Source of the DNA: Escherichia coli
GTDB taxonomy: Bacteria; Pseudomonadota; Gammaproteobacteria; Enterobacterales; Enterobacteriaceae
Length of the DNA: 64,000 nt
Reading direction: 5' to 3' (one strand)
NCBI RefSeq assembly: GCF_030013205.1
Contig: NZ_CP122648.1
Shown: positions 1 through 64,000 of the stretch, one piece after another
Position numbering within the stretch: the stretch's first letter is position 1
How the letters are laid out: each line of letters begins with the position of its first letter
Made by a program: the position numbers and the translations under genes
Notes under the pieces: generated by a model
What the model was told of the DNA's origin: nothing
The model's database searches: none
What the model saw: the letters and a program-made list of their open reading frames with translations, nothing else

Positions 1-1622
1 AGCAAATCTCTGATGATGTAGTGGCGCTTACCGCGAAATACGGTGGTTTGTTGTGGGGCGAGCACGGCAAAGGTTTTCGCGCCGAATACAGCCCGGCGTT
101 TTTCGGTGAGGAACTTTTTGCAGAACTGCGTAAAGTGAAAGCGGCATTTGACCCGCATAACCGACTCAACCCAGGGAAGATTTGCCCGCCAGAAGGTCTC
201 GATGCACCGATGATGAAAGTGGACGCGGTGAAGCGTGGCACATATGATCGACAGATCCCCATTGCGGTACGCCAGCAGTGGCGTGGTGCGATGGAGTGTA
301 ACGGCAACGGTTTATGCTTCAACTTTGATGCCCGCAGTCCGATGTGCCCGTCGATGAAGATTACCCAGAACCGGATTCATTCACCGAAAGGGCGCGCAAC
401 GCTGGTGCGTGAATGGCTGCGTTTGTTGGCAGATCGCGGTGTTGACCCAGTCAAACTGGAACAAGAGCTGCCTGAATCAGGCGTCAGTTTGCGGACGTTA
501 ATTGCCCGCACGCGCAATAGCTGGCATGCGAATAAAGGCGAATATGACTTCTCCCACGAAGTCAAAGAGGCGATGTCGGGCTGTCTGGCCTGTAAAGCTT
601 GTTCGACCCAGTGCCCAATCAAAATTGACGTGCCTGAGTTTCGTTCTCGCTTTCTGCAACTCTATCACACCCGTTATTTGCGCCCGCTGCGCGACCACCT
701 CGTCGCCACGGTCGAGAGCTACGCACCGCTGATGGCACGCGCGCCGAAAACCTTTAACTTCTTCATTAACCAGCCGCTGGTGCGCAAACTCTCGGAAAAA
801 CATATCGGCATGGTTGATTTGCCGCTGCTGTCGGTCCCCTCGCTACAACAACAAATGGTGGGGCATCGCTCGGCAAACATGACGCTGGAACAGCTTGAAG
901 CTCTCAGTGCAGAGCAGAAAGCGCGCACGGTGCTGGTGGTGCAGGACCCCTTTACCAGCTATTACGATGCGCAAGTGGTGGCGGATTTTGTCCGTCTGGT
1001 CGAAAAATTAGGTTTCCAGCCGGTGTTACTGCCATTTTCGCCAAATGGCAAAGCCCAGCATATCAAAGGCTTTCTTAATCGTTTTGCGAAGACGGCGAAA
1101 AAGACGGCGGATTTCCTCAACCGTGTGGCGAAGCTGGGGATGCCAATGGTGGGCGTCGATCCGGCGCTGGTACTTTGTTATCGCGATGAATATAAACTGG
1201 CGCTGGGCGAGGAACGTGGCGAGTTTAACGTCTTACTGGCGAATGAATGGCTGGCAAGCGCACTTGACTCACAGCCAGTGGCTACAGTCAGCGGTGAATC
1301 ATGGTATTTCTTTGGTCACTGTACCGAAGTTACCGCTTTGCCGGGCGCGCCAGCACAATGGGCCGCGATATTTGCCCGTTTTGGCGCGAAACTGGAAAAT
1401 GTCAGCGTGGGTTGCTGCGGCATGGCAGGGACTTACGGACATGAAGCGAAAAACCATAAAAATTCGCTCGGGATCTATGAGTTATCCTGGCATCAGGCGA
1501 TGCAGCGACTGCCGCGTAACCGCTGTCTGGCGACCGGATATTCCTGCCGTAGTCAGGTCAAACGGGTTGAAGGCACGGGGGTACGCCATCCTGTGCAGGC
1601 TTTACTGGAGATTATTAAATGA
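1..1622 (+). CDS. ydiJ: FAD-linked oxidoreductase YdiJ, C-terminal part (5' end lies outside the window); Cys-rich Fe-S (CCG-like) motifs in the C-terminal half
   Basis: ORF 21..1622 is in frame and open to the window edge; protein recognised as YdiJ C-terminus; followed by menI as in E. coli. Confidence 0.85.
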   Translation, partial: QISDDVVALTAKYGGLLWGEHGKGFRAEYSPAFFGEELFAELRKVKAAFDPHNRLNPGKICPPEGLDAPMMKVDAVKRGTYDRQIPIAVRQQWRGAMECNGNGLCFNFDARSPMCPSMKITQNRIHSPKGRATLVREWLRLLADRGVDPVKLEQELPESGVSLRTLIARTRNSWHANKGEYDFSHEVKEAMSGCLACKACSTQCPIKIDVPEFRSRFLQLYHTRYLRPLRDHLVATVESYAPLMARAPKTFNFFINQPLVRKLSEKHIGMVDLPLLSVPSLQQQMVGHRSANMTLEQLEALSAEQKARTVLVVQDPFTSYYDAQVVADFVRLVEKLGFQPVLLPFSPNGKAQHIKGFLNRFAKTAKKTADFLNRVAKLGMPMVGVDPALVLCYRDEYKLALGEERGEFNVLLANEWLASALDSQPVATVSGESWYFFGHCTEVTALPGAPAQWAAIFARFGAKLENVSVGCCGMAGTYGHEAKNHKNSLGIYELSWHQAMQRLPRNRCLATGYSCRSQVKRVEGTGVRHPVQALLEIIK

Positions 1623-2029
1623 TATGGAAACGAAAAATCACCCTGGAAGCACTGAATGCTATGGGTGAAGGAAACATGGTGGGGTTGCTGGATATTCGCT
1701 TTGAACATATTGGTGATGACACCCTTGAAGCGACAATGCCAGTAGACTCGCGGACAAAGCAGCCTTTCGGGTTGCTGCATGGAGGAGCATCCGTGGTACT
1801 GGCCGAAAGTATCGGTTCCGTTGCCGGTTATTTATGTACCGAAGGTGAGCAAAAAGTGGTTGGTCTGGAAATCAATGCTAACCACGTCCGCTCGGCACGA
1901 GAAGGGCGGGTGCGCGGCGTATGCAAACCGTTGCATCTCGGTTCGCGTCACCAGGTCTGGCAGATTGAAATCTTCGATGAGAAAGGGCGTTTGTGCTGTT
2001 CGTCACGATTAACGACCGCCATTTTGTGA
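1619..2029 (+). CDS. menI: 1,4-dihydroxy-2-naphthoyl-CoA hydrolase (hotdog thioesterase)
   Basis: 136-aa ORF recognised as MenI/YdiI; 4-nt overlap with ydiJ stop. Confidence 0.9.
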   Translation: MIWKRKITLEALNAMGEGNMVGLLDIRFEHIGDDTLEATMPVDSRTKQPFGLLHGGASVVLAESIGSVAGYLCTEGEQKVVGLEINANHVRSAREGRVRGVCKPLHLGSRHQVWQIEIFDEKGRLCCSSRLTTAIL

Positions 2030-2128
2030 CGTTGTCACCAGAAAAGTGTGACGCATATTGCTTTTGGTCATTATCTGCACAGTAAACGGTGGTATACTGT
2101 GCAGGTCTTGTCTAAAAGCGAGGATGCT

Positions 2129-2317
2129 ATGTCTACTCAACTTGATCCCACCCAGCTGGCCATTGAATTTTTACGCCGTGACCAGAGCAATCTTTCACCT
2201 GCCCAATATCTCAAACGTCTGAAACAACTAGAACTTGAATTTGCTGACCTGCTTACTCTCTCTTCTGCTGAATTAAAAGAAGAAATCTACTTTGCCTGGC
2301 GTCTGGGCGTGCATTGA
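2129..2317 (+). CDS. ydiH: small uncharacterised protein YdiH (62 aa)
   Basis: Internal ATG of ORF 2048..2317 gives the 62-aa product MSTQLDPTQL...; position between menI and sufA. Confidence 0.75.
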   Translation: MSTQLDPTQLAIEFLRRDQSNLSPAQYLKRLKQLELEFADLLTLSSAELKEEIYFAWRLGVH

Positions 2318-2499
2318 TTCTGACTTAATGCCGCAATTTCGCCAAATCGACCTGGATTAACCTCCGTCCAGGTTCGATAACCTTCTTAATACTGCTTATC
2401 TACCCGCCTGATATTGTTCAAAAATAATACTAATCGCAGTTTGTGTTAAAACGGCGGGTTAGCTTTATGAGATTATTCTTATCGCCCCTTCAAGAGCTA

Positions 2500-2580
2500 A
2501 GCCACTGAGAGTGCCGGAGATAAGCGCCGGATGGGGTAGAAACCCTTAAGCCTGTGTCGCACAGACTTAAGGGTTTTCTT
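2500..2580 (+). ncRNA. rydB: candidate small RNA (possibly RydB) ending in a hairpin plus T-rich tract
   Basis: Hairpin AACCCTTAAG-loop-CTTAAGGGTT followed by TTCTTATTTCT between ydiH and sufA; RydB is remembered to map in this intergenic region, exact ends not verified. Confidence 0.3.
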
Positions 2581-2670
2581 ATTTCTGAACGCTGCACTTT
2601 TTTACCTATCTCTTAAATAGTCATTTTCAATACAACTTTTTCTTTTTCATCACAGCCTTAATGCTCCTTA

Positions 2671-2686
2671 GATAATAATCATTATC
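2671..2686. promoter_or_regulatory. Fur-box-like motif GATAATAATCATTATC about 195 bp upstream of sufA (could instead fall in the IHF/OxyR region of the suf promoter)
   Basis: Close match to Fur consensus GATAATGATAATCATTATC; near-duplicate of the proximal site. Confidence 0.35.
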
Positions 2687-2806
2687 TAACAATGAGATAC
2701 CTAATTCTTAGCGTGCCTGTTAACCCACACATCAGGGTCTATGCTTATTAAAAGCAGGAAAAAAGCATGTTTTACGGTAAAGCCCCTGCGTTTGCTGGGT
2801 TGAACT

Positions 2807-2819
2807 GATAATCATTATC
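2807..2819. promoter_or_regulatory. Fur box in the sufA promoter
   Basis: GATAATCATTATC about 50 bp upstream of the sufA start; suf operon is known to be Fur-repressed. Confidence 0.6.
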
Positions 2820-2865
2820 ACTAACATGCTGTTATACGCTGAAAGCGATGAAGTGAGGTAAATCG

Positions 2866-3234
2866 ATGGACATGCATTCAGGAACCTTTAATCCACAGGA
2901 TTTCGCCTGGCAGGGCTTAACGCTGACACCCGCAGCCGCTGTCCACATACGCGAGCTGGTGGCAAAGCAGCCGGGTATGGTCGGCGTGCGCTTAGGCGTG
3001 AAGCAAACGGGCTGCGCGGGCTTTGGCTATGTGCTCGACAGTGTTAGCGAGCCGGACAAAGACGATCTGCTGTTTGAACACGACGGCGCGAAGCTGTTTG
3101 TCCCGCTGCAAGCGATGCCGTTTATTGATGGCACGGAAGTCGATTTCGTTCGTGAAGGACTTAATCAGATATTCAAATTTCACAACCCTAAAGCCCAGAA
3201 TGAATGTGGCTGTGGCGAAAGCTTTGGGGTATAG
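2866..3234 (+). CDS. sufA: Fe-S cluster assembly A-type carrier SufA
   Basis: 122-aa ORF, C-terminal CGCGESF motif, first gene of the suf cluster. Confidence 0.95.
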
Positions 3235-3242
3235 GCGGTACT

Positions 3243-4730
3243 ATGTCTCGTAATACTGAAGCAACTGACGATGTCAAAACCTGGACCGGCGGCCCACTGA
3301 ATTATAAAGAAGGATTCTTCACCCAGTTAGCCACCGATGAGCTGGCAAAGGGGATAAACGAAGAGGTGGTGCGCGCAATTTCGGCGAAGCGTAATGAGCC
3401 GGAGTGGATGCTGGAGTTTCGTCTCAACGCCTATCGCGCATGGCTGGAGATGGAAGAACCGCACTGGTTGAAAGCGCACTACGACAAGCTGAATTATCAG
3501 GATTACAGCTACTACTCAGCACCATCGTGCGGTAATTGTGACGACAACTGCGCGTCTGAACCCGGCGTGGTGCAGCAAACTGGCGCGAACGCCTTTTTAA
3601 GTAAAGAGGTGGAGGCGGCGTTTGAGCAGTTGGGCGTTCCCGTGCGGGAAGGCAAAGAGGTGGCGGTGGATGCCATTTTCGACTCTGTTTCGGTTGCCAC
3701 CACTTATCGCGAAAAACTGGCGGAGCAGGGAATTATTTTCTGTTCCTTTGGCGAGGCGATCCACGATCACCCGGAACTGGTGCGTAAATATCTCGGCACC
3801 GTGGTGCCGGGGAATGACAACTTCTTTGCCGCACTTAATGCGGCGGTAGCCTCTGACGGTACGTTTATTTATGTGCCTAAAGGCGTGCGCTGCCCGATGG
3901 AACTTTCCACCTATTTTCGTATTAACGCGGAAAAAACCGGGCAGTTTGAGCGCACCATTCTGGTGGCCGACGAAGACAGCTACGTTAGCTACATTGAAGG
4001 CTGTTCCGCTCCGGTGCGTGACAGCTATCAGTTACACGCGGCGGTGGTGGAAGTCATCATCCATAAAAACGCCGAGGTGAAATATTCCACGGTACAAAAC
4101 TGGTTCCCTGGCGATAACAACACCGGCGGTATTCTCAACTTCGTCACCAAGCGTGCTTTGTGCGAAGGCGAAAACAGCAAAATGTCATGGACGCAATCAG
4201 AAACCGGGTCAGCGATTACGTGGAAATATCCCAGCTGTATTTTGCGCGGCGATAACTCCATTGGTGAGTTTTACTCAGTGGCGCTGACCAGCGGTCATCA
4301 GCAAGCGGATACCGGCACCAAGATGATCCACATCGGTAAAAACACTAAATCGACCATTATCTCGAAAGGGATCTCTGCCGGACATAGTCAGAACAGTTAT
4401 CGCGGCTTAGTGAAAATCATGCCGACGGCAACCAATGCGCGCAATTTCACTCAGTGCGACTCAATGCTGATTGGCGCTAATTGTGGGGCGCATACCTTCC
4501 CGTATGTCGAATGTCGCAATAACAGCGCACAACTGGAGCACGAGGCAACGACATCACGTATTGGTGAAGATCAACTGTTTTACTGCCTGCAACGCGGGAT
4601 CAGCGAAGAAGACGCCATCTCGATGATTGTTAACGGTTTCTGCAAAGACGTGTTCTCAGAACTGCCGCTGGAATTTGCCGTTGAAGCACAAAAACTCCTC
4701 GCCATCAGTCTTGAACACAGCGTCGGATAA
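3243..4730 (+). CDS. sufB: Fe-S cluster assembly scaffold SufB
   Basis: ORF 3204..4730; internal start [10 protein letters not shown] gives the 495-aa SufB. Confidence 0.95.
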
Positions 4731-4739
4731 GGAATAAAC

Positions 4740-5486
4740 ATGTTAAGTATTAAAGATTTACACGTCAGCGTGGAAGATAAAGCTATCCTGCGTGGATTAA
4801 GCCTCGACGTTCGTCCCGGCGAAGTTCACGCCATTATGGGGCCAAACGGTTCTGGCAAAAGTACCTTATCGGCAACGCTTGCCGGGCGAGAAGATTATGA
4901 GGTGACGGGCGGCACGGTTGAGTTCAAAGGCAAAGATTTGCTTGCGCTGTCGCCGGAAGATCGTGCAGGTGAAGGCATCTTTATGGCCTTCCAGTATCCG
5001 GTGGAAATTCCCGGCGTCAGTAACCAGTTTTTCCTGCAAACGGCACTTAATGCGGTGCGCAGCTATCGCGGCCAGGAAACGCTCGACCGCTTTGATTTTC
5101 AGGATTTGATGGAAGAGAAAATCGCTCTCCTGAAGATGCCGGAAGATTTATTAACCCGTTCGGTAAACGTTGGTTTTTCCGGCGGCGAGAAAAAGCGCAA
5201 CGATATTTTGCAAATGGCGGTGCTGGAACCGGAGTTATGTATTCTTGATGAGTCGGACTCCGGGCTGGATATTGACGCATTAAAAGTGGTTGCCGATGGC
5301 GTGAACTCGCTGCGTGACGGCAAGCGCTCATTCATCATTGTTACGCACTACCAACGCATTCTCGACTACATCAAGCCTGATTACGTCCATGTACTATATC
5401 AGGGACGAATTGTGAAATCCGGCGATTTCACGTTGGTCAAACAACTGGAGGAGCAGGGTTATGGCTGGCTTACCGAACAGCAGTAA
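4740..5486 (+). CDS. sufC: Fe-S cluster assembly ATPase SufC
   Basis: 248 aa with Walker A GPNGSGKST and ABC signature. Confidence 0.95.
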   Translation: MLSIKDLHVSVEDKAILRGLSLDVRPGEVHAIMGPNGSGKSTLSATLAGREDYEVTGGTVEFKGKDLLALSPEDRAGEGIFMAFQYPVEIPGVSNQFFLQTALNAVRSYRGQETLDRFDFQDLMEEKIALLKMPEDLLTRSVNVGFSGGEKKRNDILQMAVLEPELCILDESDSGLDIDALKVVADGVNSLRDGKRSFIIVTHYQRILDYIKPDYVHVLYQGRIVKSGDFTLVKQLEEQGYGWLTEQQ

Positions 5487-6732
5487 CGCGCTGCAACAGT
5501 GGCATCACTTGTTTGAAGCTGAAGGGACAAAACGCTCACCGCAAGCACAGCAGCATTTACAACAATTGCTGCGTACCGGACTGCCGACACGGAAACATGA
5601 AAACTGGAAATATACGCCGCTGGAAGGGCTGACCAATAGCCAGTTTGTCAGCATTGCGGGAGAGATATCCCCACAGCAGCGTGATGCCTTAGCGTTAACG
5701 TTAGACGCCGTGCGGCTGGTGTTTGTTGATGGACGTTACGTGCCCGCGCTGAGCGATGCAACTGAAGGCAGCGGATATGAAGTGAGCATTAACGACGACC
5801 GTCAGGGGTTACCCGACGCTATTCAGGCGGAAGTGTTTCTGCATTTGACGGAAAGCCTGGCACAAAGCGTGACGCATATCGCCGTGAAGCGCGGTCAACG
5901 ACCGGCAAAGCGATTGCTGTTAATGCATATAACCCAGGGCGTGGCAGGTGAAGAGGTGAACACTGCCCATTACCGACATCATCTGGATCTGGCGGAAGGT
6001 GCCGAAGCAACGGTGATCGAACATTTTGTCAGCCTTAATGATGCTCGTCATTTTACTGGGGCACGGTTCACTATCAATGTCGCAGCGAACGCCCACTTGC
6101 AGCATATCAAGCTGGCGTTTGAAAACCCGCTCAGTCACCACTTTGCCCATAACGATTTGTTGCTGGCAGACGATGCCACCGCATTTAGCCACAGTTTCCT
6201 GCTGGGTGGCGCAGTGTTACGACACAACACCAGTTCGCAACTCAATGGCGAAAACAGCACGCTGCGGATCAATAGCCTGGCGATGCCGGTGAAAAACGAG
6301 GTGTGTGATACCCGTACCTGGCTGGAACACAATAAAGGTTTTTGTAACAGCCGACAGTTGCACAAAACTATCGTCAGCGACAAAGGCCGCGCGGTATTTA
6401 ACGGTTTGATCAACGTCGCGCAGCACGCCATCAAAACGGATGGTCAGATGACCAACAATAATCTGCTGATGGGCAAACTGGCGGAAGTGGATACGAAACC
6501 ACAGCTGGAAATCTATGCAGATGATGTGAAATGCAGCCACGGCGCGACGGTGGGGCGTATTGATGACGAACAGATGTTTTATCTGCGCTCGCGCGGGATC
6601 AATCAGCAAGATGCCCAGCAGATGATCATCTACGCCTTTGCTGCTGAACTGACGGAAGCACTGCGTGATGAGGGGCTTAAACAGCAGGTGCTGGCCCGAA
6701 TCGGTCAACGACTGCCAGGAGGTGCAAGATGA
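5461..6732 (+). CDS. sufD: Fe-S cluster assembly protein SufD
   Basis: 423 aa; overlaps sufC by 26 nt (translational coupling). Confidence 0.95.
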
Positions 6733-7949
6733 CTTTTTCCGTCGACAAAGTGCGGGCCGACTTTCCGGTGCTTTCTCGTGAGGTAAACGGTTTGCCGCTG
6801 GCTTATCTCGACAGCGCCGCCAGTGCGCAGAAACCGAGCCAGGTAATTGACGCCGAGGCCGAGTTTTATCGTCACGGCTACGCCGCGGTGCATCGCGGTA
6901 TTCATACCTTAAGCGCCCAGGCGACCGAGAAAATGGAGAACGTGCGCAAGCGGGCATCGCTGTTTATTAATGCCCGTTCGGCGGAAGAGCTGGTGTTCGT
7001 CCGCGGCACGACGGAAGGGATCAATCTGGTCGCCAATAGCTGGGGCAACAGCAATGTGCGGGCGGGCGATAACATCATCATCAGTCAGATGGAGCACCAC
7101 GCTAACATTGTCCCCTGGCAGATGCTTTGCGCACGCGTTGGCGCAGAGCTGCGTGTGATCCCGCTCAATCCCGACGGTACGTTGCAACTGGAGACGCTAC
7201 CTACGCTGTTTGATGAGAAAACTCGCCTGCTGGCAATTACTCATGTCTCCAACGTGCTGGGAACGGAAAATCCGCTGGCGGAAATGATCACGCTTGCGCA
7301 TCAGCATGGCGCAAAAGTACTGGTGGATGGCGCTCAGGCGGTGATGCATCATCCGGTGGACGTTCAGGCGCTGGATTGCGATTTTTACGTGTTCTCCGGG
7401 CATAAACTGTATGGCCCCACTGGGATTGGCATTCTTTATGTCAAAGAAGCCTTGCTACAGGAGATGCCGCCGTGGGAAGGGGGCGGTTCTATGATCGCCA
7501 CCGTCAGCCTGAGTGAAGGCACTACCTGGACCAAAGCACCATGGCGGTTTGAAGCCGGTACACCCAATACCGGGGGCATCATTGGTCTTGGCGCGGCGCT
7601 GGAGTATGTGTCGGCGCTGGGGCTTAATAACATAGCCGAGTATGAACAGAATCTGATGCACTACGCGCTATCACAGCTGGAATCTGTACCGGATCTCACT
7701 CTCTATGGCCCGCAGAACAGGCTTGGCGTTATTGCTTTTAATCTCGGTAAACACCACGCCTATGATGTTGGCAGTTTTCTCGATAACTACGGCATTGCTG
7801 TGCGTACCGGACATCACTGCGCTATGCCATTAATGGCCTATTACAACGTTCCTGCTATGTGTCGGGCGTCGCTGGCCATGTATAACACCCATGAAGAAGT
7901 GGATCGTCTGGTGACCGGCCTGCAACGAATTCACCGTTTGCTGGGATAA
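6729..7949 (+). CDS. sufS: cysteine desulfurase SufS (PLP-dependent)
   Basis: 406 aa with PLP-lysine motif SGHKLYGP; 4-nt overlap with sufD. Confidence 0.95.
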
Positions 7950-7961
7950 CAGGGAGGCACT

Positions 7962-8378
7962 ATGGCTTTATTGCCGGATAAAGAAAAATTGCTGCGTAAT
8001 TTTTTACGCTGCGCCAACTGGGAAGAGAAATATCTCTACATTATTGAGCTGGGCCAGCGTCTGCCAGAATTACGCGACGAAGACCGAAGCCCACAAAATA
8101 GCATTCAGGGTTGCCAGAGTCAGGTGTGGATTGTGATGCGTCAGAATGCCCAGGGAATTATTGAATTACAGGGCGACAGCGATGCGGCGATTGTGAAAGG
8201 GCTTATTGCGGTCGTCTTTATTCTCTATGATCAAATGACGCCGCAGGATATTGTCAATTTCGATGTGCGTCCGTGGTTTGAAAAAATGGCGCTCACCCAA
8301 CATCTCACCCCATCTCGTTCACAAGGTCTGGAAGCGATGATTCGCGCAATTCGCGCCAAAGCCGCTGCACTTAGCTAA
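7962..8378 (+). CDS. sufE: sulfur acceptor SufE
   Basis: 138 aa; last gene of the suf cluster. Confidence 0.95.
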
Positions 8379-8526
8379 ACTAAAGGGACAGCTTTCATCC
8401 GGTTGGCTCACATTGCCGGATGGTCAATGTTTACACTGACCTGCACAGGAGTGTTTCGGTTTCAGGTGAACATAAGTGCCATCCGACGTTTCAGCGTGAG
8501 TCTCCGGCAAATACAGGAGGTTTACA

Positions 8527-9531
8527 ATGAAACGCGCGTCTTTGCTTACACTCACGCTTATCGGCGCTTTTAGCGCCATCCAGGCTGCCTGGGCGGTTGA
8601 TTATCCGCTACCTCCAACCGGAAGCCGACTGGTTGGGCAAAATCAAACGTATACGGTGCAAGAAGGGGATAAAAACCTTCAGGCCATCGCCCGACGTTTT
8701 GATACTGCGGCAATGTTGATCCTTGAAGCCAATAACACTATCGCCCCGGTGCCAAAACCTGGTACGACGATAACTATTCCTTCGCAACTGTTATTACCTG
8801 ATGCGCCGCGTCAGGGGATTATCGTTAACCTGGCAGAGCTGCGCCTTTATTATTATCCGCCGGGAGAAAATATCGTGCAGGTCTATCCGATAGGTATTGG
8901 TTTGCAGGGGCTGGAAACGCCAGTGATGGAAACGCGTGTGGGGCAGAAAATCCCTAACCCAACCTGGACGCCTACGGCGGGCATTCGTCAGCGTTCGTTG
9001 GAGCGTGGCATTAAATTACCGCCAGTCGTTCCTGCCGGGCCAAATAACCCACTAGGACGTTACGCACTGCGCCTCGCGCATGGTAATGGCGAATACCTCA
9101 TTCATGGCACCAGTGCGCAGGACAGCGTCGGTTTGCGCGTCAGTTCGGGCTGTATTCGCATGAATGCGCCGGATATTAAAGCCTTATTCTCCAGCGTGCG
9201 GACGGGAACGCCGGTGAAAGTGATCAACGAACCGGTGAAATATTCCGTGGAACCGAACGGGATGCGTTATGTTGAAGTACATCGACCACTATCAGCAGAA
9301 GAACAGCAGAACGTTCAGACAATGCCATACACACTGCCAGCAGGCTTTACGCAATTTAAAGACAATAAGGGTGTAGATCAGAAATTAGTCGATAAAGCGT
9401 TGTATCGTCGGGCAGGGTATCCGGTTGCGGTGAGCAGTGGAGCAACTCCCGCAGCCAGCAATGCGCCTTCAGTAGAGTCAGCGCAGAATGGTGAACCAGA
9501 GCAAGGGAATATGTTACGCGCGACGCAGTAG
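8527..9531 (+). CDS. ldtE: L,D-transpeptidase LdtE (YnhG) with LysM and YkuD domains
   Basis: 334 aa, signal peptide, catalytic HGT...SSGCIRM motif. Confidence 0.9.
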
Positions 9532-9544
9532 CGGTAAATGGCAG

Positions 9545-9580
9545 GCAAAAAAAATGGCGCACAATGTGCGCCATTTTTCA
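9545..9580. terminator. bidirectional intrinsic terminator shared by convergent ldtE (+) and lpp (-)
   Basis: Palindrome TGGCGCACA/ATGTGCGCCA flanked by an A8 run upstream and T5 downstream. Confidence 0.8.
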
Positions 9581-9594
9581 CTTCACAGGTACTA

Positions 9595-9843
<249 letters not shown>

Positions 9844-10083
9844 CTAGATTGAGTTAATCTCCATGTAGCGTTACAAGTATTACACAAACTTTTTTATGTT
9901 GAGAATATTTTTTTGATGGGAAGGCACTTATTTTTGATCGTTCGCTCAAAGAAGCATCGAACGCTGGGTTTTAGATAAAAAAATTGAGAGAAAACAGGAT
10001 GCTTCCATCGGATTCATCTTAGATAAAGTGAGATTATATAGTGAAATCCGATTTGATTTTTTATTGCTTCTGGTTATCGATTA

Positions 10084-10109
10084 AATAAAAAAAGCGCCCA
10101 TCAGGGCGC
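10084..10109 (-). terminator. intrinsic terminator of pykF
   Basis: Hairpin AGCGCCC-ATCA-GGGCGCT followed on the minus strand by a T8 run, about 30 bp after the pykF stop. Confidence 0.8.
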
Positions 10110-10141
10110 TTCGATATACAAATTAATTCACAAAAGCAATA

Positions 10142-11554
10142 TTACAGGACGTGAACAGATGCTGTGTTAGTAGTGCCGCTCGGTACCAGTGCACCAGAAA
10201 CCATAACTACAACGTCACCTTTGTGTGCCAGACCGCTCTGCAGAGCCAGTTCTTTACCCAGACGGTAGAAATCATCAGTAGAAGTGATCTCTTTAACCAG
10301 TTGCGGTACAACGCCTTTGCTCAGTACCAACTGATGAGCCGTTTTTTCGTTGGTGGTCAGTGCCAGGATGGTGGCATCCGGGAAGTATTTACGTACTGCG
10401 CGAGCAGATTTACCGCCCTGGGTAGCAACCACGATCAGCGGGGCATCCAGTTTTTCAGCAGTTTCAACGGCACCACGGCATACCGCTTCGGTAATGCGCA
10501 GTTTACGGTTGTCATTGTTGAACTCGAGACGGCTGTTCATCACGCGGTCGGTACGTTCGCAGATGGTCGCCATGATAGAAACCGCTTCCAGCGGGTATTT
10601 ACCTTTTGCGGATTCACCAGACAGCATCACTGCGTCAGTACCGTCGAGGATGGCGTTTGCAACGTCACCGGCTTCTGCGCGAGTCGGGCGTGGGTTTTTG
10701 ATCATGGAATCCAGCATCTGGGTCGCAGTGATAACGACTTTACGTGCACGGATACATTTTTCGATCATCATCTTCTGGGCGAAGATAACTTCTTCTACCG
10801 GGATTTCTACACCCAGGTCGCCACGCGCAACCATGATGCCGTCAGAGGCTTCGAGGATTTCGTCGAAGTTGTTGAGGCCTTCCTGGTTTTCGATTTTGGA
10901 GATGATGTGGATGTTTTCGCCGCCGTGCGCTTTCAGGTGCTCACGGATTTCGATAACGTCAGAACGCTTACGAATAAAGGAAGCAGCGACAAAGTCTACG
11001 CCTTGTTCGCAACCAAAGATCAGGTCCTGTTTGTCTTTTTCAGCCAGTGCTGGCAGGGCAATGGAAACGCCAGGCAGGTTCACACCTTTGTTTTCACCCA
11101 GGTCGCCGTTGTTCAGCACTTTACAGATAACTTTGTTACCTTCAATGGCAGTAACTTCCATACCGATCAGACCATCGTCAACCAGTACGGTGTTGCCAAC
11201 AGACAGGTCAGTTGTGAAACCTTCATACGTTACCGCAACCATTTCGCTGTTGCCGATAACAGATTTATCAGTGGTGAAAGTAAAGGTCTGACCCGCTTTC
11301 AGAGAAACGTCGTTACCGCCTTCCAGTTTCATGGTGCGGATTTCCGGACCTTTGGTATCAAGCAGGATAGCGGCGGTTTTACCAGTTTTGCTCATCACGT
11401 TGCGCAGATTCTGAATGCGCTGACCGTGTTCTGCATAGTCACCATGAGAGAAGTTCAGACGCATAACGTTCATGCCAGCGTCCAGCATTTTAGCTAACAT
11501 CTCTTCAGATTCGGTTTTCGGTCCGATGGTGCAAACAATTTTGGTCTTTTTCAT
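10142..11554 (-). CDS. pykF: pyruvate kinase I
   Basis: ORF 10142..11770; internal start [19 protein letters not shown] gives the 470-aa PykF. Confidence 0.97.
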
Positions 11555-12110
11555 GACAGTCTTAGTCTTTAAGTTGAGAAGGATGGGAGAAACTTGCTTT
11601 CTGGGCGCACTGCCGGAAAGCGAATCCGGTATTACGAAAGTGGTGGTGCCTCGCTCTAAGGATAGGTGACATCGAAAAAGCGTGCAGAGGAATGTGTGCT
11701 TGTGTCTCAGCCCAACGTGAGTGCCTGTTTTTGAGTCGTTGAGTTCTACAGTCCAAAGTGCTGAAACCATTCAAGAGTCAATTGGCGCGCATTATACGCT
11801 GAAATTAATCCAAAAGGAAAACAAAAACAGCGTTTCAAAAAATATACAACTTGTTAGACAATAAATTGTTATCAAAGATTTAACGTTCCAGGGAAAAGGT
11901 TACGCAAAAACTTCGCTGTTTGCGCAACGTCTGGTGCCGGGGTTGTCACTGTGAAGATAAGTGAAAGTTCATCCGGTGTATAAATACATCATCGCTCAAT
12001 TGCTACAGTTAAAATAATTTATCGCGTTATTTGTCTGATTTTGTTTGATTTTTGTCTAATTGGTTAGATTGATATATGCTGATAGTTGGCATGATAAATA
12101 GGTATAAAGA

Positions 12111-12320
12111 ATGGGAAACCGGACAAAAGAGGATGAACTGTACCGAGAAATGTGCAGAGTTGTCGGTAAAGTTGTGCTGGAAATGCGCGATCTGGGGCAG
12201 GAACCAAAGCATATTGTTATCGCAGGCGTATTACGTACAGCATTAGCCAATAAACGCATTCAGCGCAGTGAGCTGGAAAAGCAGGCGATGGAAACCGTCA
12301 TTAACGCACTGGTAAAATGA
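12111..12320 (+). CDS. fumD: fumarase D (YdhZ), 69 aa
   Basis: 69-aa ORF recognised as YdhZ. Confidence 0.85.
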   Translation: MGNRTKEDELYREMCRVVGKVVLEMRDLGQEPKHIVIAGVLRTALANKRIQRSELEKQAMETVINALVK

Positions 12321-12560
12321 CCATTCAGGATGAGGCGATAAGCTTCATCCTGATATTCTTGCTTCAGTTGCGGTCCAGTTAATCATTCTAAATAACAACT
12401 GCTGAAATTATACGAATTTCGGTATGTATTTTAATTTATAACGATAATGTTATTTTTATTTTCTGCAATGAACGTCACAAATAATTGTCGTTTAAGTTAA
12501 ATTTATTTCAAATGATAATAAATATCAGTTCACTTATAATTTCTTGCTTTGTGATTTTAA

Positions 12561-12574
12561 TTGATAACGATCAA
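12561..12574. promoter_or_regulatory. FNR binding site upstream of ydhY
   Basis: Perfect FNR consensus TTGATAACGATCAA (TTGAT-N4-ATCAA) in the AT-rich region upstream of ydhY; the ydhYVWXUT operon is reported to be FNR-activated. Confidence 0.65.
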
Positions 12575-12776
12575 TGTTAAGAGCTCAGAATAATCACATT
12601 ATTTTTTTCTCCTAACCATAAAGGATTAGTTTATCAGCGTTAAGTTTTTTCTCATACACTATCGGGTTAGGGAAAATATCTGGTGTTGGGGACAGAGTCA
12701 GCAGCGTATTAGTTGAATGCTTAATATCAGTCTGCTGAATTGTCAGCACTGTGTTTGCGAAGAGGATGCGAAATAA

Positions 12777-15526
<2,750 letters not shown>

Positions 15527-15529
15527 GGA

Positions 15530-16177
15530 ATGGGTGAGATGAACCATCAGGATGAATTGCCGTTAGCGAAAGTCAGCGAAGTTGATGAGGCGAAGCGGCA
15601 ATGGTTGCAGGGGATGCGTCACCCCGTTGATACGGTAACCGAACCAGAACCTGCTGAAATCCTGGCAGAGTTCATTCGTCAGCATTCTGCGGCTGGGCAG
15701 CTGGTGGCGCGCGCCGTGTTTCTCTCGCCACCCTATTCGGTTGCAGAAGAGGAACTGTCAGTTTTGCTGGAAAGCATTAAGCAGAACGGAGACCACGCGG
15801 ATATCGCTTGTTTGACGGGAAGCCAGGATGATTACTATTACTCAACTCAGGCCATGAGTGAAAACTACGCGGCGATGTCTTTGCAAGTTGTGGAGCAGGA
15901 CATTTGTCGCGCCATTGCACACGCCGTTCGTTTTGAGTGCCAGACGTATCCTCGTCCTTACAAAGTCGCCATGCTGATGCAAGCGCCATATTACTTCCAG
16001 GAAGCGCAGATCGAATCCGCGATCGCCGCGATGGATATTGCACCTGAATATGCTGATATACGGCAGGTGGAGTCATCGACGGCGGTGTTGTACTTGTTTA
16101 GCGAGCGATTTATGACCTATGGCAAGGCGTATGGCTTATGCGAATGGTTCGAGGTAGAGCAGTTTCAGAACCCCTGA
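15530..16177 (+). CDS. ydhW: uncharacterised protein YdhW
   Basis: 215 aa; operon position. Confidence 0.85.
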   Translation: MGEMNHQDELPLAKVSEVDEAKRQWLQGMRHPVDTVTEPEPAEILAEFIRQHSAAGQLVARAVFLSPPYSVAEEELSVLLESIKQNGDHADIACLTGSQDDYYYSTQAMSENYAAMSLQVVEQDICRAIAHAVRFECQTYPRPYKVAMLMQAPYYFQEAQIESAIAAMDIAPEYADIRQVESSTAVLYLFSERFMTYGKAYGLCEWFEVEQFQNP

Positions 16178-16240
16178 AATTTCAGGGAGATGTCATGGAT
16201 AGGGTGGACAGTTGCAGCCACTGCATTAGGGGATAATCAG

Positions 16241-16909
16241 ATGTCCTTCACTCGACGCAAATTTGTTCTGGGGATGGGAACAGTAATCTTTTTTACTGGT
16301 TCTGCGTCTTCTCTGTTAGCGAACACGAGGCAAGAAAAGGAAGTTCGGTATGCCATGATTCATGACGAGTCACGGTGCAATGGCTGTAATATTTGCGCCC
16401 GCGCATGCCGTAAAACTAACCACGTCCCCGCTCAGGGAAGCCGTTTATCGATAGCACACATTCCAGTCACCGATAACGACAACGAAACGCAGTATCACTA
16501 TTTTCGCCAGTCATGCCAGCACTGTGAAGATGCTCCTTGCATCGATGTTTGCCCGACAGGGGCGTCGTGGCGTGATGAGCAGGGGATCGTGCGGGTAGAA
16601 AAATCGCAGTGCATCGGCTGCAGTTATTGCATTGGCGCTTGCCCGTACCAGGTTCGCTACCTTAACCCTGTCACTAAAGTGGCAGATAAATGTGATTTCT
16701 GCGCTGAGTCCCGACTGGCAAAAGGCTTTCCGCCCATTTGCGTCAGCGCCTGCCCGGAACACGCCTTGATCTTTGGTCGCGAAGATAGCCCAGAAATTCA
16801 GGCGTGGTTGCAGGAAAATAAATACTATCAATATCAGCTACCTGGTGCCGGGAAACCGCATCTGTATCGCCGATTCGGTCAACATTTGATTAAAAAGGAA
16901 AATGTATGA
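16241..16909 (+). CDS. ydhX: Tat-exported 4Fe-4S ferredoxin-type subunit YdhX
   Basis: Internal start MSFTRRKFVLGMG carries a twin-arginine motif; several CxxCxxCxxxCP motifs; 222 aa. Confidence 0.88.
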   Translation: MSFTRRKFVLGMGTVIFFTGSASSLLANTRQEKEVRYAMIHDESRCNGCNICARACRKTNHVPAQGSRLSIAHIPVTDNDNETQYHYFRQSCQHCEDAPCIDVCPTGASWRDEQGIVRVEKSQCIGCSYCIGACPYQVRYLNPVTKVADKCDFCAESRLAKGFPPICVSACPEHALIFGREDSPEIQAWLQENKYYQYQLPGAGKPHLYRRFGQHLIKKENV

Positions 16910-17691
16910 ACCCGTCGCAACATGCTGAACAGTTTCAGAGCCTGTTGGCGAACTATGTGCCACAGTTCACTCCCGAATTTTGGCCGGTGTGGTTGATCAT
17001 TGCCGGACTATTGCTGGTTGGGATGTGCTTGGTGCTGGGGCTGCATGCCTTGCTTCGTGCTCGTGGCGTGAAGAAATCAGCCACCGATCATGGTGAGAAG
17101 ATTTATCTTTACAGCAAAGCGGTCAGATTATGGCACTGGTCGAATGCGTTACTCTTTGTATTGTTGCTGGCAAGTGGGCTGATAAATCACTTTGCGCTGG
17201 TGGGCGCAACTGCGGTTAAAAGTCTGGTTGCGGTGCATGAAGTTTGCGGATTTTTGTTACTGGCATGCTGGCTTGGCTTTGTTCTGATCAATGCCGTTGG
17301 GGGTAATGGTCACCACTATCGCATTCGTCGTCAGGGTTGGCTGGAGCGAGCGGCAAAACAAACGCGATTTTATTTGTTTGGTATTATGCAGGGGGAAGAA
17401 CATCCTTTCCCGGCAACAACACAGTCTAAATTTAATCCCTTACAGCAGGTCGCCTATGTTGGTGTCATGTATGGATTGCTGCCGTTGTTACTATTGACGG
17501 GGCTGCTGTGTCTCTATCCGCAAGCCGTGGGAGATGTGTTTCCTGGCGTAAGATACTGGTTATTGCAGGCGCATTTTGCTCTGGCATTTATAAGCCTCTT
17601 TTTTATCTTCGGTCATCTTTATCTTTGCACCACGGGGCGTACGCCACACGAAACCTTTAAAAGCATGGTCGATGGCTATCACCGGCACTAA
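16906..17691 (+). CDS. ydhU: PhsC/NrfD-like integral-membrane cytochrome b-type subunit YdhU
   Basis: 261 aa, hydrophobic; 4-nt overlap with ydhX. Confidence 0.88.
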   Translation: MNPSQHAEQFQSLLANYVPQFTPEFWPVWLIIAGLLLVGMCLVLGLHALLRARGVKKSATDHGEKIYLYSKAVRLWHWSNALLFVLLLASGLINHFALVGATAVKSLVAVHEVCGFLLLACWLGFVLINAVGGNGHHYRIRRQGWLERAAKQTRFYLFGIMQGEEHPFPATTQSKFNPLQQVAYVGVMYGLLPLLLLTGLLCLYPQAVGDVFPGVRYWLLQAHFALAFISLFFIFGHLYLCTTGRTPHETFKSMVDGYHRH

Positions 17692-17694
17692 CGA

Positions 17695-18507
17695 ATGATC
17701 ATTACACGAGCAGACCTGCGAGAATGGCGTATCGGAGCGGTGATGTATCGCTGGTTCCTGCGCCATTTCCCACGCGGCGGTAGTTATGCCGATATTCATC
17801 ATGCACTGATTGAGGAAGGATATACGGACTGGGCGGAGAGTCTGGTTGAGTATGCGTGGAAAAAATGGCTGGCGGATGAAAACTTCGCGCATCAGGAAGT
17901 TTCCTCTATGCAAAAATTGGCCACAGATCCCGGAGAGAGAGCATTTTGTAGTCAGTTTGCCCGCAGCGACGATCATGCTCGCATCGGCTGTTGTGACGAT
18001 AACGCCAGAATCGCAACCGCTGGGTATGCTGCACAAATTGCCAGTATGGGTTATAGCGTGCGGATTGGAAGTGTCGGCTTTAACAGTCACATTGGCAGCT
18101 CCGGTGAGCGTGCACGGGTTGCTGTAACCGGCAATTCTTCGCGGATAAGCAGCGCTGGAGATAGTAGTCGGATTGCGAATACCGGAATGCGAGTACGCGT
18201 TTGTACATTGGGTGAACGGTGTCATGTCGCCAGTAATGGTGACCTGGTGCAAATCGCCAGCTTTGGCGCAAACGCCAGAATTGCCAACAGCGGCGACAAT
18301 GTATACATCATTGCCAGCGGTGAAGATTCAACAGTAGTGAGCACGGGCGTGGTCGACTCAATTATTCTCGGGCCAGGGGGAAGCGCCGCACTGGCATATC
18401 ATGACGGCGAAAGAGTTCGCTTCGCCGTCGCCATTGAAGGTGAAAACAATATTCGAGCCGGAGTCCGCTATCGCCTTAATGAACAGCATCAGTTTGTTGA
18501 GTGCTGA
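17695..18507 (+). CDS. ydhT: uncharacterised protein YdhT with internal degenerate short repeats
   Basis: 270 aa; repeats of the type ARIA/SRIS/VRIG with about 13-aa spacing in the central region. Confidence 0.85.
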   Translation: MIITRADLREWRIGAVMYRWFLRHFPRGGSYADIHHALIEEGYTDWAESLVEYAWKKWLADENFAHQEVSSMQKLATDPGERAFCSQFARSDDHARIGCCDDNARIATAGYAAQIASMGYSVRIGSVGFNSHIGSSGERARVAVTGNSSRISSAGDSSRIANTGMRVRVCTLGERCHVASNGDLVQIASFGANARIANSGDNVYIIASGEDSTVVSTGVVDSIILGPGGSAALAYHDGERVRFAVAIEGENNIRAGVRYRLNEQHQFVEC

Positions 18508-18512
18508 TAGCT

Positions 18513-20123
18513 TTACATTTGATTAAACGAAAGACGCTGACGAGCACGGGATGCAGGCTTTACGACCGCCTGAGCCATCGCCTCACCAATTTCTGCACAT
18601 GCCGTAAGTCCCTGTACGAATGGCTGGTCGTGCATCAACCAGGGCAACGCGCCGAACGCTACGCGCCCACGAATTTCTTCGGGTTGCTGTAGCGTATAAT
18701 CTTCGCCAACATCAGGGATTTCATCCCCTGTTTTCTGTAATTGTTCGCGTAGTCCAGGGAAAGGAATATCTTTCACTTTAAGCGGACGCTGCCCGCGGGC
18801 ATCAATAAAAACGTCAAACGAGTAGCTGTTGTCTTCCGTTTTCAGGACGGTGCGCGACTCATTAATTTCCATTTCGTAGTCTTCACCGAGGGCGAGAATA
18901 TGAATGATTCCCGCTTCACGTAAGGCCAGCAGCCGACGAATAGACTCTGAAGGGATTGCCGCATAATTATCGATGAAAACCCGGGCAAGGCTTTTACTGA
19001 ACCGTTTATGGTCGAGTTCATTCAGATGAGGAACAATTTCCTGTACGGCTTCATGCAGGCGCAGAATGACATAACGCCAGGGAACAGTATGTTTTTCTCG
19101 TTTATTGCGTTCGACTTCCTGGAGATTTTTTTCTGCCCAGTCGAACGGGTCGCGTTGTTTGCGCTCGGCAAACCAGGCTTGAGCAAAGGAATCGACATTC
19201 AGGCTTTCTAAGGCTATGCGTTGGCTCCAGTCTGGATCAGCAAATTTGATTTCCTCTACTATCAATCTAAATACCCGATCCAAAAGGCCCTCTTCGCCTT
19301 TTTGAATCTCAGCATTTAATGCTTGATCAGTGACGATGTGTAAGGGCTCGTAGGGAATAGGGCAATAGAAATCGGCTTCGGGTAGAATACCTGTGCGCGA
19401 CATTAACGTAATATTTAGCTTTTCACTTGCGTTATCGCGGTGAAAAATGACGTGTTGTTTATCATCTTCAATGAACGAACCATGCTGAATAGCCACTGCC
19501 ATTGCCGCATCTAGTCCGCTCAAGGATGTTCCCATAATACCCACGTTACACGCATCGACCTTTGCTTCCATCAGGCCTGACCACGGGCTGGGAAAATACG
19601 TTCTGGTTGCTTCTTCTTCATCAGGCCAGACGTGACCCGTCGCGATCACTGCTAAATCAAACGTCTCGCTGGGTAAATCCTGATTTGTAGCGAGCATGAC
19701 GCCAGCATTTATAATTTGCAGATCGGTAACCTGGCATGATTCATAAACAGCCACTGCAAATTTTTGCTGTCGTGCCTGGTCTACTAATCGTAAAAATTGA
19801 TCGCGGAAATATTCGCCCAGCAGAATTCGCGGTAAAAACTGACGATCGTGCAAGGTTTCTTTTTTAACGCCATAACGCTGGAGATGGCTGGCTTCTTGCT
19901 TTTGTAGCCATTCGAGATACGTACAATAAATCGGCGGTATTTCAATACTGGCAATATTTGCCAGCATCATTTTTGAGTTTTCCTCATCACTGTATGGCAT
20001 CCCGACACCGGCTTCATCAGCCTGCTCGAAGATAGAAATAGAAAGTGGAGTTTGTTGCTGTAGAAGCGAGAATAAGGTGTAGATCCCCGTAGGCCCGGCA
20101 CCCACAATAGCAATTTTTTTCAT
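18513..20123 (-). CDS. ydhS: FAD/NAD(P)-binding protein YdhS
   Basis: 536 aa; N-terminal Rossmann motif IAIVGAGPTG. Confidence 0.88.
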   Translation of the reverse strand: MKKIAIVGAGPTGIYTLFSLLQQQTPLSISIFEQADEAGVGMPYSDEENSKMMLANIASIEIPPIYCTYLEWLQKQEASHLQRYGVKKETLHDRQFLPRILLGEYFRDQFLRLVDQARQQKFAVAVYESCQVTDLQIINAGVMLATNQDLPSETFDLAVIATGHVWPDEEEATRTYFPSPWSGLMEAKVDACNVGIMGTSLSGLDAAMAVAIQHGSFIEDDKQHVIFHRDNASEKLNITLMSRTGILPEADFYCPIPYEPLHIVTDQALNAEIQKGEEGLLDRVFRLIVEEIKFADPDWSQRIALESLNVDSFAQAWFAERKQRDPFDWAEKNLQEVERNKREKHTVPWRYVILRLHEAVQEIVPHLNELDHKRFSKSLARVFIDNYAAIPSESIRRLLALREAGIIHILALGEDYEMEINESRTVLKTEDNSYSFDVFIDARGQRPLKVKDIPFPGLREQLQKTGDEIPDVGEDYTLQQPEEIRGRVAFGALPWLMHDQPFVQGLTACAEIGEAMAQAVVKPASRARQRLSFNQM

Positions 20124-20212
20124 TGTTACTTACCTGTACGCATTCTTTCGAATTTAGTGTTATCAGATAAGTTTGGTTGAGATTTTTAGAATTTGAGAAA
20201 TTTCAGACAGGG

Positions 20213-20238
20213 ATGAAAAGGGCGCTAACCGCCCTTGA
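20213..20238 (-). terminator. putative intrinsic terminator after ydhR
   Basis: Hairpin AAGGGCG-CTAAC-CGCCCTT followed by a T-rich tract on the minus strand. Confidence 0.55.
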
Positions 20239-20248
20239 TTAAATTCTG

Positions 20249-20554
20249 TCAGGCGAGTTTTGCCTGACTGATTTGACTAAGTGGCTCATTGACATCGAAA
20301 ACTTTGGCGACAACTTCCTCAACGCCGAGATTTTTCAGTCGGGCAGTATGTTTTTCCAGATAGGCAAGGGCGTTTTTTTCATCAGTAAAAAGGTAGATCC
20401 CACCGGCTTCGTGGTTCTTTTCACTTTCTGTCCATACCTTCCACAGAAAACCAGGTTCCTGATTAATCGACTCAGCAAGCGGTTTAAGCTGCTCAGCCAT
20501 TGCGTCGCCAAATGGGCCATTGAAAGAAAAATGAAGTTGTAACAAAGTTGCCAT
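20249..20554 (-). CDS. ydhR: putative monooxygenase YdhR (Dabb-type)
   Basis: 101-aa ORF recognised as YdhR. Confidence 0.85.
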
Positions 20555-20662
20555 AGCGATTCTCCTTCTGATAACGCATACGAAGACAGTGTAAATCTTT
20601 TAACGTATTGGATACAGAGAAGAAACAGAGGGAAAAAAGGAGAAGACCAGATTAAGAAAATC

Positions 20663-20739
20663 TGGTGCGTCCGAGTGGACTCGAACCACCGACCCCCACC
20701 ATGTCAAGGTGGTGCTCTAACCAACTGAGCTACGGACGC
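20663..20739 (-). tRNA. valW: tRNA-Val (anticodon GAC), valW-type
   Basis: Reverse complement reads GCGTCCGTAGCTCAGTTGGTTAGAGCACCACCTTGACATGGTGGGGGTCGGTGGTTCGAGTCCACTCGGACGCACCA with encoded CCA. Confidence 0.95.
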
Positions 20740-20743
20740 AGGA

Positions 20744-20820
20744 TGGTGCGTTCAATTGGACTCGAACCAACGACCCCCACCATGTCAAGGTGGTGCTCTA
20801 ACCAACTGAGCTATGAACGC
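20744..20820 (-). tRNA. valV: tRNA-Val (anticodon GAC), valV-type
   Basis: Reverse complement reads GCGTTCATAGCTCAGTTGGTTAGAGCACCACCTTGACATGGTGGGGGTCGTTGGTTCGAGTCCAATTGAACGCACCA; 4-nt spacer to valW. Confidence 0.95.
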
Positions 20821-21128
20821 AACGTTGTAGGTGACAACGGGGACGAATATTAGCGGCAGAGTGGGAAGGTGGCAAGAGGCAAAACGTAATTTTCTGCGCT
20901 ATTTCGACCGTTTGCAGAGCTTTTAAGCAAATTGGCTATATTTTGTTGATTTGCAAGGGCGATTTTTATTCAGGATCGCATTTACATCTGACACAACCCA
21001 ATAATCTGTGTATCAGAGTTTAAACAGAGTTGTTTGCCACCATCTCAAAATCTGTCGTGGATAAATCCTCCGTAGCCTTTACACTTAGGTAGCAATAAAG
21101 GCACACAGATGCAGCAAAGGAATAAATC

Positions 21129-22385
21129 ATGGGATCTGATGCGAAAAACTTGATGAGCGACGGGAACGTGCAAATTGTTAAGACCGGCGAGGTCATTGGC
21201 GCGACGCAACTTACTGAAGGTGAGTTAATTGTTGAAGCTGGCGCAAGAGCCGAAAATACCGTGGTCACGGGGGCTGGCTGGTTGAAAGTGGCAACCGGTG
21301 GGATCGCCAAATGTACACAGTACGGCAACAATGGCACGCTATCGGTCAGTGACGGTGCCATTGCCACAGATATTGTTCAGTCAGAGGGAGGCGCAATTAG
21401 TCTCTCTACGCTCGCTACGGTTAATGGCCGCCATCCCGAAGGTGAATTTAGCGTTGATCAGGGTTATGCCTGCGGTTTGTTGCTGGAAAATGGCGGTAAC
21501 CTGCGTGTACTGGAAGGCCATCGCGCGGAAAAAATCATTCTCGATCAAGAGGGCGGCCTGTTGGTCAATGGGACAACCTCAGCGGTCGTGGTAGATGAAG
21601 GTGGTGAATTGTTGGTGTATCCAGGTGGGGAAGCCAGCAATTGTGAGATTAATCAGGGCGGCGTTTTTATGCTGGCCGGGAAAGCCAGTGATACGTTGCT
21701 TGCTGGTGGTACCATGAATAATCTCGGTGGTGAAGACTCTGACACTATTGTTGAGAATGGAGCCATTTATCGTCTGGGGACGGATGGCCTTCAGCTCTAT
21801 AGTTCCGGTAAGACGCAAAACCTGTCCGTTAATGTGGGTGGTCGGGCTGAAGTGCATGCCGGTACGCTGGAAAACGCGGTAATACAAGGTGGGACAGTGA
21901 TCTTGTTGTCACCCACCAGCGCGGACGAAAATTTTGTCGTAGAGGAAGATCGCGCACCGGTTGAACTGACCGGGAGTGTTGCATTACTGGACGGCGCTTC
22001 AATGATTATTGGCTATGGCGCAGATCTGCAACAATCAACGATTACTGTACAGCAGGGCGGTGTGTTGATTCTCGACGGCAGTACGGTAAAAGGTGACAGT
22101 GTCACTTTCAGTGTTGGTAACATCAATCTGAATGGCGGAAAACTGTGGCTGATCACTGATGCGGCAACGCAGGTGCATCTGAAAGTGAAACGCCTGCGTG
22201 GAGAGGGAGCGATTTGCCTGCAAACCAGTGCGAAAGAAATTTCACCTGACTTCATCAATGTGAAAGGGGAAGTTACTGGTGATATACACGTTGAGATAAC
22301 AGATGCCAGTCGGCAAACTCTGTGTAACGCACTGAAACTACAGCCAGACGAAGACGGGATTGGCGCAACGCTCCAGCCTGCGTAA
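21129..22385 (+). CDS. ydhQ: autotransporter-passenger-like repeat protein YdhQ (no beta-barrel translocator or obvious signal peptide)
   Basis: 418 aa; Gly-rich beta-helix-type repeats with about 19-20 aa period. Confidence 0.85.
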   Translation: MGSDAKNLMSDGNVQIVKTGEVIGATQLTEGELIVEAGARAENTVVTGAGWLKVATGGIAKCTQYGNNGTLSVSDGAIATDIVQSEGGAISLSTLATVNGRHPEGEFSVDQGYACGLLLENGGNLRVLEGHRAEKIILDQEGGLLVNGTTSAVVVDEGGELLVYPGGEASNCEINQGGVFMLAGKASDTLLAGGTMNNLGGEDSDTIVENGAIYRLGTDGLQLYSSGKTQNLSVNVGGRAEVHAGTLENAVIQGGTVILLSPTSADENFVVEEDRAPVELTGSVALLDGASMIIGYGADLQQSTITVQQGGVLILDGSTVKGDSVTFSVGNINLNGGKLWLITDAATQVHLKVKRLRGEGAICLQTSAKEISPDFINVKGEVTGDIHVEITDASRQTLCNALKLQPDEDGIGATLQPA

Positions 22386-22425
22386 AAACACAGGCGCAAC
22401 CCGTGAAGGTTGCGCCTTGTCTTTA

Positions 22426-23820
<1,395 letters not shown>

Positions 23821-24013
23821 TTATATGAGAGACTAAAAAGCCGCCTGAATGGGCAGCAAAAAGAAGAAGCAGGGGAAATTCAGTCTATTGTAGCGAGGAT
23901 TTATTAATTCTCCAGTGAAAAAATAGTCATTCTTACCCCTTCACTGGTAAGGGCGTTTGCCACCTGCTATTGTGCTGAACAGAATGTCTTAACTGATTTC
24001 AGGAGTTGTAAGT

Positions 24014-24655
24014 ATGTTTACGGGGATTGTACAGGGCACCGCAAAACTGGTGTCGATTGACGAGAAACCAAATTTTCGCACGCATGTGGTGGAGTTACCC
24101 GACCACATGCTGGACGGCCTGGAAACCGGTGCGTCCGTGGCGCATAACGGTTGCTGCCTGACCGTGACGGAAATTAACGGCAACCATGTCAGTTTTGACC
24201 TGATGAAAGAAACGTTACGCATTACTAATCTTGGCGATTTAAAAGTGGGGGATTGGGTAAACGTTGAGCGTGCGGCGAAATTCAGTGATGAAATTGGCGG
24301 ACACTTAATGTCAGGTCATATTATGACCACCGCTGAAGTGGCGAAAATATTAACCTCGGAAAATAATCGCCAGATCTGGTTTAAAGTCCAGGATAGTCAG
24401 TTGATGAAATATATTCTGTACAAAGGATTTATTGGCATCGACGGTATTAGCCTGACCGTCGGCGAAGTCACGCCAACGCGTTTTTGCGTCCATTTAATTC
24501 CGGAAACACTGGAACGCACGACTCTTGGGAAGAAAAAACTTGGCGCACGCGTCAACATTGAAATCGATCCACAAACTCAGGCAGTGGTAGATACGGTAGA
24601 ACGAGTGCTGGCGGCACGAGAAAATGCCATGAATCAACCAGGTACAGAAGCCTGA
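24014..24655 (+). CDS. ribC: riboflavin synthase alpha subunit
   Basis: 213 aa [16 protein letters not shown]...; two lumazine-binding repeats. Confidence 0.93.
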
Positions 24656-24661
24656 TCTGAA

Positions 24662-24684
24662 ATCGCCCCCGGAGAGGGGGCGAT
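24662..24684. terminator. hairpin between convergent ribC and cfa (probable bidirectional terminator)
   Basis: ATCGCCCCC-GGAGAG-GGGGCGAT perfect stem; weak T-tract. Confidence 0.5.
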
Positions 24685-24694
24685 AGAATAGCCT

Positions 24695-25843
24695 TTAGCG
24701 AGCCACTCGAAGGCCGTTTTCAACACCGCGTGAGAACACGACCTGCCAGAGCTGAATATCACGGGCGCGGAAAGCACCTGCACAGGCATTCAGATAATAG
24801 GTAAACATCCGTTTAAAGCGTTCACTGTAGTTATCTGCAATTTCTGGCCATGCGGCGAGGAATCGTTCATACCACGCCATCAAGGTAGTATCGTAATCAG
24901 CACCGAAGTTATGCCAGTCTTCCATCACAAAGTGGGGTTCGCTGGACTGAGCAATCTGGCGTACAGAGGGCAGGCAACCGTTCGGAAAAATATATTTATT
25001 AATCCAGGGATCAACATTCAGATCGGTTTTTTTCGAACCGATAGTATGGAGCAGGAATATGCCTTCCGGTTTCAAATTACGATCCACCACCGCAAAATAA
25101 GTATCGTAATTTTTCGGTCCGACGTGCTCGAACATCCCCACAGAAACAATACGATCAAACTGGTCGTTCAGGTCACGATAATCTTGCAGCAAAATGGTGA
25201 CATCCAGGCCTTCGCAGCGTTCCTGAGCCATTTTTTGCTGTTCGGCAGAAATGGTGACGCCAACCACGCTTACGTCATAATTAGATGCCATGTAGTGCGC
25301 CAGTCCGCCCCAGCCGCAGCCAATATCCAGTACGCGCATCCCTGGTTTTAACTGCAATTTTTCACAAATCATTTTGAGCTTCGCCTGCTGGGCAGATTCC
25401 AGATTATCGGCATCTTTCCAGTAAGCGCAGGAATATTGCATGAAGGGATCAAGCATGCGGCTGAACAAGTCATTACCCAAATCGTAATGCTCTTTGCCGA
25501 CTATCCAGGCACGTTTTTTACTCTGCAGATTGAAGAGACGAGCGCCGGCAATACGCAGCGTGTCTTTGAAATGATGGGGGAGTTGGTTCTCGAGACCTGC
25601 GCGTAAGACTTTGCTAAAAAACATATCCAGTCGGTCACATTCCCACCAGCCATCCATATAACTTTCGCCTAACCCCAACGATCCTTCCTGCAGAACGCGT
25701 TTAAAAAAATCGGGGTTTTTCACATGAATATCCGCCGGGGCAGAACCGTTAATGGCTATACCGGCACGGCTAAGTAATTCGTTGGCGATACGGTACCAGT
25801 TGTCATCCGGTACACTGACTTCTTCTATACACGATGAACTCAT
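24695..25843 (-). CDS. cfa: cyclopropane-fatty-acyl-phospholipid synthase
   Basis: 382 aa; SAM-methyltransferase motif VLDIGCGWGG. Confidence 0.95.
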   Translation of the reverse strand: MSSSCIEEVSVPDDNWYRIANELLSRAGIAINGSAPADIHVKNPDFFKRVLQEGSLGLGESYMDGWWECDRLDMFFSKVLRAGLENQLPHHFKDTLRIAGARLFNLQSKKRAWIVGKEHYDLGNDLFSRMLDPFMQYSCAYWKDADNLESAQQAKLKMICEKLQLKPGMRVLDIGCGWGGLAHYMASNYDVSVVGVTISAEQQKMAQERCEGLDVTILLQDYRDLNDQFDRIVSVGMFEHVGPKNYDTYFAVVDRNLKPEGIFLLHTIGSKKTDLNVDPWINKYIFPNGCLPSVRQIAQSSEPHFVMEDWHNFGADYDTTLMAWYERFLAAWPEIADNYSERFKRMFTYYLNACAGAFRARDIQLWQVVFSRGVENGLRVAR

Positions 25844-26133
25844 AGTTTCTCCATCACTGGTCGGTGATCAGAACCTTAAAACAGCGTAGACGCTTTTTGG
25901 GCTTTGTGAGAAATCTCGCAGAAAAAACCGCGAGTCTATAATCCGACGTAGAACAGAGGGAAAGGAGGAACCCTTGCCGAAATGACCATCCATAGCGAGT
26001 CGGGAACGATCCTGTCCCCGTAAAAACATAATATTTATCGTAGCTTTAACAACTCGAAATTAGTATAGGCCGCTAATTTCAATCATACAACAAAATTTTG
26101 TTAGCAGCCTAAGTATAATCATATCGATATAGA

Positions 26134-27345
26134 TCAGTGTGATTCGCTATGAGCGACTTCGGCATTGCCATGATTCTGACAGTCTACTTCTTCACAACGT
26201 TGCATCATGTAACCCAGAGCAACCAGCACTACTGTTGATAACATCACGCTGGTGGTGGTGAGCAATGGCGTGCTGATACTGATAAGCCAGGAAACTACCA
26301 GACTTGCGAGGAAGCACAGACCCAGTTGTAGAGTGTTCTGCAACGCTGCGGCGCGACCAGTTGCATGTGGGAAGGGACGCAGCGCCTGGGCGACAACAAT
26401 CGGGTAGATCGCGCCATTGGCAATCGCCATCACACAGAATGGGATCAGGATTTCGACTAGCGACACATGGCTAATGAAGCCCGCAGCCCAGGTCGCAATG
26501 ACGCTGACAGCAAACAGTACCAGCAACCACGGTAATAACTGCTTGCCTTGCCATTTCTGCAGTGCGGCGCGACAGCCATAACCACCAATCAGAAACGCGA
26601 TAGTTTGCGGGACATAACTTAAACCAATAACTGCCGGGCTGTAGCCCATTTCACTAAGGATGAACGGTGAGCCGGTCAGCCATGCAAAAAAACTGGCTGA
26701 ACAGGCCGCATATATCAGCACGTTGCCGCGATAGGTTTTAGAACGTAGCAGGTCGGTAAAGGTCAGACCATCCTGACTATTGTTACGGGCCTTCGTCGTG
26801 GGTTTGAGCCAGAAAATAGGCAGAATCAGCACCACGGTAATGGCAAACAGGGTGGCGAAAATCGCCTGCCAGGAAAAATGGACCAGCAGCCAGCTTCCTA
26901 ACAGAGGAGCCAGTGCCGGAGATAGACCCACCAGCGGCATGATGGTCGCAAAAATACGGTTAACTTTCTGTGAAGGATAATAATCCGTCACTAACGCTTG
27001 CCAGATAACCGCCGCGGCGCAGACACCCACAGCCTGTACAAAACGCAATACCAGCAGCGTAGCGGCGTTTTCTACCCACAGCATCCCCAGACTACCTAAC
27101 GCAAAAATTGTCAGGCCGATTAATAATACCGGTTTACGACCATAACGGTCGGAGAGCGGCCCCCACAGAAGCTGGGCTGCGGCAAAACCGGCAAGGAACA
27201 GACTAAGGCTGGCACTGACAGCAGACGCAGGCGTTTGCAGGTCGGCCTGTATGGCGGCGAAAGCAGGCAGATACATATCGGTTGCCAGAAAACCGAGTAC
27301 GCTCAAACCCGCCAGCCAGACTAAAAATCTTTTCCCAGGTTGCAT
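26134..27345 (-). CDS. ydhC: MFS transporter YdhC (PunC)
   Basis: 403 aa 12-TM MFS protein; divergent from the LysR regulator gene. Confidence 0.9.
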
Positions 27346-27457
27346 GTATATTCTCTAAATCTCTCAATTAAACACCGCCGCAAAGTGTAGGGAGTGAAAT
27401 TAGTGTTGTGAAACGGTAATATTTGATGACTGGTTTCAAAAATTTTGCAGGCAGACT

Positions 27458-28390
27458 ATGTGGTCAGAATATTCACTCGAAGTTGTTGATGCGGTAGCGC
27501 GTAATGGTAGTTTTAGCGCTGCGGCACAGGAGTTGCATCGCGTTCCTTCTGCGGTCAGCTATACCGTGCGTCAGCTGGAAGAGTGGCTGGCGGTGCCGCT
27601 GTTTGAACGACGTCACCGTGATGTGGAACTGACCGCTGCCGGGGCGTGGTTTCTCAAAGAAGGGCGCTCTGTTGTCAAAAAAATGCAGATCACCCGGCAG
27701 CAATGTCAGCAGATAGCGAACGGCTGGCGCGGTCAGTTAGCTATCGCAGTGGATAATATTGTCAGGCCAGAACGTACACGGCAGATGATCGTTGATTTTT
27801 ATCGCCATTTTGATGATGTCGAACTTCTTGTCTTTCAGGAAGTGTTCAACGGTGTCTGGGATGCGCTTTCCGACGGGCGCGTGGAACTGGCGATTGGCGC
27901 AACACGCGCGATTCCGGTAGGCGGTCGTTATGCCTTCCGCGATATGGGGATGCTAAGCTGGAGTTGCGTTGTTGCCAGTCACCACCCGCTGGCGTTGATG
28001 GATGGCCCGTTCAGCGATGATACGTTGCGCAACTGGCCCTCGTTGGTGCGCGAAGACACCTCGCGAACGCTACCTAAACGTATTACCTGGTTGCTGGATA
28101 ACCAAAAAAGACTTGTCGTGCCTGACTGGGAATCATCGGCAACCTGTATCTCGGCAGGATTATGCATAGGGATGGTGCCAACACATTTCGCCAAACCGTG
28201 GCTTAATGAGGGGAAGTGGGTGGCACTAGAACTGGAAAACCCCTTCCCGGATTCGGCATGTTGTCTGACATGGCAGCAAAATGATATGTCGCCTGCGTTA
28301 ACCTGGTTGCTTGAGTATCTCGGCGATAGTGAGACGCTGAATAAGGAGTGGCTGCGGGAGCCGGAAGAGACTCCCGCAACGGGTGATTAA
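27458..28390 (+). CDS. punR: LysR-family transcriptional regulator PunR (YdhB)
   Basis: 310 aa with N-terminal HTH; 4-nt overlap with purR stop region. Confidence 0.9.
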
Positions 28391-29412
28391 CGACGATAGT
28401 CGCGGAACGGGCCGTCAGCCACGGAGCGGCGTTCAATCAACCGCGGATGCACTTCAATGGATTGCGGTTCTTCGCGTTTATTGACGATACGATCCAACAG
28501 CATGTTGAACGCCGTTTCGCCCAGCGAATCTTTTGGCTGATGGATCGTGGTCAGCGCCGGCGTAAAATAGCGGGCGTTGCGCACGTTATCATACCCGATC
28601 AGCGAAACATCCTGCGGGACGCGCAGACCCATTTCATCAGCAGCACAAAGTGCGCCCATTGCCATGATATCGCCACCACAGAAGACGGCAGTAGGGCGAT
28701 GCGGCTGCGACAGGATTTGCTGCATGGCGCGATAACCAGATTCGGGTTCAAAGTCACCCTGCACAATCCAGCTTTCCGGCACCTTGATCATCGCTTCTTC
28801 CATCGCCTTCATAAAACCGGCAAGGCGGCCTGCGCCGGTGTTACGTTCCAGCGGGCCGGGGATAACGCCGATTTCGCGGTGACCGCGTTCAATCAGATAA
28901 CGCCCGGCCATGTAGCCGCCTTCGAACGCGTTATCAATGACCGCATCGGTGAAGTCAGCTTTTGCTTCACCCCAGTCCATCACTACCATTGGGATATGGC
29001 GATACTCTTCCAGCATCGCCAGCAACGGCTCTGGGTACTCAGAACACATCACCAGCAGACCATCGACGCGTTTTTGCGCCATCATCGACAGATAAGCCCG
29101 CTGTTTCTCAAGATTGTTCCACGCATTGCCCAGAATCAGGGTGTAACCTTTCTGGAAGCAATTTTTTTCAACCGCTTCAATGATCTCGGCAAAATAGGCC
29201 GCTTCGCTGCTGGTCGCCAGCAAACCGATAGACTTGGTGTGGTTAACCTTCAGACTACGCGCCACCGCGCTAGGGGAGTAGTGTAATTCTTTGATCGCTG
29301 CCCACACGGCGTTGCGCGTTTCTTCAGCGACGAAACGTGTTTTGTTGATCACGTGTGACACAGTTGTAGTGGAAACGTTTGCTCGTTTCGCTACATCTTT
29401 TATTGTTGCCAT
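28387..29412 (-). CDS. purR: purine repressor PurR (LacI family)
   Basis: 341 aa [33 protein letters not shown]... Confidence 0.97.
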
Positions 29413-29456
29413 TCCATTTCACTCCAGACCCTAACTTCAGCTCCTGCAAAATCGCA

Positions 29457-29472
29457 AGGTAAACGTTTGCCT
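29457..29472 (-). promoter_or_regulatory. PUR box (PurR operator) in the purR 5' region
   Basis: Minus strand reads AGGCAAACGTTTACCT, matching the PurR operator consensus ANGCAAACGTTTNCNT; purR is autoregulated. Confidence 0.6.
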
Positions 29473-29710
29473 TTACACACCTTACGCACAACAAAAGTGT
29501 TGCGGTACGCCGGAAAAACGACACGGAGCGTCAGGAAGGGGTCAATGGCCAGTACGCAAATAGTGTAAGCGTGGAATTTTGGCCGATCTTGACGAAAAGG
29601 GGAAGTGGTAAAAACACTTATCATTATAAATGACGGGAGATTTTTTCATCACAGTGTGTAAAAATGCGTAATATCACTTTTTGTGTGGTAATAAAAAAGG
29701 AGAAAACTTG

Positions 29711-29800
29711 ATGAGCACCGACCTTAAATTTTCACTGGTAACAACGATTATCGTCCTCGGTTTGATCGTGGCCGTGGGTTTGACTGCCGCGCTGCACTGA
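29711..29800 (+). CDS. ynhF: small membrane protein YnhF (29 aa)
   Basis: ATG...TGA ORF encoding MSTDLKFSLVTTIIVLGLIVAVGLTAALH with a GGAG RBS upstream; below the ORF-track size cutoff. Confidence 0.7.
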   Translation: MSTDLKFSLVTTIIVLGLIVAVGLTAALH

Positions 29801-29965
29801 TTTCCTCTCGAGGGAGCGCGTTCTCCCTCGCATCTCCTTCCTGTTTGTTAGCAAAATGGCAAAAGTGTTTTCTCTTTTTGTTATTTTCATTTTTTTGTGA
29901 TTGCTGTCATGCTTTCGCCACTTTAATGAATATCGCGTAATGACGCGAAGAGGTGGAGATAAGGC

Positions 29966-31135
29966 ATGAAAATTAACTATCCGTTGCTGGCGCTGGCGAT
30001 TGGTGCGTTTGGTATTGGGACAACGGAGTTCTCGCCAATGGGCTTATTGCCCGTCATTGCGCGCGGTGTGGATGTCTCGATTCCCGCTGCCGGAATGTTA
30101 ATCAGTGCCTATGCAGTTGGCGTAATGGTTGGCGCGCCGCTGATGACGCTTCTACTTTCTCATCGTGCTCGCCGCAGTGCGTTGATTTTCCTAATGGCGA
30201 TTTTCACGCTCGGCAACGTACTTTCCGCCATCGCGCCGGATTATATGACCCTGATGCTTTCTCGCATTTTGACCAGCCTGAATCACGGAGCATTTTTTGG
30301 TTTGGGTTCAGTCGTGGCCGCAAGCGTGGTGCCAAAACATAAACAGGCCAGCGCAGTTGCCACTATGTTTATGGGGTTAACCCTGGCAAATATCGGTGGC
30401 GTGCCGGCGGCGACCTGGTTGGGTGAAACCATCGGCTGGCGGATGTCATTTCTGGCAACGGCGGTGCTGGGAGTGATTTCAATGGTAAGTCTGTTCTTCT
30501 CATTACCTAAAGGTGGTGCAGGGGCACGACCTGAAGTGAAAAAAGAGCTGGCGGTATTAATGCGTCCGCAGGTGCTGTCTGCATTGCTGACGACGGTACT
30601 GGGAGCTGGTGCAATGTTTACCCTCTACACCTATATCTCTCCGGTACTGCAAAGTATTACCCACGCAACGCCGGTGTTCGTCACAGCAATGCTGGTGCTG
30701 ATTGGTGTCGGATTCTCTATCGGTAACTATCTCGGCGGCAAACTGGCAGATCGTTCAGTTAACGGCACGTTGAAAGGCTTTTTGTTGCTGCTGATGGTGA
30801 TTATGCTGGCAATCCCGTTCCTGGCCCGCAATGAGTTCGGCGCAGCTATTAGCATGGTGGTGTGGGGCGCTGCAACCTTTGCGGTCGTACCGCCGTTACA
30901 GATGCGCGTGATGCGTGTCGCCAGTGAAGCGCCAGGTCTGTCTTCATCAGTCAATATTGGTGCCTTTAATCTTGGAAATGCGCTGGGAGCAGCTGCTGGT
31001 GGTGCGGTAATTTCCGCTGGGCTGGGATACAGCTTTGTGCCGGTGATGGGGGCGATTGTCGCGGGACTGGCATTATTGCTGGTGTTTATGTCAGCCAGAA
31101 AACAACCTGAAACAGTTTGCGTTGCCAACAGCTAA
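29966..31135 (+). CDS. ydhP: MFS transporter YdhP
   Basis: 389 aa polytopic MFS protein. Confidence 0.9.
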   Translation: MKINYPLLALAIGAFGIGTTEFSPMGLLPVIARGVDVSIPAAGMLISAYAVGVMVGAPLMTLLLSHRARRSALIFLMAIFTLGNVLSAIAPDYMTLMLSRILTSLNHGAFFGLGSVVAASVVPKHKQASAVATMFMGLTLANIGGVPAATWLGETIGWRMSFLATAVLGVISMVSLFFSLPKGGAGARPEVKKELAVLMRPQVLSALLTTVLGAGAMFTLYTYISPVLQSITHATPVFVTAMLVLIGVGFSIGNYLGGKLADRSVNGTLKGFLLLLMVIMLAIPFLARNEFGAAISMVVWGAATFAVVPPLQMRVMRVASEAPGLSSSVNIGAFNLGNALGAAAGGAVISAGLGYSFVPVMGAIVAGLALLLVFMSARKQPETVCVANS

Positions 31136-31145
31136 TTAAACAAAA

Positions 31146-31169
31146 ACGCAGAAGGATAACCTTCTGCGT
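31146..31169. terminator. intrinsic terminator between convergent ydhP and sodB
   Basis: ACGCAGAAGG-ATAA-CCTTCTGCGT hairpin; T-rich on the minus strand (sodB direction). Confidence 0.7.
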
Positions 31170-31184
31170 TACAGTTGCTGACAA

Positions 31185-31265
31185 CGTGCGATTTATCTTG
31201 CCGGATGCGGTGTTAACGACTCATCCGTGTTGGCATGGTAAGCGAAGCGCATCAGGCAATGCTGC
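31185..31265. repeat. REP-like (palindromic unit) sequence downstream of sodB
   Basis: GCCGGATGCGG...CGCATCAGGC imperfect palindrome resembling REP/BIME elements. Confidence 0.35.
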
Positions 31266-31280
31266 ATTTGCCATCAGTTA

Positions 31281-31862
31281 TTATGCAGCGAGATTTTTCG
31301 CTACGAATTCCCAGTTCACCAGCGCCCAGAAGTGCTCCAGATAGCCAGGACGTGCATTGCGATAGTCGATGTAATAAGCGTGTTCCCAGACATCAACGGT
31401 CAGCAGCGGAGTCGCATCGGTGGTCAGTGGAGTACCCGCGTTAGAGGTTGAAACGATAGCCAGTTTGCCATCGCTGTTTTTCACCAGCCAGGTCCAGCCA
31501 GAACCAAAGTTTTTGATCGCTGCATCAGTAAACTGAGCTTTGAAATCGGCAAAGCTGCCAAAAGATGCGGCGATAGCTTCAGCGACTTTTCCAGTCGGTT
31601 CGCCACCCGCGTTCGGTGCCAGGCAGTTCCAGTAGAAAGTATGGTTCCAGACCTGAGCTGCGTTGTTGAATACGCCACCTTCAGAGCTGCGAATAATCTC
31701 TTCCAGTGATTTACCTTCAAACGCGGTACCTTTAATCAGGTTGTTCAGGTTAGTCACATAAGTCTGATGATGCTTGCCGTAGTGATACTCGATGGTTTCC
31801 GCAGAAATGTGCGGTGCCAGAGCATCTTTAGCATATGGTAGTGCAGGTAATTCGAATGACAT
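31281..31862 (-). CDS. sodB: Fe superoxide dismutase
   Basis: 193 aa [36 protein letters not shown]... Confidence 0.98.
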
Positions 31863-31989
31863 TGCTACTCTCCTTTATTATTAATTTGCATACGTACAAT
31901 AGCCTTATTGTGCGTATGGATAGGGTAGCAAATTAAAAGGTGAGACAAAAGATGAACTTACCCTGTTGCCGTAACAACAGGGTAAAGTT

Positions 31990-32817
31990 TTAGCGAAGTG
32001 TTTTTGGGGTCATTACCCGGCGAGCGCCAACATAGTGGCGCTGCCAGTAGTCTTCACTGAGAGAAGTGATTTGAATTTCTTGGCCCGTGCGCGGTGACTG
32101 AATAAATTTGCCGTTGCCGACATACACGCCGACATGATCGGCTGTACCGCGTCCCTGAGTACGGAAGAAGACCAGGTCGCCGTTTTTCAGTTCACTACGT
32201 TCGATAGGTGCTGCATCACGCAGGTGATACATTTCATTCGCCGTACGCGGAATACGAATTTTCACCAAATCTTTATAAGCGTAATAAACCAGGCCGCTGC
32301 AATCAAAACCGGTACGCGGTGAGCTGCCACCCCAACGATATGGCTTACCAATTTGCTGCATCAGTTTATTCATTGCCACTTTTGTGGCTTTTTGCACCTT
32401 CGCTTTGTGTGCGTCGGCAAGGGTTCCTGACGCGGCATTTTTGACTTTCACACAATGCGATTTATAGCCCTTACGTTTGGTACACTTTTCGGTAAAGCTG
32501 GCTGAGGCCGTTTTATTGACGACGTGTTTGCTGCGAGTTTTGGCGTTTTTAGAAGCGGTAATGGAAGATTTTTTAACGGAAGAAGCGGTTTTGCTTTTGG
32601 TCGTACTTTTACTGGCGGCTTTTTTCGCTGTTTTCTGGCTGGCTTTCTGGGTCTTTTTGGTGGTTGCCGTGCTTTTCTTTTTATCTGCTTTTTTGGTGAT
32701 ATGAGTGGTAGCAGAACTCTCCCTGGCTTGCTTTGAAGCATGGGCCATAGGCGTTAAAGGCAGGGTGGTAAAAAGTAAAGCACAGAGCGTGATCGAAATA
32801 CGGTTTATCCGCGCCAC
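31990..32817 (-). CDS. mepH: NlpC/P60-family peptidoglycan endopeptidase MepH (YdhO)
   Basis: 275-aa ORF (true start may be a few codons downstream); signal peptide, Lys/Thr/Ser-rich linker, C-terminal NlpC/P60 domain. Confidence 0.88.
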   Translation of the reverse strand: MARINRISITLCALLFTTLPLTPMAHASKQARESSATTHITKKADKKKSTATTKKTQKASQKTAKKAASKSTTKSKTASSVKKSSITASKNAKTRSKHVVNKTASASFTEKCTKRKGYKSHCVKVKNAASGTLADAHKAKVQKATKVAMNKLMQQIGKPYRWGGSSPRTGFDCSGLVYYAYKDLVKIRIPRTANEMYHLRDAAPIERSELKNGDLVFFRTQGRGTADHVGVYVGNGKFIQSPRTGQEIQITSLSEDYWQRHYVGARRVMTPKTLR

Positions 32818-33151
32818 TGAGCGTCCCTCTGTTAAGGCAGGTCTATCATGCCTGCGTCTGATTTACAAAACTTGATGATTCTAATGCATAGAAGAAGAGA
32901 AAGTTAATAGCTTTTATTGTTAAAAAATACGTTTCGTCGGCGAGCGCAAAAAAATGCAGCAGTGAAAGCTAAAAATGGTCATAAATACGCCAGTTTGCCT
33001 TGCGTCAGGGAAGAAACGAATATTTGAAATGCAACAATTAGAGCAAAGGGATAAAATAGCAAAAGCGTGATGAAAATGTTATTTCCCGATGCCGCACTGA
33101 CCCGCTACAATGTCAGATTACTGCCGTAAAGAAGTTTGAGGAAGCAAGACA

Positions 33152-33499
33152 ATGAGCACCACTATCGAAAAAATCCAACGCCAGATTGCTGAAAACCCGA
33201 TCCTGCTGTACATGAAAGGTTCACCGAAACTGCCGAGCTGCGGTTTCTCTGCCCAGGCAGTCCAGGCGCTTGCCGCATGTGGCGAACGTTTTGCCTATGT
33301 TGATATCCTGCAGAATCCGGACATTCGTGCGGAACTGCCGAAATATGCTAACTGGCCGACCTTCCCGCAACTGTGGGTTGACGGCGAGCTGGTCGGCGGT
33401 TGTGATATCGTGATCGAAATGTATCAGCGTGGCGAACTGCAGCAGCTGATCAAAGAAACTGCCGCTAAATACAAGTCTGAAGAGCCGGACGCTGAATAA
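33152..33499 (+). CDS. grxD: monothiol glutaredoxin Grx4
   Basis: 115 aa with CGFS active site. Confidence 0.95.
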   Translation: MSTTIEKIQRQIAENPILLYMKGSPKLPSCGFSAQAVQALAACGERFAYVDILQNPDIRAELPKYANWPTFPQLWVDGELVGGCDIVIEMYQRGELQQLIKETAAKYKSEEPDAE

Positions 33500-33513
33500 T
33501 CCGTCCTGCAATA

Positions 33514-33541
33514 CTGACGGATGCGAACGGGCATCCGTCAG
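33514..33541. terminator. intrinsic terminator between convergent grxD and lhr
   Basis: CTGACGGATGC-GAACGG-GCATCCGTCAG hairpin followed by TCCTTTCTCT. Confidence 0.7.
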
Positions 33542-33549
33542 TCCTTTCT

Positions 33550-36500
33550 CTATCCCCAATCCAGTCCTTGTGGCGAACTTGAAAATCCCGCCTCACGCAG
33601 CAGCGTAAACATCGGCGTTTGCCGGACCGGTAGGTCATTCACTTCTGTTAGCGTAAAGCGCAGCCGTGGTTCGCGACGCAGTGCGGTAGTCAGCGCGTGG
33701 AAAATCTCTGGGGCGAGTAATTCCTCTTTTTCCTGCCAGACCAGCATTTTTTTGCCACCTTGCGCCAGATAGAGTAACAATTTGCCGCCAGAAACGACCA
33801 CCAGCGCACCCGCCCGACGCGTTGGTATCAGCGTTGCCGGATGTGCAGGCCAGGGCAGAAGATTTCCCCATGCATTAGCCGGATCGTTGGCGGAGAGCGC
33901 CACTGGTGTATAGTGGCGCGTTTGCGCGGTTTGTGTCGCCAGATCGCGCAATCGGTCAATAGTCAGACGTTCAGCGAATTGCGCGCCACCCAGACCTTCT
34001 ACAAAACGACCTCGCATAATTCGCCCGGAGTCTTCCATACTTCGACAAAGCGTTTGCATCGATGGAAACCCGCCAGGGATATTTTCGGCTATCACCGCCT
34101 GACGACTGATGATGCCGTAGCGGTCGAGCATATTTTCCGCCAGCGCCAGCATCCTTTCGGTATCGTTTAGTGGCTCCACCTGCAATAACGACCAGCGTCC
34201 AGCCAGATTTGGTGTGTTGTAAGACACCCGCGGCGAGACGGGTTGTGCATAGACAGGACGCCCACGACGAGCCCGGTGACTGCGGCGAGTTGAGGTGCGT
34301 GCGTTGGAACTGCTGCGGGTGAGGGCGCGTAACGGTGCCCAAATATCGCTGGTGATGACGACTTGCCAGACCAGCGCCCATAACGCCTCTTGCAGTGCCG
34401 AGGGATCAACCGATTCGCCGATTTTATCGCGTATCCGTTGGCTGATTTGTTGTGCAAACCAGGCTCCTCCGTCAGCCAGAACCGTGACTATCGCTTGCTG
34501 CAGTGCCGAACGATTCGCCTGATTCGCTTCGGCGGGAGTGAACGATTCTGCAGCATATTCCTGTAGATGCAGTGCCACCAGGCCGTCATCTTCACCCAGT
34601 TTTTTTGCCCCGACCAGATAACCGCACCGGTTGCCAGTAATTCATCGAGCATTTCTGGCGAATAGTCGCGTACGCGGGCAGGCAGGATCTGGCTTTCCCA
34701 GAGTGAGGCGGGTAAACCGACTCCGGCAAGCTGTTCGATCACCCGCATGACGCCATCCACGCCCTCATAAACGCCTGGCGATGTTGAGGCAAAGAGTGCC
34801 GGGCTACCATCGGTGGCGGGTAATACGCCCTGACGTTCCAGCAGCAATCGCGCATAGGTCGTGGCCGCAACGGGACGTGTCGCTTCTCTGGCGGCTTGCA
34901 GCGAGCGCAAACGCAGACGACGAAATACTTCATCGCTCACCCAGATGTCTTGTTGCAGATTCATCACCAGCCCCTGTTCGCGCAGTTGCTGAAGTTGCTC
35001 TTCGACAATGGCAATACCGAGACTAAACTCATGAGCCAGTTGTTCAGACGTGACCAGAGCATGAGCCCGGAGATAGCGCAGAAAGAGGTCGCGAAGCGGG
35101 TAACTGACTCGGTGCAAATAAATCTCTGGCAGTGACTCTGGTAGTCGTACGCCGAGAGCATCGCGCAGCCTGGCGGCATCATCCATACAGGCAAGACGCT
35201 CCTGCCCGCTAATCATGGTCGGGAAGATTCGTTTTACTGCAAGAAGATTTTCCAGATACGACGCAATCTCTTCACTGCTGCCTGTATGTCGTTGCGCCAG
35301 GTCTTCAACGGTCATTGGCCCCAGTTCGCGCAGCAGGTCGAACAATCCTTCTTCACCTTTCGCTCTTCTGCCAGGAGCCAGTCGTTGCAACTCTTCTTCC
35401 ACCTGGCGAATGACCTGTGGGTCGAGTAATTCCCCCGGATCGACCTGTCCGAGTAGATTGCGCAGTAACTCGCTGTCCAGCGACAGTACGGATGCCCGGC
35501 GCTCTGCCAGCGGGGCGTCGCTCTGGTACATAAATTCCGCGACATAGCCGAACAATAAACTGGCGGCGAAAGGCGAGGGCGTAGTGGTCGTTACATCGGA
35601 TATTTGAATTTCGCCACCGTTCAGGCGACGCATCAAACGTTCCAGCGCGGGAAGATCATAAACATCTTGCAGACATTCGCGTAGGGTTTCGAGAATGACC
35701 GGAAAATCCGGATATCCCTGAGCGATTTCCAGCAACTGACTGGCGCGCAGCCGTTGTTGCCAGAGCGGGGTGCGATGGCCCGGCGTGCGGCCCGGCATTA
35801 ATAATGCCCGCGCGGCGCATTCGCGAAAACGGGCGGCGAAAAGTGCCGAGCTGCCTACCGCCTCGCGGACAATTTGCAGCAACTTTTCTGGTTCAAACAA
35901 AAAAATCGCGGCATCAGGCAATTTACCATCGGTGTCAGGAATGCGCGCAACAATGCCGTCATCACTGGCTACCACAGACGCGTCAGCGCCCCATAGTGCA
36001 TGTATTCGCCCGGCAATCGCCAGCGCCCAGGGTTCATGCACCCGTCTTCCATAGGGAGAGTGCAAAATAATACGCCAGTCACCAATTTCATCACGGCACC
36101 GTTCGAGGACCAGATGACGACTACCTGGAACGATGCCCGTCGCGTTGCGCTGCTCGTCAATCAACCCCTGAATATTGGCGATCGTATTTTCTTCTGCCAA
36201 CCACGGGGGAATAGTCCCGGAAAAGAACGCGCCATCCGCCAGTAAATGGAGAAAATCGCCGATCATCTCGCCTAATTCTGCCGGACGTCCGTTACCTTCA
36301 CCACGCCAGAAGGGAAGGCGGGCAGAACGACCTGGAGCAGGAGTCACAATCACCTGATCGCGGGTGATTTGCTGGATCCGCCATGAGGTAGCGCCGAGAG
36401 TGATAATGTCGTTCACCCGCGACTCATATACCATCTCCTCATCCAGTTCACCCACCCGCCGCGAACCGGCCTGTTCTTCACCTTCGGGTAATAACACGCT

Positions 36501-38165
36501 ATACATGCCACGATCCGGAATGGTGCCACCGCTGGTAACCGCCAACAGCTGAGCGCCAGGTCGGGCGGTCAATATCCCGGTCTCCCTGTTCCAGACCAGT
36601 TTTGGTCGAAAAGCAGAAAAATCGCCAGAGGGATAGCGCCCGGAAAGCATATCCAGCGTGGCGTCAAAAACACGTCTTGGCAGATCTTTCCACGGTGCGG
36701 CACGGCGTACGCGGGAGTACCATTCGTCTGCCTGTAATGCATCCATCGCCGCGGCGGCAACGGTTTGCTGCGCAAGGACGTCGAGTGGATTATGCGGTGG
36801 TGTCAGGTTTTCCAGCCTGCCTGCGAACATACACTCAACAATGACTGCGGAATCGACTAAATCACGCCTGGTTCGGGGGAAAAAAAGCCCTTTGGAGATA
36901 CCACCTACCTGGTGTCCGGCACGTCCAATGCGTTGTAACCCACTGGCAACAGAAAGCGGCGTTGCCACCTGAATCACCAGATCCACCGCGCCCATATCAA
37001 TCCCCAGTTCGAGACTGGAGGTTGCGACCACACAGCGTAATTCACCCGATTTCAGCGCCTGTTCGGTGATTGCTCGTTGTTCTTTAGAGACGGAGCCGTG
37101 GTGTGAGCGGGCAATAAAAATGTCGCTACTTTGTATACGGTTAGAGGTTGCGCCGGAGGTCGACTCGAAATGGACCGCATCAACGGCGATAGACGGGGAA
37201 CGCTGTAAGCGTGCGGCGTAAAGTTCATTCAATCGTGCCGTCAGTTTTTCCGCCAGCCCGCGTGAATTAGTAAAGACAATGGTCGAGCGATGGCGCAAAA
37301 CTTCATCAAGGATACCCGTTTCAATATATGGCCAGATGGAGCCTTCTCGGCCGGCATGGCTGTCTTCGCCGGTGCCGCTGGCGACCGATGAGACATCATC
37401 CATATTGGCGACCGGTACGACAATCCGTATCTGCGGATGGCGCATTGCGGGCGGGTTTACTACCGTAACCGGGCGATCGCCACCAAGAAATGCTGCAACA
37501 TCGCTGGCTGAGCGTACAGTGGCAGAAAGGCCAATTCGCTGTGCTGAGGTGTGGAGCAGCGCATCGAGCCGCTCCAGACTTAACGCCAGATGCGCACCAC
37601 GTTTACTGCCCGCTACCGCGTGGACTTCATCAATAATTACCGTTTCGACGCCGCGTAGCGTTTCGCGCGCGCGGGAGGTCAGCATCAGATAGAGTGATTC
37701 GGGTGTGGTGATCAGAATATCCGGCGGATTACGGGTGAGTTTGCTGCGTTCCTGTGCAGGCGTATCGCCAGTACGGATCCCCACGCGAAGATTGACTTCC
37801 GTTTCGCCGCGCCGCCGCCGTTCATCGGCAATACCCTGTAACGGGATCTGCAAGTTGCGCTGAACGTCGGTGCCCAGAGCTTTGATCGGTGAAATATAGA
37901 GGATGCGTGAGGTTTTACGTTTATGCGCCTCGCGGGTATCTTCGCCGCCTTCGCGGAAGAGCTGATCGAGGGCGTAGAGAAATGCTGCCAGCGTTTTCCC
38001 GGAGCCAGTCGGTGCAATCACCAGCGCATGTTCGCCTCGCGCCGCCACATGCCAGGTTTGCGACTGGACAGCGGTCGGCTGTTTAAAGGCGCGAAGAAAC
38101 CAGTCGCGGGTTGCCGGTGAAAACACGTCCGGCAGGGGCGATGAAAGGTTTGGATTATCTGCCAT
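33550..38165 (-). pseudogene. lhr: ATP-dependent helicase Lhr (DEAD/DEAH superfamily 2), interrupted by a -1 frameshift in a homopolymer near 34600-34606
   Basis: Two consecutive same-strand ORFs in different frames (34488..38165, 1225 aa with Lhr N-terminus; 33550..34578, 342 aa); total span is 4616 nt, one short of a multiple of 3; inserting one A in the run restores a continuous reading frame. Confidence 0.85.
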
Positions 38166-38257
38166 TAACGCTATTCCCCGTGAATATCATGCATGATGCG
38201 TGGAATAGCCTCACTATAGATGCCTGAATCATTGCATGTCATCAGGCATCGACTCGA

Positions 38258-38905
38258 TTACACCTCTTCGGCGGCAGGTAGCGGCCAGCCTCCCAGACGT
38301 TTCCAGCGGTTGACGATTTCACAAAACAGCACAGCAGTGCGTTCGGTGTCGTACAGCGCGGAGTGCGCCTGGGTGCTGTCGAAGTCCATGCCAGCGGTCT
38401 GGCAAGCCTTTGACAATACGGTTTGTCCGAGTGCCAGCCCGGCAAGTGCAGCAGTGTCAAAAGTGGCGAAAGGGTGGAACGGGTTACGTTTCAGTGAGGC
38501 GCGTTCTGCGGCGGCCATCATAAAGCTGTGATCGAAATTGGCGTTGTGCGCCACCATAATGGCGCGGTTACAGCCGCTCGCTTTAATGCCTTTACGTACA
38601 ACTTTAAAAATTTCGTGCAGCGCCTCGTATTCGCTGACCGCGCCGCGATCGGGATCGTTCGGGTCAATGCCGTTGAAGGCGAGGGCCTCTGGCTGCAAAT
38701 TTGCGCCGACAAATGGTTCGACGTGGAAATGTAATGTGGTGTCCGGCATCAGCCAGCCTTGTTCATCCATTTTCAGGGTGATGGCGGCAATCTCAAGCAG
38801 CGCATCGGTTTTGGCGTTAAATCCGGCTGTTTCAACATCGATCACAACAGGATAAAAACCACGAAAACGGTCGCACAGACCGGTAAGTTGAGCGTTATCG
38901 GACAT
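38258..38905 (-). CDS. rnt: ribonuclease T
   Basis: 215 aa with DEDD exonuclease motifs; immediately upstream of lhr. Confidence 0.95.
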
Positions 38906-39007
38906 CTGATTCTCTTAATACGGATAAATTGCAGCGCGCATTATGACAAATATTACTTGTCGATGCAGTAAAGATGCGGGCGCGATGAGTTCACGCCCGG
39001 CAGGAGA

Positions 39008-39415
39008 TTAGTTGCCCAGACCGCGACCGGCGTCTTTCTCTTCGATTAACTCAATTTTGTAACCGTCCGGATCTTCCACAAACGCGATAACCGTAGTACC
39101 GCCTTTTACCGGACCCGCTTCACGGGTGACGTTACCCCCGTTTTGACGGATTTTTTCGCACGCTTCAGCGGCGTTATCAACGCTAAGCGCGATGTGACCA
39201 TAAGCCGTGCCGAGTTCGTATTTATCCACGCCCCAGTTGTAGGTCAGTTCAATCACCGCTTCTTCGGTTTCCGGGCCGTAGCCAACAAACGCCAGTGAGT
39301 ATTTGTATTCCGGGTTTTCGCTGGTACGCAGCAGTTTCATGCCCAGTACTTTGGTATAAAAATCGATGGAGCGTTGCAGATCGCCAACGCGCAGCATGGT
39401 ATGAAGAAGACGCAT
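39008..39415 (-). CDS. gloA: glyoxalase I (lactoylglutathione lyase)
   Basis: 135 aa [26 protein letters not shown]... Confidence 0.97.
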
Positions 39416-39495
39416 CTTTATATCCTCAAAATGGCTAACAGATTCAAAATGTTGTTTTAGTATAGCGGCGGCTTTGCGCCGCTCGCAATGTTGGA

Positions 39496-40593
39496 TTATA
39501 GCGTCGGGTAATCAGTGTAGCCTTCCGCGCCGCCACCGTAAAAACTTTCGGCACGCTGTGGGTTAAGCTCAGCTTTGCGCTGCAAGCGGGCGACCAGATC
39601 CGGGTTCGCAATCCAGTCACGACCAAATGCCACCGCATCAATTAACCCTTTGCCAATCAGCGTTTCGGCTTTTTCTACCGTGTATGCACCTGCGCCGATA
39701 ATCGGACCGTGGAAACGGGCGCGTACTTTTTCGCGGAACGCATCAGTATACGGTTCACCTCCCGCCCAATCTGGTTCTGACATATGCAGATAAGCAATGC
39801 CGCGTTTACCCAGTTGTTCAATCAGATACAGTGCATCGGCTTCTTCATTCGGGCCGTTATCCGTGTTCTGGAAAGTACCGATTGGCGAAACGCGAATGCC
39901 AATGCGATCGGCCCCCCATTCTTCAATCCCTGCATCGACCACTTCCAGCACCAGACGTGCGCGATTTTCCACGCTGCCGCCGTACTGATCGGTACGATGG
40001 TTTGAAGAAGGAGAAAGGAACTGATGCAGCAAATAACCATGAGCAGAGTGGAGCTCTACCAGATCAAAACCGGCTTCACGCGCGTTAGCAATGGCCTGAC
40101 GGAAATCATTGACGATACCCGGAATCTCTTCCAGTTCAAGCGCACGCGGCATGGATGTTTCAACACGGATCGCCTGACCATTTTCATCGCGCAGAGAAGT
40201 ACGTGTTCCCGCGCTAAGTGCGGAAGGCGCTACCGGTGCCTGACCGCCAGGTTGCAGGCTGGCGTGAGAAATGCGTCCGGTGTGCCACAGCTGTACGGCC
40301 ATATGACCATTTTCAGCATGAACGCCAGCGGTAATTTTTTTCCATGCGGCAATTTGTTCCGGACTATGGATGCCAGGTGCACCAGCATACCCTTTTGCCT
40401 GGGCAGAAATTTGCGTGGCTTCGCTAATAATCAAACCGGCACTGGCACGTTGGCGATAGTATTCCGCCATCAACGGGGTAGGGATGTCACCCGGTTCAAT
40501 ACTGCGCAGACGCGTCAGCGGTGCCATAAAAATACGGTTTGCCGCCGTGATCGCGCCCACTTTCAGTGGGGAATACAGTTTTTCAGATGACAT
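39496..40593 (-). CDS. nemA: N-ethylmaleimide reductase (Old Yellow Enzyme family)
   Basis: 365-aa ORF recognised as NemA. Confidence 0.95.
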
Positions 40594-40629
40594 AAAGGCT
40601 CCCGGTCGTCTGGTGATAAAAAATGCCTG

Positions 40630-41229
40630 CTAAACGGCAGGCGTCGCAATAATGGTTTTTACATGTGCCAGCGCGTTTTCCAGTGGCTCGGAATTGCGCG
40701 AAATTTTGGCCTGCAGATTCGCACCCAGCCATAGTGCGTAAAGCACTTGTGCCTGTTGCAGCGGTTCGCCACAAAAGGTTAAACAATGGCTATCACGGCC
40801 ATTTTCCAGCGCCTGCGAGAGCAGAACGATCACGCCGCGAGCGCCTTTATCCATCGCGCTACGCATATCTTCTGACAGATCGCACACTTCGGCAGAGAGT
40901 TTTACTGTCAGGCAACCACTGATGGTTCCATGTTGGCAAAACTGGTTCAGTGTTTGCTGGTAATAAGCCAGTATGCGGTCGCGGTAGTTACCTTCGCCGG
41001 ATTGCAGCAACTCAGTCAGTCGCTGGTGATATGCGGCGTAATGGCGCTCAAGCATGGCAACGCCAAACGCTTCTTTAGAGCGAAAGTAGTGATAGAAGGA
41101 CCCTTTCGGCACTTCAGCGGTTTTTAGTAATTCGCTTAGCCCCATCCCGGTGAATCCACGTTGCAGGCAAAGTTGCTCGCCCGTTGCCAGGAGATGTTCG
41201 CGAGTATCATGTTCGGTGTGTTTGTTCAT
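40630..41229 (-). CDS. nemR: TetR-family electrophile-sensing repressor NemR
   Basis: 199 aa, N-terminal TetR HTH; first gene of nemR-nemA-gloA. Confidence 0.93.
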   Translation of the reverse strand: MNKHTEHDTREHLLATGEQLCLQRGFTGMGLSELLKTAEVPKGSFYHYFRSKEAFGVAMLERHYAAYHQRLTELLQSGEGNYRDRILAYYQQTLNQFCQHGTISGCLTVKLSAEVCDLSEDMRSAMDKGARGVIVLLSQALENGRDSHCLTFCGEPLQQAQVLYALWLGANLQAKISRNSEPLENALAHVKTIIATPAV

Positions 41230-41243
41230 GCGTTGGAGTGTAG

Positions 41244-41259
41244 TAGACCAGTCGGTCTA
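41244..41259. promoter_or_regulatory. NemR operator (NemR box) in the nemR promoter
   Basis: Palindrome TAGACCAGTCGGTCTA 15 bp upstream of the nemR start codon. Confidence 0.6.
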
Positions 41260-41332
41260 GTGCAAGCAAAGTTGCTACTTTGGGCATTAACAGCTTCAAT
41301 AATGGTAATAATCTTATTTTGAGGAGGGCGAA

Positions 41333-41572
41333 GTGGCGGAGCAATTAGAGTTCTTTCCCGTCCAGAGCCCGTGCCGGGGAATTTGCCAGTCTGACGAACG
41401 CGGGTTTTGTCGCGGCTGTTTTCGTAGTCGGGATGAGCGTTTTAACTGGAATAAAATGAGCGATGGCGAAAAACAAGAGGTGCTGCGCCTTTGTCGGCAG
41501 CGATTAATGCGCAAATTACGCGCAAATAAGCCAGCGTCATCAGACGAACCGGAGCAACCATCACTCTTTTGA
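41333..41572 (+). CDS. ydhL: DUF1289-family Cys-rich small protein YdhL
   Basis: 79 aa with CxGxC...CxGC pattern; divergent from nemR. Confidence 0.85.
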   Translation: MAEQLEFFPVQSPCRGICQSDERGFCRGCFRSRDERFNWNKMSDGEKQEVLRLCRQRLMRKLRANKPASSDEPEQPSLF

Positions 41573-41620
41573 GCCTAATCTTGCGTATACTCCTCTCATA
41601 TCTGATAAGAGGAAGCGATT

Positions 41621-42517
41621 ATGGTTCAGCGTATTACTATTGCGCCGCAAGGCCCGGAGTTTTCCCGTTTTGTGATGGGCTACTGGCGATTGATGGACTG
41701 GAATATGTCCGCCCGCCAGCTGGTCAGTTTTATTGAAGAGCATCTGGATCTCGGCGTGACCACCGTGGACCATGCTGATATTTATGGTGGCTATCAGTGC
41801 GAAGCGGCGTTTGGCGAGGCGCTGAAACTTGCACCTCATCTGCGTGAACGGATGGAAATCGTCAGTAAATGCGGTATCGCGACGACCGCGCGTGAAGAAA
41901 ACGTCATTGGTCATTACATCACTGACCGCGATCACATCATTAAGAGCGCCGAACAGTCGCTAATTAATCTCGCGACCGATCATCTGGATCTGCTGTTAAT
42001 CCACCGACCAGACCCGTTAATGGATGCCGATGAAGTGGCGGACGCGTTTAAACATCTGCATCAGAGCGGCAAAGTGCGCCATTTTGGCGTATCGAACTTT
42101 ACGCCTGCGCAATTTGCCCTGTTGCAATCACGTCTGCCGTTTACCCTTGCCACTAATCAGGTGGAAATATCCCCGGTGCATCAGCCGTTACTGCTGGATG
42201 GCACGCTCGACCAACTGCAACAACTGCGTGTTCGTCCGATGGCGTGGTCCTGCCTTGGTGGTGGTCGTCTGTTTAATGATGATTATTTCCAGCCGCTGCG
42301 TGATGAACTGGCTGTGGTGGCGGAGGAGTTAAACGCGGGCTCGATTGAACAGGTGGTTTACGCCTGGGTATTACGTTTACCGTCGCAGCCGCTGCCAATT
42401 ATCGGCTCAGGTAAAATTGAGCGCGTACGGGCAGCTGTCGAAGCAGAAACACTGAAAATGACCCGTCAACAATGGTTCCGTATCCGTAAAGCGGCACTGG
42501 GTTACGACGTACCGTAA
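41621..42517 (+). CDS. ydhF: aldo-keto reductase family oxidoreductase YdhF
   Basis: 298-aa ORF recognised as YdhF. Confidence 0.9.
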   Translation: MVQRITIAPQGPEFSRFVMGYWRLMDWNMSARQLVSFIEEHLDLGVTTVDHADIYGGYQCEAAFGEALKLAPHLRERMEIVSKCGIATTAREENVIGHYITDRDHIIKSAEQSLINLATDHLDLLLIHRPDPLMDADEVADAFKHLHQSGKVRHFGVSNFTPAQFALLQSRLPFTLATNQVEISPVHQPLLLDGTLDQLQQLRVRPMAWSCLGGGRLFNDDYFQPLRDELAVVAEELNAGSIEQVVYAWVLRLPSQPLPIIGSGKIERVRAAVEAETLKMTRQQWFRIRKAALGYDVP

Positions 42518-42597
42518 GCACTTTTAGGAATAGCCGCCGTTCAAAAATGTGTCACTGGTTTACACTTATTCAGGAATGCACAATGAACGGAGGTCCT

Positions 42598-43119
42598 ATG
42601 AAACGTTTTAGTCTGGCCATTCTGGCGCTGGTTGTTGCGACCGGCGCACAAGCTGCCAGTGAAAAAGTCGAGATGAACCTCGTCACGTCGCAAGGGGTTG
42701 GGCAGTCAATTGGTAGCGTCACCATTACTGAAACCGATAAAGGTCTGGAGTTTTCGCCCGATCTGAAAGCATTACCCCCCGGTGAACATGGCTTCCATAT
42801 TCATGCCAAAGGAAGCTGCCAGCCAGCCACCAAAGATGGCAAAGCCAGCGCCGCGGAATCCGCAGGCGGGCATCTTGATCCACAAAATACCGGTAAACAT
42901 GAAGGGCCAGAAGGTGCCGGGCATTTAGGCGATCTGCCTGCACTGGTCGTCAATAATGACGGCAAAGCTACCGATGCCGTCATCGCACCTCGTCTGAAAT
43001 CACTGGATGAAGTCAAAGACAAAGCACTGATGGTCCACGTTGGCGGCGATAATATGTCCGATCAACCTAAACCGCTGGGCGGTGGCGGTGAACGCTATGC
43101 CTGTGGTGTAATTAAGTAA
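42598..43119 (+). CDS. sodC: periplasmic Cu,Zn superoxide dismutase
   Basis: Internal start MKRFSLAILALVVATGAQA (signal peptide) gives 173 aa; Cu/Zn ligand His motifs. Confidence 0.93.
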   Translation: MKRFSLAILALVVATGAQAASEKVEMNLVTSQGVGQSIGSVTITETDKGLEFSPDLKALPPGEHGFHIHAKGSCQPATKDGKASAAESAGGHLDPQNTGKHEGPEGAGHLGDLPALVVNNDGKATDAVIAPRLKSLDEVKDKALMVHVGGDNMSDQPKPLGGGGERYACGVIK

Positions 43120-45132
43120 TTAAGAGGCCAGCGTACCTTGTGGCGGTGCTTGCTCAAGTTGCGAAAGCGAGCAGTACAGCCGCCAGACAATTGCCGCCAG
43201 CTCGCGGGCGGCAGGTTGATGATGGCGGGCAAGGCTGTCGCAAATCCGCTGTAATTCTTCAAGTGTGGCCGCCAGTGATTTTTGCTGAACGCCACGCTCA
43301 CTCATCACTCCGCGCAACAGTGAAATACAGTTATCCCGTACTCGCGATAACGGATCGGAACGCGATTCCCAGTCGCGCAATTGCCAGACAACATGAGAAC
43401 AGTTCAGCAGCACTACACCCCAGCGTAATAACCAACGGCGAGCCAGCGCATCTTGGCTGTTACTCAACTGACTGACGTGATGATAAGTGAGCGATTCAAA
43501 TTCGCTTTCACTCAGTGTTGGATGGCGGCTTAGCTGATCGACAAAATCCCGGCGCAGCGCGCGAATATGACGACGGCTTTTACGAGCATCCGACCCTGGA
43601 CGCAAAATGGCGAACGCTAACCACGCCAGCGCAACGCCAACGATTTTTGCCAGATTATCGTTAAGAAAATCAGCAAAATCATACACCGGGGGATTAGTGA
43701 CAGCGATAAACGAACCCATAAAAACAATCAGTTGCCCCCACAGTGCGGCAAATTTGGGCATCTGCAATTTAAGAAGCTGCATTGTCGCCAGCAGTGGAAA
43801 GAGAAACAGTAAAAATTGCCACAGATCGCTAATCTGGACCATCAGGCCAAATTTGACCACAAAGCTGAATAGCGAAAGTAACACCAGAGTGCGCATCAGT
43901 AGTGACAACGACTTAAACGGTGCTGCGACGGCGGAGTAGAGTACGCAGCTAATTGCTGCCAGCGTTAATGCATTGGCACCGGCATCCCATTGCGAAGCAA
44001 TACTCCATGCGCCAATCATCATCAACGTACAAAATGTACGCAGTCCGCTCCACATAGCTTCGGCGTTATCGGTATGACGAGCCAGGCCGGATGTCCGTGG
44101 GAGTCTGGTATGATCATCCACACCGCTTTGCAGACGATGTAATTCCTGACTACTTTGCAGATAAAGGCGGCAAAAATAACGTAGTCGCTGCCAGAAGGCG
44201 ACGTGCCGGTAGTCGGCGACGTTGGTCGGGCGTAGCGGGGCGATAATACGTGCGACGGTGTAAACATCTGTTTGCGAACTGGCGAGCGCCGTCAGCAGCT
44301 GTTCGAGAATTTCTCGTGTGGCACATGGCGGTGAGGGCCAGTTGAGCAACATACGTCGCAGGCTGGAGATGACACTGGTCATACGTAATTGCTGGTGGAG
44401 CAGCGCATTAAGGCGTGCGTTTTGCTGGCGAAAACGATAGTGGCTCCAGAAAGCCTGGATACGGAGCAAATTCATGGTCAGTATCTGTCCAATCACCCCC
44501 TCATGTGCTGCACGAATGGCATCGGTTGTTTCAGGCTGCCAGAGTAAACTGGCATGTTCCAGTAATCGGGCGTGCATGTTTTTCAATGCGGTTAAAAGGG
44601 CAGTAGCATCGGAACTGCTCGGCAGGATCATCATCATCATGCCGCCGCACAAAATACCGACAATCACCTCGCAAACGCGCGCCTGAGCGATATCCCACAG
44701 CTGGCTGGCCTCAGTAATATTAACCATCGGAAAGGCGATGATGGCAGCCGTGTAGCCCGCCAGTTGAAATGCATACGCGACATTATTCGTGAAGTGCGCA
44801 CAGGCCCAGGTACAAAAGCCAAGCCACGCCGCCATGCTCAAAAGAAAAAACCACGGCTCATTGAGCGTATGTCCGGCAAGAAGCAGTGCCGCAATGGCTC
44901 CGAGCAAACTGCCAGCGATGCGTCCGAGGCTTTTGCTGATGACACCGTCAACGGTGGGAAAGCTAACCACGGCAGCCGAGGTCATCGCCCAATAGGGTTC
45001 ATCCAGATTTAAATAATAGGCAACCGTCAGCGCCAGACACATGGCAATGGTATTGCGTAACGCATAACGCCATTGCGCCAGCGTGGCCCTGAACCAGGGC
45101 AAATTGCGTAAGGACCATGACGATGCGTTCAT
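43120..45132 (-). CDS. ydhK: FUSC-family (AaeB-like) putative efflux transporter YdhK
   Basis: 670 aa with two hydrophobic domains separated by a cytoplasmic region. Confidence 0.88.
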
Positions 45133-45989
45133 TATTGACCTACGGCAATGCTACAGGTGGTGCCCGACACCAGCGTGACATCGCCTGGGACTTTATCCAG
45201 CGCAAAGCGGACGGGAACGCGTTGGGCAAGTCGAACCCAGGGGACGTTAGGTTTCACATCCGGAATAAGGCTTGAGTCACTTTCAACGCTCTGATCATAA
45301 ATCGCCCGACCGATACTGGAAACGTGACCCTGTAACGTTTTGTTATCACTATAGAGGGTAATTTGTGCTGGTGCACCTTCGCGGATATGGCGCAACTTGG
45401 TTTCTTCAAAATAACCAATGACGTAAAACGAGTGGCTGTCGACAAGGGCAAACAGCGGTTTCCCGGTGTCAGCGTAATCGCCGATGCGGGTAGTGAGGTT
45501 AGTCACCCATCCACTCACCGGGGCGCGAATTTCCGTTTGCGCCAGTTGCCATTGTGCCTGTTTCAGCGTCGCCTGTGCGGCATCAACACTGGCCTGCATC
45601 GCTTTAACATTGAGGTTAGCGGTATCGAGTTCTTCGGCAGAAATAAAATTTTGTGAGAGATGACGACGACGATTCGCTTCGTTATTGGCTTTTGCGAGGT
45701 CAGATTGCGCTTTCGCCAGCTGAGCCTGTGCGTTCAGCTCGGCGATCTGAAAGGGCGTTTTATCGATCGTGAGCAGAAGATCCCCCGCGTTAACCAGTTG
45801 GTTGTCTTTTATATTCAGCTCAACAATACGTCCCGACACCTGAGGGGTGATAGAAACCTGTTCTGCGCGTATTTTCCCGTCGCGTGTCCACGGAGATTGC
45901 ATGTAATAATTCCACAGCCACCATCCGGCAAGAACCGCAACTACCGCTACAATGATTGTTGAGAAATACTTAATTGTTTTAATTGACAT
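45132..45989 (-). CDS. ydhJ: HlyD-family membrane-fusion protein YdhJ (AaeA-like)
   Basis: ORF 45132..46031; internal start MSIKTIKYF gives 285 aa; 1-nt overlap with ydhK start. Confidence 0.88.
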
Positions 45990-45991
45990 AG

Positions 45992-46228
45992 TTACCACGC
46001 AATCAGTATTGCCAGGGCAAGGCAAACGCAAATCGCAAACAGCGATAAATCCATTAACAAGGGATGCCAGATGTCACCGGCGTAGATCCAGCCACGAAGC
46101 AGGCGGTGTACGACAAGCCAGATGACGAATCCAAACGCGAAGGCTTTGAAAAACGGAGGAAAGTAGACGGACGCACCGAACACCAGATCTTGTAAGGGCA
46201 ATCCTGTTGCATTGAGCATAAACTTCAC
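45992..46228 (-). CDS. ydhI: DUF1656-family small membrane protein YdhI (AaeX-like)
   Basis: 78-aa hydrophobic ORF. Confidence 0.85.
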
Positions 46229-46400
46229 AAAGTAGATTCCTTTACGACCGAATATATTGCGTTAGATTAATAAATATTCTTTAAGTGCGAAAAATTTACG
46301 CGCAATTTCTGAAAAATATGTCTGACGGTAACCAAATGCAGCAATACATTTGTTTTAGCAATACAATTGCTGCACACTATTCTAAAAGCCGCATTATATC

Positions 46401-46412
46401 TTAGCAAGCTAA
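46401..46412. promoter_or_regulatory. SlyA binding site in the slyA/ydhI divergent promoter region
   Basis: Perfect palindrome TTAGCAAGCTAA (SlyA consensus) about 10 bp upstream of the slyA ORF. Confidence 0.65.
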
Positions 46413-46422
46413 TTATAAGGAG

Positions 46423-46863
46423 ATGAAATTGGAATCGCCACTAGGTTCTGATCTGGCACGGTTGGTGCGCATATGGCGTGCTCTGATAGACCATCGCCTG
46501 AAACCGCTGGAGTTAACACAAACCCATTGGGTTACGTTACACAATATCCATCAGTTACCTCCAGACCAGTCGCAAATTCAACTGGCAAAAGCGATTGGCA
46601 TCGAGCAGCCATCACTGGTCCGTACTCTGGACCAACTGGAAGAAAAAGGGTTAATTTCGCGTCAAACTTGTGCCAGCGATCGTCGGGCTAAACGTATTAA
46701 ACTGACGGAAAAGGCAGAGCCGCTGATCAGCGAAATGGAAGCTGTTATTAACAAAACCCGCGCGGAAATTTTACATGGCATCTCCGCAGAGGAACTGGAA
46801 CAACTGATTAAGCTCATCGCAAAACTTGAGCATAATATCATTGAGTTACAGGCCAAAGGGTGA
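46423..46863 (+). CDS. slyA: MarR-family transcriptional regulator SlyA
   Basis: 146-aa ORF; the annotated 144-aa product would start at the TTG at 46429. Confidence 0.93.
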
Positions 46864-46874
46864 AATGAAGGGGA

Positions 46875-46900
46875 CGTGTGGTCAGTAACCTGACCACACG
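46875..46900. terminator. hairpin between convergent slyA and slyB
   Basis: CGTGTGGTCAG-TAAC-CTGACCACACG perfect 11-bp stem; no strong T-run. Confidence 0.5.
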
Positions 46901-46909
46901 CAAACTTAT

Positions 46910-47377
46910 TTAGCGCGGGGAAACGGTCACCTGACTGCCATTGCTGGCCAGTACGACACGTTGGCCCGGAGAGAAACGAGTGTTGCCTTGTTTCTGTACC
47001 ACCATGATGGTATTACCATCGTCTTTACGAATTTCCAGCTCGACACCCTGCGTTTTGTTCATTGCACTCTGTACGCCCTGACCGGCTACGCCACCTGCAA
47101 CAGCGCCTGCAGCAGTAGCCAGAGAACGCCCGGTTCCGCCACCAACAGTATTCCCCAGGAAACCACCAAGAACAGCACCGCCAATTGCGCCGATAACGTT
47201 GGAATCATCACCGCCCTGAATCTGTACCGGACGTACGTTAACGATGGTGCCATAGCTGACATTCTGTACTTGTTTCGCTTCAGAAGCGGTATAAACATCC
47301 CCTGACAGGGTGTCGTTATTAACACAACCGACAAGAGACAGACCTACCATTGAAACAACCAATACGCGTTTAATCAT
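46910..47377 (-). CDS. slyB: outer-membrane lipoprotein SlyB
   Basis: 155 aa, lipobox LVGC, Gly-rich region. Confidence 0.93.
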   Translation of the reverse strand: MIKRVLVVSMVGLSLVGCVNNDTLSGDVYTASEAKQVQNVSYGTIVNVRPVQIQGGDDSNVIGAIGGAVLGGFLGNTVGGGTGRSLATAAGAVAGGVAGQGVQSAMNKTQGVELEIRKDDGNTIMVVQKQGNTRFSPGQRVVLASNGSQVTVSPR

Positions 47378-47650
47378 TGAAAAATCTCCTGTTCACCATG
47401 AAACGCCACGCAAGCATCCCTCATGGTCAAAGTATATGGCATATGTGAATCCATGGTTACATGTTCTACCAAATATGAGCAAATCATAATGAAAGTAGGA
47501 TCAACCAATTATAAACAAAACATTCATGATGATTATTGATTTGAAGATAATGTTTTACTACCAACGGTAAAAATCGGTCATTCCGCATGGTATTCACGAA
47601 AAGTTTATGTTTGAGTGGTGCGCAAACGTCAGATTGAAAAAGGATGAACT

Positions 47651-48760
47651 ATGAAATCGGGCCGCTTTATTGGCGTTATGTCAGGCACCAGCCTTGATGG
47701 TGTTGATGTTGTGTTGGCGACAATTGATGAACACCGGGTCGCACAGCTGGCAAGTTTGAGCTGGCCGATCCCGGTGTCTCTGAAACAGGCTGTACTGGAT
47801 ATTTGCCAGGGCCAGCAGCTTACACTTTCGCAGTTTGGACAACTTGATACTCAACTCGGGCGACTTTTTGCTGATGCGGTCAATGCCTTGCTTAAGGAAC
47901 AAAACCTGCAGGCGAGAGATATCGTTGCGATCGGCTGTCACGGTCAAACCGTCTGGCATGAACCGACGGGCGTGGCACCACACACTTTACAGATTGGCGA
48001 TAACAATCAAATTGTGGCACGCACCGGAATTACGGTTGTCGGTGATTTTCGCCGTCGCGATATTGCCTTGGGAGGACAAGGCGCACCGCTGGTACCTGCG
48101 TTCCATCATGCGCTGCTGGCTCACCCAACCGAGCGACGAATGGTGCTCAATATTGGTGGCATTGCCAATCTGTCACTGCTCATTCCTGGGCAGCCGGTAG
48201 GGGGCTACGATACCGGCCCTGGTAACATGCTGATGGATGCCTGGATCTGGCGTCAGGCAGGTAAACCTTACGATAAAGATGCCGAGTGGGCACGGGCGGG
48301 TAAAGTCATTCTCCCTCTGCTGCAAAATATGCTTAGCGACCCGTATTTCTCGCAACCTGCACCGAAAAGCACCGGACGCGAATACTTTAACTACGGTTGG
48401 CTGGAGCGCCATTTGCGCCATTTTCCGGGTGTTGATCCCCGAGATGTACAGGCGACACTGGCAGAACTCACCGCCGTGACCATTTCTGAACAAGTTTTGT
48501 TGAGCGGTGGCTGCGAACGATTGATGGTATGTGGTGGAGGAAGTCGTAATCCGCTACTCATGGCGCGTCTGGCGGCATTACTGCCAGGCACAGAAGTCAC
48601 CACCACCGATGCCGTTGGCATTAGTGGCGATGACATGGAAGCATTGGCTTTCGCCTGGCTTGCCTGGCGGACGCTTGCGGGATTACCAGGAAATCTGCCT
48701 TCCGTCACTGGCGCAAGCCTGGAGACGGTACTGGGGGCTATTTTCCCCGCTAACCCGTGA
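47651..48760 (+). CDS. anmK: anhydro-N-acetylmuramic acid kinase
   Basis: 369 aa [27 protein letters not shown]... Confidence 0.93.
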
Positions 48761-48857
48761 TATCAGAGTTAACTGAATTTTTCTTACCGCGTCTGCCGTT
48801 ACACTTGGAACGTTAGGGAGGGTGTATTGCCCTCCAGACCAGGAAAGTCTTCGGGAA

Positions 48858-49187
48858 ATGTCTATGAAAAAACTGTTACTGATCTGTTTGCCGGTGCTTC
48901 TCACCGGCTGTAGCGCGTTCAATCAGCTGGTTGAGCGCATGCAAACCGATACGCTGGAATACCAGTGTGATGAAAAACCGTTGACGGTCAAACTGAATAA
49001 TCCGCGCCAGGAGGTCAGTTTTGTATACGATAATCAACTACTGCATCTCAAACAGGGCATTTCAGCCTCTGGCGCGCGTTACACTGACGGAATCTATGTT
49101 TTCTGGTCGAAAGGCGATGAAGCGACTGTCTATAAACGCGACCGCATCGTCTTGAATAACTGTCAGTTACAAAATCCACAGCGTTGA
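48858..49187 (+). CDS. mliC: membrane-bound lysozyme inhibitor of C-type lysozyme MliC (YdhA)
   Basis: Internal start [21 protein letters not shown] (lipoprotein signal) gives 109 aa. Confidence 0.88.
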
Positions 49188-49245
49188 GATTTTTCCAGGG
49201 GCGGCGCACAATAGCGTCACCCACTGACAATCCGTAAAGAAAACC

Positions 49246-49902
49246 ATGTCTGATAACGACGAATTGCAGCAAATCGCGCATCTGCGCCGTGAATACACCA
49301 AAGGCGGGTTACGCCGCCGCGATCTTCCCGCCGATCCATTAACCCTTTTTGAACGCTGGCTCTCTCAGGCGTGTGAAGCCAAACTGGCGGACCCTACCGC
49401 GATGGTGGTCGCTACCGTGGATGAACATGGTCAGCCTTATCAGCGCATCGTTTTACTCAAACATTACGACGAAAAAGGCATGGTGTTTTACACCAACCTC
49501 GGCAGCCGTAAAGCACATCAAATCGAAAATAATCCGCGCGTTAGCCTGCTGTTCCCGTGGCATACCCTTGAGCGCCAGGTGATGGTGATCGGTAAAGCGG
49601 AACGACTTTCGACTCTCGAAGTGATGAAATATTTTCATAGCCGCCCGCGTGATAGCCAGATTGGTGCATGGGTTTCGAAGCAGTCCAGTCGCATTTCTGC
49701 CCGCGGTATCCTTGAAAGTAAATTCCTGGAGCTGAAGCAGAAGTTTCAACAGGGCGAAGTGCCATTGCCGAGTTTTTGGGGCGGTTTTCGCGTCAGCCTT
49801 GAACAGATTGAGTTCTGGCAGGGCGGTGAGCATCGCCTGCATGACCGCTTTTTGTACCAGCGTGAAAATGATGCGTGGAAGATTGATCGTCTTGCCCCCT
49901 GA
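49246..49902 (+). CDS. pdxH: pyridoxine/pyridoxamine 5'-phosphate oxidase
   Basis: 218-aa ORF recognised as PdxH. Confidence 0.95.
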
Positions 49903-50030
49903 AAAGATGCAAAAATCTTGCTTTAATCGCTGGTACTCCTGATTCTGGCACTTTATTCTATGTCTCTTTCGCATCTGGCGAAAAGTCGTGTACCGGCAAA
50001 GGTGCAGTCGTTATATACATGGAGATTTTG

Positions 50031-63621: not shown

Positions 63622-64000
63622 ACATGAGCGACAACATCCGTGTTGGGTTGATTGGGTATGGTTATGCGAGCAAAACCTTCCATGCGCCCCTGATTGCGGG
63701 CACGCCCGGGCTGGAACTGGCGGTTATCTCCAGCAGCGATGAAACAAAAGTAAAAGCCGACTGGCCAACGGTTACGGTTGTCTCTGAGCCGAAGCATCTG
63801 TTTAACGATCCCAACATAGACCTGATTGTCATCCCTACACCCAACGATACCCATTTCCCGTTAGCCAAAGCGGCGCTTGAGGCGGGTAAACATGTGGTCG
63901 TTGATAAACCCTTTACCGTGACACTGTCACAAGCGCGAGAGCTGGAAGCGCTGGCAAAAAGCCTGGGGCGTGTGCTGTCTGTATTCCATAACCGTCGCTG
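63622..64000 (+). CDS. ydgJ: Gfo/Idh/MocA-family oxidoreductase YdgJ, N-terminal part (3' end outside the window)
   Basis: ATG at about 63622 opens MSDNIRVGLIGYGYASKTFHAPLIAGTPGLELAVISSSDE... (Rossmann fold), open to the window end. Confidence 0.85.

Follow-up and report, generated by a model that had tools for sequence, protein, structure and literature searches.

The 548-bp interval 2318-2865 of the window, by which is meant the whole stretch of 64,000 nt of E. coli DNA that was analysed, is the ydiH–rydB–sufA intergenic region of E. coli. Open reading frames and the K-12 annotation give the order of genes on the + strand as ydiJ, menI, ydiH (which ends at 2317), rydB, sufA (with its ATG at 2866) and sufB. 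The interval was found in 5421 of 5426 complete genomes, is 100% identical to the corresponding DNA of many E. coli chromosomes, and is 99% identical to that of K-12 MG1655. Apart from a difference at position 2679 that is discussed below, the 548 bp depart from K-12 by four substitutions and one single-base indel, none of them inside the motifs; downstream of this sole indel (window 2403), a window position p corresponds to the K-12 coordinate 1764386 + (2866 - p). The features of the interval are collected in the table, and were compared with the loci of 80 Enterobacteriaceae species retrieved with SufA.

A preliminary description of this DNA had called the interval the suf promoter region, and had placed in it two Fur-like motifs and a hairpin at the end of a small RNA that it took to be RydB. 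The first of these identifications is borne out by the K-12 annotation (ydiH, rydB, sufA) and by the conserved blocks; the two motifs and the hairpin were all found at or near the places where it had put them; and the small RNA is indeed RydB, as an Rfam scan matched family RF00118 there with 81.6 bits.

Features of the ydiH–rydB–sufA intergenic region, in window coordinates, with offsets counted from the sufA transcription start
Feature	Position	Strand	Offset from +1	Sequence and basis
Conserved block upstream of rydB	2436-2451	+		GCAnTTTGTGTTAAA; nearly invariant in 21 RydB-bearing species (alignment A4)
Inferred extended -10 of the rydB promoter	2468-2476	+		TGaGATTAT; T2468, G2469, A2472 and T2476 invariant, positions between them variable
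Mature RydB sRNA, 61 nt	2484-2544	+		Rfam RF00118 match; Term-seq 3' end
Hairpin and T-rich tract, read as the rydB intrinsic terminator	2540-2589	+		Arms 2540-2556 and 2560-2576; shares its first 5 bases with the 3' end of mature RydB
OxyR-type element (ORE-I)	2606-2639	+	-228 to -195	CTAT-N7-ATAG-N7-CAAT, 11-bp spacing; alignment A2 and literature
Distal Fur-like motif	2671-2691	+	-163 to -143	GATAATAATCATTATCTAACA; best 7-1-7 match at 2673-2687 (-161 to -147)
IHF core element (ORE-II)	2687-2699	+	-147 to -135	TAACAATGAGATA; degenerate WATCAANNNNTTR; orthologous cores and literature
IscR type-2 site region (ORE-III)	2779-2799	+	about -55 to -35	AAnGCCCCTGC...GGG; alignment A2 and literature
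PsufA core promoter	2800-2834	+		-35 TTGAAC at 2800-2805; -10 TAACAT at 2822-2827; +1 at A2834
Proximal Fur operator	2801-2825	+	-33 to -9	Perfect 7-1-7 dyad TGATAATCATTATCA at 2806-2820; overlapping 19-mers at 2801-2819 and 2807-2825

At the upstream edge of the interval, 29 nt past the stop codon of ydiH, lies a stem-loop (AUCGACCUGGA...UCCAGGUUCGAU, 2346-2378; -16.4 kcal/mol, z = -3.8) that is kept only within Escherichia and may serve as the terminator of ydiH. In Salmonella a REP-like GCCGGATAAGGCG takes its place, and the upstream gene of Citrobacter appears to be a different one.

RydB and the hairpin at its 3' end

The match to RF00118 covers the full model (1-61) on the + strand with a score well above the gathering score of 50 (E = 1.6e-19), and the synteny of RydB with ydiH and suf is confirmed by its position between ydiH and sufA. 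Known in K-12 as b4430 (alias tpe7/IS082), RydB is identical in sequence to its K-12 counterpart over 2472-2590. The 68-nt gene of the K-12 annotation corresponds to window 2472-2539, which is 12 nt off the Rfam/Term-seq boundaries at the 5' end and 5 nt off at the 3' end. In the K-12 Term-seq experiments of Adams et al. 2021, the sole 3' end within 1764400-1764799 is 1764708(-), which is window position 2544, designated 'primary' for rydB and identical to the last base of the Rfam match. This was the only end recorded for RydB in all three growth conditions, with very high counts: two sheets give 2.17 and 4.14 million reads, compared to 0.18 and 0.08 million for lpp, so that RydB outnumbers lpp by 10-50 times and is on a par with the highest among the entries listed (Adams et al. 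2021). The end lies 7 nt past the closing stem of RydB (GCCCC/GGGGU) and 5 nt into the 5' arm of the hairpin. Inspection of 2484-2544 revealed no small open reading frame on either strand. Elsewhere in the window, the Rfam matches above gathering score included STnc550 at 29413-29803 (+), with 396 bits, and the HPnc0260 antisense RNA at 20538-20701 (+) and 20666-20820 (-), of which the latter matches overlap or adjoin two tRNA genes on the opposite strand.

The position of an extended -10 element (TGnGAnnAT) and the 5' end of the Rfam match together suggest that transcription of rydB begins at about G2484. The conserved block farther upstream, which hardly varies in any of the RydB-bearing genera, may represent either a -35 region or the binding site of a factor. 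A search upstream of rydB for motifs of other sigma factors or CRP gave no convincing match, only a TGTG half-motif; one preprint proposes CRP as a regulator of rydB. Neither targets nor regulators of RydB are known according to PMC11230228, and in Salmonella it is among the sRNAs most repressed by ppGpp, along with SsrA and SsrS.

The hairpin downstream of RydB consists of a 17-bp stem with one C.A mismatch and a 3-nt loop (2540-2576). Its predicted folding energy is -22 kcal/mol (z = -6.3), which none of 200 shuffled sequences equalled, and it is followed directly by TTTTCTTATTTCT, giving a U-rich tail (UUUUCUUAUUUCU) on the + strand only. A simple terminator scanner applied to 2000-3000 returned no match because of the mismatch within the stem; the hairpin was recovered by folding and by a repeat finder. 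RydB together with a following hairpin is present at 25 of the 80 loci, in Escherichia, Citrobacter, Salmonella, Leclercia, Silvania and Pseudenterobacter. Since the hairpin stands 3' of RydB in all 25 RydB-bearing species, including those in which rydB is located 0.5-2.2 kb from sufA, it is a part of rydB rather than of the suf promoter; in four species a hairpin of unrelated sequence occupies the equivalent place after RydB. In an alignment of 26 sequences, 93.4% of the hairpin cells are paired and 12 of the 17 pairs show compensatory changes, a result matched by none of 500 shuffles and far above that of controls in which the pairing partner was slid. In the same 26 sequences the body of RydB (2489-2530) is essentially invariant, and its closing stem has two compensatory pairs. 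The preserved pairing, the compensatory changes and the controls imply a stem-loop under selection, and with the T tract they constitute strong comparative evidence that the hairpin is the intrinsic terminator of rydB. Two other identities for the hairpin, a REP element and a bidirectional terminator, were rejected: the minus strand has no T tract, and the hairpin invariably accompanies RydB.

According to the preliminary description, the hairpin and T tract mark the likely 3' end of the small RNA. The terminator-like character of the structure stands, from its presence in 25 of 25 species and the 12 compensatory pairs of 17; the claim about the end does not, for the Term-seq end is at 2544 and none is at the T tract. 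Mature RydB is not hairpin-terminated, because its abundant 3' end is inside the 5' arm. The published Term-seq data (Adams et al. 2021) contain no 3' ends in the U tract, at K-12 17646xx, which fits with the hairpin being removed rapidly.

A different account of the same structure is that functional RydB is a hairpin-terminated sRNA of about 100 nt, of which the 61-nt form is a stable decay product. The conservation and covariation of the terminator would be expected of such an RNA, the Salmonella annotation is 105 nt long with the terminator included, and RepRanger assigns rydB a rho-independent terminator. However, no end other than 2544 was recorded despite the high counts in three growth conditions, the Rfam family, which was built on the described RNA, stops at the same base, and the K-12 annotation stops before the hairpin. 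The invariance of the locus also spans 2484-2537 and not the hairpin, the sequence of which drifts and has even been replaced. We consider a functional RNA of about 100 nt unlikely.

The preferred reading, in which the hairpin is the terminator of a precursor and mature RydB ends before it, implies a short sequence of events. The rydB transcript would start near G2484 and be stopped by the hairpin at 2540-2576 and its T tract, after which the terminator would most likely be lost post-transcriptionally: an endonuclease would cut it off, and 3' exonucleases would trim the RNA until they stall within a few bases of the closing stem. Such exonucleases typically stall a few bases short of a stable stem. 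The precursors of M1 RNA and 4.5S RNA similarly lose a terminator hairpin, and RydB is like these RNAs in being abundant and compact, in having a closing stem, and in being without the hairpin when mature, a likeness that is drawn from the end positions.

The suf control region and its proximal Fur operator

The proximal copy of the Fur-like motif, GATAATCATTATCACTAACA at 2807-2826, lies within PsufA, the -35 and -10 hexamers of which are separated by a 16-bp spacer and are kept in the Escherichia/Citrobacter alignment A2. The transcription start was assigned to A2834 because the Fur site mutation of a published reporter strain, '-26 ATA -24' to TAT (PMC12594620), fits only 2808-2810, which is the sole ATA in the Fur box. 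Compared to the 19-bp Fur consensus GATAATGATAATCATTATC, the proximal site has three mismatches (16/19) and an overlapping second site has four (15/19); compared to the 7-1-7 dyad TGATAATnATTATCA, it has none (14/14). It is a textbook case among classical Fur boxes, with a perfect dyad over a promoter. The 13-mer core of the site is found with at most two mismatches at -59 to -67 in 76 of 80 Enterobacteriaceae species, and the 7-1-7 dyad with at most two mismatches in 79 of 80. Binding and repression by Fur at sufA are known from the Fur* reporters of the literature (PMC12594620), from the Fur regulon and from the cluster of Chen et al. 2007, who listed a single Fur cluster for sufA, with three sites within 31 bp, at -53 relative to the start of the gene (window position 2813). 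The proximal motif is the known Fur operator and, given the inferred +1, has the geometry of occlusion over the spacer and the -10 hexamer. The preliminary description had judged this copy to be placed for repression, in agreement with its cover of -33 to -9, its perfect dyad and its retention in 76-79 of 80 species.

The region that contains the IscR site, the Fur operator and the -10 hexamer is bracketed by an inverted repeat, AAAAGCATGTT (2761-2771) and AACATGCTGTT (2823-2833), of which the upstream arm is Escherichia-specific and the downstream one shares bases with the conserved -10/+1 region. Each of the two arms resembles an NsrR half-site (AAnATGCATTT).

The published order of suf regulatory elements is ORE-I for OxyR, ORE-II for IHF, which bends the DNA, and ORE-III for IscR and Fur, which are mutually exclusive (PMC8300815); the architecture is also given in PMC7229158. 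Within the interval, the OxyR-type block 2606-2639 is kept across Escherichia and Citrobacter in alignment A2, and the IscR block 2779-2799 is conserved in the same alignment. Lee and colleagues are said to have placed ORE-I at -236 to -197, ORE-II at -156 to -127 and ORE-III at -56 to -35 in 2004, and the assignment of the IscR site at the sufA promoter is reportedly due to Yeo in 2006 and Lee in 2008. With +1 at 2834, these ORE coordinates fall on the conserved blocks 2606-2639, 2680-2699 and 2779-2799.

The IHF core of E. coli is degenerate: TAACAATGAGATA has two mismatches to the consensus WATCAANNNNTTR, and no site with at most one mismatch to that consensus occurs in the E. coli region, so the assignment rests on orthologous perfect sites. 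In alignment A2, Citrobacter has a perfect IHF core, such as AATCAATGCATTG or TATCAAAGCATTG, as the orthologue of 2687-2699, and 45 of the 80 species have a perfect WATCAANNNNTTR on the same strand at -161 to -181 relative to the ATG, where chance would give about 1 in 65,000 per position.

The distal Fur-like motif

The distal motif has in common with the proximal one an exact 12-mer, ATAATCATTATC, at 2675-2686 and 2808-2819; no other direct repeat of 11 nt or more occurs within the 548-bp region. With T at position 2679, as in this DNA, the distal site has five mismatches to the 19-bp consensus (14/19) and two to the 7-1-7 dyad (12/14); with the C of K-12 it has six (13/19) and three (11/14), respectively. 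The statement of the preliminary description that both copies resemble the Fur consensus holds, at 16/19 and 14/14 for the proximal copy and, with the T allele, 14/19 and 12/14 for the distal one. Sites with at most five mismatches to the 19-bp consensus number seven in the 64-kb window, and at least one occurs in 3% of shuffles of the region; sites with at most two mismatches to the 7-1-7 dyad number three in 64 kb, and at least one occurs in 0.6% of region shuffles. By these measures of sequence, the likeness of the distal motif to a Fur box exceeds what random base composition would give, yet it hinges on the single polymorphic base 2679. The same survey found TGATAATAAATATCA at 12513-12527, a 7-1-7 Fur dyad with one mismatch in the AT-rich intergenic region of fumD(ydhZ) and ydhY, which falls on the Fur cluster that Chen et al. 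2007 predicted as 'ydhY -255'.

Position 2679 is T in this DNA, C in K-12 MG1655 and G in the GTDB E. coli representative. Searches with allele-specific 55-mers found T in 2143 and C in 3271 complete E. coli genomes, which is about 40% with T and about 60%, K-12 included, with C. Because E. albertii and E. whittamii have T, this base is probably the ancestral one in Escherichia; the distal motif of E. albertii differs further, beyond the variation at 2679. The motif is restricted to Escherichia, and the zone -230 to -150 contains a 7-1-7 match with at most two mismatches in only 2 of the 80 species. Within the motif, the Fur-like left half GATAATAA is the portion that is not conserved, and the conserved portion consists of ATTAT, an invariant flank, followed by the orthologue of TAACAATGAGATA. 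From its sequence and conservation, the distal motif is best read as the ORE-II IHF element (an A/T-rich 5' flank and the start of the core), with a Fur-box likeness that would be a matter of chance and of lineage. Judged as a classical Fur box, it has one imperfect dyad, a neighbouring dyad with three mismatches, a location distant from the promoter, and no conservation. An ancient duplication of a Fur box was also considered and rejected: the copies share just 12 + 5 bases, their flanks are unrelated, and other genera have the IHF core at the distal place. The two copies are not a duplication, since the TAACA that they share lies in the -10 hexamer (TAACAT) at the proximal site and opens the IHF core at the distal one.

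The likeness could nevertheless have a function, if the distal motif is a true auxiliary operator for Fur, at least where T is present at 2679, from which Fur would rival IHF and dampen activation by OxyR in high iron, or cooperate with Fur at the proximal site. The match of 12/14 to the 7-1-7 dyad (P of about 0.006) and of 14/19 to the consensus falls in the range seen for some functional Fur boxes, and the site is one of only three (7-1-7) or seven (19-mer) in 64 kb, the remaining strong ones of which are Fur sites, real or predicted. The exact 12-mer held in common with a bona fide operator and the probable ancestry of T in Escherichia are further points in favour of such an operator. The two mismatches in the E. 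coli IHF core count against the preferred reading as an IHF element. However, a repressor 150 bp upstream of +1 cannot occlude polymerase there; unlike the proximal site and the IHF core, the motif is absent from other genera; 60% of E. coli, including K-12, have the weakening C, and some have G; Chen et al. 2007 give one sufA cluster only; and the left half GATAATAA is unconserved while the conserved portion is accounted for by IHF. We regard an auxiliary operator as improbable, and with it a second Fur box at the distal copy, for which the preliminary description had left the choice between Fur and the IHF/OxyR architecture undecided; this copy lies about 150 bp upstream, is found in Escherichia only, varies among T, C and G, and coincides with an IHF element.

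Another reading is that the distal motif overlaps a second suf promoter, upstream of the first and repressed by Fur. The only candidate that the motif overlaps is a promoter-like match at chance level, and not PsufA: ATCACA-16-GATAAT at 2649-2676, from which transcription would start at about 2683. The scan matched it at 9 of 12 positions, with the GATAAT of the distal motif serving as its -10 hexamer, but there are three such sites in 1 kb where 1.3 +/- 1.2 are expected by chance, the hexamers are not kept outside Escherichia, and the literature uses a single PsufA (PMC12594620, PMC7229158, PMC8300815). A second suf promoter at this location is highly improbable.

Organization of the interval

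The features of the interval, among them the proximal Fur operator, RydB and the terminator-like hairpin, are already known, and nothing in it is new in kind. With a probability of roughly 0.8, the interval consists of two adjacent known units on the + strand, namely rydB and the published suf control region, with the distal motif as the flank of the IHF site. The suf unit has the same locus, block order, spacing and Fur operator as the PsufA region described in the literature (Lee 2004, Outten 2004, Yeo 2006, Lee 2008); the published K-12 region has C at 2679, whereas the T of this DNA makes the flank of the IHF site more like a Fur box.

On this arrangement, the order of control elements upstream of sufA would be OxyR (about -228 to -195), IHF (-147 to -135), IscR (about -55 to -35) and Fur, the last over the spacer and the -10 hexamer. 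The bend introduced by IHF would let oxidised OxyR, about 200 bp upstream, contact the polymerase, and Fe2+-Fur on the perfect proximal dyad would exclude both RNA polymerase and apo-IscR. The distal 'Fur box' would be made up of the A/T-rich flank and the first bases of the IHF site, a likeness that is strongest with T at 2679. The lasting role of the rydB terminator would be to end a very abundant transcript that runs in the same direction as the tightly repressed suf promoter, about 250 bp ahead of it; without it, the RydB transcript of Escherichia and of some Citrobacter would enter the suf promoter controlled by OxyR, IHF and Fur.

For work on rydB, the location of the terminator outside the mature RNA, 250 bp upstream of PsufA, is a matter to be considered in cloning or deleting the gene. 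The K-12 rydB coordinates (68 nt) are at odds with the 61-nt boundaries given by Rfam and Term-seq, and the annotation could be tidied accordingly. The remaining interest of the interval lies in this disagreement between annotation and mapped ends, and in the common T/C polymorphism in the flank of the IHF site, which alters its likeness to a Fur box and is therefore relevant before genomes other than K-12 are scanned with Fur matrices. A more novel reading, which we hold to be improbable, has two separate parts: the IHF element of the T allele (about 40% of E. coli) may double as a weak second Fur site, and RydB, whose 3' end is among the most abundant of the cell, may be matured in the manner of a stable RNA by losing its terminator. 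If the T allele does provide a Fur site, iron status would tune the IHF/OxyR-dependent induction of suf in an allele-specific manner.

Follow-up and report, generated by a model that had tools for sequence, protein, structure and literature searches.

The palindrome between the convergent ldtE and lpp genes of Escherichia coli is the known lpp terminator and likely a bidirectional one

Terminators of symmetric build, placed between two convergent genes, were already known in the 1980s, and at an intrinsic terminator it is the hairpin forming over a weak rU:dA hybrid that leads to release of the transcript. Bidirectional terminators between convergent genes have been described for tonB/P14 (Postle and Good, 1985) and as a ‘hypersymmetric’ type (Wright et al., 1992). 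An A tract before the hairpin is an accepted hallmark of terminators working on both strands; symmetric terminators can nevertheless differ in efficiency by direction, and the effect of the A:U extension is debated. The lpp gene of E. coli has been treated as Rho-independently terminated, its poly(A) tails being attached beyond the terminator (Mohanty and Kushner, PMC1636475). From our analysis of a 64-kb window (the whole stretch of 64,000 nucleotides of E. coli contig NZ_CP122648.1), the palindrome between ldtE and lpp, which a first-pass annotation had presented as a bidirectional terminator shared by the two genes, is the E. coli lpp terminator itself. The same annotation had rated it as expected biology rather than novelty, and rightly so, as the element is already known and ordinary; the lpp terminator being a classic, the discovery value is small.

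The order of genes around the hairpin is sufS-sufE-ldtE / lpp / pykF, with ldtE on the plus strand and lpp and pykF on the minus strand, as indicated by the ORFs and the RefSeq annotation. Gene names were taken from the ORFs and from the RefSeq annotation of K-12 and of E. coli genomes with the same sequence, and the names ldtE and lpp that had been read from the sequence were correct by both [Table 1]. The stop codons of the two convergent genes are separated by a gap of 63 nt. Expression of ldtE is reported to be sigma-S dependent. The 1.8-kb stretch around the hairpin is 100% identical in several swine E. coli isolates and was found in 5,425 of the 5,426 complete E. coli genomes, in which the hairpin is single-copy (median of 1 place per genome). 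In K-12 MG1655, the intergenic sequence shows no difference over the hairpin and the two tracts and carries two substitutions further out; coordinates were converted as K-12 position = 1767252 - window position, a conversion verified against an alignment with K-12. In a single E. coli genome (NZ_CP196304.1, 4815692-4815734), the intergenic query matched over its lpp-side 43 nt only, with lpp annotated and ldtE not, which points to a rearrangement or to a second lpp copy whose breakpoint lies in the hairpin region. The lpp gene closes with two in-frame stops, TAA and then TAG (9594-9592; the pair spans 9592-9597 on the minus strand), and tandem stop codons are common in very highly expressed genes.

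The element occupies 9547-9578, inside the interval 9545-9580 that had been marked out for it, and the perfect palindrome with an A run on one side and a T run on the other was confirmed both in the sequence and by a repeat finder, which placed 14-nt arms of 100% complementarity at 9550-9563 and 9565-9578 (equivalent to a 13-bp stem with a 3-nt loop). The 29 bases of the palindrome are made up of an 8-bp G+C-rich core, the 3-nt loop, and five A:T pairs, and take in five of the eight A and all five T. On the plus strand, the sequence across the element is GGCAAAAAAAA-TGGCGCAC-AAT-GTGCGCCA-TTTTT-CACTT, which within the 63-nt gap stands as GGC-AAAAAAAA-TGGCGCAC-AAT-GTGCGCCA-TTTTT-CAC; read in the lpp sense, the T run at 9574-9578 becomes five A pairing with the first five U of the tail. 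The core, with six G:C pairs among its 8 bp, has a folding energy of -13.0 kcal/mol on either strand, and the 36-nt stretch as a whole folds at -18.4 kcal/mol (z -5.0) on the plus strand and at -19.5 kcal/mol (z -6.0) on the minus strand, energies matched in 0 of 200 shuffles. It is the longest and the sole perfect hairpin of at least 13 bp in the 64-kb window (0 in 100 composition-preserving shuffles), and a terminator-pattern scan flagged it on both strands. Further perfect palindromes in the window, at 33513-33542 (12 bp) and at 52933-52959 (11 bp, with an A8 run before it), may be further terminators. The pykF terminator at 10091-10112 on the minus strand is a 9-bp hairpin, GAAGCGCCC-TGAT-GGGCGCTTT, followed by TTTTATTT; on the plus strand, this hairpin has an A run before it and no T run after it, so that, in contrast to the lpp hairpin, its layout looks one-directional.

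Table 1. Window coordinates of the ldtE-lpp intergenic element and its neighboring features.
Feature	Position	Strand	Details and source
ldtE coding sequence (L,D-transpeptidase LdtE, 334 aa)	8527..9531	+	TAG stop 9529-9531; ORF list, RefSeq annotation
Spacer, ldtE stop to palindrome, 18 nt	9532..9549	+	
U8 tract of the lpp terminator (A8 on +; A-rich 5' flank in ldtE sense)	9547..9554	-	Sequence
Mapped lpp mRNA 3' ends	9550..9551	-	K-12 1757702, 1757701 (+); 5th, 4th U; Adams et al., 2021
Perfect palindrome, 29 bases (13-bp stem, 3-nt loop)	9550..9578	both	Sequence, repeat finder, fold, shuffles
G+C-rich core hairpin TGGCGCAC-AAT-GTGCGCCA	9555..9573	both	Arms 9555-9562, 9566-9573; loop 9563-9565
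U5 tract of the predicted ldtE-direction terminator, then CACUU	9574..9578	+	Sequence, terminator-pattern scan
Spacer, lpp side, 16 nt	9579..9594	-	
lpp coding sequence (murein lipoprotein, 78 aa)	9595..9831	-	TAA stop 9597-9595; ORF list, RefSeq annotation

In the lpp direction, the RNA reads ...UAAUAG-N16-AAAAAUGGCGCAC-AUU-GUGCGCCAUUUUUUUUGCC, with the terminator 16-21 nt past the stop codon. The 8-bp core with its six G:C pairs and 3-nt loop (-19.5 kcal/mol when extended to 13 bp) is followed by UUUUUUUU directly 3' of the stem, and on this strand the element is a textbook intrinsic terminator, a hairpin and then U8. Mapping of 3' ends had been proposed as the check on the first-pass annotation, and for lpp the published Term-seq data bear it out, as the dominant lpp ends listed in two growth-condition tabs, with scores of 175,710 and 82,465, fall inside the U tract (Adams et al., 2021; PMC7815308, Supplementary file 1). 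One of these ends, 9550, is the last base of the perfect palindrome and hence the base at which the A:U-extended helix stops. The lpp mRNA thus reaches just as far as its U tail can be paired by the five upstream A, so that a nearly blunt 13-bp helix results, and this blunt, A:U-extended helix may protect the mRNA from 3' exonucleases. The lpp mRNA is famously stable and very abundant. Further along the lpp strand, a Rho termination region is listed at K-12 ∼1757917 (Adams et al., 2021; Supplementary file 2), which corresponds to window ∼9335, antisense to ldtE, a position that is approximate because 800-nt windows underlie it; the reads upstream and downstream were 517 and 13 in untreated cells and 630 and 68 with bicyclomycin (Rho score of 4.3). 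This Rho-sensitive signal, ∼215 nt beyond the hairpin, suggests that the lpp terminator is slightly leaky and that some transcription passes into antisense ldtE, where it is curbed by Rho.

In the ldtE direction, the five upstream A are read as five U of the other strand, so that a polymerase coming from ldtE would meet the same core and then UUUUUCAC (U at 5 of 8 positions), again a stem-loop directly followed by a U tract; read further, the tail is UUUUUCACUU. The strengths of the two directions were compared by hairpin energy and a T-weighted tail score only, and by this score (5.2 for U8 on the lpp side vs. 3.9 for U5-CAC on the ldtE side) the ldtE-sense signal is the weaker one, if a plausible terminator. 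In a pattern scan of the plus strand, no terminator-like site was found in the 148-nt gap between sufE and ldtE (8379-8526), nor past the hairpin before 10674. Since the sufE-ldtE gap is without such a site, transcripts of the suf operon may continue through ldtE and likewise rely on the lpp hairpin; and since the plus strand offers no other site from sufE to 10674, the intrinsic stop of ldtE, if any, would be the lpp hairpin. These sequence patterns make bidirectional use in E. coli likely. The architecture of a bidirectional terminator, i.e., an A tract 5' and a T tract 3' of the hairpin between convergent genes, is present, and of the two directions it is that of lpp which has experimental support in vivo.

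At a probability of roughly 70%, we consider the palindrome to be the hairpin that terminates lpp transcription independently of Rho and stabilizes the 3' end of the lpp mRNA, and at which polymerases from ldtE are probably stopped as well, less efficiently. RNA polymerase arriving from lpp releases its transcript as the 8-bp G+C-rich hairpin forms on the U8 stretch, and the mature lpp 3' ends lie at the fourth and fifth U, which leaves an almost blunt 13-bp terminal helix with a putative protective role. Polymerases arriving from ldtE, perhaps including those that read through from the suf operon, would be released at the same hairpin with lower efficiency, and this use by ldtE has the look of a by-product, one well developed in Escherichia. 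The claim that the palindrome serves both convergent genes therefore holds for lpp, with its Term-seq ends at 9550 and 9551, and for ldtE it is a prediction from the sequence pattern.

A comparative analysis of 86 Enterobacterales loci bears on which of the two RNAs has shaped the element. The loci comprised 80 from a scan for Lpp (one per species, nearly all Enterobacteriaceae), with a convergent ldtE homologue downstream of lpp in 76 of them, and six further loci from Erwinia, Photorhabdus, Serratia (two), and Sodalis. Among the 80 sequences used for the stem and the tracts (79 scan loci and K-12, the truncated locus L006 being omitted), 77 share the same stem, ATGGCGCAC/GTGCGCCAT, while the loop occurs in nine variants. 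The T run on the lpp side is 7-9 long in 76 of the 80 species and that on the ldtE side is 1-6 long, counts that include the stem-closing T. In an alignment of 33 sequences read in the lpp sense, 97.4% of the cells are paired, as against 33-66% in slid controls, and three independent double-sided compensatory changes were found (G:C to C:G in Mangrovibacter, C:G to U:A in Photorhabdus, and U:A to C:G in Serratia); the values for pairing and compensation were reached in 0 of 500 shuffles. In Arsenophonus and in an unplaced relative from metagenomic data, the equivalent position holds an unrelated hairpin with a U tract. Most substitutions in the A flank change A to G, which keeps a G.U pair in the lpp-sense RNA and gives a C.A mismatch and a broken U tract in the ldtE-sense RNA; 16 cells favor the lpp sense vs. 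1 for the converse, a count that is suggestive only, as the cells are not phylogenetically independent. Likewise, a U.G wobble of the lpp sense in the stem of Candidatus Erwinia impunctatus is a C.A mismatch in the opposite sense. The hairpin is kept 17 nt behind lpp even in loci without ldtE, the convergent neighbor being sufE at a distance of 116 nt in Erwinia and of ∼480 nt in Mangrovibacter. The asymmetric conservation of the tracts, the bias in the A flank, and the retention of the hairpin without ldtE are together indicative that selection acts mainly on the lpp RNA; on this sequence comparison, it is the lpp-sense RNA that appears to be chiefly maintained. Two of the loci deserve separate mention. 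The Enterobacteriaceae gut isolate MGYG-HGUT-00110 (2001-2624 of its locus, L069) has two tandem lpp copies, with the conserved hairpin after the second copy and before the convergent ldtE; Salmonella, for its part, has lppA and lppB. Locus L006 (NZ_PVBT01000035.1, 294 bp, filed as Phyllobacterium myrsinacearum) carries an lpp that is 100% identical to that of E. coli together with the start of the hairpin, and is almost certainly E. coli contamination of the Phyllobacterium myrsinacearum assembly.

The asymmetric conservation and the hairpins kept without ldtE also speak for the strongest alternative, namely that the hairpin and its A flank serve lpp only, in termination, 3'-end protection, and the choice of RNA-binding protein, while ldtE transcripts end otherwise, e.g., by Rho acting on untranslated antisense-lpp RNA or by decay. 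That lpp has its mapped 3' end just where the A:U extension stops fits such a role. So does the observation that 5' flanks rich in A form pairs with the U tail, disfavor Hfq, and typify ProQ-bound 3' ends (Stein et al., PMC7367173), a study that covers the lpp 5' UTR and not the lpp 3' end and thus supports a general role of A-rich flanks only. As an A-rich flank also fits ProQ-type 3' ends, the A run alone is not evidence of service to ldtE, and since selection on the lpp-sense RNA includes the pairing of the A flank with the U tail, symmetry alone is no proof of two-way function. For a 3' end of ldtE, there is no minus-strand entry at K-12 17571xx-17579xx in the tables of dominant ends of Adams et al. 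(2021); these tables hold ∼900-1200 dominant ends per condition, in which a weakly expressed gene would be missed, and are too shallow for the absence to count. The TERMITe and SMRT-Cappable-seq supplements are without entries for lpp or ldtE, and a literature search on the lpp terminator, or on a bidirectional terminator with lpp, returned nothing specific. Against a purely lpp-serving hairpin stand the ldtE sense of E. coli, which fits the usual terminator pattern (an 8-bp G+C-rich stem of -13 kcal/mol, with U at 5 of the 8 positions immediately following), and the lack of any alternative terminator-like site after ldtE before 10674; we consider this alternative unlikely, if one to be taken seriously. 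As for the description of the element as a clean bidirectional example, it is plausible in E. coli, but the tails are unequal and the U run on the ldtE side is not conserved.

Another possibility is that the hairpin is more than a stop signal. In Erwinia amylovora, hrs6/rmaA has been reported as an Hfq-associated RNA of 113 nt between sufE and lpp, drawn on the sufE strand with the terminator at its 3' end and said to be conserved in all Enterobacteriaceae (Zeng and Sundin, 2014; PMC4070566), and RmaA/Hrs6 is reported to regulate motility and amylovoran (exopolysaccharide) in Erwinia. None of the Rfam families reached its gathering score on the hairpin. The best sub-threshold match was RmaA (Hrs6; RF02629), at 31.0 bits on the minus strand and 29.6 bits on the plus strand against a gathering score of 57, and only model positions 16-47 align (32 of 113), so that the hairpin falls short of membership in the family; the consensus of these positions, aaaaauGGCGCaCAAUGuGCGCCauuuuuUUU, is the lpp hairpin almost base for base (window 9547-9578). 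Weak matches to STnc320, STnc40, Ysr202, and others were dismissed, since they fall on terminator hairpins that belong to unrelated sRNA models. In Candidatus Erwinia impunctatus, the relative used for this comparison in place of Erwinia amylovora, the RmaA model aligns in the lpp sense (L082, 2748-2838) across nearly the whole lpp-sufE gap, beginning 11 nt past the lpp stop, spanning the hairpin, and ending within 16 nt of the sufE stop. The U8-GCC tail of the model matches lpp 3' ends generally, and the remainder of RmaA is Erwinia sequence between the hairpin and sufE, at which position E. coli has ldtE. The family-wide conservation reported for RmaA is probably that of the lpp terminator, in either orientation. 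It is quite doubtful that the hairpin is the conserved core of an sRNA of the RmaA/Hrs6 family from the gap next to lpp. E. coli might also release a stable short RNA here, as an lpp 3'UTR or read-through fragment or as an ldtE 3'UTR fragment ending at the hairpin; conversely, and as speculation, the Erwinia ‘sRNA’ and its deletion phenotype might be the lpp terminator and damaged lpp expression. Either way, the RmaA family of Rfam is built largely on the lpp hairpin and deserves a second look by its curators.

Collision between polymerases offers a further way to end ldtE transcription, in which heavy lpp transcription would meet the sparse polymerases from ldtE head-on, with the hairpin as a pause site and the collision as the main end of ldtE transcription. 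Such a model has been proposed for many convergent E. coli pairs (Ju et al., 2019), and lpp is so highly transcribed, judging from its Term-seq scores, that collisions are likely; the hairpin would also give an overlap of ∼30 nt between the 3' ends of both transcripts. Nevertheless, the elements of that model are described as unlike intrinsic terminators, whereas the hairpin is canonical for lpp and near-canonical for ldtE, and the pair named in that description is ynaJ-uspE, with lpp and ldtE unmentioned; we regard collision as the main end of ldtE transcription as very improbable. A chance origin of the palindrome, or a role at the level of DNA (e.g., as a protein-binding site or repeat element), can be set aside, since no shuffle gives the hairpin, compensatory changes keep the RNA pairing while the loop drifts, the palindrome occurs once per E. 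coli genome, and RNA 3' ends map to it.

In relation to the described systems, the hairpin shares with collision-type terminators (Ju et al., 2019; Wang et al., preprint) the convergent gene pair and transcripts that would overlap at the hairpin; that class is said not to resemble intrinsic terminators, which the lpp hairpin does, and it is thus placed outside the class. Unlike the tonB/P14 and hypersymmetric terminators, termination in the ldtE direction is only predicted, and the tracts are unequal (U8 vs. U5), with only the lpp side conserved. Like them, the element combines a symmetric G+C-rich hairpin with an A tract and a T tract in a short gap between convergent genes. With the lpp terminator of E. 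coli K-12 it is one and the same element, and only the strain differs, which is nothing of substance.

Follow-up and report, generated by a model that had tools for sequence, protein, structure and literature searches.

The described systems closest to the protein analyzed here are the alpha-domain of Ag43 (Flu), AIDA-I, and TibA, with which YdhQ shares a repeat family (PF16168, TIGR04415), a right-handed beta-helix, a pertactin-type autochaperone after the repeats, and an acidic character. Unlike these proteins, YdhQ lacks a signal peptide, an ESPR, the last ~43 autochaperone positions, the linker, and the 12-stranded barrel. It also differs from them in its length of only 418 aa, in its cytosolic location in one test, in being a reported target of sigma32 and CsrA, and in sequence, with identities of ~20–38%. 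Compared with classical type Va autotransporters such as pertactin, the passenger and autochaperone module is homologous, whereas the leader and the translocator are missing in YdhQ. The P0053 pseudogene cluster of E. coli resembles YdhQ in that its ORFs cover the passenger only, match AIDA and pertactin, and encode neither leader nor barrel, but unlike YdhQ its members range in length from 150 to 1165 aa, depending on the strain, and have frameshifted tails.

In the 64,000-nucleotide stretch of E. coli DNA analyzed here (the window), the ORF at 21129..22385 on the + strand is the known gene ydhQ. It starts with ATG, encodes 418 aa plus a stop (pI 4.4, net charge −28, 5 Cys), and matches the NCBIfam equivalog PRK09945 (NF007409) over positions 1–418 of 418 with 938.3 bits (cut-off 830). 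The allele in the window is rare, only 19 of 5425 genomes having one that is at least 99% identical; its protein shares 97% identity with that of the common E. coli allele, and 7 residues distinguish it from the K-12-type allele. The RefSeq “AIDA repeat-containing protein” and the “leaderless autotransporter YdhQ” of a 2026 paper (PMC13101318) are this same protein; neither the gene nor its unusual architecture is new to databases and literature.

Repeats, Domains, and Predicted Fold

The original prediction had described glycine-rich passenger repeats of the AIDA-I/Ag43 type in this ORF, and profile searches bear this out. Glycine makes up 14.8% of the residues, self-similarity gives weak peaks at lags of ~17–19, 27, 36, and 54 aa, and AIDA-type strand-loop-strand repeats of ~19 aa are recognized both by Pfam (AIDA, PF16168, four stretches, E 4e-29) and by NCBIfam (TIGR04415 “O_hepto_targRPT”, 42.6 bits, cut-off 30). 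The full-length equivalog scores are not reached, the matches to auto_Ag43 (85.7 vs. 1200 bits) and auto_AIDA-I (54.5 vs. 1200 bits) being partial and below threshold. PHROG matches of YdhQ are unannotated AIDA-like proteins, and a PADLOC search gave no defence-system match for ydhQ.

The AlphaFold2 model (pLDDT 91, pTM 0.88) predicts a beta-helix throughout, with passengers of Ag43, TibA (4Q1Q), and pertactin as the best Foldseek matches, and the PDB sequence matches are again Ag43 (7KO9, 7KOH, 4KH3, 7KOB) and TibA (4Q1Q). The N-terminal 12 residues, MGSDAKNLMSDG (21129..21164, + strand), are hydrophilic, predicted disordered, and highly conserved, and are not a signal peptide. The AIDA-repeat beta-helix extends over aa ~7–260 (21147..21908, + strand), the best-conserved stretch being aa 61–180 with a dN of 0.02–0.07, and is followed by an acidic loop, SPTSADENFVVEEDRAP (aa 261–277; 21909..21959, + strand), which is nearly invariant genus-wide despite a pLDDT below 50 (AF2) at residues 263–268 and 270–275. 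A truncated pertactin-type autochaperone segment lies at 22113..22337 (+ strand), where Pertactin PF03212 matches aa 329–403 with profile positions 1–78 of 121 only, and the C-terminus comes 15 residues past this match, still within passenger-homologous sequence. What YdhQ retains is a passenger with four AIDA matches, a modeled beta-helix, and Ag43/TibA fold matches, its autochaperone cut to about two thirds. Sequence and model together support the view that YdhQ descends from an AIDA-I/Ag43-type passenger. Its Cys content (1.2%) is above the median of homologous passengers (0.48%) yet inside their range, so it is weak evidence only as a marker of the cytosol.

Absence of Export Parts

The prediction that the ORF has neither an N-terminal signal peptide nor a C-terminal translocator also held. 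Within the first 70 aa the highest 10-residue hydropathy is 1.19, compared with ~2.6 in two relatives that have a signal peptide; neither an RR motif nor a lipobox is present in the acidic N-terminus, and SignalP 6.0 is published as predicting no signal peptide (PMC13101318). A hidden leader or longer ORF can be dismissed, since the ORF is the longest possible, an in-frame TAA stands two codons upstream of the ATG, and no autotransporter-like translation is found in the upstream 308 bp. The Pfam search of YdhQ gave no PF03797 and no ESPR match. Tblastn of the flanks, suggested earlier as a way to reveal a degraded beta-domain, found no remnant across the 64 kb: with eight related autotransporter sequences as queries, several of them partial and three carrying a full-length PF03797 barrel match, matches at E ≤0.05 fell inside the ydhQ ORF only. 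This result, together with the mere 40 bp between the stop codons of ydhQ and mdtK, rules out a degraded barrel in the flanks. As leader and translocator are two of the three defining type Va modules, YdhQ cannot autotransport.

Locus and Insertion History

The valV-valW pair, to which ydhQ had been described as adjacent, indeed lies 308 bp upstream of its start and consists of two tRNA-Val(GAC) genes (20663–20739 and 20744–20820; pair at 20663..20820, − strand) divergent from ydhQ. The promoter region of the pair, up to ~20895–20919, is conserved across genera. Between this region and mdtK is an Escherichia-specific segment of ~1.5 kb (20920..22424, no strand assigned) that holds the ydhQ promoter, ORF, and terminator, the last being a bidirectional hairpin (22392..22417, no strand assigned) common to the convergent ydhQ and mdtK and located in the 40 bp between their stops. 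The segment is missing in Salmonella, Citrobacter, Enterobacter, Leclercia, Kosakonia, and Shimwellia, and in most other Enterobacteriaceae the spacing from mdtK to tRNA-Val is ~155 bp. Because ydhQ lies on the promoter side of valV rather than next to the 3′ end of a tRNA, its position does not point to a classic island insertion by an integrase at the tRNA.

We also considered decay in situ of a full-length autotransporter that persists at this site in relatives, and found none, at least 40 other Enterobacteriaceae having either ~155 bp or unrelated cargo there. In Kosakonia and Enterobacter sp. Bisph1, giant AIDA-repeat genes of ~27–31% identity occur across the tRNA pair from the ydhQ site. 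No conserved leaderless, barrel-less YdhQ-like protein was seen outside Escherichia in an exhaustive representative search, which gave one full-length cluster and otherwise short, fragment-like matches.

Conservation and Selection

Of 5426 complete E. coli genomes, 5424 carry the gene at ≥80% coverage, and in a spread sample of 60 E. coli records, 59 show it without gaps and at full length. The proteins of E. albertii, E. marmotae, E. ruysiae, and Escherichia sp. E4742 likewise have 418 aa, which gives this length in all five sampled Escherichia species, whereas one divergent, unassigned ortholog has 419 aa; synteny was confirmed in E. albertii and E. marmotae. A 71% ortholog (SRR31578456) stems from deeper Escherichia-like lineages. 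Between species dN/dS is 0.104 (95% CI 0.072–0.145) and 0.126 (0.091–0.171), within E. coli it is 0.09, and no indels separate the species at a dS of ~0.8–1.1. When neutral evolution was simulated at the observed dS, the ORF was still open in 0 of 5000 runs. With dN/dS of 0.09–0.13, a constant length, and an ORF that neutral simulations close, the hallmarks of a pseudogene are absent, and ydhQ is kept intact by purifying selection. The suggestion that ydhQ is an autotransporter remnant stands, then, as far as descent from a passenger is concerned (Pfam, NCBIfam, PDB, and fold evidence), but not in the sense of a decaying pseudogene.

The dN/dS of ydhQ is 5–8 times that of its housekeeping neighbors, ISEcp1 interrupts the gene in strain AR_0013, indicating that occasional IS disruption is tolerated, and a published site-model study reports positively selected sites. 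Along the protein, the N-terminal repeats are conserved and conservation is lowest in the autochaperone part, the reverse of the gradient that is usual in surface adhesins.

Expression and Regulation

Published ChIP-chip and alternative methods identify ydhQ as a sigma32 target, seen again after heat shock with a log2 of 1.4 (PMC2996942). A candidate promoter of the sigma32 type, TTTAAA-N13-CACCATCT (21019..21045, + strand), has two mismatches to the consensus and is the only such match in the window, although it is not significant alone (1 match found vs. 1.8 expected by chance). It was obtained with a 13-nt spacer, a 14-nt spacer giving no match upstream of ydhQ. Part of the site is conserved in E. 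marmotae, and E. albertii has a weaker version. The published ChIP position (PMC2996942, Table 2), after our conversion of the K-12 coordinate, coincides with this candidate ~107 bp 5′ of the ATG. A weak sigma70-like candidate, TGGATA-N16-TACACT (21058..21085, + strand), was read by eye below the scan threshold; across four Escherichia lineages its putative −10, TACACT, is invariant, and in two of these lineages a single position of the −35 differs.

The ydhQ mRNA has been reported as a direct target of CsrA (PMC5389547). A predicted hairpin in the 5′ UTR (21104..21141, + strand; stem CACAGAU / AUCUGAUG) would enclose both the Shine-Dalgarno AGGA (21118–21121) and the AUG-GGA (GGA at 21132–21134), and its GGA motifs are in keeping with the CsrA binding reported. 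Most of the stem is conserved, with two pairs broken in the most divergent ortholog, so that there is no covariation support. As a whole, the promoter region and 5′ UTR are conserved among the Escherichia lineages compared. A published FlhDC SELEX peak falls in the ydhQ-valV intergenic region, and the protein itself has been detected in published whole-cell proteomics.

Cellular Location and Proposed Role

In the one localization test, YdhQ without an added leader was cytosolic (PMC13101318). The same paper, which calls YdhQ an autotransporter, found that fusing an exogenous signal peptide and YdhQ to a reporter (agarase, pFAST) led to more extracellular reporter activity; in a term search, proteinase K, trypsin, outer-membrane fractionation, and leakage controls did not turn up in its text. 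Other published work reports that YdhQ was UV-crosslinked to RNA, that it copurifies with EF-Tu, and that its COG is in extracellular-vesicle proteome lists. The Keio ydhQ deletion serves as a routine neutral control, and no deletion phenotype is on record.

The reading that we consider probable is that YdhQ is a cytoplasmic protein under selection, derived from a passenger and not itself an autotransporter. The ancestor would have been an AIDA-I/Ag43-type (type Va) autotransporter passenger, from which the signal peptide, autochaperone end, linker, and beta-barrel would have been lost before Escherichia diversified, leaving a stand-alone soluble right-handed beta-helix. Once in the genus-specific segment of ~1.5 kb, the gene would have been held by purifying selection ever since. 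Transcription would start from its own promoter region, the published sigma32 target, and translation would be controlled through the conserved 5′ UTR with its GGA motifs and CsrA. The protein would remain in the cell, most likely as a stress-regulated binding scaffold acting via the conserved N-terminal repeat face and the acidic loop, with RNA or translation-associated proteins, going by the published data, as possible partners. EF-Tu is a frequent copurification contaminant and an acidic protein (pI 4.4) makes an unusual RNA binder. We propose a function as a binding scaffold or as a partner of RNA or translation only tentatively, and regard it as a possibility on the doubtful side. A more specific version, which we think unlikely, is an exaptation in the Escherichia ancestor that produced a heat-shock-induced (sigma32), CsrA-gated cytoplasmic factor that would engage RNA or the translation apparatus (EF-Tu), for instance by mimicking nucleic acid as an acidic beta-solenoid or by serving as a template for folding or aggregation.

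It is also important to consider whether YdhQ does anything at all. A transcribed and translated autotransporter fragment without function could persist by inertia or by hitchhiking beside essential tRNA genes, and the use of the deletion as a neutral control with no phenotype on record, the truncated autochaperone, evolution faster than that of the neighbors, and the tolerated ISEcp1 insertion in AR_0013 would all be expected of such a relic. We nevertheless think it quite unlikely, given that dN/dS is 0.10–0.13 with confidence intervals far below 1, that there are no indels, that the ORF stays open in none of the 5000 neutral simulations, that the promoter and 5′ UTR are conserved as well, and that genuine autotransporter remnants of E. 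coli vary in length. An adhesin brought to the surface or secreted by a non-classical route (lysis, vesicles, flagellar or other leaderless export, or use in trans of an autotransporter or BAM/TAM barrel) is improbable in our view. YdhQ is homologous to self-associating adhesins, and Roux (2005), according to papers citing that work, reportedly listed it as a candidate adhesin with other homologues of Ag43. The raised external agarase and pFAST activity of the exogenous-signal-peptide fusion (PMC13101318), the vesicle proteomes listing its COG, the FlhDC SELEX peak between ydhQ and valV, and the reported positive selection point the same way. Against this, YdhQ has no signal peptide, Tat motif, lipobox, or barrel, no secretion gene is found among the genes annotated or examined within ~6 kb, the leaderless protein was cytosolic, the RNA crosslink and the sigma32 regulon fit the cytoplasm, the fusion paper, by term search, does not mention protease, fractionation, or leakage controls, and the conserved N-terminal repeats speak against immune-driven diversification. 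Export by another route, one of the options originally raised, thus finds no evidence here, whereas an intracellular role, with sigma32 and CsrA targeting, RNA crosslinking, and EF-Tu copurification, fits best of the three options then offered.

Heptosyltransferases of the Aah/TibC type act in the cytoplasm, and AIDA-I with aah is common in the porcine ETEC/O139 background. YdhQ could in principle serve as a cytoplasmic substrate or sink for AIDA-type O-heptosyltransferases (Aah/TibC), or modulate paralogous passengers before their export; its TIGR04415 score (42.6 bits against 30) and the TibC-glycosylated TibA (4Q1Q) among its closest folds are consistent with this, as is the fact that the strains closest to the window are porcine ETEC/O139. 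There is, however, no transferase gene near ydhQ, and ydhQ is universally conserved although most E. coli, K-12 included, to our knowledge lack aah and tibC. We regard this explanation as very unlikely.

The gene is one of the remaining uncharacterized “y-genes” of E. coli and has found its way into many lists of adhesin, virulence, and biofilm genes. The analysis calls for caution wherever annotations or studies take ydhQ for a surface adhesin, for an anchor in display, or for a neutral locus that is harmless to alter. If the exaptation reading given above were true, YdhQ would be the first case of a passenger domain from a secretion system that has a dedicated task inside the cell. More generally, ydhQ illustrates cleanly how a domain of a secretion system can be retained for another use, one that is probably intracellular and linked to stress through sigma32 and CsrA.

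Gene and Domain Architecture

The ydhQ gene occupies 21129-22385 on the + strand. Its 418 codons are the longest ORF possible at this position, with an in-frame TAA two codons 5' of the ATG and a Shine-Dalgarno AGGA 8-11 nt upstream. It lies beside the valV-valW pair, as was originally proposed, with this tRNA-Val(GAC) pair (divergent) on one side and mdtK (convergent) on the other. The GC content of 51.4% is unremarkable. By megablast, the gene is present in 5425 of 5426 complete E. coli genomes (at least 80% coverage in 5424), where it carries the RefSeq label “ydhQ: AIDA repeat-containing protein”. The allele in the window is rare: 19 of the 5425 genomes reach at least 99% identity, mostly porcine ETEC/O139:H1 among the best matches listed, with the rest at about 97.5% (within 95-99%), and its product differs from the K-12-type allele at 7 residues (G39A, K111Q, S212A, E299D, I328S, H348Q, Q350H). 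The surrounding 14.1 kb matches the chromosome of porcine strain K_EC180 bar one 1-bp indel. This indel probably falls in ydhS (18513-20123, - strand), an intact 536-aa ORF in the window and a frameshifted pseudogene in the near-identical K_EC180 RefSeq record, and reflects strain variation or else a sequencing error.

The original prediction described passenger-type repeats lacking both a signal peptide and a translocator, and each of these elements was confirmed. Pfam places four AIDA (PF16168) stretches in YdhQ (E 4e-29), together with a Pertactin (PF03212) match at residues 329-403 that covers only profile positions 1-78 of 121. In NCBIfam, YdhQ is a full-length equivalog match to PRK09945 (YdhQ), a curated family to which it genuinely belongs; the Ag43, AIDA-I and BafA models give only partial matches far under their cut-offs, and TIGR04415, the heptosyl-target repeat, exceeds its own. 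An acidic, hydrophilic stretch (MGSDAKNLMSDG...) forms the N-terminus, the peak 10-residue hydropathy in the first 70 residues being 1.19 compared with about 2.6 in two leader-bearing relatives, and SignalP 6.0 predicts no signal peptide (PMC13101318). Profile search of YdhQ gave no match to the Autotransporter beta-domain (PF03797) or ESPR. The gap between the ydhQ and mdtK stops is only 40 bp and is occupied by a bidirectional terminator hairpin (22392-22417), and a tblastn search of the entire 64 kb window with sequences from eight related autotransporters (several of them incomplete, three matching the PF03797 barrel over its full length) produced matches confined to 21132-22340, with no barrel remnant outside ydhQ. 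YdhQ works like no characterized autotransporter, since it has neither leader nor translocator, two of the three features that define the class; its passenger fold and repeats are shared with Ag43, AIDA-I and TibA.

Descent and Predicted Fold

An exhaustive HMMER search of 1.84 billion representatives returned a single full-length YdhQ cluster, the remaining matches being large autotransporters at no more than 38% identity or short fragments. In one related autotransporter sequence (P0082), residues 77-490 align to YdhQ residues 7-396 and are followed by a complete pertactin domain and barrel, an alignment which indicates that YdhQ is the counterpart of the middle of a small AIDA-type autotransporter. 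Relative to proteins of this type it has no leader, linker or barrel, is short of approximately 70 residues at the mature N-terminus, and stops two thirds of the way through the autochaperone; homology to passenger sequence persists into its C-terminal residues. AlphaFold2 (20-sequence alignment) predicts a confident beta-helix with a mean pLDDT of 91 and a pTM of 0.88, confidence being low for residues 1-6 and for the loop around 263-275. Foldseek of this model against the PDB returned Ag43 passengers (7KOH, 7KO9, 7KOB, 4KH3) and TibA (4Q1Q), then pertactin, in agreement with a PDB sequence search. Nearby, the ydhYVWXUT oxidoreductase cluster ends with ydhT (17695-18507, + strand). Its 270-aa product has a C-terminal half of ~9-10-residue repeats (…ARIxSxG…/…RIANxG…), suggestive of a second small repeat protein of beta-solenoid-like type.

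Selection on ydhQ

Orthologs named E. ruysiae, Escherichia sp. E4742, E. marmotae and E. albertii are each exactly 418 aa at 90-80% identity, and the order ydhR, tRNA-Val x2, ydhQ, mdtK, ribE is preserved in E. albertii and E. marmotae. A 419-aa ortholog at 71% identity with the same valV-side upstream sequence was found in an unassigned Logan read set (SRR31578456; locus L003, 320-1579), and implies a deeper Escherichia-like lineage already carrying the truncated gene. Length is far from constant in the genuine E. coli autotransporter fragments of one cluster (P0053), whose members range from 150 to 1165 aa.

The Nei-Gojobori dN/dS of ydhQ is 0.104 against E. albertii (bootstrap 95% CI 0.072-0.145) and 0.126 against E. 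marmotae (CI 0.091-0.171), with dS of ~0.8-1.1 in these comparisons, and 0.09 against the K-12-type allele (7 nonsynonymous and 24 synonymous differences). Set beside the neighbors' values of 0.01-0.03 (mdtK, ribE, cfa) and 0.07-0.10 (ydhR), these ratios point to a protein under constraint, yet 5-8 times looser than housekeeping genes. In neutral simulations of the ORF (substitutions only, 5000 runs per distance), just 3 runs left it open at d = 0.3, and none did at d of 0.5 or above. The N-terminal repeats are the most conserved part (codons 61-180, dN 0.02-0.07) and the autochaperone-like end the least (dN ~0.17-0.18); the first 12 residues are almost invariant, as is the acidic loop SPTSADENFVVEEDRAP although predicted to be disordered. 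Within E. coli, 59 of 60 records in a spread sample hold a gapless full-length gene. In the remaining one (AR_0013; locus L086, 753-3670) it is split by ISEcp1, a mobilizing element for many bla(CTX-M) genes, which shows that ydhQ is dispensable in at least one clinical strain.

A Genus-Specific Segment

The junction was surveyed in 80 loci fetched via MdtK, one genome per species (L005-L084). The tRNA-Val start lies ~155 bp past the mdtK stop in more than 40 Enterobacteriaceae (Salmonella arizonae, Citrobacter amalonaticus, Enterobacter, Leclercia, Kosakonia and others) and ~1.6 kb past it in E. coli and E. albertii. Homology shared across genera extends from the valV promoter to ~20895-20919 and, at the other boundary, breaks off at 22424-22427 with the end of mdtK, so that the segment ~20920-22424, comprising the ydhQ promoter region, ORF and terminator, is Escherichia-specific. 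Some genera hold 0.7-4.3 kb of unrelated cargo here (after mdtK, locus ~8369 onward), including porin-like, LysR, TetR/SDR and small membrane proteins, and thus the junction is a variable spot across Enterobacteriaceae; its tRNA-Val array has 2 or 3 copies. Relative to valV, ydhQ is located 5', toward the promoter, and not at a tRNA 3' end.

Very large AIDA-repeat genes are found just past the tRNA-Val pair (~10.2-15.2 kb) in Kosakonia (L044, L058) and Enterobacter sp. Bisph1 (L063), with the orientation that ydhQ has to mdtK and at only 27-31% identity to YdhQ, which may be coincidence or a tendency to land near this locus. An Rfam match to RF02194 “HPnc0260”, a Helicobacter antisense RNA, at 20538-20701 (+; 112 bits, gathering score 59) covers the ydhR 5' end and the spacer between ydhR and valW, lying antisense to a tRNA-Val gene; the antisense-tRNA content of the family is its probable cause, rather than a real sRNA.

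Regulation and Localization

Whereas architecture, selection, history and fold come from our analysis, expression, localization and regulation are taken from the literature. Upstream of ydhQ, four lineages show almost no variation between about -75 and +35, synonymous positions of codons 1-5 included. Within this region, RNAalifold predicts a hairpin (21104-21141) that encloses the Shine-Dalgarno AGGA and AUG-GGA in its loop; it has no covariation support, because the stem varies little and each change that does occur disrupts a pair. This predicted hairpin fits the published finding, by reporter assay and TriFC, that the ydhQ 5' UTR is a direct CsrA target (PMC5389547). The gene is also among 38 sigma32 targets detected by ChIP-chip and other methods, its site being re-detected after heat shock (log2 1.4, K-12 position 1744259; PMC2996942). 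By our conversion between K-12 coordinate versions, this position is ~107 bp upstream of the ATG and coincides with a candidate sigma32-type promoter at 21019-21045. No other site in the 64 kb window fits TTGAAA-N13-CCCCATNT with up to 2 mismatches; in number this is not significant (1 vs. 1.8 expected by chance). A microarray study grouped ydhQ with the y-genes ycjX, yciS and yhdN, listed in the sigma32 regulon (table in PMC2996942).

YdhQ has been quantified in whole-cell proteomes, with a 5.5-fold drop under vanillin (PMC6561319), has copurified with EF-Tu (PMC2672614), and, in work on the dynamics of RNA-protein interactions in E. coli, is among 17 proteins without annotation that were assigned to the RNA-binding class (bioRxiv 10.1101/2023.07.03.547468). 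A 2026 toolkit paper terms it a “leaderless autotransporter”: fluorescence of a leaderless pFAST-YdhQ fusion stays cytosolic, and an exogenous signal peptide gives more external reporter activity (PMC13101318). That paper does not note the missing barrel, and a term search of it for proteinase K, trypsin, outer-membrane fractionation and leakage controls came back empty; we therefore do not take the “display” claim, which stays unexplained, as evidence of autotransport. Published studies use Keio ydhQ deletions as neutral controls, and the gene has repeatedly been entered as an adhesin/biofilm gene on the basis of homology.

Functional Interpretation

The original prediction offered a remnant, another export route or an intracellular role. 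Descent from a passenger is upheld by the AIDA repeats, the P0082 alignment and the Ag43/TibA fold, but decay is not, given the constant length and dN/dS of ~0.1. A functionless relic is less likely, being contradicted by 418 aa across species, ratios of 0.09-0.126 and the closing of simulated neutral ORFs. Leaderless export to the surface is likewise less likely, with no leader, barrel or nearby secretion gene and a native form that is cytosolic. A role as heptosyltransferase substrate or sink has the target-type repeats in its favor but is also less likely, as most strains are not known to carry the enzyme.

The intracellular role is best supported, by the cytosolic leaderless form (PMC13101318) and the sigma32, CsrA and RNA-crosslinking data, with YdhQ as an exapted passenger domain forming a soluble, acidic, cytoplasmic beta-solenoid. 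The passenger would have been acquired or trimmed in the Escherichia ancestor, retained since by purifying selection, and expressed under stress-linked control (sigma32, CsrA). By inference it would act as a binding scaffold, its conserved N-terminal face and its acidic loop being the most likely contacts. Already on record were the gene, the label “AIDA repeat-containing” and the lack of a leader; what is assembled here is a genus-specific insertion with strict length conservation and dN/dS of ~0.1, for which the sigma32, CsrA and RNA-crosslinking data converge on a cytoplasmic role.

Follow-up and report, generated by a model that had tools for sequence, protein, structure and literature searches.

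Is an open reading frame (ORF) of only 29 codons, lying between purR and ydhP, a genuine gene, and if it is, what does its product do? The question is raised by a stretch of 64,000 nucleotides of Escherichia coli DNA (contig NZ_CP122648.1; hereafter the window, which always means the stretch at its full length), for which a first-pass annotation made from the letters had singled out the ORF and recognised it as encoding the small protein YnhF. Here we explore the locus by comparison with related genomes, with protein, structure and RNA family databases and with the literature. We conclude, with a probability of roughly 0.97, that the ORF at 29711-29800 is cydH (older names ynhF and cydY), the gene of a structurally characterised subunit of cytochrome bd-I, and hence a feature that is already known and well characterised in E. 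coli.

Methods

So that the peptide itself would not bias the sample, loci were retrieved with its neighbour PurR as the sole protein query, each species being represented by a single genome. The best 80 PurR-anchored loci were kept, covering about 25 Enterobacteriaceae genera, among which are Escherichia, Citrobacter, Salmonella, Enterobacter, Klebsiella, Raoultella, Kosakonia, Kluyvera, Trabulsiella and Franconibacter. As a control, nine other small ORF intervals of the purR-ydhP intergenic space were scored for intactness in identical fashion. Hydropathy was judged against the usual Kyte-Doolittle transmembrane threshold of about 1.6. The consensus structure of Rfam family RF02081 was projected onto an alignment of 81 sequences and covariation was compared with that in shuffles (n = 500).

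Results

The ORF and its translation signals

The locus consists of the following elements:

29711..29800, plus strand: cydH (ynhF) coding sequence, 29 codons plus TGA, product MSTDLKFSLVTTIIVLGLIVAVGLTAALH, a single transmembrane helix
29698..29702, plus strand: Shine-Dalgarno sequence AGGAG, 8 nt 5' of the cydH ATG, as read from the sequence
28387..29412, minus strand: purR, neighbour of cydH
29966..31135, plus strand: ydhP, neighbour of cydH, with sodB beyond it

On the plus strand positions 29711-29800 read ATG AGC ACC GAC ... CTG CAC TGA, which translates into MSTDLKFSLVTTIIVLGLIVAVGLTAALH. The ATG-initiated ORF that the first-pass annotation had placed at 29711-29800 is therefore exact, by sequence, by translation and by the coordinates of an identical RefSeq CDS. 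The Shine-Dalgarno-like GGAG that had been claimed upstream is present as part of AGGAG at 29698-29702, and the placement between purR and ydhP was borne out in the window as well as in RefSeq records. The peptide is strongly hydrophobic (GRAVY 1.63). In 19-residue Kyte-Doolittle windows the maximum, 2.53, is reached at residues 9-27 and again at 10-28, a transmembrane-grade value far over the threshold and in agreement with the single transmembrane helix that had been predicted.

Size by itself carries little weight here, since the ORF listing holds 77 ORFs of at least 20 aa within the 4.5 kb around cydH, so that 29 codons are not beyond chance. It is conservation that raises this ORF above chance. 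An antisense ORF of 52 aa on the minus strand (29732..29890) was also considered and rejected as unconserved, being intact in 2 of the 80 loci.

Conservation and coding signature

A full-length cydH homologue was found at every one of the 80 loci, on the strand divergent from purR and at a distance of about 295 nt from where purR starts. In all 80 the ORF has an ATG, a stop at codon 30 (63 TGA, 17 TAA) and no internal stop, and in essentially all a GGAG- or GGGG-type purine block precedes it at equal spacing. The nine control ORFs, in contrast, are intact in only 1 to 14 of the 80 loci.

The 80 loci comprise 78 distinct nucleotide sequences that encode 53 distinct proteins. Column entropy amounts to 0.47, 0.28 and 1.25 at codon positions one, two and three, respectively, and pooled pN/pS is 0.224 in frame versus 1.28 and 1.83 in the off frames. 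Eight residues, M1, L5, T11, T12, L16, I19, V20 and A26, are invariant, and all of these except the methionine are encoded by two to five synonymous codons each. Thus, purifying selection acts on the protein that cydH encodes, and the ORF is a genuine gene rather than a chance one. The lack of conservation in relatives, which the first-pass annotation had named as the observation that would speak against its reading, is not what we found: the ORF is intact at 80 of 80 loci with the substitution pattern of a coding sequence. That it falls under the usual ORF cutoffs, as had also been remarked, is correct for what is nonetheless a genuine gene of 90 nt.

Identity of the encoded protein

The RefSeq records inspected contain a CDS of identical coordinates (locus 2799-2888, corresponding to window 29711-29800), named cydH and described as 'cytochrome bd-I accessory subunit CydH'. 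For the peptide, the NCBIfam equivalog NF033411 (small_mem_YnhF / CydH) gives 50.2 bits, where the cutoff is 30 (E = 1.7e-13), and the match is full length, residues 1-29 aligning with profile positions 1-29 of 29; a search of MSTDLKFSLVTTIIVLGLIVAVGLTAALH against Pfam gave no family match. All 29 residues are identical to chain H of PDB entry 6RKO, E. coli cytochrome bd-I, as well as to chains of seven further PDB entries, deposited as 'Uncharacterized protein YnhF / Cytochrome bd-I ubiquinol oxidase CydH'. RefSeq name, full-length profile match and structural identity together confirm the YnhF identification, and none of the tests yielded anything that contradicts it. The earlier call was right in naming a small membrane protein; what it left out is the known role of that protein as fourth subunit of bd-I.

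Within E. coli the locus is nearly universal. A 553-nt intergenic query was present in 5425 of 5426 complete genomes and at least 80% covered in 5421. The intergenic DNA of the window is 100% identical to that of an O157:H7 strain and 99.8% to that of a K-12 derivative. Rare variants of the locus were seen in NZ_CP123240.1 (H1) and NZ_CP014488.1 (H12); one of these two strains has an IS1 inside the query interval, and in the other all but the final 12% of the query is missing. Both may be without normal cydH expression.

The purR-cydH spacer

Two elements of the spacer are needed for what follows:

29413..29710, plus strand: purR-cydH divergent intergenic region, an Rfam match and a length-conserved spacer
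29457-29472: PurR-box palindrome AGGTAAACGTTTGCCT in the purR leader region, fully conserved at 14 of its 16 positions (81 sequences)

The promoter and 5' leader of cydH must lie in the spacer, as must, for the opposite strand, those of purR together with the PurR operator. Its length varies only from 286 to 303 nt across the 80 loci and it contains several invariant blocks. One of these, 29459-29472, is the PurR box. A GalR/PurR-type site that corresponds to AGGTAAACGTTTGCCT was reported at ynhF/purR by GalR ChIP (PMC5110547); the palindrome belongs to purR autoregulation rather than to cydH. Other highly conserved blocks, TCAGGAAGGGGTCAATGGCC and GTGGAATTTTG..GATCTTGA.GAAAAGGGGAAG, lie at 29531-29550 and 29571-29605, and these may be promoter or regulator sites of either purR or cydH. 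In Salmonella a MarA/RamA ChIP peak was found in the purR<>ynhF spacer (PMC10268841).

A sigma-70 consensus scan identified no plus-strand site upstream of cydH. Upon relaxation of the scan two weak and poorly conserved candidates appeared, TTGACG at 29589 followed by an 18-nt spacer and AACACT, and TCATCA followed by a 17-nt spacer and TAATAT at 29669. The scan of the spacer upstream of cydH gave no convincing FNR, ArcA or CRP-like site.

Sequences downstream of cydH

The region 3' of the stop codon contains one further structural element:

29809..29830, plus strand: GC-rich hairpin, CGAGGGAG-loop-CTCCCTCG, beginning 9 nt past the cydH stop

The hairpin has a minimum free energy of -13.6 kcal/mol, and across 81 sequences 92.5% of the cells are paired. 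Six of its eight pairs change on both sides, versus 2.6 +/- 0.7 in shuffles, a number reached by none of the 500 shuffles, and its covariation exceeds that of all slid controls. Having no canonical U-tract (no T-run), it was passed over by the simple terminator scan. It probably forms the 3' end or a stabiliser of the cydH transcript. Between the hairpin and ydhP, at 29843-29870 on the plus strand, ATTGTTA followed by GCAAAAATCTTTTGC is conserved across genera; the GCAAAAATCTTTTGC region forms a short inverted repeat in most genera, which is degenerate in E. coli. This motif may be a regulatory or promoter element of ydhP.

Other observations in the window

Two tandem minus-strand tRNA genes, annotated as tRNA-Val in RefSeq, are located at 20666-20739 and 20747-20820. 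One of these is overlapped by a plus-strand match to the Rfam family 'HPnc0260 antisense RNA' at 20538-20701, which is probably a tRNA-antisense artefact of that family. The small RNA rydB is represented by a full-length Rfam match at 2484-2544 on the plus strand (81.6 bits, gathering score 50). Finally, ydhF is flagged as a pseudogene in the O157:H7 record; its rough counterpart in the window is stop-free, with the reservation that window and record differ by indels.

Discussion

Alternative readings of the locus

Rfam RF02081 (STnc550, 'Enterobacterial sRNA', 388 nt) matches here over its full length, at 29413..29803 on the plus strand, with 396 bits, the gathering score being 48. On this ground the locus might be taken for a non-coding sRNA of about 390 nt in which the 29-codon ORF is incidental, a reading we consider very improbable. 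The alignment corresponds to the whole purR-cydH spacer followed by the cydH coding sequence, which makes up the 3' third of the model as an unpaired tail. The RF02081 fold lacks covariation: 14 pairs change on both sides versus 14.0 in shuffles, 297 of 500 shuffles reaching 14, and further pair types number 52 versus 57.8 in shuffles (81 sequences). In addition, the palindromic PurR operator AGGTAAACGTTTGCCT supplies one of the 'helices' of the model. Given this absence of covariation, the operator 'helix' and the coding tail, STnc550 is best read as cydH mRNA plus intergenic region and not as an independent RNA gene. Against a purely non-coding function stand also the clear protein-level selection on the ORF and the presence of the peptide in solved structures, and none of the papers in the literature searched mentions STnc550. 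A milder variant, in which translation of cydH goes together with a regulatory RNA function of the 5' leader or of the entire mRNA, is unlikely as well, even though it can draw on the Rfam entry, on the spacer length being kept at 286-303 nt with invariant blocks in 80 species, and on the reported trimming by RNase G of a 5'-extended ynhF mRNA (PMC4191395). The variant would also suit the family's name, STnc-numbered candidates having come out of Salmonella transcriptome and Hfq pull-down screens. Much of the spacer's conservation is accounted for by purR, whose divergent promoter and leader lie in the same DNA along with the PurR operator, the fold does not covary, and the literature searched contains no target or phenotype. 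That the spacer of about 295 nt is transcribed as a long cydH leader, the RNase G-trimmed 'STnc550' RNA, with a regulatory role of its own we regard as a long shot. If true, the leader may, for example, link the production of CydH to purine or oxygen status or work in trans, and cydH would be a dual-function RNA locus.

The remaining alternatives concern the peptide itself. A longer product would result from initiation at the in-frame TTG 29681 (39 aa), where the program-made ORF list opens the frame, or at a TTG directly before the ATG (30 aa), which is found at codon -1 in 78 of 80 loci. However, the 39-aa form is intact in just 6 of 80 loci, the frame closing a median of 6 codons upstream, and the Shine-Dalgarno sequence lies 8 nt from the ATG versus 5 nt from the adjacent TTG. 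The PDB chains, moreover, have 29 residues and start with MST, and the published mass, with retention of fMet on the 29-mer according to work cited in PMC6853902, favours the ATG; a longer product is hardly credible. In size and hydrophobicity the peptide resembles type I toxins such as Ibs, Ldr or ShoB, and downstream the minus strand has a single weak promoter-like site (29910..29883), which could be imagined to drive an antisense RNA that controls a membrane-damaging peptide. The Rfam scan found no antisense RNA family, and the antisense ORF is not conserved. Moreover, cydH belongs to the core genome as a single copy, with the same syntenic position in 80 of 80 species and presence in the vast majority of the 5426 complete E. 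coli genomes, and its product has been resolved as a subunit of a purified respiratory enzyme; we give a toxin next to no chance. The ORF is therefore best taken as cydH, starting at ATG 29711.

CydH as a subunit of cytochrome bd-I

E. coli carries cydABX elsewhere in its genome, and according to the neighbourhood annotation these genes are absent from the 64-kb window. Since it is located far from cydABX, cydH is an orphan subunit gene; its position between ydhP and purR, outside cydABX, has been described (PMC6853902). In bd-I purified from E. coli, Thesseling et al. (2019) encountered an unexpected fourth subunit of about 3 kDa with a single helix, which LC-MS/MS showed to be YnhF (PMC6853902); its identification by mass spectrometry in the purified enzyme is also described in PMC8951039. 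The role of CydH (CydY) as the fourth subunit has thus been known since 2019 (PMC6853902), later high-resolution structures of bd-I contain it again, and reviews agree. Published cryo-EM and mass spectrometry have in this way shown that a peptide identical to the one encoded in the window is physically part of purified bd-I. Earlier work from 2008-2011, cited in PMC6853902, provided tagging and translation evidence for YnhF, and the same paper cites mass spectrometry for retention of the N-terminal formyl-methionine and a report that CydH is made at low oxygen. A dual membrane orientation is cited in PMC13232886. That study also recovered full-length CydH in a bacterial two-hybrid screen with RNase E, an interaction its authors put down to generic contacts between transmembrane helices (PMC13232886).

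The best account of the locus is as follows. Translation from ATG 29711 yields a 29-residue peptide that consists of little beyond one transmembrane helix, which inserts in the inner membrane and binds CydA of the cytochrome bd-I quinol oxidase. Its site is the cleft between CydA TM1 and TM9, opposite the site of CydX; a review describes the subunit in this cleft as stabilised by phospholipid (PMC8951039). There, CydH would shield heme b595 from the lipid phase and close an oxygen entry that is wide in the enzyme of Geobacillus. Blocking of this entry toward heme b595 has been proposed on structural grounds, as has the route left to oxygen, a narrower channel that starts in CydB and leads to heme d (PMC6853902), through which oxygen would then be forced. 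CydH is reportedly made preferentially at low oxygen, which is the condition of bd-I use. The channel-blocking or selectivity role is the proposal of the structural papers and derives from geometry; in the literature searched we found no kinetics of a CydH knockout or deletion. Against a strict need for CydH it can be said that bd-II and the mycobacterial bd work without such a subunit. Indeed, bd-II has no fourth subunit (PMC8585947) and in mycobacterial bd menaquinone binds at the site equivalent to that of CydH (PMC8951039). Homologues of CydH coincide with bd oxidases that have a long Q-loop (L-subfamily) in Proteobacteria (PMC8951039).

The finding as such brings no new biology, and bd-I is of interest as an antibacterial target. 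The locus does provide a useful positive control for genome scanning, being a gene of 90 nt, below ORF cutoffs, that was spotted by eye and could be validated purely by comparative sequence, that is, by intactness at 80 of 80 loci, pN/pS and control ORFs. As the family STnc550 appears to represent the mRNA of cydH with the intergenic DNA rather than a non-coding RNA, any sRNA annotated here needs careful reading.

Comparison with known systems

The protein of the window is the same as CydH/CydY/YnhF (UniProt A5A618; 6RKO chain H; NF033411) in sequence, length, position between purR and ydhP, and annotation. The other small subunits of bd oxidases, CydX of E. coli (37 aa), CydS of Geobacillus and AppX of bd-II, are like CydH single-helix proteins of about 30-40 residues that contact CydA (or AppC) in the membrane, mainly by hydrophobic interaction. 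We found no sequence similarity between CydH and CydX, CydS or AppX; the PDB search matched CydH chains only and the Pfam search nothing. CydX is encoded in the cydABX operon, whereas CydH is encoded elsewhere. The two also occupy opposite faces of the enzyme, CydX binding TM1, TM5 and TM6 of CydA on the face near heme b558 and CydH binding TM1 and TM9 near heme b595. Finally, the active site depends on CydX for its assembly or stability, whereas the role proposed for CydH is one of gating rather than assembly.

What the first reader, a model, noticed from the sequence alone, without database searches (positions are those of the whole stretch)
31185..31265. REP-like palindromic element downstream of sodB
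Imperfect palindromic sequence resembling REP/BIME units lies between the sodB stop and the ydhP/sodB terminator hairpin. Such elements can stabilise upstream mRNA.
Basis: inference. Interest (0 to 1): 0.12.

Follow-up and report, generated by a model that had tools for sequence, protein, structure and literature searches.

The report
Decayed REP pair in sodB 3'UTR
This is an ordinary, already catalogued E. coli repeat: two worn-down copies of the common "REP" palindrome in the untranslated tail of the sodB messenger RNA, probably with little or no function left in this strain.

Summary
Window 31198-31259 holds two inverted, tail-to-tail REP units. A Y-type unit lies on the + strand (31199-31227) and a Z1-type unit on the - strand (31257..31229). 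Each matches the published REP consensus at 25 of 29 positions; the best match in 100 shuffles of the window was 22 and 20. The pair sits in the sodB 3'UTR, 21-23 nt after a tandem TAA-TAA stop and 27 nt before the conserved bidirectional terminator hairpin (31145-31170).

It is the window strain's allele of a known K-12 element, listed for sodB as REPv128ab. Citrobacter, Salmonella arizonae and Enterobacter have the terminator 5-10 nt after the stop and no REP, so the pair is an Escherichia-lineage insertion.

The locus has three allele classes in 5,426 E. coli genomes:
- short, 2 units: about 3,679 genomes (the window's exact version in 170)
- long, 4 units: 1,350 genomes
- K-12-type canonical pair: 356 genomes

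One strain has the REP-targeting IS621 inserted in the long allele.

In the window allele both units have lost the GTAG motif and their own hairpins. Only a modest head-to-head pairing remains (-21 kcal/mol, z -1.8). A stabilising role for sodB mRNA is possible but unsupported and probably redundant with the terminator. Known, ordinary, low interest.

The parts
31281..31862 (-). sodB coding sequence (Fe superoxide dismutase). The stop TAA is at 31283..31281.
   Evidence: ORF list. The 100%-identical E. coli records annotate sodB here.
31278..31280 (-). Second in-frame TAA, giving a tandem stop TAA-TAA.
   Evidence: Read directly from the sequence.
31260..31277 (-). Unique 5' flank of the Escherichia-specific insert in the sodB 3'UTR (CTGATGGCAAATGCAGCA).
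   Evidence: Present in E. coli and E. whittamii and absent from Citrobacter, Salmonella and Enterobacter. Single copy per genome.
31229..31257 (-). Z1-type REP unit, degenerate (GCCTGATGCGCTTCGCTTACCATGCCAAC). On the opposite strand its GTAG foot reads GTTG.
   Evidence: 25/29 to the Z1 consensus against a shuffle maximum of 20. Its own hairpin is only -2.9 kcal/mol, z +0.2.
31199..31227 (+). Y-type REP unit, degenerate (TGCCGGATGCGGTGTTAACGACTCATCCG). The consensus tail GCCTAC is replaced by TGTTGG.
   Evidence: 25/29 to the Y consensus against a shuffle maximum of 22, and 26/35 over the full length. Its own hairpin as sodB-sense RNA is -7.5 kcal/mol, z -1.0.
31198..31259 (.). The REP doublet as a whole: a tail-to-tail Y'-Z1' pair with no linker. 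The outer head-to-head stem pairs 31198-31209 with 31248-31259.
   Evidence: Inverted repeat I2. RNA minimum-free-energy fold -21.1 kcal/mol, z -1.81.
31171..31197 (-). Unique spacer between the REP doublet and the terminator (AGATAAATCGCACGTTGTCAGCAACTGT), part of the Escherichia-specific insert.
31136..31170 (-). Conserved bidirectional terminator: an 11-bp stem with a 4-nt loop at 31145-31170, and a U-tract 31144..31136 on the sodB strand. The inferred sodB mRNA 3' end is near 31142 and the inferred ydhP 3' end near 31175.
   Evidence: K-12 Term-seq places a 3' end at 1736114(+) (PMC7815308 suppl.). The hairpin is listed as the sodB:ydhP bidirectional terminator, -17.8 kcal/mol. The same hairpin lies 5-10 nt after the sodB stop in outgroups.
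29966..31135 (+). ydhP coding sequence (MFS transporter), convergent with sodB.

Best explanation
The element is the window strain's allele of the known E. coli REP element between sodB and ydhP (REPv128ab in K-12). It is a doublet of two inverted REP units, Y-type on the + strand and Z1-type on the - strand, joined tail to tail. In other words, it is the remnant of a BIME/REPIN-type mobile repeat.

Shown:
- The repeat entered the Escherichia lineage between the sodB stop codon and an older, conserved bidirectional terminator. It lengthened the stop-to-terminator distance from 5-10 nt to 110 nt.
- The locus has since been remodelled into at least three allele classes.
- In K-12, sodB transcripts run through the REPs and end at the terminator U-tract.
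- ydhP transcripts end at the same hairpin, before reaching the REPs. The doublet is therefore an internal part of the sodB 3'UTR only.
- In the window allele both units have lost the GTAG/CTAC foot and their own stems.

Inferred:
- This copy is no longer a substrate for the REP transposase TnpA(REP) or a target for IS621, and is decaying neutrally.
- Its only remaining structure is an imperfect long hairpin made by pairing the two unit heads.
- That hairpin can at most act as a weak second barrier to 3'-to-5' exonucleases behind the terminator hairpin. Any effect on SodB expression is probably small.
For: Identity:
- 25/29 matches to the Y and Z1 consensus against shuffle maxima of 22 and 20.
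- Positional alignment with the canonical K-12 BIME.
- The K-12 element is named REPv128ab for sodB (PMC10100675).
- IS621 is inserted at ATCAGGC-CT-AC of the orthologous Z1 unit in strain K99B. This is the published natural IS621 target within REPs (PMC11208160).

Insertion in Escherichia:
- 36 of 93 outgroup loci carry the homologous hairpin within 20 nt of the sodB stop and have no REP.
- Only E. whittamii has a REP pair at the same place.

Remodelling:
- Long allele in 1,350 genomes, K-12 type in 356, short type in about 3,679. Sequences.

Transcript architecture:
- Term-seq 3' end at K-12 1736114(+) in the U-tract, with no end called in the REPs (PMC7815308 suppl.).
- The hairpin is catalogued as the sodB:ydhP bidirectional terminator with the REP columns blank.

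Decay:
- GTAG is changed to GTTG in one unit and lost in the other.
- Unit hairpins fold at -2.9 (z +0.2) and -7.5 (z -1.0) kcal/mol, against -12.8 (z -3.6) and -16.2 (z -4.1) for the K-12 units.
- E. coli TnpA(REP) tolerates no GTAG mutation (PMC8266576).
- The best IS621 target match in the window is 8/11, with core CA instead of CT.
- Substitutions among short alleles break outer-stem pairs without compensation. There are no double-sided changes in 21 pairs.
Against: - No expression or half-life data exist for this allele, so 'little function' is an inference.
- The short allele is the commonest in E. coli (about 68%) and keeps an 11-13-bp head-to-head stem. Retention of some structure could reflect selection.
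- The covariation test had only 5 distinct sequences and is uninformative either way.
- REP-bearing convergent gene pairs are on average more highly expressed than pairs without REPs, whatever the degree of REP conservation (2026 preprint).
- sodB appears among REP-carrying genes in the tables of a study on fluoride/ATP-dependent REP-mRNA stabilisation.
Confidence: 0.8

Rival explanations
1. A functional mRNA-stabilising REP. The folded doublet would block 3'-to-5' exonucleases (PNPase, RNase II) and so prolong the life of the upstream sodB message.
For: - This is the classical role of REPs. REP325 protects yjdM mRNA by more than 160-fold (2026 preprint).
- REP-containing transcripts are stabilised when ATP-dependent decay is impaired, and sodB is listed with REPv128ab in that study's tables.
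- The doublet lies inside the sodB 3'UTR.
- A composite hairpin of -21 kcal/mol remains.
Against: - The 3' end of the mRNA is already a strong terminator hairpin (11 bp, -17.8 kcal/mol).
- No REP-associated 3' ends were called in K-12 Term-seq, even with the canonical allele.
- The unit hairpins are lost in this allele, and the fold z-score is only -1.8.
- Genome-wide, genes with terminal REPs do not have longer half-lives.
- Outgroups do without any REP here.
Confidence: 0.15
2. A transcription terminator or insulator between the convergent genes. The REPs would stop or pause RNA polymerase (partly Rho-dependent) so that ydhP and sodB transcription do not collide.
For: - Some REPs act as partial Rho-dependent terminators, and 78 REPs lie within bidirectional terminators of convergent pairs (2026 preprint).
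- On the + strand the hairpin is not followed by a T-tract, so some ydhP read-through is conceivable.
Against: - The mapped bidirectional terminator for sodB:ydhP is the non-REP hairpin, and the REP columns are blank for that entry.
- sodB transcripts read through the REPs to the hairpin.
- ydhP transcripts end before the REPs.
- The window units are structurally degraded.
Confidence: 0.04
3. A translation down-regulator. A REP hairpin close to the stop codon would stall the terminating ribosome and trigger tmRNA tagging.
For: The mechanism has been described for REPs that begin within about 15 nt of a stop codon (Liang, Rudd & Deutscher, Mol Cell 2015). This is from my own knowledge; the paper is not held.
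Against: - The outer stem starts 21 nt and the REP head 23 nt after the first stop codon, and there is a second in-frame TAA.
- The hairpin is weak.
Confidence: 0.02
4. A DNA-level protein-binding site (IHF, DNA gyrase or Pol I), as described for BIME-1 and BIME-2.
For: BIMEs bind IHF (the L linker of BIME-1), gyrase and Pol I (reviewed in PMC3333891). The doublet has the y + z1 composition of BIME-1.
Against: - There is no linker at all between the two units.
- No IHF consensus WATCAANNNNTTR occurs anywhere in the intergenic region on either strand.
- It is a single degenerate pair, not the tandem Y-Z2 arrays cut by gyrase.
Confidence: 0.03
5. A chance palindrome unrelated to REPs.
For: As a fold, the 70-nt segment is only marginally better than shuffles.
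Against: - Two adjacent 25/29 matches to two different REP consensus sequences in inverted orientation, against shuffle maxima of 22 and 20.
- Orthology with a canonical BIME.
- IS621 targets the locus.
Confidence: 0.01

Closest known systems
REPv128ab, the REP element annotated for sodB in E. coli K-12 (named in PMC10100675)
   Same: Same locus, same flanks, same orientation and the same two-unit (Y + Z1) tail-to-tail layout. The alignment is collinear outside the units.
   Different: The K-12 copy is canonical. It has GTAG/CTAC feet, a 13-nt linker (ATCGATGATCCGC) and two stable hairpins (-12.8 and -16.2 kcal/mol). The window copy has no linker, has mutated feet (GTTG, or lost), has 4 mismatches per unit and no stable unit hairpins. 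The intergenic region is 145 bp here against 161 bp in K-12.
BIME-1 (Y + Z1 with long L linker and IHF site) and atypical BIMEs (Bachellier 1994; Ton-Hoang 2012, PMC3333891)
   Same: Single-copy pair of y and z1 units in inverted orientation at the 3' end of a transcription unit.
   Different: No L linker and no IHF consensus. By the published classification it would count as an atypical or degenerate BIME.
REPINs (REP doublets forming long hairpins, mobilised by RAYT transposases; Bertels & Rainey 2011, PMC3116915)
   Same: Two inverted REPs whose complementary parts can pair into one long imperfect hairpin.
   Different: The recognition features needed by the E. coli RAYT/TnpA(REP), namely GTAG and the bulged stem, are lost. 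This copy is most likely immobile. That is an inference from PMC8266576.
REP325 (yjdM-yjdN), the model 12-unit Y/Z2 BIME-2 that acts as terminator and mRNA stabiliser (2026 preprint)
   Same: The REP units lie in the 3'UTR of an upstream gene.
   Different: REP325 is a tandem array of perfect units between co-directional genes, with no separate intrinsic terminator. Here there are two decayed units followed by a strong dedicated terminator between convergent genes.

Membership tests
E. coli REP / palindromic unit family (Y, Z1, Z2) | Sequence similarity to a REP unit consensus | tested here: met
   Y 25/29 at 31199-31227(+) and Z1 25/29 at 31257..31229(-). Shuffle maxima were 22 and 20. Consensus sequences taken from PMC11208160.
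E. coli REP / palindromic unit family (Y, Z1, Z2) | Extragenic location, typically in a 3'UTR or between convergent genes | tested here: met
   Lies in the 145-bp ydhP-sodB convergent intergenic region. About 60% of E. coli REPs lie between convergent genes.
E. coli REP / palindromic unit family (Y, Z1, Z2) | Conserved GTAG (CTAC) tetranucleotide at the foot of the palindrome | tested here: not met
   The Z1' foot reads GTTG. The Y' consensus tail GCCTAC is replaced by TGTTGG. The K-12 and long alleles keep GTAG.
E. coli REP / palindromic unit family (Y, Z1, Z2) | Each unit is an imperfect palindrome that folds into a stable bulged stem-loop | tested here: not met
   The window units fold at -2.9 kcal/mol (z +0.2) and -7.5 (z -1.0). 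The K-12 units fold at -12.8 (z -3.6) and -16.2 (z -4.1).
E. coli REP / palindromic unit family (Y, Z1, Z2) | Positional orthology with an annotated REP element | tested here: met
   Collinear alignment with the K-12 locus, whose element is named REPv128ab. The local NC_000913.3 copy carries no REP features at all, so this could not be read from the annotation.
E. coli REP / palindromic unit family (Y, Z1, Z2) | Member of a dispersed high-copy family within the genome | tested here: inconclusive
   The degenerate 70-nt query finds a median of only 2 places per genome at E<=1e-3, and up to 7. Twenty-two canonical REPs were harvested from about 106 kb of K-12 (two 50-kb chunks plus the 6-kb sodB locus) for comparison. 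The window itself has no other consensus-type REP.
BIME (REP + inverted REP mosaic) | Two REPs in alternating orientation | tested here: met
   Y' on the + strand, Z1' on the - strand, tails adjacent.
BIME-1 | Y and Z1 separated by the conserved long L linker, often with an IHF site | tested here: not met
   The units abut or overlap at 31228-31233. No WATCAANNNNTTR on either strand of the intergenic region.
BIME-2 | Tandem copies of Y and Z2 with an S linker | tested here: not met
   No Z2-type unit in the window allele; the Z2 consensus best match is background. A decayed Z2-type unit exists only in the long allele and in E. whittamii.
Targets of REP-specific insertion sequences (IS621) | Target ATCAGGCCTAC with a CT core | tested here: not met
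   The window's best match is ACCATGCCAAC, 8/11 with core CA. The orthologous Z1 of the long allele meets the target and carries IS621 in strain K99B.
TnpA(REP)/RAYT substrates (REPtron, REPIN) | Strand-specific binding and cleavage by TnpA(REP), which requires GTAG and the bulged stem | not testable with these tools
   Predicted negative, because GTAG is mutated and the stems are lost. The E. coli enzyme tolerates no GTAG mutation (PMC8266576).
Rfam RNA families | Match to any curated RNA family in 31136-31280 | tested here: not met
   cmscan of 30900-32100 at E<=10 gave no credible hit in the intergenic region.

The most novel reading that the evidence does not exclude
The three allele classes of this REP locus (2 decayed units, 2 canonical units, 4 units) might give E. 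coli lineages heritably different sodB mRNA stability or SodB levels. On that reading the decayed doublet's head-to-head hairpin would have been co-opted as a 3'UTR regulatory structure, for example an RNase III/E or RhlB-PNPase checkpoint, rather than being neutral debris.
Probability: 0.06. Interest if true: 0.35.

Novelty: already known. Interest (0 to 1): 0.07.

Why it matters
It matters little. REP/BIME elements in E. coli 3'UTRs have been known since the 1980s. This locus is already named in K-12, and strain-to-strain BIME polymorphism and IS targeting of REPs are published phenomena. The only modest value is as a clear worked example of a REP life cycle at one site: insertion in Escherichia, expansion to four units, deletion derivatives, point-mutational decay and IS621 capture. 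It also warns that 'REP-like' sequence does not imply a functional REP hairpin.

Tried and rejected
1. Rfam scan of 30900-32100 at E<=10. Nothing in the intergenic region; only a sub-threshold sodB 5'UTR thermometer hit and snoRNA noise.
2. Reading REP annotation from NC_000913.3. The local copy has no REP features even at REP325, so their absence is uninformative.
3. Using other REPs in the window as internal references. There are none of consensus type, so I used published consensus sequences and K-12 chunks instead.
4. blastn of the 70-nt element against all E. coli genomes to show multicopy status. It found a median of only 2 places per genome, because the copy is too degenerate and short for the database size.
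5. Covariation on the composite hairpin. With 5 distinct sequences there were no double-sided changes, so the result is uninformative.
6. I first swapped the labels Z1 and Z2. I corrected this from PMC8266576 and PMC3333891: Z1 is the short 29-nt unit and Z2 the 37-nt unit.
7. Literature on a sodB 3'UTR sRNA or terminator. No papers found.
8. Liang/Rudd/Deutscher 2015 could not be retrieved. Its 15-nt rule is cited from memory.
9. Supplement of Dar & Sorek 2018 is not held.
10. I considered a target-site-duplication reading of the 13-nt direct repeat bracketing the intergenic region. I rejected it as a probable chance match (11/13, with one copy inside the ydhP coding sequence).
11. The exact order of events among the long, K-12 and short alleles could not be resolved. 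A simple crossover model leaves 4-5 unexplained differences.

Full report
**Context.** The window is E. coli; the 401 nt around the finding are 100% identical to strain CFSAN018748 and are present in 5,425 of 5,426 complete genomes. ydhP (+, 29966-31135) and sodB (-, 31281-31862) converge on a 145-bp intergenic region. Next to ydhP there is a perfect 11-bp hairpin (31145-31170). It is followed by TTTTTGTTT only on the - strand, so it is the intrinsic terminator of sodB.

**Observation check.** The REP head motif GCCKGATGCG occurs exactly twice in the 64 kb, at 31200-31209 (+) and 31257..31248 (-). I compared the region with the three REP consensus sequences that Durrant et al. 2024 used to annotate E. 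coli REPs (PMC11208160).
- The + strand 31199-31227 matches the Y unit at 25/29.
- The - strand 31257..31229 matches the short Z1 unit at 25/29.
- In 100 dinucleotide-preserving shuffles of the window, the best matches were 22 and 20.
- The next-best real sites score 19-20.

The outer stem starts 21 nt after the stop, and the doublet ends 27 nt before the hairpin.

**What it is.** The locus aligns collinearly with K-12 MG1655. There the same position holds a canonical pair:
- Y: GCCGGATGCGGCGAGTGCCTTATCCGACCTAC
- a 13-nt linker
- Z1: GTAGGCCTGATAAGCGTAGCGCTTCAGGCA

A published table lists this K-12 element for sodB as REPv128ab (PMC10100675). The element is therefore already known. The local RefSeq copy of K-12 carries no REP features at all, so the annotation could not show this. 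Independent support comes from strain K99B. An IS621 sits exactly in the orthologous Z1 unit, with junctions ATCAGGC-CT|IS|CT-ACGCGG. ATCAGGCCTAC with a CT core is the published natural REP target of IS621.

**Origin.** One scan of species-representative genomes for the sodB C-terminus returned 96 loci. In 36 of the 93 loci with enough downstream sequence, the homologous hairpin (GCNGAAGG arm) begins within 20 nt of the stop; these include Citrobacter, Enterobacter, Salmonella enterica subsp. arizonae and Leclercia. In the examples I read, it begins 5-10 nt after the stop and no REP is present. Only Escherichia whittamii has a REP pair (a Z2-type unit plus the same Y' unit) at the same place, with the same unique flanks. 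The roughly 110-nt segment 31171-31280, including the doublet, is therefore an Escherichia-lineage insertion between the stop codon and an older terminator.

**Polymorphism.** Three allele classes exist in the 5,426 genomes.

| Allele | Layout | Genomes | Source |
|---|---|---|---|
| Long, 4 units | Y'-Z2'-Y-Z1 (BL21 type) | 1,350 | |
| K-12 type | canonical Y-Z1 | 356, many of them laboratory K-12 strains | |
| Short, 2 units | Y'-Z1' | about 3,679 (5,029 with full coverage minus 1,350) | |

The window's exact 70-nt version occurs in 170 genomes. It differs from the commonest short allele at four positions (window vs majority: G/A, G/C, A/C, T/C); at the first three it matches the Y' unit of the long (BL21) allele, while at the fourth the majority short and long alleles share C and the window alone has T. 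About five genomes have large interruptions of the region. Variable unit number at a locus and recombination between units are published properties of BIMEs (PMC3333891). I could not order the events unambiguously.

**State of this copy.** Published defining features of E. coli REPs are a GTAG foot and a bulged stem-loop. The E. coli TnpA(REP) tolerates no GTAG mutation (PMC8266576).
- In the window the Z1' foot reads GTTG.
- The Y' tail GCCTAC is replaced by TGTTGG.
- Folded alone as sodB-sense RNA, the units give -2.9 kcal/mol (z +0.2) and -7.5 (z -1.0).
- The K-12 units give -12.8 (z -3.6) and -16.2 (z -4.1).
- What remains is pairing of the two heads (31198-31209 with 31248-31259), which closes an imperfect long hairpin of -21.1 kcal/mol, z -1.81.
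- The best IS621 target match is 8/11, with a CA core.
- Among five distinct short alleles there are no compensatory changes, and two lineages break an outer-stem G-C pair. The sample is too small to be decisive.

**How it works.** In K-12, Term-seq places a strong 3' end at 1736114(+). This is the third U after the hairpin, equivalent to about 31142 here. It was seen in two conditions, and no end was called within the REPs (PMC7815308 supplement). The same hairpin is catalogued as a bidirectional terminator for sodB:ydhP, detected in log and stationary phase (33-nt overlap, -17.8 kcal/mol). The REP columns for that entry are blank (2026 preprint, Table 16). So sodB transcripts read through the REPs and end at the hairpin. 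ydhP transcripts end at the hairpin (about 31175) before reaching the REPs.

The doublet is thus an internal passenger of the sodB 3'UTR. Its plausible activity is a secondary barrier to 3' exonucleases once the terminator hairpin is breached. With the unit hairpins gone, I infer that this effect is weak. Genome-wide data in the 2026 preprint show no longer half-lives for REP-bearing genes, although convergent pairs with REPs are more highly expressed.

I consider the following roles unlikely:
- Translation control by stop-proximal REPs, because the distance (21-23 nt) exceeds the roughly 15-nt rule. That rule is from Liang et al. 2015 and is cited from my own knowledge.
- IHF binding, because there is no linker and no IHF consensus.
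- Termination of ydhP, because its transcripts end upstream of the REPs.

**Comparison and verdict.** The element is a degenerate member of the E. coli REP/BIME family and the allele of a named K-12 element. It meets the sequence, location, orientation and orthology criteria. It fails the GTAG and unit-hairpin criteria, so it is best described as a decayed remnant rather than an active REP. It is neither a BIME-1 (no L linker) nor a BIME-2 (no Z2 unit). Nothing here is new in kind. Interest is low. The stabilisation remark remains an untested and, for this allele, weakened possibility.

Noticed in passing
window 33514-33541: Perfect palindrome CTGACGGATGCGAACGGGCATCCGTCAG. It matches the 3'-end sequence given for grxD in K-12 Term-seq data. 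The grxD element is called REPt127 in the literature and is cited as a REP that doubles as an intrinsic terminator.
   Followed up: partly
window 31833-31937 (-): Sub-threshold Rfam hit to RF02775, the SodB 5'UTR thermometer: 31.4 bits against a gathering score of 98, E 0.0014. It covers the sodB 5'UTR and start codon. It may be a distant relative or simply conserved coding-start sequence.
   Followed up: no
window 31122-31134 and 31268-31280: A 13-nt direct repeat (TTGCCAACAGCTA / TTGCCATCAGTTA, 85%) brackets the whole ydhP-sodB intergenic region. One copy is the last codons of ydhP and the other abuts the sodB stop. Probably chance.
   Followed up: no
L004 (E. coli K99B) 3137-4649: IS621 (annotated as IS110-like element IS621 family) is inserted precisely in the Z1 REP of the long allele, between ydhP and sodB, with CT on both junctions. 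This natural insertion agrees with the published bridge-RNA target ATCAGGCCTAC.
   Followed up: yes
L091 and L103 (Kluyvera ascorbata), downstream of sodB: About 50 nt separate the sodB stop from the conserved hairpin, against 5-10 nt in other outgroups. There is no E. coli-type REP match. This may be a different small insertion.
   Followed up: no
whole window (1-64000): Apart from the sodB doublet, no consensus-type REP head or unit was found in 64 kb. From the K-12 average of 355 annotated elements in 4.64 Mb, about 5 REP loci would be expected. The divergent REPt127-type palindrome shows that such scans miss atypical REPs.
   Followed up: partly
L001, L106, L107 (NC_000913.3): The local RefSeq copy of K-12 MG1655 lists no repeat_region/REP features, even at the 12-unit REP325 between yjdM and yjdN. 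A missing REP annotation in this collection therefore says nothing.
   Followed up: yes

Follow-up and report, generated by a model that had tools for sequence, protein, structure and literature searches.

A one-base frameshift in the adenine tract of lhr in an Escherichia coli assembly: homopolymer artefact or very recent mutation

In the stretch of 64,000 nucleotides of the Escherichia coli contig NZ_CP122648.1 that was analysed here (the window), the DNA-repair helicase gene lhr is interrupted by the lack of one A in a tract that has eight of them in nearly all complete E. coli genomes carrying this part of the gene. The gene is known and dispensable, and the frameshift is of the ordinary homopolymer type. 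Its kind is already known, and NCBI already flags such lhr genes as "frameshifted" at the same position in other complete genomes. The comparisons reported below make an assembly artefact somewhat more likely than a real, very recent mutation. The cause would then lie in base calling or polishing rather than in biology.

The interrupted lhr locus and its restored frame

In the window, lhr is located on the minus strand (38165..33550), between rnt and grxD, in the gene order ...sodB-mepH-grxD-lhr-rnt-gloA-nemA..., as in the colinear annotated relatives. The Lhr protein of E. coli K-12 (1538 aa; NF007284/PRK09751; Lhr-Core and Lhr-CTD) is the product of the same gene at the same rnt/grxD position. 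The K-12 lhr DNA is 97.4% identical to that of the window, and the tract is A8 in K-12 and A7 in the window. The coordinates of the relevant features are collected in Table 1.

In the preliminary description, lhr had been presented as two consecutive open reading frames (ORFs) of 1225 and 342 aa in different frames, and this was borne out by the ORF list. The start-to-stop span was recomputed and is indeed 4616 nt (2 modulo 3), so that one base is lacking for a whole number of codons. The run to which the break had been assigned contains exactly seven T on the plus strand. Thus, the gene cannot be read as a single uninterrupted frame: the frame is lost at the A7 run after codon 1188, the upstream ORF continues with 37 out-of-frame residues (NWVKMTAWWHCIYRNMLQNRSLPPKRIRRIVRHCSKR), and, compared with the K-12 protein, the helicase is separated from its final 350 residues.

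When one A was inserted into the run, an uninterrupted ORF of 4617 nt (1538 aa) was obtained, reading ...SGQKKLGEDDGLVALHLQEY..., so that the repair proposed in the preliminary description works as announced. The restored gene is identical at all 4617 nt to the lhr gene of strain K_EC180 (WP_063086027.1), which is annotated as intact. Its product scored 3389.7 bits against the NCBIfam equivalog NF007284 (cut-off 1496), the alignment covering residues 1-1538 of 1538. Since the restored gene matches both the K_EC180 allele and NF007284 from end to end, the split pair represents a real break in a known gene and not a chance pair of ORFs.

Table 1. Features of the interrupted lhr locus (window coordinates)
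Feature	Position	Strand	Content or basis
lhr (large helicase-related ATP-dependent helicase), frameshifted	33550..38165	-	ORFs, synteny of relatives, NF007284
A7 run on the coding strand (T7 on the plus strand), frameshift site	34600..34606	-	sequence, population counts, relatives
Upstream ORF, 1225 aa from ATG	34488..38165	-	1188 native Lhr residues, 37 out-of-frame residues and stop
Out-of-frame tail, 37 codons (NWVKMT...HCSKR) and TAA/TAG-type stop, from the missing A	34488..34601	-	
Original lhr frame, residues 1190-1538 and stop	33550..34599	-	end of WH3, WH4, C-terminal module
Listed 342-aa ORF, internal GTG start at 34578	33550..34578	-	frame differs from that of the 1225-aa ORF
Asp-1536 codon	33559-33561	-	role of the residue from PMC10953399
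A_AAA_AAC heptamer, zero frame, CA[A AAA AAC]	34599..34605	-	read off the sequence

Tract length in close relatives and across E. coli

The window belongs to a lineage of porcine E. coli that comprises K_EC180, EC556/571/581, O139:H1 strains and the Belgian strains ETEC4067-4079, 6333/6334, 1701 and 1748 (about 100% identity over 25 kb). An A8 tract was found in the four relatives out of four that were checked directly (K_EC180, EC556, ETEC1701 and ETEC1748). For the remaining near-identical relatives, 25001 bases were aligned to a 25000-base query, which is consistent with A8. When EC556 was compared with the window over 49.8 kb and a further 4.9 kb, the lhr tract was the sole indel, besides 9 and 2 SNPs. 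Over 49 kb, K_EC180 differed from the window by one SNP, at the lhr tract and at four homopolymers that have each lost a single base in K_EC180; two of these losses produce its annotated ydhS and pdxY frameshifts. Similarly, ETEC1701 differed over 50 kb by the lhr tract and by two homopolymer deletions of its own; one of these falls in another run of lhr (window position 36880), and this is why lhr is flagged as frameshifted in that strain also.

Across positions 54-62700 (about 62.6 kb), where the window was compared with its relatives, no indel other than the lhr A7 is private to the window. There are 299 homopolymer runs with a length of 5 bases or more in the window, 81 with 6 or more and 27 with 7 or more, and the lhr tract is one of its three longest homopolymers. 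Both other runs of at least 8 bases, A8 at 9547-9554 and A9 at 52926-52934, agree with the relatives. As these runs agree and no other private indel was observed, the assembly is not generally error-prone. In addition, one SNP, at 39206, is private to the window and characterizes it as a distinct isolate with its own changes; because it is synonymous in gloA, it could not be used as a protein tag. A piece of 401 nt of the window matches ETEC1738 at 100%, but 108 SNPs were counted in 12.4 kb of flanking sequence; the perfect match therefore reflects a shared local allele and not a shared origin.

The population was surveyed with an 87-nt query centred on the tract, and the site was present in 4351 complete genomes. 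About 4324 of them (~99.4%) carry A8, 18 carry A7 and 9 carry A9. The A8 anticipated in the preliminary description is thus the state found in K-12 (4617-nt gene) and in the vast majority of complete genomes. The ratio of deletions to insertions (18:9, roughly 2:1) was considered as a means to distinguish artefact from mutation and does not discriminate between them.

In the A7 genomes that were inspected, lhr is annotated as "frameshifted" by NCBI PGAP. The flagged genes of ETEC1738 (QDY55_RS12180), 730V1 (ID627_RS11610) and NCTC9040 (EL149_RS13690) are like that of the window: A7 is embedded in an identical stretch of 87 nt, the span is likewise 4616 nt, and the protein is affected in the same way. 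They differ from it in being other alleles and independent events, and several of these flagged genes are accompanied by nearby homopolymer frameshifts, whereas the window has none. Alignment of 13 sequences (12 of the 18 A7 assemblies and the window) distinguished at least seven lhr alleles, with 0-67 differences in 2987 nt. The allele shared by 730V1, S1-CAM-01-C and STEC388 is combined with A8 in at least 19 further genomes, and inheritance of A7 from a common ancestor of these three strains was rejected on this ground. No A7 clade was observed among the 4351 complete genomes, and the relatives near the window all have A8 where examined. Since at least seven alleles are concerned, and since one of them is found with A8 in at least 19 genomes, the aligned A7 cases are independent and sporadic singletons.

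Four of the 18 A7 assemblies (ETEC1734, 1738, 1749 and 1706) originate from one porcine project of 94 isolates. This project relied exclusively on ONT R9.4.1 sequencing, used Trycycler for assembly and medaka for polishing, included no short reads and reports an accuracy of about Q50 (PMC10151945). The frequency of A7 is 4/94 in this project (94 being a maximum) versus 14/~4257 in the other genomes, whatever their platform (Fisher odds ratio 13.5, p = 5e-4).

The neighbourhood of the tract was variable among A7 assemblies. NCTC9040 shows three more homopolymer frameshifts within 40 kb (cfa, ydhS and phsC), ETEC1738 has further frameshifts in ydhV and rsxD nearby, and lhr measures 4615 nt in ETEC1706. 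No other gene flagged as frameshifted was found within 40 kb in 730V1, EC96 and STEC388. The proposal that A7 assemblies always sit in error-rich neighbourhoods was therefore not retained, NCTC9040 and ETEC1738 conforming to it and the latter three not. In STEC388, the A7 tract occurs together with an extra in-frame stop.

At the protein level, a public gene-position collection contains the exact, intact product of 1538 aa encoded by the allele of the window in 258 blocks, the contigs concerned mostly measuring 20-200 kb. By exact lookup in the same collection, neither the 1225-aa nor the 342-aa split product was on record. When the out-of-frame tail was searched against 5.8 billion proteins, the hits were limited to a few short pieces from assemblies with multiple frameshifts; in this set, truncated proteins are concealed within clusters of full-length ones.

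Complete E. coli genomes also inform on the need for the gene. In about 1043 of 5425 of them (~19%), including ATCC 25922 and NU14, lhr is reduced to 5% of its length; in ATCC 25922, a remnant of 229 bp is left between rnt and grxD. In ETEC1748, a sister strain of the porcine lineage, an IS1 is inserted in lhr, and such an insertion cannot be a base-calling error. The gene is thus dispensable in wild E. coli and its loss is tolerated, including in the lineage of the window. From these remnants and the ETEC1748 insertion, it follows that a real inactivation of lhr in the window would be tolerated as well. However, the B2-type deletion of 4.4 kb and the IS1 insertion are unambiguous structural lesions, whereas the change in the window concerns one base and is indistinguishable from a base-calling error.

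Assembly artefact, slippage mutation or recoding

We consider it somewhat more probable than not that the lhr frameshift is a homopolymer artefact of the assembly. The missing A would be an undercall left in the assembly, as is typical for a long-read-only consensus, and in the organism itself the tract would be a normal A8 and the 1538-aa Lhr intact. What is observed is a single-base change of length that is private to one assembly and affects a long homopolymer, in a gene that is otherwise intact: K_EC180, EC556, ETEC1701 and ETEC1748 all keep A8, and the restored gene differs by 0 nt from an intact allele, with no sign of decay. The common occurrence of the intact product, next to the absence of the split products, in the gene-position collection points in the same direction, as does the scatter of the 18 A7 cases, which never form a clade. 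Furthermore, the tract is preferentially short in long-read-only assemblies, as judged from the excess of A7 in the nanopore-only project; some A7 assemblies (NCTC9040, ETEC1738 and ETEC1706) contain other homopolymer frameshifts nearby; and single-base deletions at other runs are found in relatives of the lineage itself, four in K_EC180 and two in ETEC1701, one of them in lhr. One error in about 62.6 kb also agrees with the accuracy of about Q50 reported by the ONT project (PMC10151945). Some observations weigh against an artefact, however. The window is otherwise clean despite its 27 runs of at least 7 bases, and 730V1, EC96 and STEC388 carry A7 without other flagged genes around. With an Illumina-based or hybrid-polished source, a mistake in a run of eight would be improbable. 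Moreover, as the loss of lhr is clearly tolerated, a real mutation is plausible.

Such a mutation would be a very recent deletion by replication slippage, from A8 to A7, that turned lhr into a pseudogene in one strain. We regard this as a serious alternative of lower probability than the artefact. A8 tracts are natural slippage hotspots, and the remnants and the IS1 insertion described above show that the gene is dispensable. With only one private indel in about 62.6 kb, the assembly looks accurate, and the private SNP at 39206 testifies to changes of the isolate's own. The lineage already has a real, inherited pdxY frameshift. Across the species, A7 and A9 both exist, so that the variants are not deletions alone, and the A7 of STEC388 is associated with an additional stop. 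On the other side, A7 was found in no close relative and in no clade, the gene exhibits no secondary decay, A7 is enriched in the nanopore-only project, and the split products are missing from a collection in which the intact allele is common. A rough Bayesian weighing was made with an A7 rate per site of about 4% in R9.4.1-only assemblies and of at most 0.1% in polished ones, 0.2-0.4% being taken as the upper limit of the true A7 frequency. This reckoning, which is not a measurement, favours the artefact except where a long-read-only source is given a very small prior. The two alternatives named in the preliminary description, sequencing error and genuine slippage, thus both stand, the former being the better supported of the two and the latter a less probable but tenable one.

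We also examined whether the tract could be a site of recoding or of phase variation, a reading that we judge very improbable. In its recoding form, also most unlikely, some full-length Lhr would be restored by -1 ribosomal frameshifting on A_AAA_AAC or by transcriptional slippage on A7/T7. The likeness to dnaX-type -1 frameshifting and to A-run slippage resides in the break itself, where an X_XXY_YYZ heptamer is present in the correct zero frame, CA[A AAA AAC], and a -1 shift gives ...GQKNLGEDDG..., by which the lhr frame is regained. Unlike dnaX-type sites, however, the heptamer of the window ends with AAC and not with the efficient AAG, no downstream stimulatory RNA structure was detected in the 113 nt from the run onward (minimum free energy of -31.4 versus a shuffle mean of -31.6 kcal/mol, z = 0.05), and relatives do not share the two-frame arrangement: in about 99.4% of the 4351 genomes, one in-frame ORF runs through a plain A8 tract, which is the ancestral state. 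In view of the lack of both stimulatory structure and conservation, programmed frameshifting was rejected. Runs of seven A are below the length required for efficient slippage of the E. coli RNA polymerase, which argues against the transcriptional variant; with basal slippage, a real A7 allele could be slightly leaky at most. As for phase variation, reversible switching between A7, A8 and A9 would toggle the C-terminal glycosylase module, and the three lengths do occur among the assemblies. A phase-variable tract is expected to vary frequently within a lineage, but only 27 of 4351 assemblies vary here, and the aligned A7 cases are rare, scattered and without a clade, unlike a maintained switch; this form has hardly any probability in our estimation. 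There is equally little likelihood that the conserved A8 acts as a mutational switch, in which recurrent A7 and A9 variants would detach the glycosylase and oligomerisation module, leave the helicase core active and allow a trickle of full-length protein by -1 shifts. If such a switch did operate, lineages could modulate uracil repair or their mutation rate.

Consequences for the Lhr protein and for annotation

The core of E. coli Lhr, delimited as 877 aa (PMC8053096) or as residues 1-897 (PMC10953399), is a monomeric ATPase and 3'-5' translocase. The C-terminal domain (CTD) nucleates oligomerisation and is made of five winged-helix modules and a beta-barrel, with an AlkZ-like subdomain included (PMC8053096). 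The catalytic residue Asp-1536 is needed for the uracil-DNA glycosylase activity of Lhr, which is separable from its helicase activity; a delta-lhr strain shows sensitivity to H2O2 and a mild one to AZT (PMC10953399).

When the restored Lhr was analysed with Pfam, WH2_Lhr, WH3_Lhr and WH4_Lhr were located at residues 912-1016, 1130-1206 and 1334-1416, respectively. Given the limits of WH3 and the 1188 native residues of the upstream ORF, the break lies inside WH3. The 349 residues that are lost could be aligned with the segment 1160-1442 of the Mycobacterium smegmatis Lhr chain determined by cryo-EM (7LHL_A). If the frameshift is real, the product would keep the core (aa 1-897) and about 290 residues of the CTD, and would lose the last 350 residues together with WH4 and Asp-1536. 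The preliminary description had predicted a helicase core without its C-terminal domain: the core is indeed kept, but the CTD would not be wholly absent, as its first ~290 residues (~45%) stay in the protein, up to a point inside WH3.

In the event of a real mutation, which is possible but not the preferred reading, the 1225-aa product would thus retain the monomeric ATPase/translocase core and lose the uracil-DNA glycosylase and, probably, the CTD-mediated oligomerisation. From the position of the break, such a product is predicted to be helicase-competent and glycosylase-dead, and probably devoid of normal oligomerisation. A mild sensitivity to H2O2 and AZT would be expected of the strain. 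The window would then provide a natural separation-of-function allele, in which the helicase core is present and the uracil-DNA glycosylase module absent, and it would add to the evidence that Lhr is dispensable in E. coli.

If, as we favour, the missing A is an artefact, lhr is wrongly recorded as a pseudogene in this genome, and counts of pseudogenes and of gene losses in porcine pathogenic E. coli are slightly misled. Beyond such annotation hygiene, the matter is of little importance. The A8 tract of lhr is nevertheless a recurrent trouble spot, either miscalled or mutated in 27 of the 4351 complete assemblies.

The pdxY frameshift

Besides lhr, a second gene of the window is frameshifted, namely pdxY (pyridoxal kinase), in which a run of five T is shortened to T4 and the reading frame is broken into two consecutive ORFs. 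The pdxY frameshift flag was common to the lineage members EC556, K_EC180 and ETEC1701 (Japan, Korea and Belgium); T4 was read directly in EC556, and no indel relative to the window was found at this run in K_EC180 and ETEC1701. In contrast to the lhr change, the pdxY flag is shared by these members of the lineage, and on these sequence comparisons the pdxY of the window looks like a real inherited pseudogene.

Coordinates of the features discussed (window numbering unless a locus is named)
Feature	Position	Remark
pdxY	51364-52226	
pdxY split ORFs	51364-51705 and 51705-52226	T4 run breaks frame
pdxY T4 run	51690-51693	T5 -> T4
K_EC180 single-base homopolymer deletions	12049, 12602, 19860, 51630	window-equivalent
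ETEC1701 single-base homopolymer deletions	20633, 36880	window-equivalent
gloA substitution	39206	C in window
lhr with IS1, ETEC1748	L005 11551-16941	~33700 in window terms
lhr remnant, ATCC 25922	L013 2501-2729	229 bp
rsxC tandem array	58160-58582	unit 96 nt
ydgJ/add	~62700-64000	

Single-base differences among close relatives

The records of K_EC180 and ETEC1701 carry single-base homopolymer deletions which are absent from the window and from the other relatives, and from which annotated frameshifts in ydhS, pdxY and lhr stem. Both strains belong to the lineage of the window and are publicly deposited as "complete" genomes, and these deletions are most likely assembly errors of those records. 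Across the compared region, the sole substitution private to the window was a synonymous C in gloA, where all three close relatives have A.

Disruption, deletion and possible decay of lhr in other E. coli

In the sister strain ETEC1748, an IS1 element is inserted within the 3' end of lhr, so that in this lineage the gene has also been unambiguously disrupted by a natural event. Elsewhere, in ~19% of complete E. coli genomes (~1043/5425), lhr is deleted except for 229 bp, flanked by rnt and grxD and called by PGAP as two partial pseudogenes; this remnant is found in ATCC 25922 and also in NU14. The lhr of STEC388 (locus L011) combines the A7 frameshift with an extra in-frame stop, CAG -> TAG (column ~692 of A2, the alignment of A7 lhr sequences), and is noted by PGAP as "frameshifted; internal stop". 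This lhr may be a genuinely decaying gene. In STEC388, ydhK is truncated as well.

Further features of the window

The rsxC gene contains a 96-nt unit repeated in tandem 4.4 times (88% matches); the units are in frame and give 32-aa repeats. At the right end of the window, in the ydgJ/add region, the near-perfect match to EC556 ends at ~62700, and the ydgJ protein accession of EC556 differs; this position may be a recombination boundary or an allele switch.

Follow-up and report, generated by a model that had tools for sequence, protein, structure and literature searches.

The slyA-ydhIJK locus in a 64-kb stretch of an Escherichia coli chromosome: placement of the SlyA box, relatives of the exporter genes and a rare YdhK allele

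The closest known system is slyA-ydhIJK of Salmonella Typhimurium and E. coli K-12 (Will et al. 2019, PMC6401476; Curran et al. 2017, PMC5797941). In Salmonella, SlyA represses ydhI about 19-fold and slyA about 5-fold in vitro, salicylate relieves this repression, and transcription with purified components demonstrated that it is direct (PMC6401476). Salicylate, benzoate, 4-hydroxybenzoate and 2,3-dihydroxybenzoate bind to Salmonella SlyA and release it from DNA. Deletion of ydhIJK sensitised Salmonella to fusaric acid, as seen from a growth delay rather than a transport assay (PMC6401476). The operon was also found among the SlyA-repressed genes by RNA-seq (PMC12506092), and proteomics of Klebsiella lacking the SlyA orthologue KvrA revealed a 45- to more than 100-fold increase of YdhJ. 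An RNA-seq announcement on a slyA mutant of E. coli BW25113 does not mention ydhIJK.

Three further groups of described systems bear resemblance to this module. (i) The AaeXAB system combines a small DUF1656 protein, a HlyD-type adaptor and a FUSC transporter with a divergently oriented regulator gene. (ii) The FusABCDE, FuaABC and Bucl8-associated tetrapartite pumps of Burkholderia and Stenotrophomonas (PMC7682875) share with ydhIJK a FUSC protein, a small DUF protein, an adaptor and a fusaric acid phenotype. (iii) The marRAB and emrRAB (MprA) systems likewise pair an efflux operon with an adjacent gene for a MarR-family dimer, which binds to a promoter-region pseudo-palindrome and is released by aromatic carboxylates. 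However, the main role of SlyA in enteric bacteria is the counter-silencing of H-NS-repressed genes, and its linkage to the pump has been lost in many lineages, differing in both respects from classical MarR-type repressor/efflux pairs.

The window analysed here is a 64-kb stretch of an E. coli chromosome, in which gene positions were taken from a 100 % identical genome annotated by RefSeq. Three co-oriented genes on the minus strand encode (i) YdhK (43120-45132), a FUSC/ArAE-family inner-membrane transporter of 670 amino acids (461.7 bits with Pfam PF04632, FUSC; gathering score 30.9; profile positions 1-658 of 660), (ii) YdhJ (45132-45989), a HlyD/EmrA-type periplasmic adaptor or membrane fusion protein of 285 amino acids (Pfam HlyD_3, HlyD_D23 and CusB_dom_1), with a single hydrophobic segment (residues 8-26) as N-terminal membrane anchor and EmrA, AcrA and MacA as relatives among solved structures, and (iii) YdhI (45992-46228), a small membrane protein of 78 amino acids with a GTG start and two hydrophobic segments (Pfam DUF1656, 53.9 bits). 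Pfam and RefSeq thus agree with the composition proposed in an earlier note on this DNA. That note had described the genes as overlapping, which applies to ydhJ/ydhK, where the ydhJ stop and the ydhK ATG share 1 nt at 45132 (TAATG), but not to ydhI/ydhJ, where a 2-nt gap separates the ydhI stop (45992) from the ydhJ ATG (45989).

The divergent orientation relative to slyA (46429-46863, plus strand) was likewise recognized correctly, with coordinates matching the RefSeq annotation exactly. The slyA gene encodes a MarR-family winged-helix regulator of 144 amino acids (Pfam MarR, 61.5 bits), scoring 278.9 bits with the NCBIfam SlyA equivalog NF002926 (cut-off 120), with residues 1-143 of the protein covered. 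A start at ATG 46423 had been assumed; the true start is the TTG at 46429, as annotated and as supported by experimental demonstration of the UUG start (PMC3173223), while ATG 46423 directly abuts the AAGGAG Shine-Dalgarno sequence with zero spacing. A MarR-type regulator gene and an efflux operon are accordingly transcribed divergently from a common spacer containing a pseudo-palindromic operator candidate. The neighbourhood comprises sodC, ydhF, ydhL, slyA, slyB and anmK. An Rfam scan of the entire window revealed no RNA family in or near slyA-ydhIJK. Annotation and Pfam indicated no gene for an outer-membrane factor within 2.5 kb of ydhIJK, in contrast to Fus/Fua/Bucl8-type operons, which carry their own.

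The proposed likeness to AaeXAB is borne out by identical gene order and domain content (Pfam versus K-12 annotation). Sequence identities to AaeX, AaeA and AaeB of K-12 amount to 33 % (YdhI), 41 % (YdhJ) and 24 % (YdhK). The best NCBIfam matches of YdhI, YdhJ and YdhK are indeed the Aae models (21.4, 243.4 and 117.8 bits), but these scores remain far below the respective equivalog cut-offs (82, 400 and 870 bits); therefore, ydhIJK are considered paralogues rather than orthologues of aaeXAB. The two systems also differ in their published substrates and in regulation, since aaeX of K-12 is flanked by the divergent gene of the LysR-type activator AaeR, whereas ydhIJK is accompanied by the MarR-type slyA.

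Compared to K-12, the same locus, box, gene order and divergent layout are present, with the gene DNA being 98.2-99.3 % identical. At protein level, the window strain differs by G62D, A101S and C270G in YdhK and K128T in SlyA, i.e., by strain-level changes only. Of 5426 E. coli genomes, 5425 contain the region, and in 77 of 80 species ydhIJK and slyA are adjacent and divergently oriented; on the basis of these counts, a mobile or recently acquired module was rejected. With high confidence, the locus represents the known and well-conserved slyA-ydhIJK module of Enterobacteriaceae.

The intergenic region between ydhI and slyA (46229-46428) comprises 200 bp with a GC content of 31.5 % (window 50.6 %). 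Alignment of the spacers from the 80 species (column conservation) revealed the slyA-proximal ~95 bp to be conserved between genera, while the ydhI-proximal ~100 bp are variable. The predicted SlyA box TTAGCAAGCTAA is located at the slyA end of this shared spacer (46401-46412, positions -28 to -17 relative to the slyA TTG), 173 bp from the ydhI GTG and 17 bp from the slyA TTG. Its designation as perfect is justified by a 12/12 match to the published SlyA consensus, but not in terms of symmetry: arms TTAGC and GCTAA flank a central AA, such that the reverse complement differs at two central bases. The box occurs once in the 64-kb window (about 0.008 chance occurrences of an exact 12-mer expected per 64 kb on both strands) and corresponds to the PslyA site of Curran et al. 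(PMC5797941). It is found exactly and at the same offset (-28) in 78 of 80 species, and a chance occurrence is therefore dismissed. Since these include three species devoid of ydhIJK (L040, L046 and L082), the primary role of the box most likely resides in slyA autoregulation, i.e., it probably serves as operator for the autoregulation of slyA and not for ydhI.

The position of the box points in the same direction. A -10-like hexamer on the plus strand (46392-46397) ends 3 nt upstream of it; this hexamer, for which a promoter role is inferred, is CATTAT in the window and CATAAT in K-12, and 56 of the 80 species have TATAAT. The A-to-T change at 46395 within this hexamer is the only base by which the window spacer differs from that of K-12. 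Binding of SlyA to the spacer, suggested by the earlier note to be checked by EMSA, has already been published for the E. coli protein, which shifts exactly this 200-bp fragment with a Kd of about 50-100 nM (PMC5797941). In the favoured reading, a SlyA dimer binds to the AT-rich spacer with the box as its highest-affinity site, and the location of the box just downstream of the conserved hexamer makes control of slyA itself the most likely outcome.

Further SlyA-like sites may serve the divergent operon. The spacer is enriched in sequences that agree with the SlyA consensus at 9 or more of 12 positions (3, versus 30 in the entire 64 kb). One of them, TTAGCAATACAA (46355-46366, 9/12), resides inside the conserved block, and several genera have a TTAN6TAA-type site at this offset (-74). 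Another one, TTAGATTAATAA (46262-46273), is of the TTAN6TAA type, matches the consensus at 9/12 positions on the other strand, is separated from the ydhI GTG by 33 bp and occurs in Escherichia only; Curran et al. describe it as located "161 bp upstream of slyA" (PMC5797941). Control of ydhIJK may accordingly be exerted via such weaker 9/12 sites nearer to ydhI and/or by spreading of SlyA from the box.

Alternatively, the box could constitute a truly shared operator, at which one SlyA dimer would directly shut both slyA and ydhIJK; as part of this reading, the box would overlap the -35 element of a conserved minus-strand promoter from which ydhI would be transcribed with a long leader. A promoter scan of 45900-47000 indeed yielded a sole sigma-70-like match in this place (TTGCTA at 46407-46402, 17-nt spacer, TAGAAT at 46384-46379, minus strand), and both hexamers belong to the conserved block (ATTCTA retained in 68 of 80 species). 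However, this candidate matches the consensus at only 9/12 positions, shuffled versions of the region contain on average 2.0 such sites, and the slyA promoter and leader on the opposite strand can account for the conservation. A leader of ~144 nt would have to traverse the variable, ydhI-proximal half of the spacer. Retention of the box in species that lost ydhIJK also disagrees with joint control. Moreover, the site that responds to salicylate close to the -35 of Salmonella ydhI is a different 12-mer with a 75 % match, not the 100 % box. A shared operator at the -35 element of a long-leader promoter is deemed unlikely.

The earlier suggestion of SlyA-controlled efflux agrees with the literature with respect to regulation, considering the ~19-fold repression in Salmonella and the effect of KvrA loss in Klebsiella, but the sign of this regulation in E. 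coli is ambiguous and may differ from that in the two other genera. In E. coli K-12, multicopy overproduction of SlyA raised ydhIJK 2.2-fold, and Curran et al. flagged the operon as H-NS-associated and refer to slyA-ydhIJK as "SlyA-activated divergent operons" (PMC5797941). Also, E. coli slyA is reported to be positively autoregulated (Corbett 2007). Together with the low GC content of the spacer, these reports would conform to SlyA acting in E. coli, unlike in Salmonella, as an anti-H-NS activator (counter-silencer) of ydhIJK rather than as its repressor. Such a role is nevertheless rather unlikely, in view of the repression reconstituted from purified Salmonella components (PMC6401476), the strong derepression upon loss of the regulator in Klebsiella and the near identity of the box and the slyA-proximal half of the spacer among Salmonella, Klebsiella and E. 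coli, while the 2.2-fold effect stems from multicopy overexpression.

Transcription of E. coli ydhIJK mainly from an envelope-stress sigma-E promoter, with SlyA modulating it via TTAGATTAATAA across the -10 element, is a doubtful but conceivable further arrangement. Both ydhJ and ydhK of E. coli have been counted as members of the sigma-E regulon (PMC2685091), and the minus-strand sequence GCACTT-N16-TCTAA (46288-46262), located 33 bp before the GTG of ydhI, resembles a sigma-E promoter, with its -10 overlapped by the TTAN6TAA site TTAGATTAATAA. The pattern is weak on its own: in its loose form it occurs 9 times in the window versus about 7 times expected from shuffles, and none of the 77 other species tested carries it in the corresponding spacer. 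The match may thus serve as a low-confidence lead.

For the transporter, comparing the YdhK sequence with those of solved structures yielded nothing meaningful, whereas a fold search with its AlphaFold2 model (pLDDT 93.8) retrieved the plant anion channels ALMT1, ALMT9 and ALMT12 (AtALMT1, AtALMT9 and GmALMT12/QUAC1) as the only full-length solved relatives (13-16 % identity). As in these, a transmembrane bundle is combined with a helical domain in the cytosol. The model can be superposed on the solved structures of ALMT proteins and displays two repeats of this unit. The two-repeat architecture is proposed solely from the helix pattern of the model, as BLASTP of the N-terminal against the C-terminal half did not detect an internal duplication (E = 0.18). 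Residues W103, Y120, R152 and G159 are invariant and intact in YdhK, with R152 being invariant in 84 family members. An ALMT-like anion channel has also been reported for a FUSC-domain protein of M. tuberculosis (Rv2571c). In contrast to ALMT and Rv2571c, which are homodimers of single repeats, YdhK would comprise both repeats within a single chain, and its partners are an adaptor and a small subunit.

Considering this fold, i.e., a predicted model with distant similarity, a channel-like mechanism may be envisaged, in which YdhK most likely passes aromatic carboxylate anions out of the cytoplasm via a central pore, assisted by YdhJ as presumptive inner-membrane-anchored adaptor and YdhI as presumptive small two-helix subunit. 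Aromatic carboxylates would at the same time bind to SlyA and remove it from DNA, as shown in Salmonella. The substrate cannot be regarded as wholly unknown, as the earlier note had it, since profiling of a ydhIJK deletion, which that note recommended, has been published for Salmonella in form of the fusaric acid phenotype.

Overall, the slyA-ydhIJK interpretation is right, but it is already wholly published, including the AaeAB homology; with the locus, box, SlyA binding, regulation and resistance phenotype all in the literature, little discovery value remains. The present analysis adds the conservation of the box even in species without ydhIJK, the weaker 9/12 sites, the ALMT-like YdhK model and the rare G62D allele. 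The one angle of wider interest relates to feedback: since the ligands of SlyA are aromatic carboxylates, an exporter of such compounds would feed back on SlyA activity and hence on virulence-gene expression.

The G62D exchange (codon 44947-44949) concerns a glycine conserved across the family, which K-12 retains, as do all 76 orthologues outside E. coli and at least 90 % of 84 more distantly related proteins of the family. The Asp62 allele was found in 17 of 5426 complete genomes, those listed all being swine isolates. Replacement of this near-invariant residue by a rare variant would be compatible with an impaired pump in the window strain, leaving the module as regulatory baggage devoid of a working exporter. 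Against this tentative and less probable scenario, the ydhK reading frame is intact, the other two YdhK substitutions occupy variable columns and the AlphaFold2 model retains high confidence, although AlphaFold2 is insensitive to point mutations. Judged from sequence, YdhK of the window strain may not be fully functional.

A more far-reaching proposal, put forward here with little expectation that it holds, views YdhK as a single-chain, pseudo-dimeric organic-anion channel of the ALMT type rather than a proton-coupled pump. Together with YdhJ and YdhI, it would vent endogenous aromatic carboxylates that are themselves SlyA ligands (4-hydroxybenzoate, 2,3-dihydroxybenzoate), thereby forming a feedback loop that sets the amount of active SlyA for the counter-silencing of virulence genes, and this loop would have been rewired in the swine-ETEC lineage of the window strain by G62D together with the change at 46395. 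The exact 46-nt context of the hexamer containing the latter position is common to only 54 of 5426 E. coli genomes.

A 4-kb query spanning ydhIJK-slyA matched 5425 of 5426 complete Escherichia coli genomes and has 100 % identity to a set of swine ETEC / O139:H1 chromosomes. Gene coordinates were transferred to the window from the RefSeq annotation of one such identical chromosome and agree with the six-frame ORF list: (i) ydhK (43120–45132, minus strand) with a full-length FUSC domain (Pfam, 461.7 bits), (ii) ydhJ (45132–45989, minus strand) with HlyD-type adaptor domains (Pfam), (iii) ydhI (45992–46228, minus strand; GTG start) with DUF1656 (Pfam), and (iv) the divergent slyA (46429–46863, plus strand; TTG start), a MarR family member (Pfam) scoring well above the NCBIfam equivalog cut-off (278.9 versus 120 bits). 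The outer gene boundaries coincide exactly with those of the earlier note. All three ydh genes are tightly packed, but the overlap claimed for them holds only for ydhJ/ydhK (TAATG, 1 nt), ydhI and ydhJ being separated by 2 nt (TAA-CT-ATG). The ATG at 46423, which abuts the AAGGAG Shine-Dalgarno motif and had been taken as slyA start, gives way to the annotated TTG, as the UUG start has experimental support (PMC3173223).

Downstream of ydhK, sodC (42598–43119, plus strand) ends directly at the ydhK stop codon (43120–43122), leaving zero intergenic bases between these convergent genes. With no space left for a terminator, the transcript of each gene must stop inside the coding sequence of the other or run on into it. 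The TTAN6TAA match TTAAGTAATTAA (43112–43123) is a by-product of the back-to-back stop codons. The sodC start shows an ordinary ambiguity in the region 42547–43119, the longest ORF beginning at ATG 42547 (190 aa) versus 42598 in RefSeq (173 aa).

The SlyA box TTAGCAAGCTAA occurs once in the window (46401–46412), at −28 to −17 relative to the annotated slyA TTG; the ydhI GTG lies 173 bp away. By chance, 64 kb should contain an exact 12-mer about 0.008 times. Described previously as a perfect SlyA box and a palindrome, it does match the published consensus perfectly (12/12), but the palindrome itself is imperfect, the reverse complement differing at the two central positions. Of 30 sites in the window with at least 9/12 consensus matches, three are located inside the 200-bp ydhI-slyA intergenic region (46229–46428), namely the box, TTAGCAATACAA (46355–46366) and the ydhI-proximal, Escherichia-specific TTAGATTAATAA (46262–46273). 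Curran et al. 2017 (PMC5797941) tabulate TTAGCAAGCTAA as '22 bp upstream of slyA' and TTAGATTAATAA as '161 bp upstream of slyA'.

A scan for SlyA relatives with one genome per species yielded 80 loci (Escherichia, Citrobacter, Salmonella, Enterobacter, Klebsiella, Kosakonia and other genera), 77 of which carry divergent ydhI, ydhJ and ydhK upstream of slyA. The exact box is present at the same offset in 78 of 80 loci, including all three ydhIJK-less ones (L040, Intestinirhabdus alba; L046, Kosakonia oryziphila; L082, a MAG), where it persists at −28. In these three loci, ydhIJK has either gone or left only short remnants upstream of slyA. According to Will et al. 2019 (PMC6401476), slyA is almost always linked to ydhJ/ydhK in the Escherichia/Salmonella cluster, and this linkage has eroded in other lineages; the three loci are independent pump losses within a cluster of otherwise near-complete linkage. 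Spacer alignment and column statistics across the 80 loci revealed a strongly conserved slyA-proximal block of ~95 bp, containing the Shine-Dalgarno motif and, 3 nt ahead of the box, a TATAAT-like hexamer, and a highly variable ydhI-proximal half. Chance expectation and conservation across the 80 loci, including those devoid of ydhIJK, argue that the box is genuine and under strong constraint, and that this constraint is primarily linked to slyA. Its most plausible role is autoregulation of slyA, acting at a putative proximal slyA promoter or shortly downstream of it. Relative to its position in Escherichia, Citrobacter and Salmonella, slyB (46910–47377, minus strand, in the window) lies ~1.5 kb farther from slyA in many genomes of Enterobacter, Klebsiella, Lelliottia, Kluyvera and Trabulsiella (region of about 5430–7000 in loci L032, L034–L036, L039, L041–L043, L048–L052 and others), implying at least one extra gene inserted between slyA and slyB.

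SlyA-controlled efflux, as proposed in the earlier note, is supported, yet already established experimentally, and all checks suggested there had been performed by others with positive outcome; the observation itself is confirmed with small corrections, and the system is a known one. Exactly this 200-bp fragment of E. coli is specifically bound by SlyA in EMSA with an apparent Kd of ~50–100 nM (Curran et al. 2017, PMC5797941). Purified Salmonella SlyA represses ydhI ~19-fold and slyA ~5-fold in vitro, relieved by salicylate, and in fusaric acid growth of Salmonella is delayed by ydhIJK deletion and improved in a slyA mutant (Will et al. 2019, PMC6401476). Footprinting in Salmonella mapped the salicylate-sensitive site close to the ydhI −35, to a 12-mer with just 75 % identity to the consensus, and not to the perfect box (PMC6401476). 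In Klebsiella, loss of the SlyA orthologue KvrA increased YdhJ 45- to >100-fold. In E. coli K-12, ydhIJK increased 2.2-fold upon SlyA overproduction, the authors referring to 'SlyA-activated divergent operons' (PMC5797941), and E. coli slyA has been reported to be positively autoregulated. Will & Fang 2025 (PMC12506092) list ydhIJK among SlyA-repressed genes, state the AaeAB homology, name 4-hydroxybenzoate and 2,3-dihydroxybenzoate as endogenous SlyA ligands and regard the physiological ydhIJK substrate as still unidentified. Mildly novel here are only the way in which the three SlyA sites probably divide their tasks, the resemblance of YdhK in architecture to ALMTs, and lineage-specific variants (G62D and the −10 hexamer).

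The spacer has a GC content of 31.5 %, which would fit an involvement of H-NS; in E. coli proper, SlyA may act on ydhIJK either as a repressor or as a counter-silencer. Two promoter candidates on the ydhI strand may serve as leads only: a sigma-70-like one with its −35 (TTGCTA) within the box and its −10 (TAGAAT) within the conserved block, and a sigma-E-like one (GCACTT-N16-TCTAA; 46262–46288, minus strand), 33 bp upstream of the ydhI GTG, with its −10 overlapped by TTAGATTAATAA. The sigma-E-like pattern is no rarer than chance and not statistically unusual by itself, and was found in none of the other 77 species tested. ydhJ and ydhK have been handled as sigma-E-regulon genes (PMC2685091).

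The designation 'AaeXAB-like' is correct by gene order and domains: as with ydhIJK, the K-12 aaeXAB genes encode a DUF1656 protein, an adaptor and a FUSC transporter in this order, divergent from a regulator gene. In the case of AaeXAB, this regulator is the LysR-type activator AaeR rather than a MarR-type protein. Identities of the aaeXAB products to YdhI, YdhJ and YdhK are 33, 41 and 24 %, and the best NCBIfam matches of the latter are the Aae equivalog models, far under cut-off (21 versus 82, 243 versus 400 and 118 versus 870 bits). Judged from sequence, ydhIJK is not an AaeXAB.

Sequence comparison of YdhK with solved structures found no relative. From 1.84 billion representative proteins, 2931 members of its family were collected, and 84 full-length ones were aligned; the AlphaFold2 model from this alignment (mean pLDDT 93.8, pTM 0.91) shows, in its helix pattern, two repeats of a transmembrane bundle followed by a cytosolic helical domain. 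A Foldseek search of the PDB retrieved nine plant ALMT1/ALMT9 chains with probability 1.00, everything else scoring at most 0.18. ALMTs form organic-anion channels as homodimers. The same structural conclusion was reached in a 2026 preprint for a mycobacterial FUSC-domain protein, proposed there to export alpha-ketoglutarate as a channel whose pore contains an essential arginine; we infer that R152 of YdhK, invariant in the 84-member alignment, may be the counterpart of this arginine. YdhJ has one N-terminal hydrophobic anchor, with EmrA, AcrA and MacA as closest solved relatives, and YdhI has two hydrophobic segments. In the working mechanism proposed here, aromatic carboxylate anions would leave through a pseudo-dimeric, ALMT-like YdhK pore, driven by the membrane potential and assisted by the adaptor. 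The RefSeq annotation of the neighbourhood contains no outer-membrane factor gene, in which ydhIJK differs from the Burkholderia fusaric-acid pump (PMC7682875).

Compared to K-12, the spacer carries a single difference (46395, T instead of A), changing the −10-like hexamer from CATAAT to CATTAT; among the 80 species, TATAAT occurs in 56 and CATTAT in only one. The exact 46-nt context of this allele is common to 54 of 5426 E. coli genomes. SlyA differs by K128T, and YdhK has Asp62, Ala101 and Cys270 in place of Gly, Ser and Gly in K-12. Among orthologues in other species, residue 62 (codon 44947–44949, minus strand; motif PTVGGVISKS) is Gly in 76/76, and among the 84 distant FUSC-family members it is Gly in at least 90 %. 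Of 5426 complete E. coli genomes, a 46-nt probe centred on the Asp62 codon finds just 17, all from swine among the matches listed (ETEC, O139:H1 and related isolates). Asp62 may impair or alter the transporter, and these differences from K-12 may change how the pump works or how strongly slyA is expressed in this lineage.

Elsewhere in the window, Rfam gathering-score matches were obtained for the sRNA STnc550 (29413–29803, 396 bits), the rydB sRNA (2484–2544) and the antisense RNA HPnc0260 (20538–20820, plus strand), part of which lies opposite one of two tRNA genes on the minus strand.
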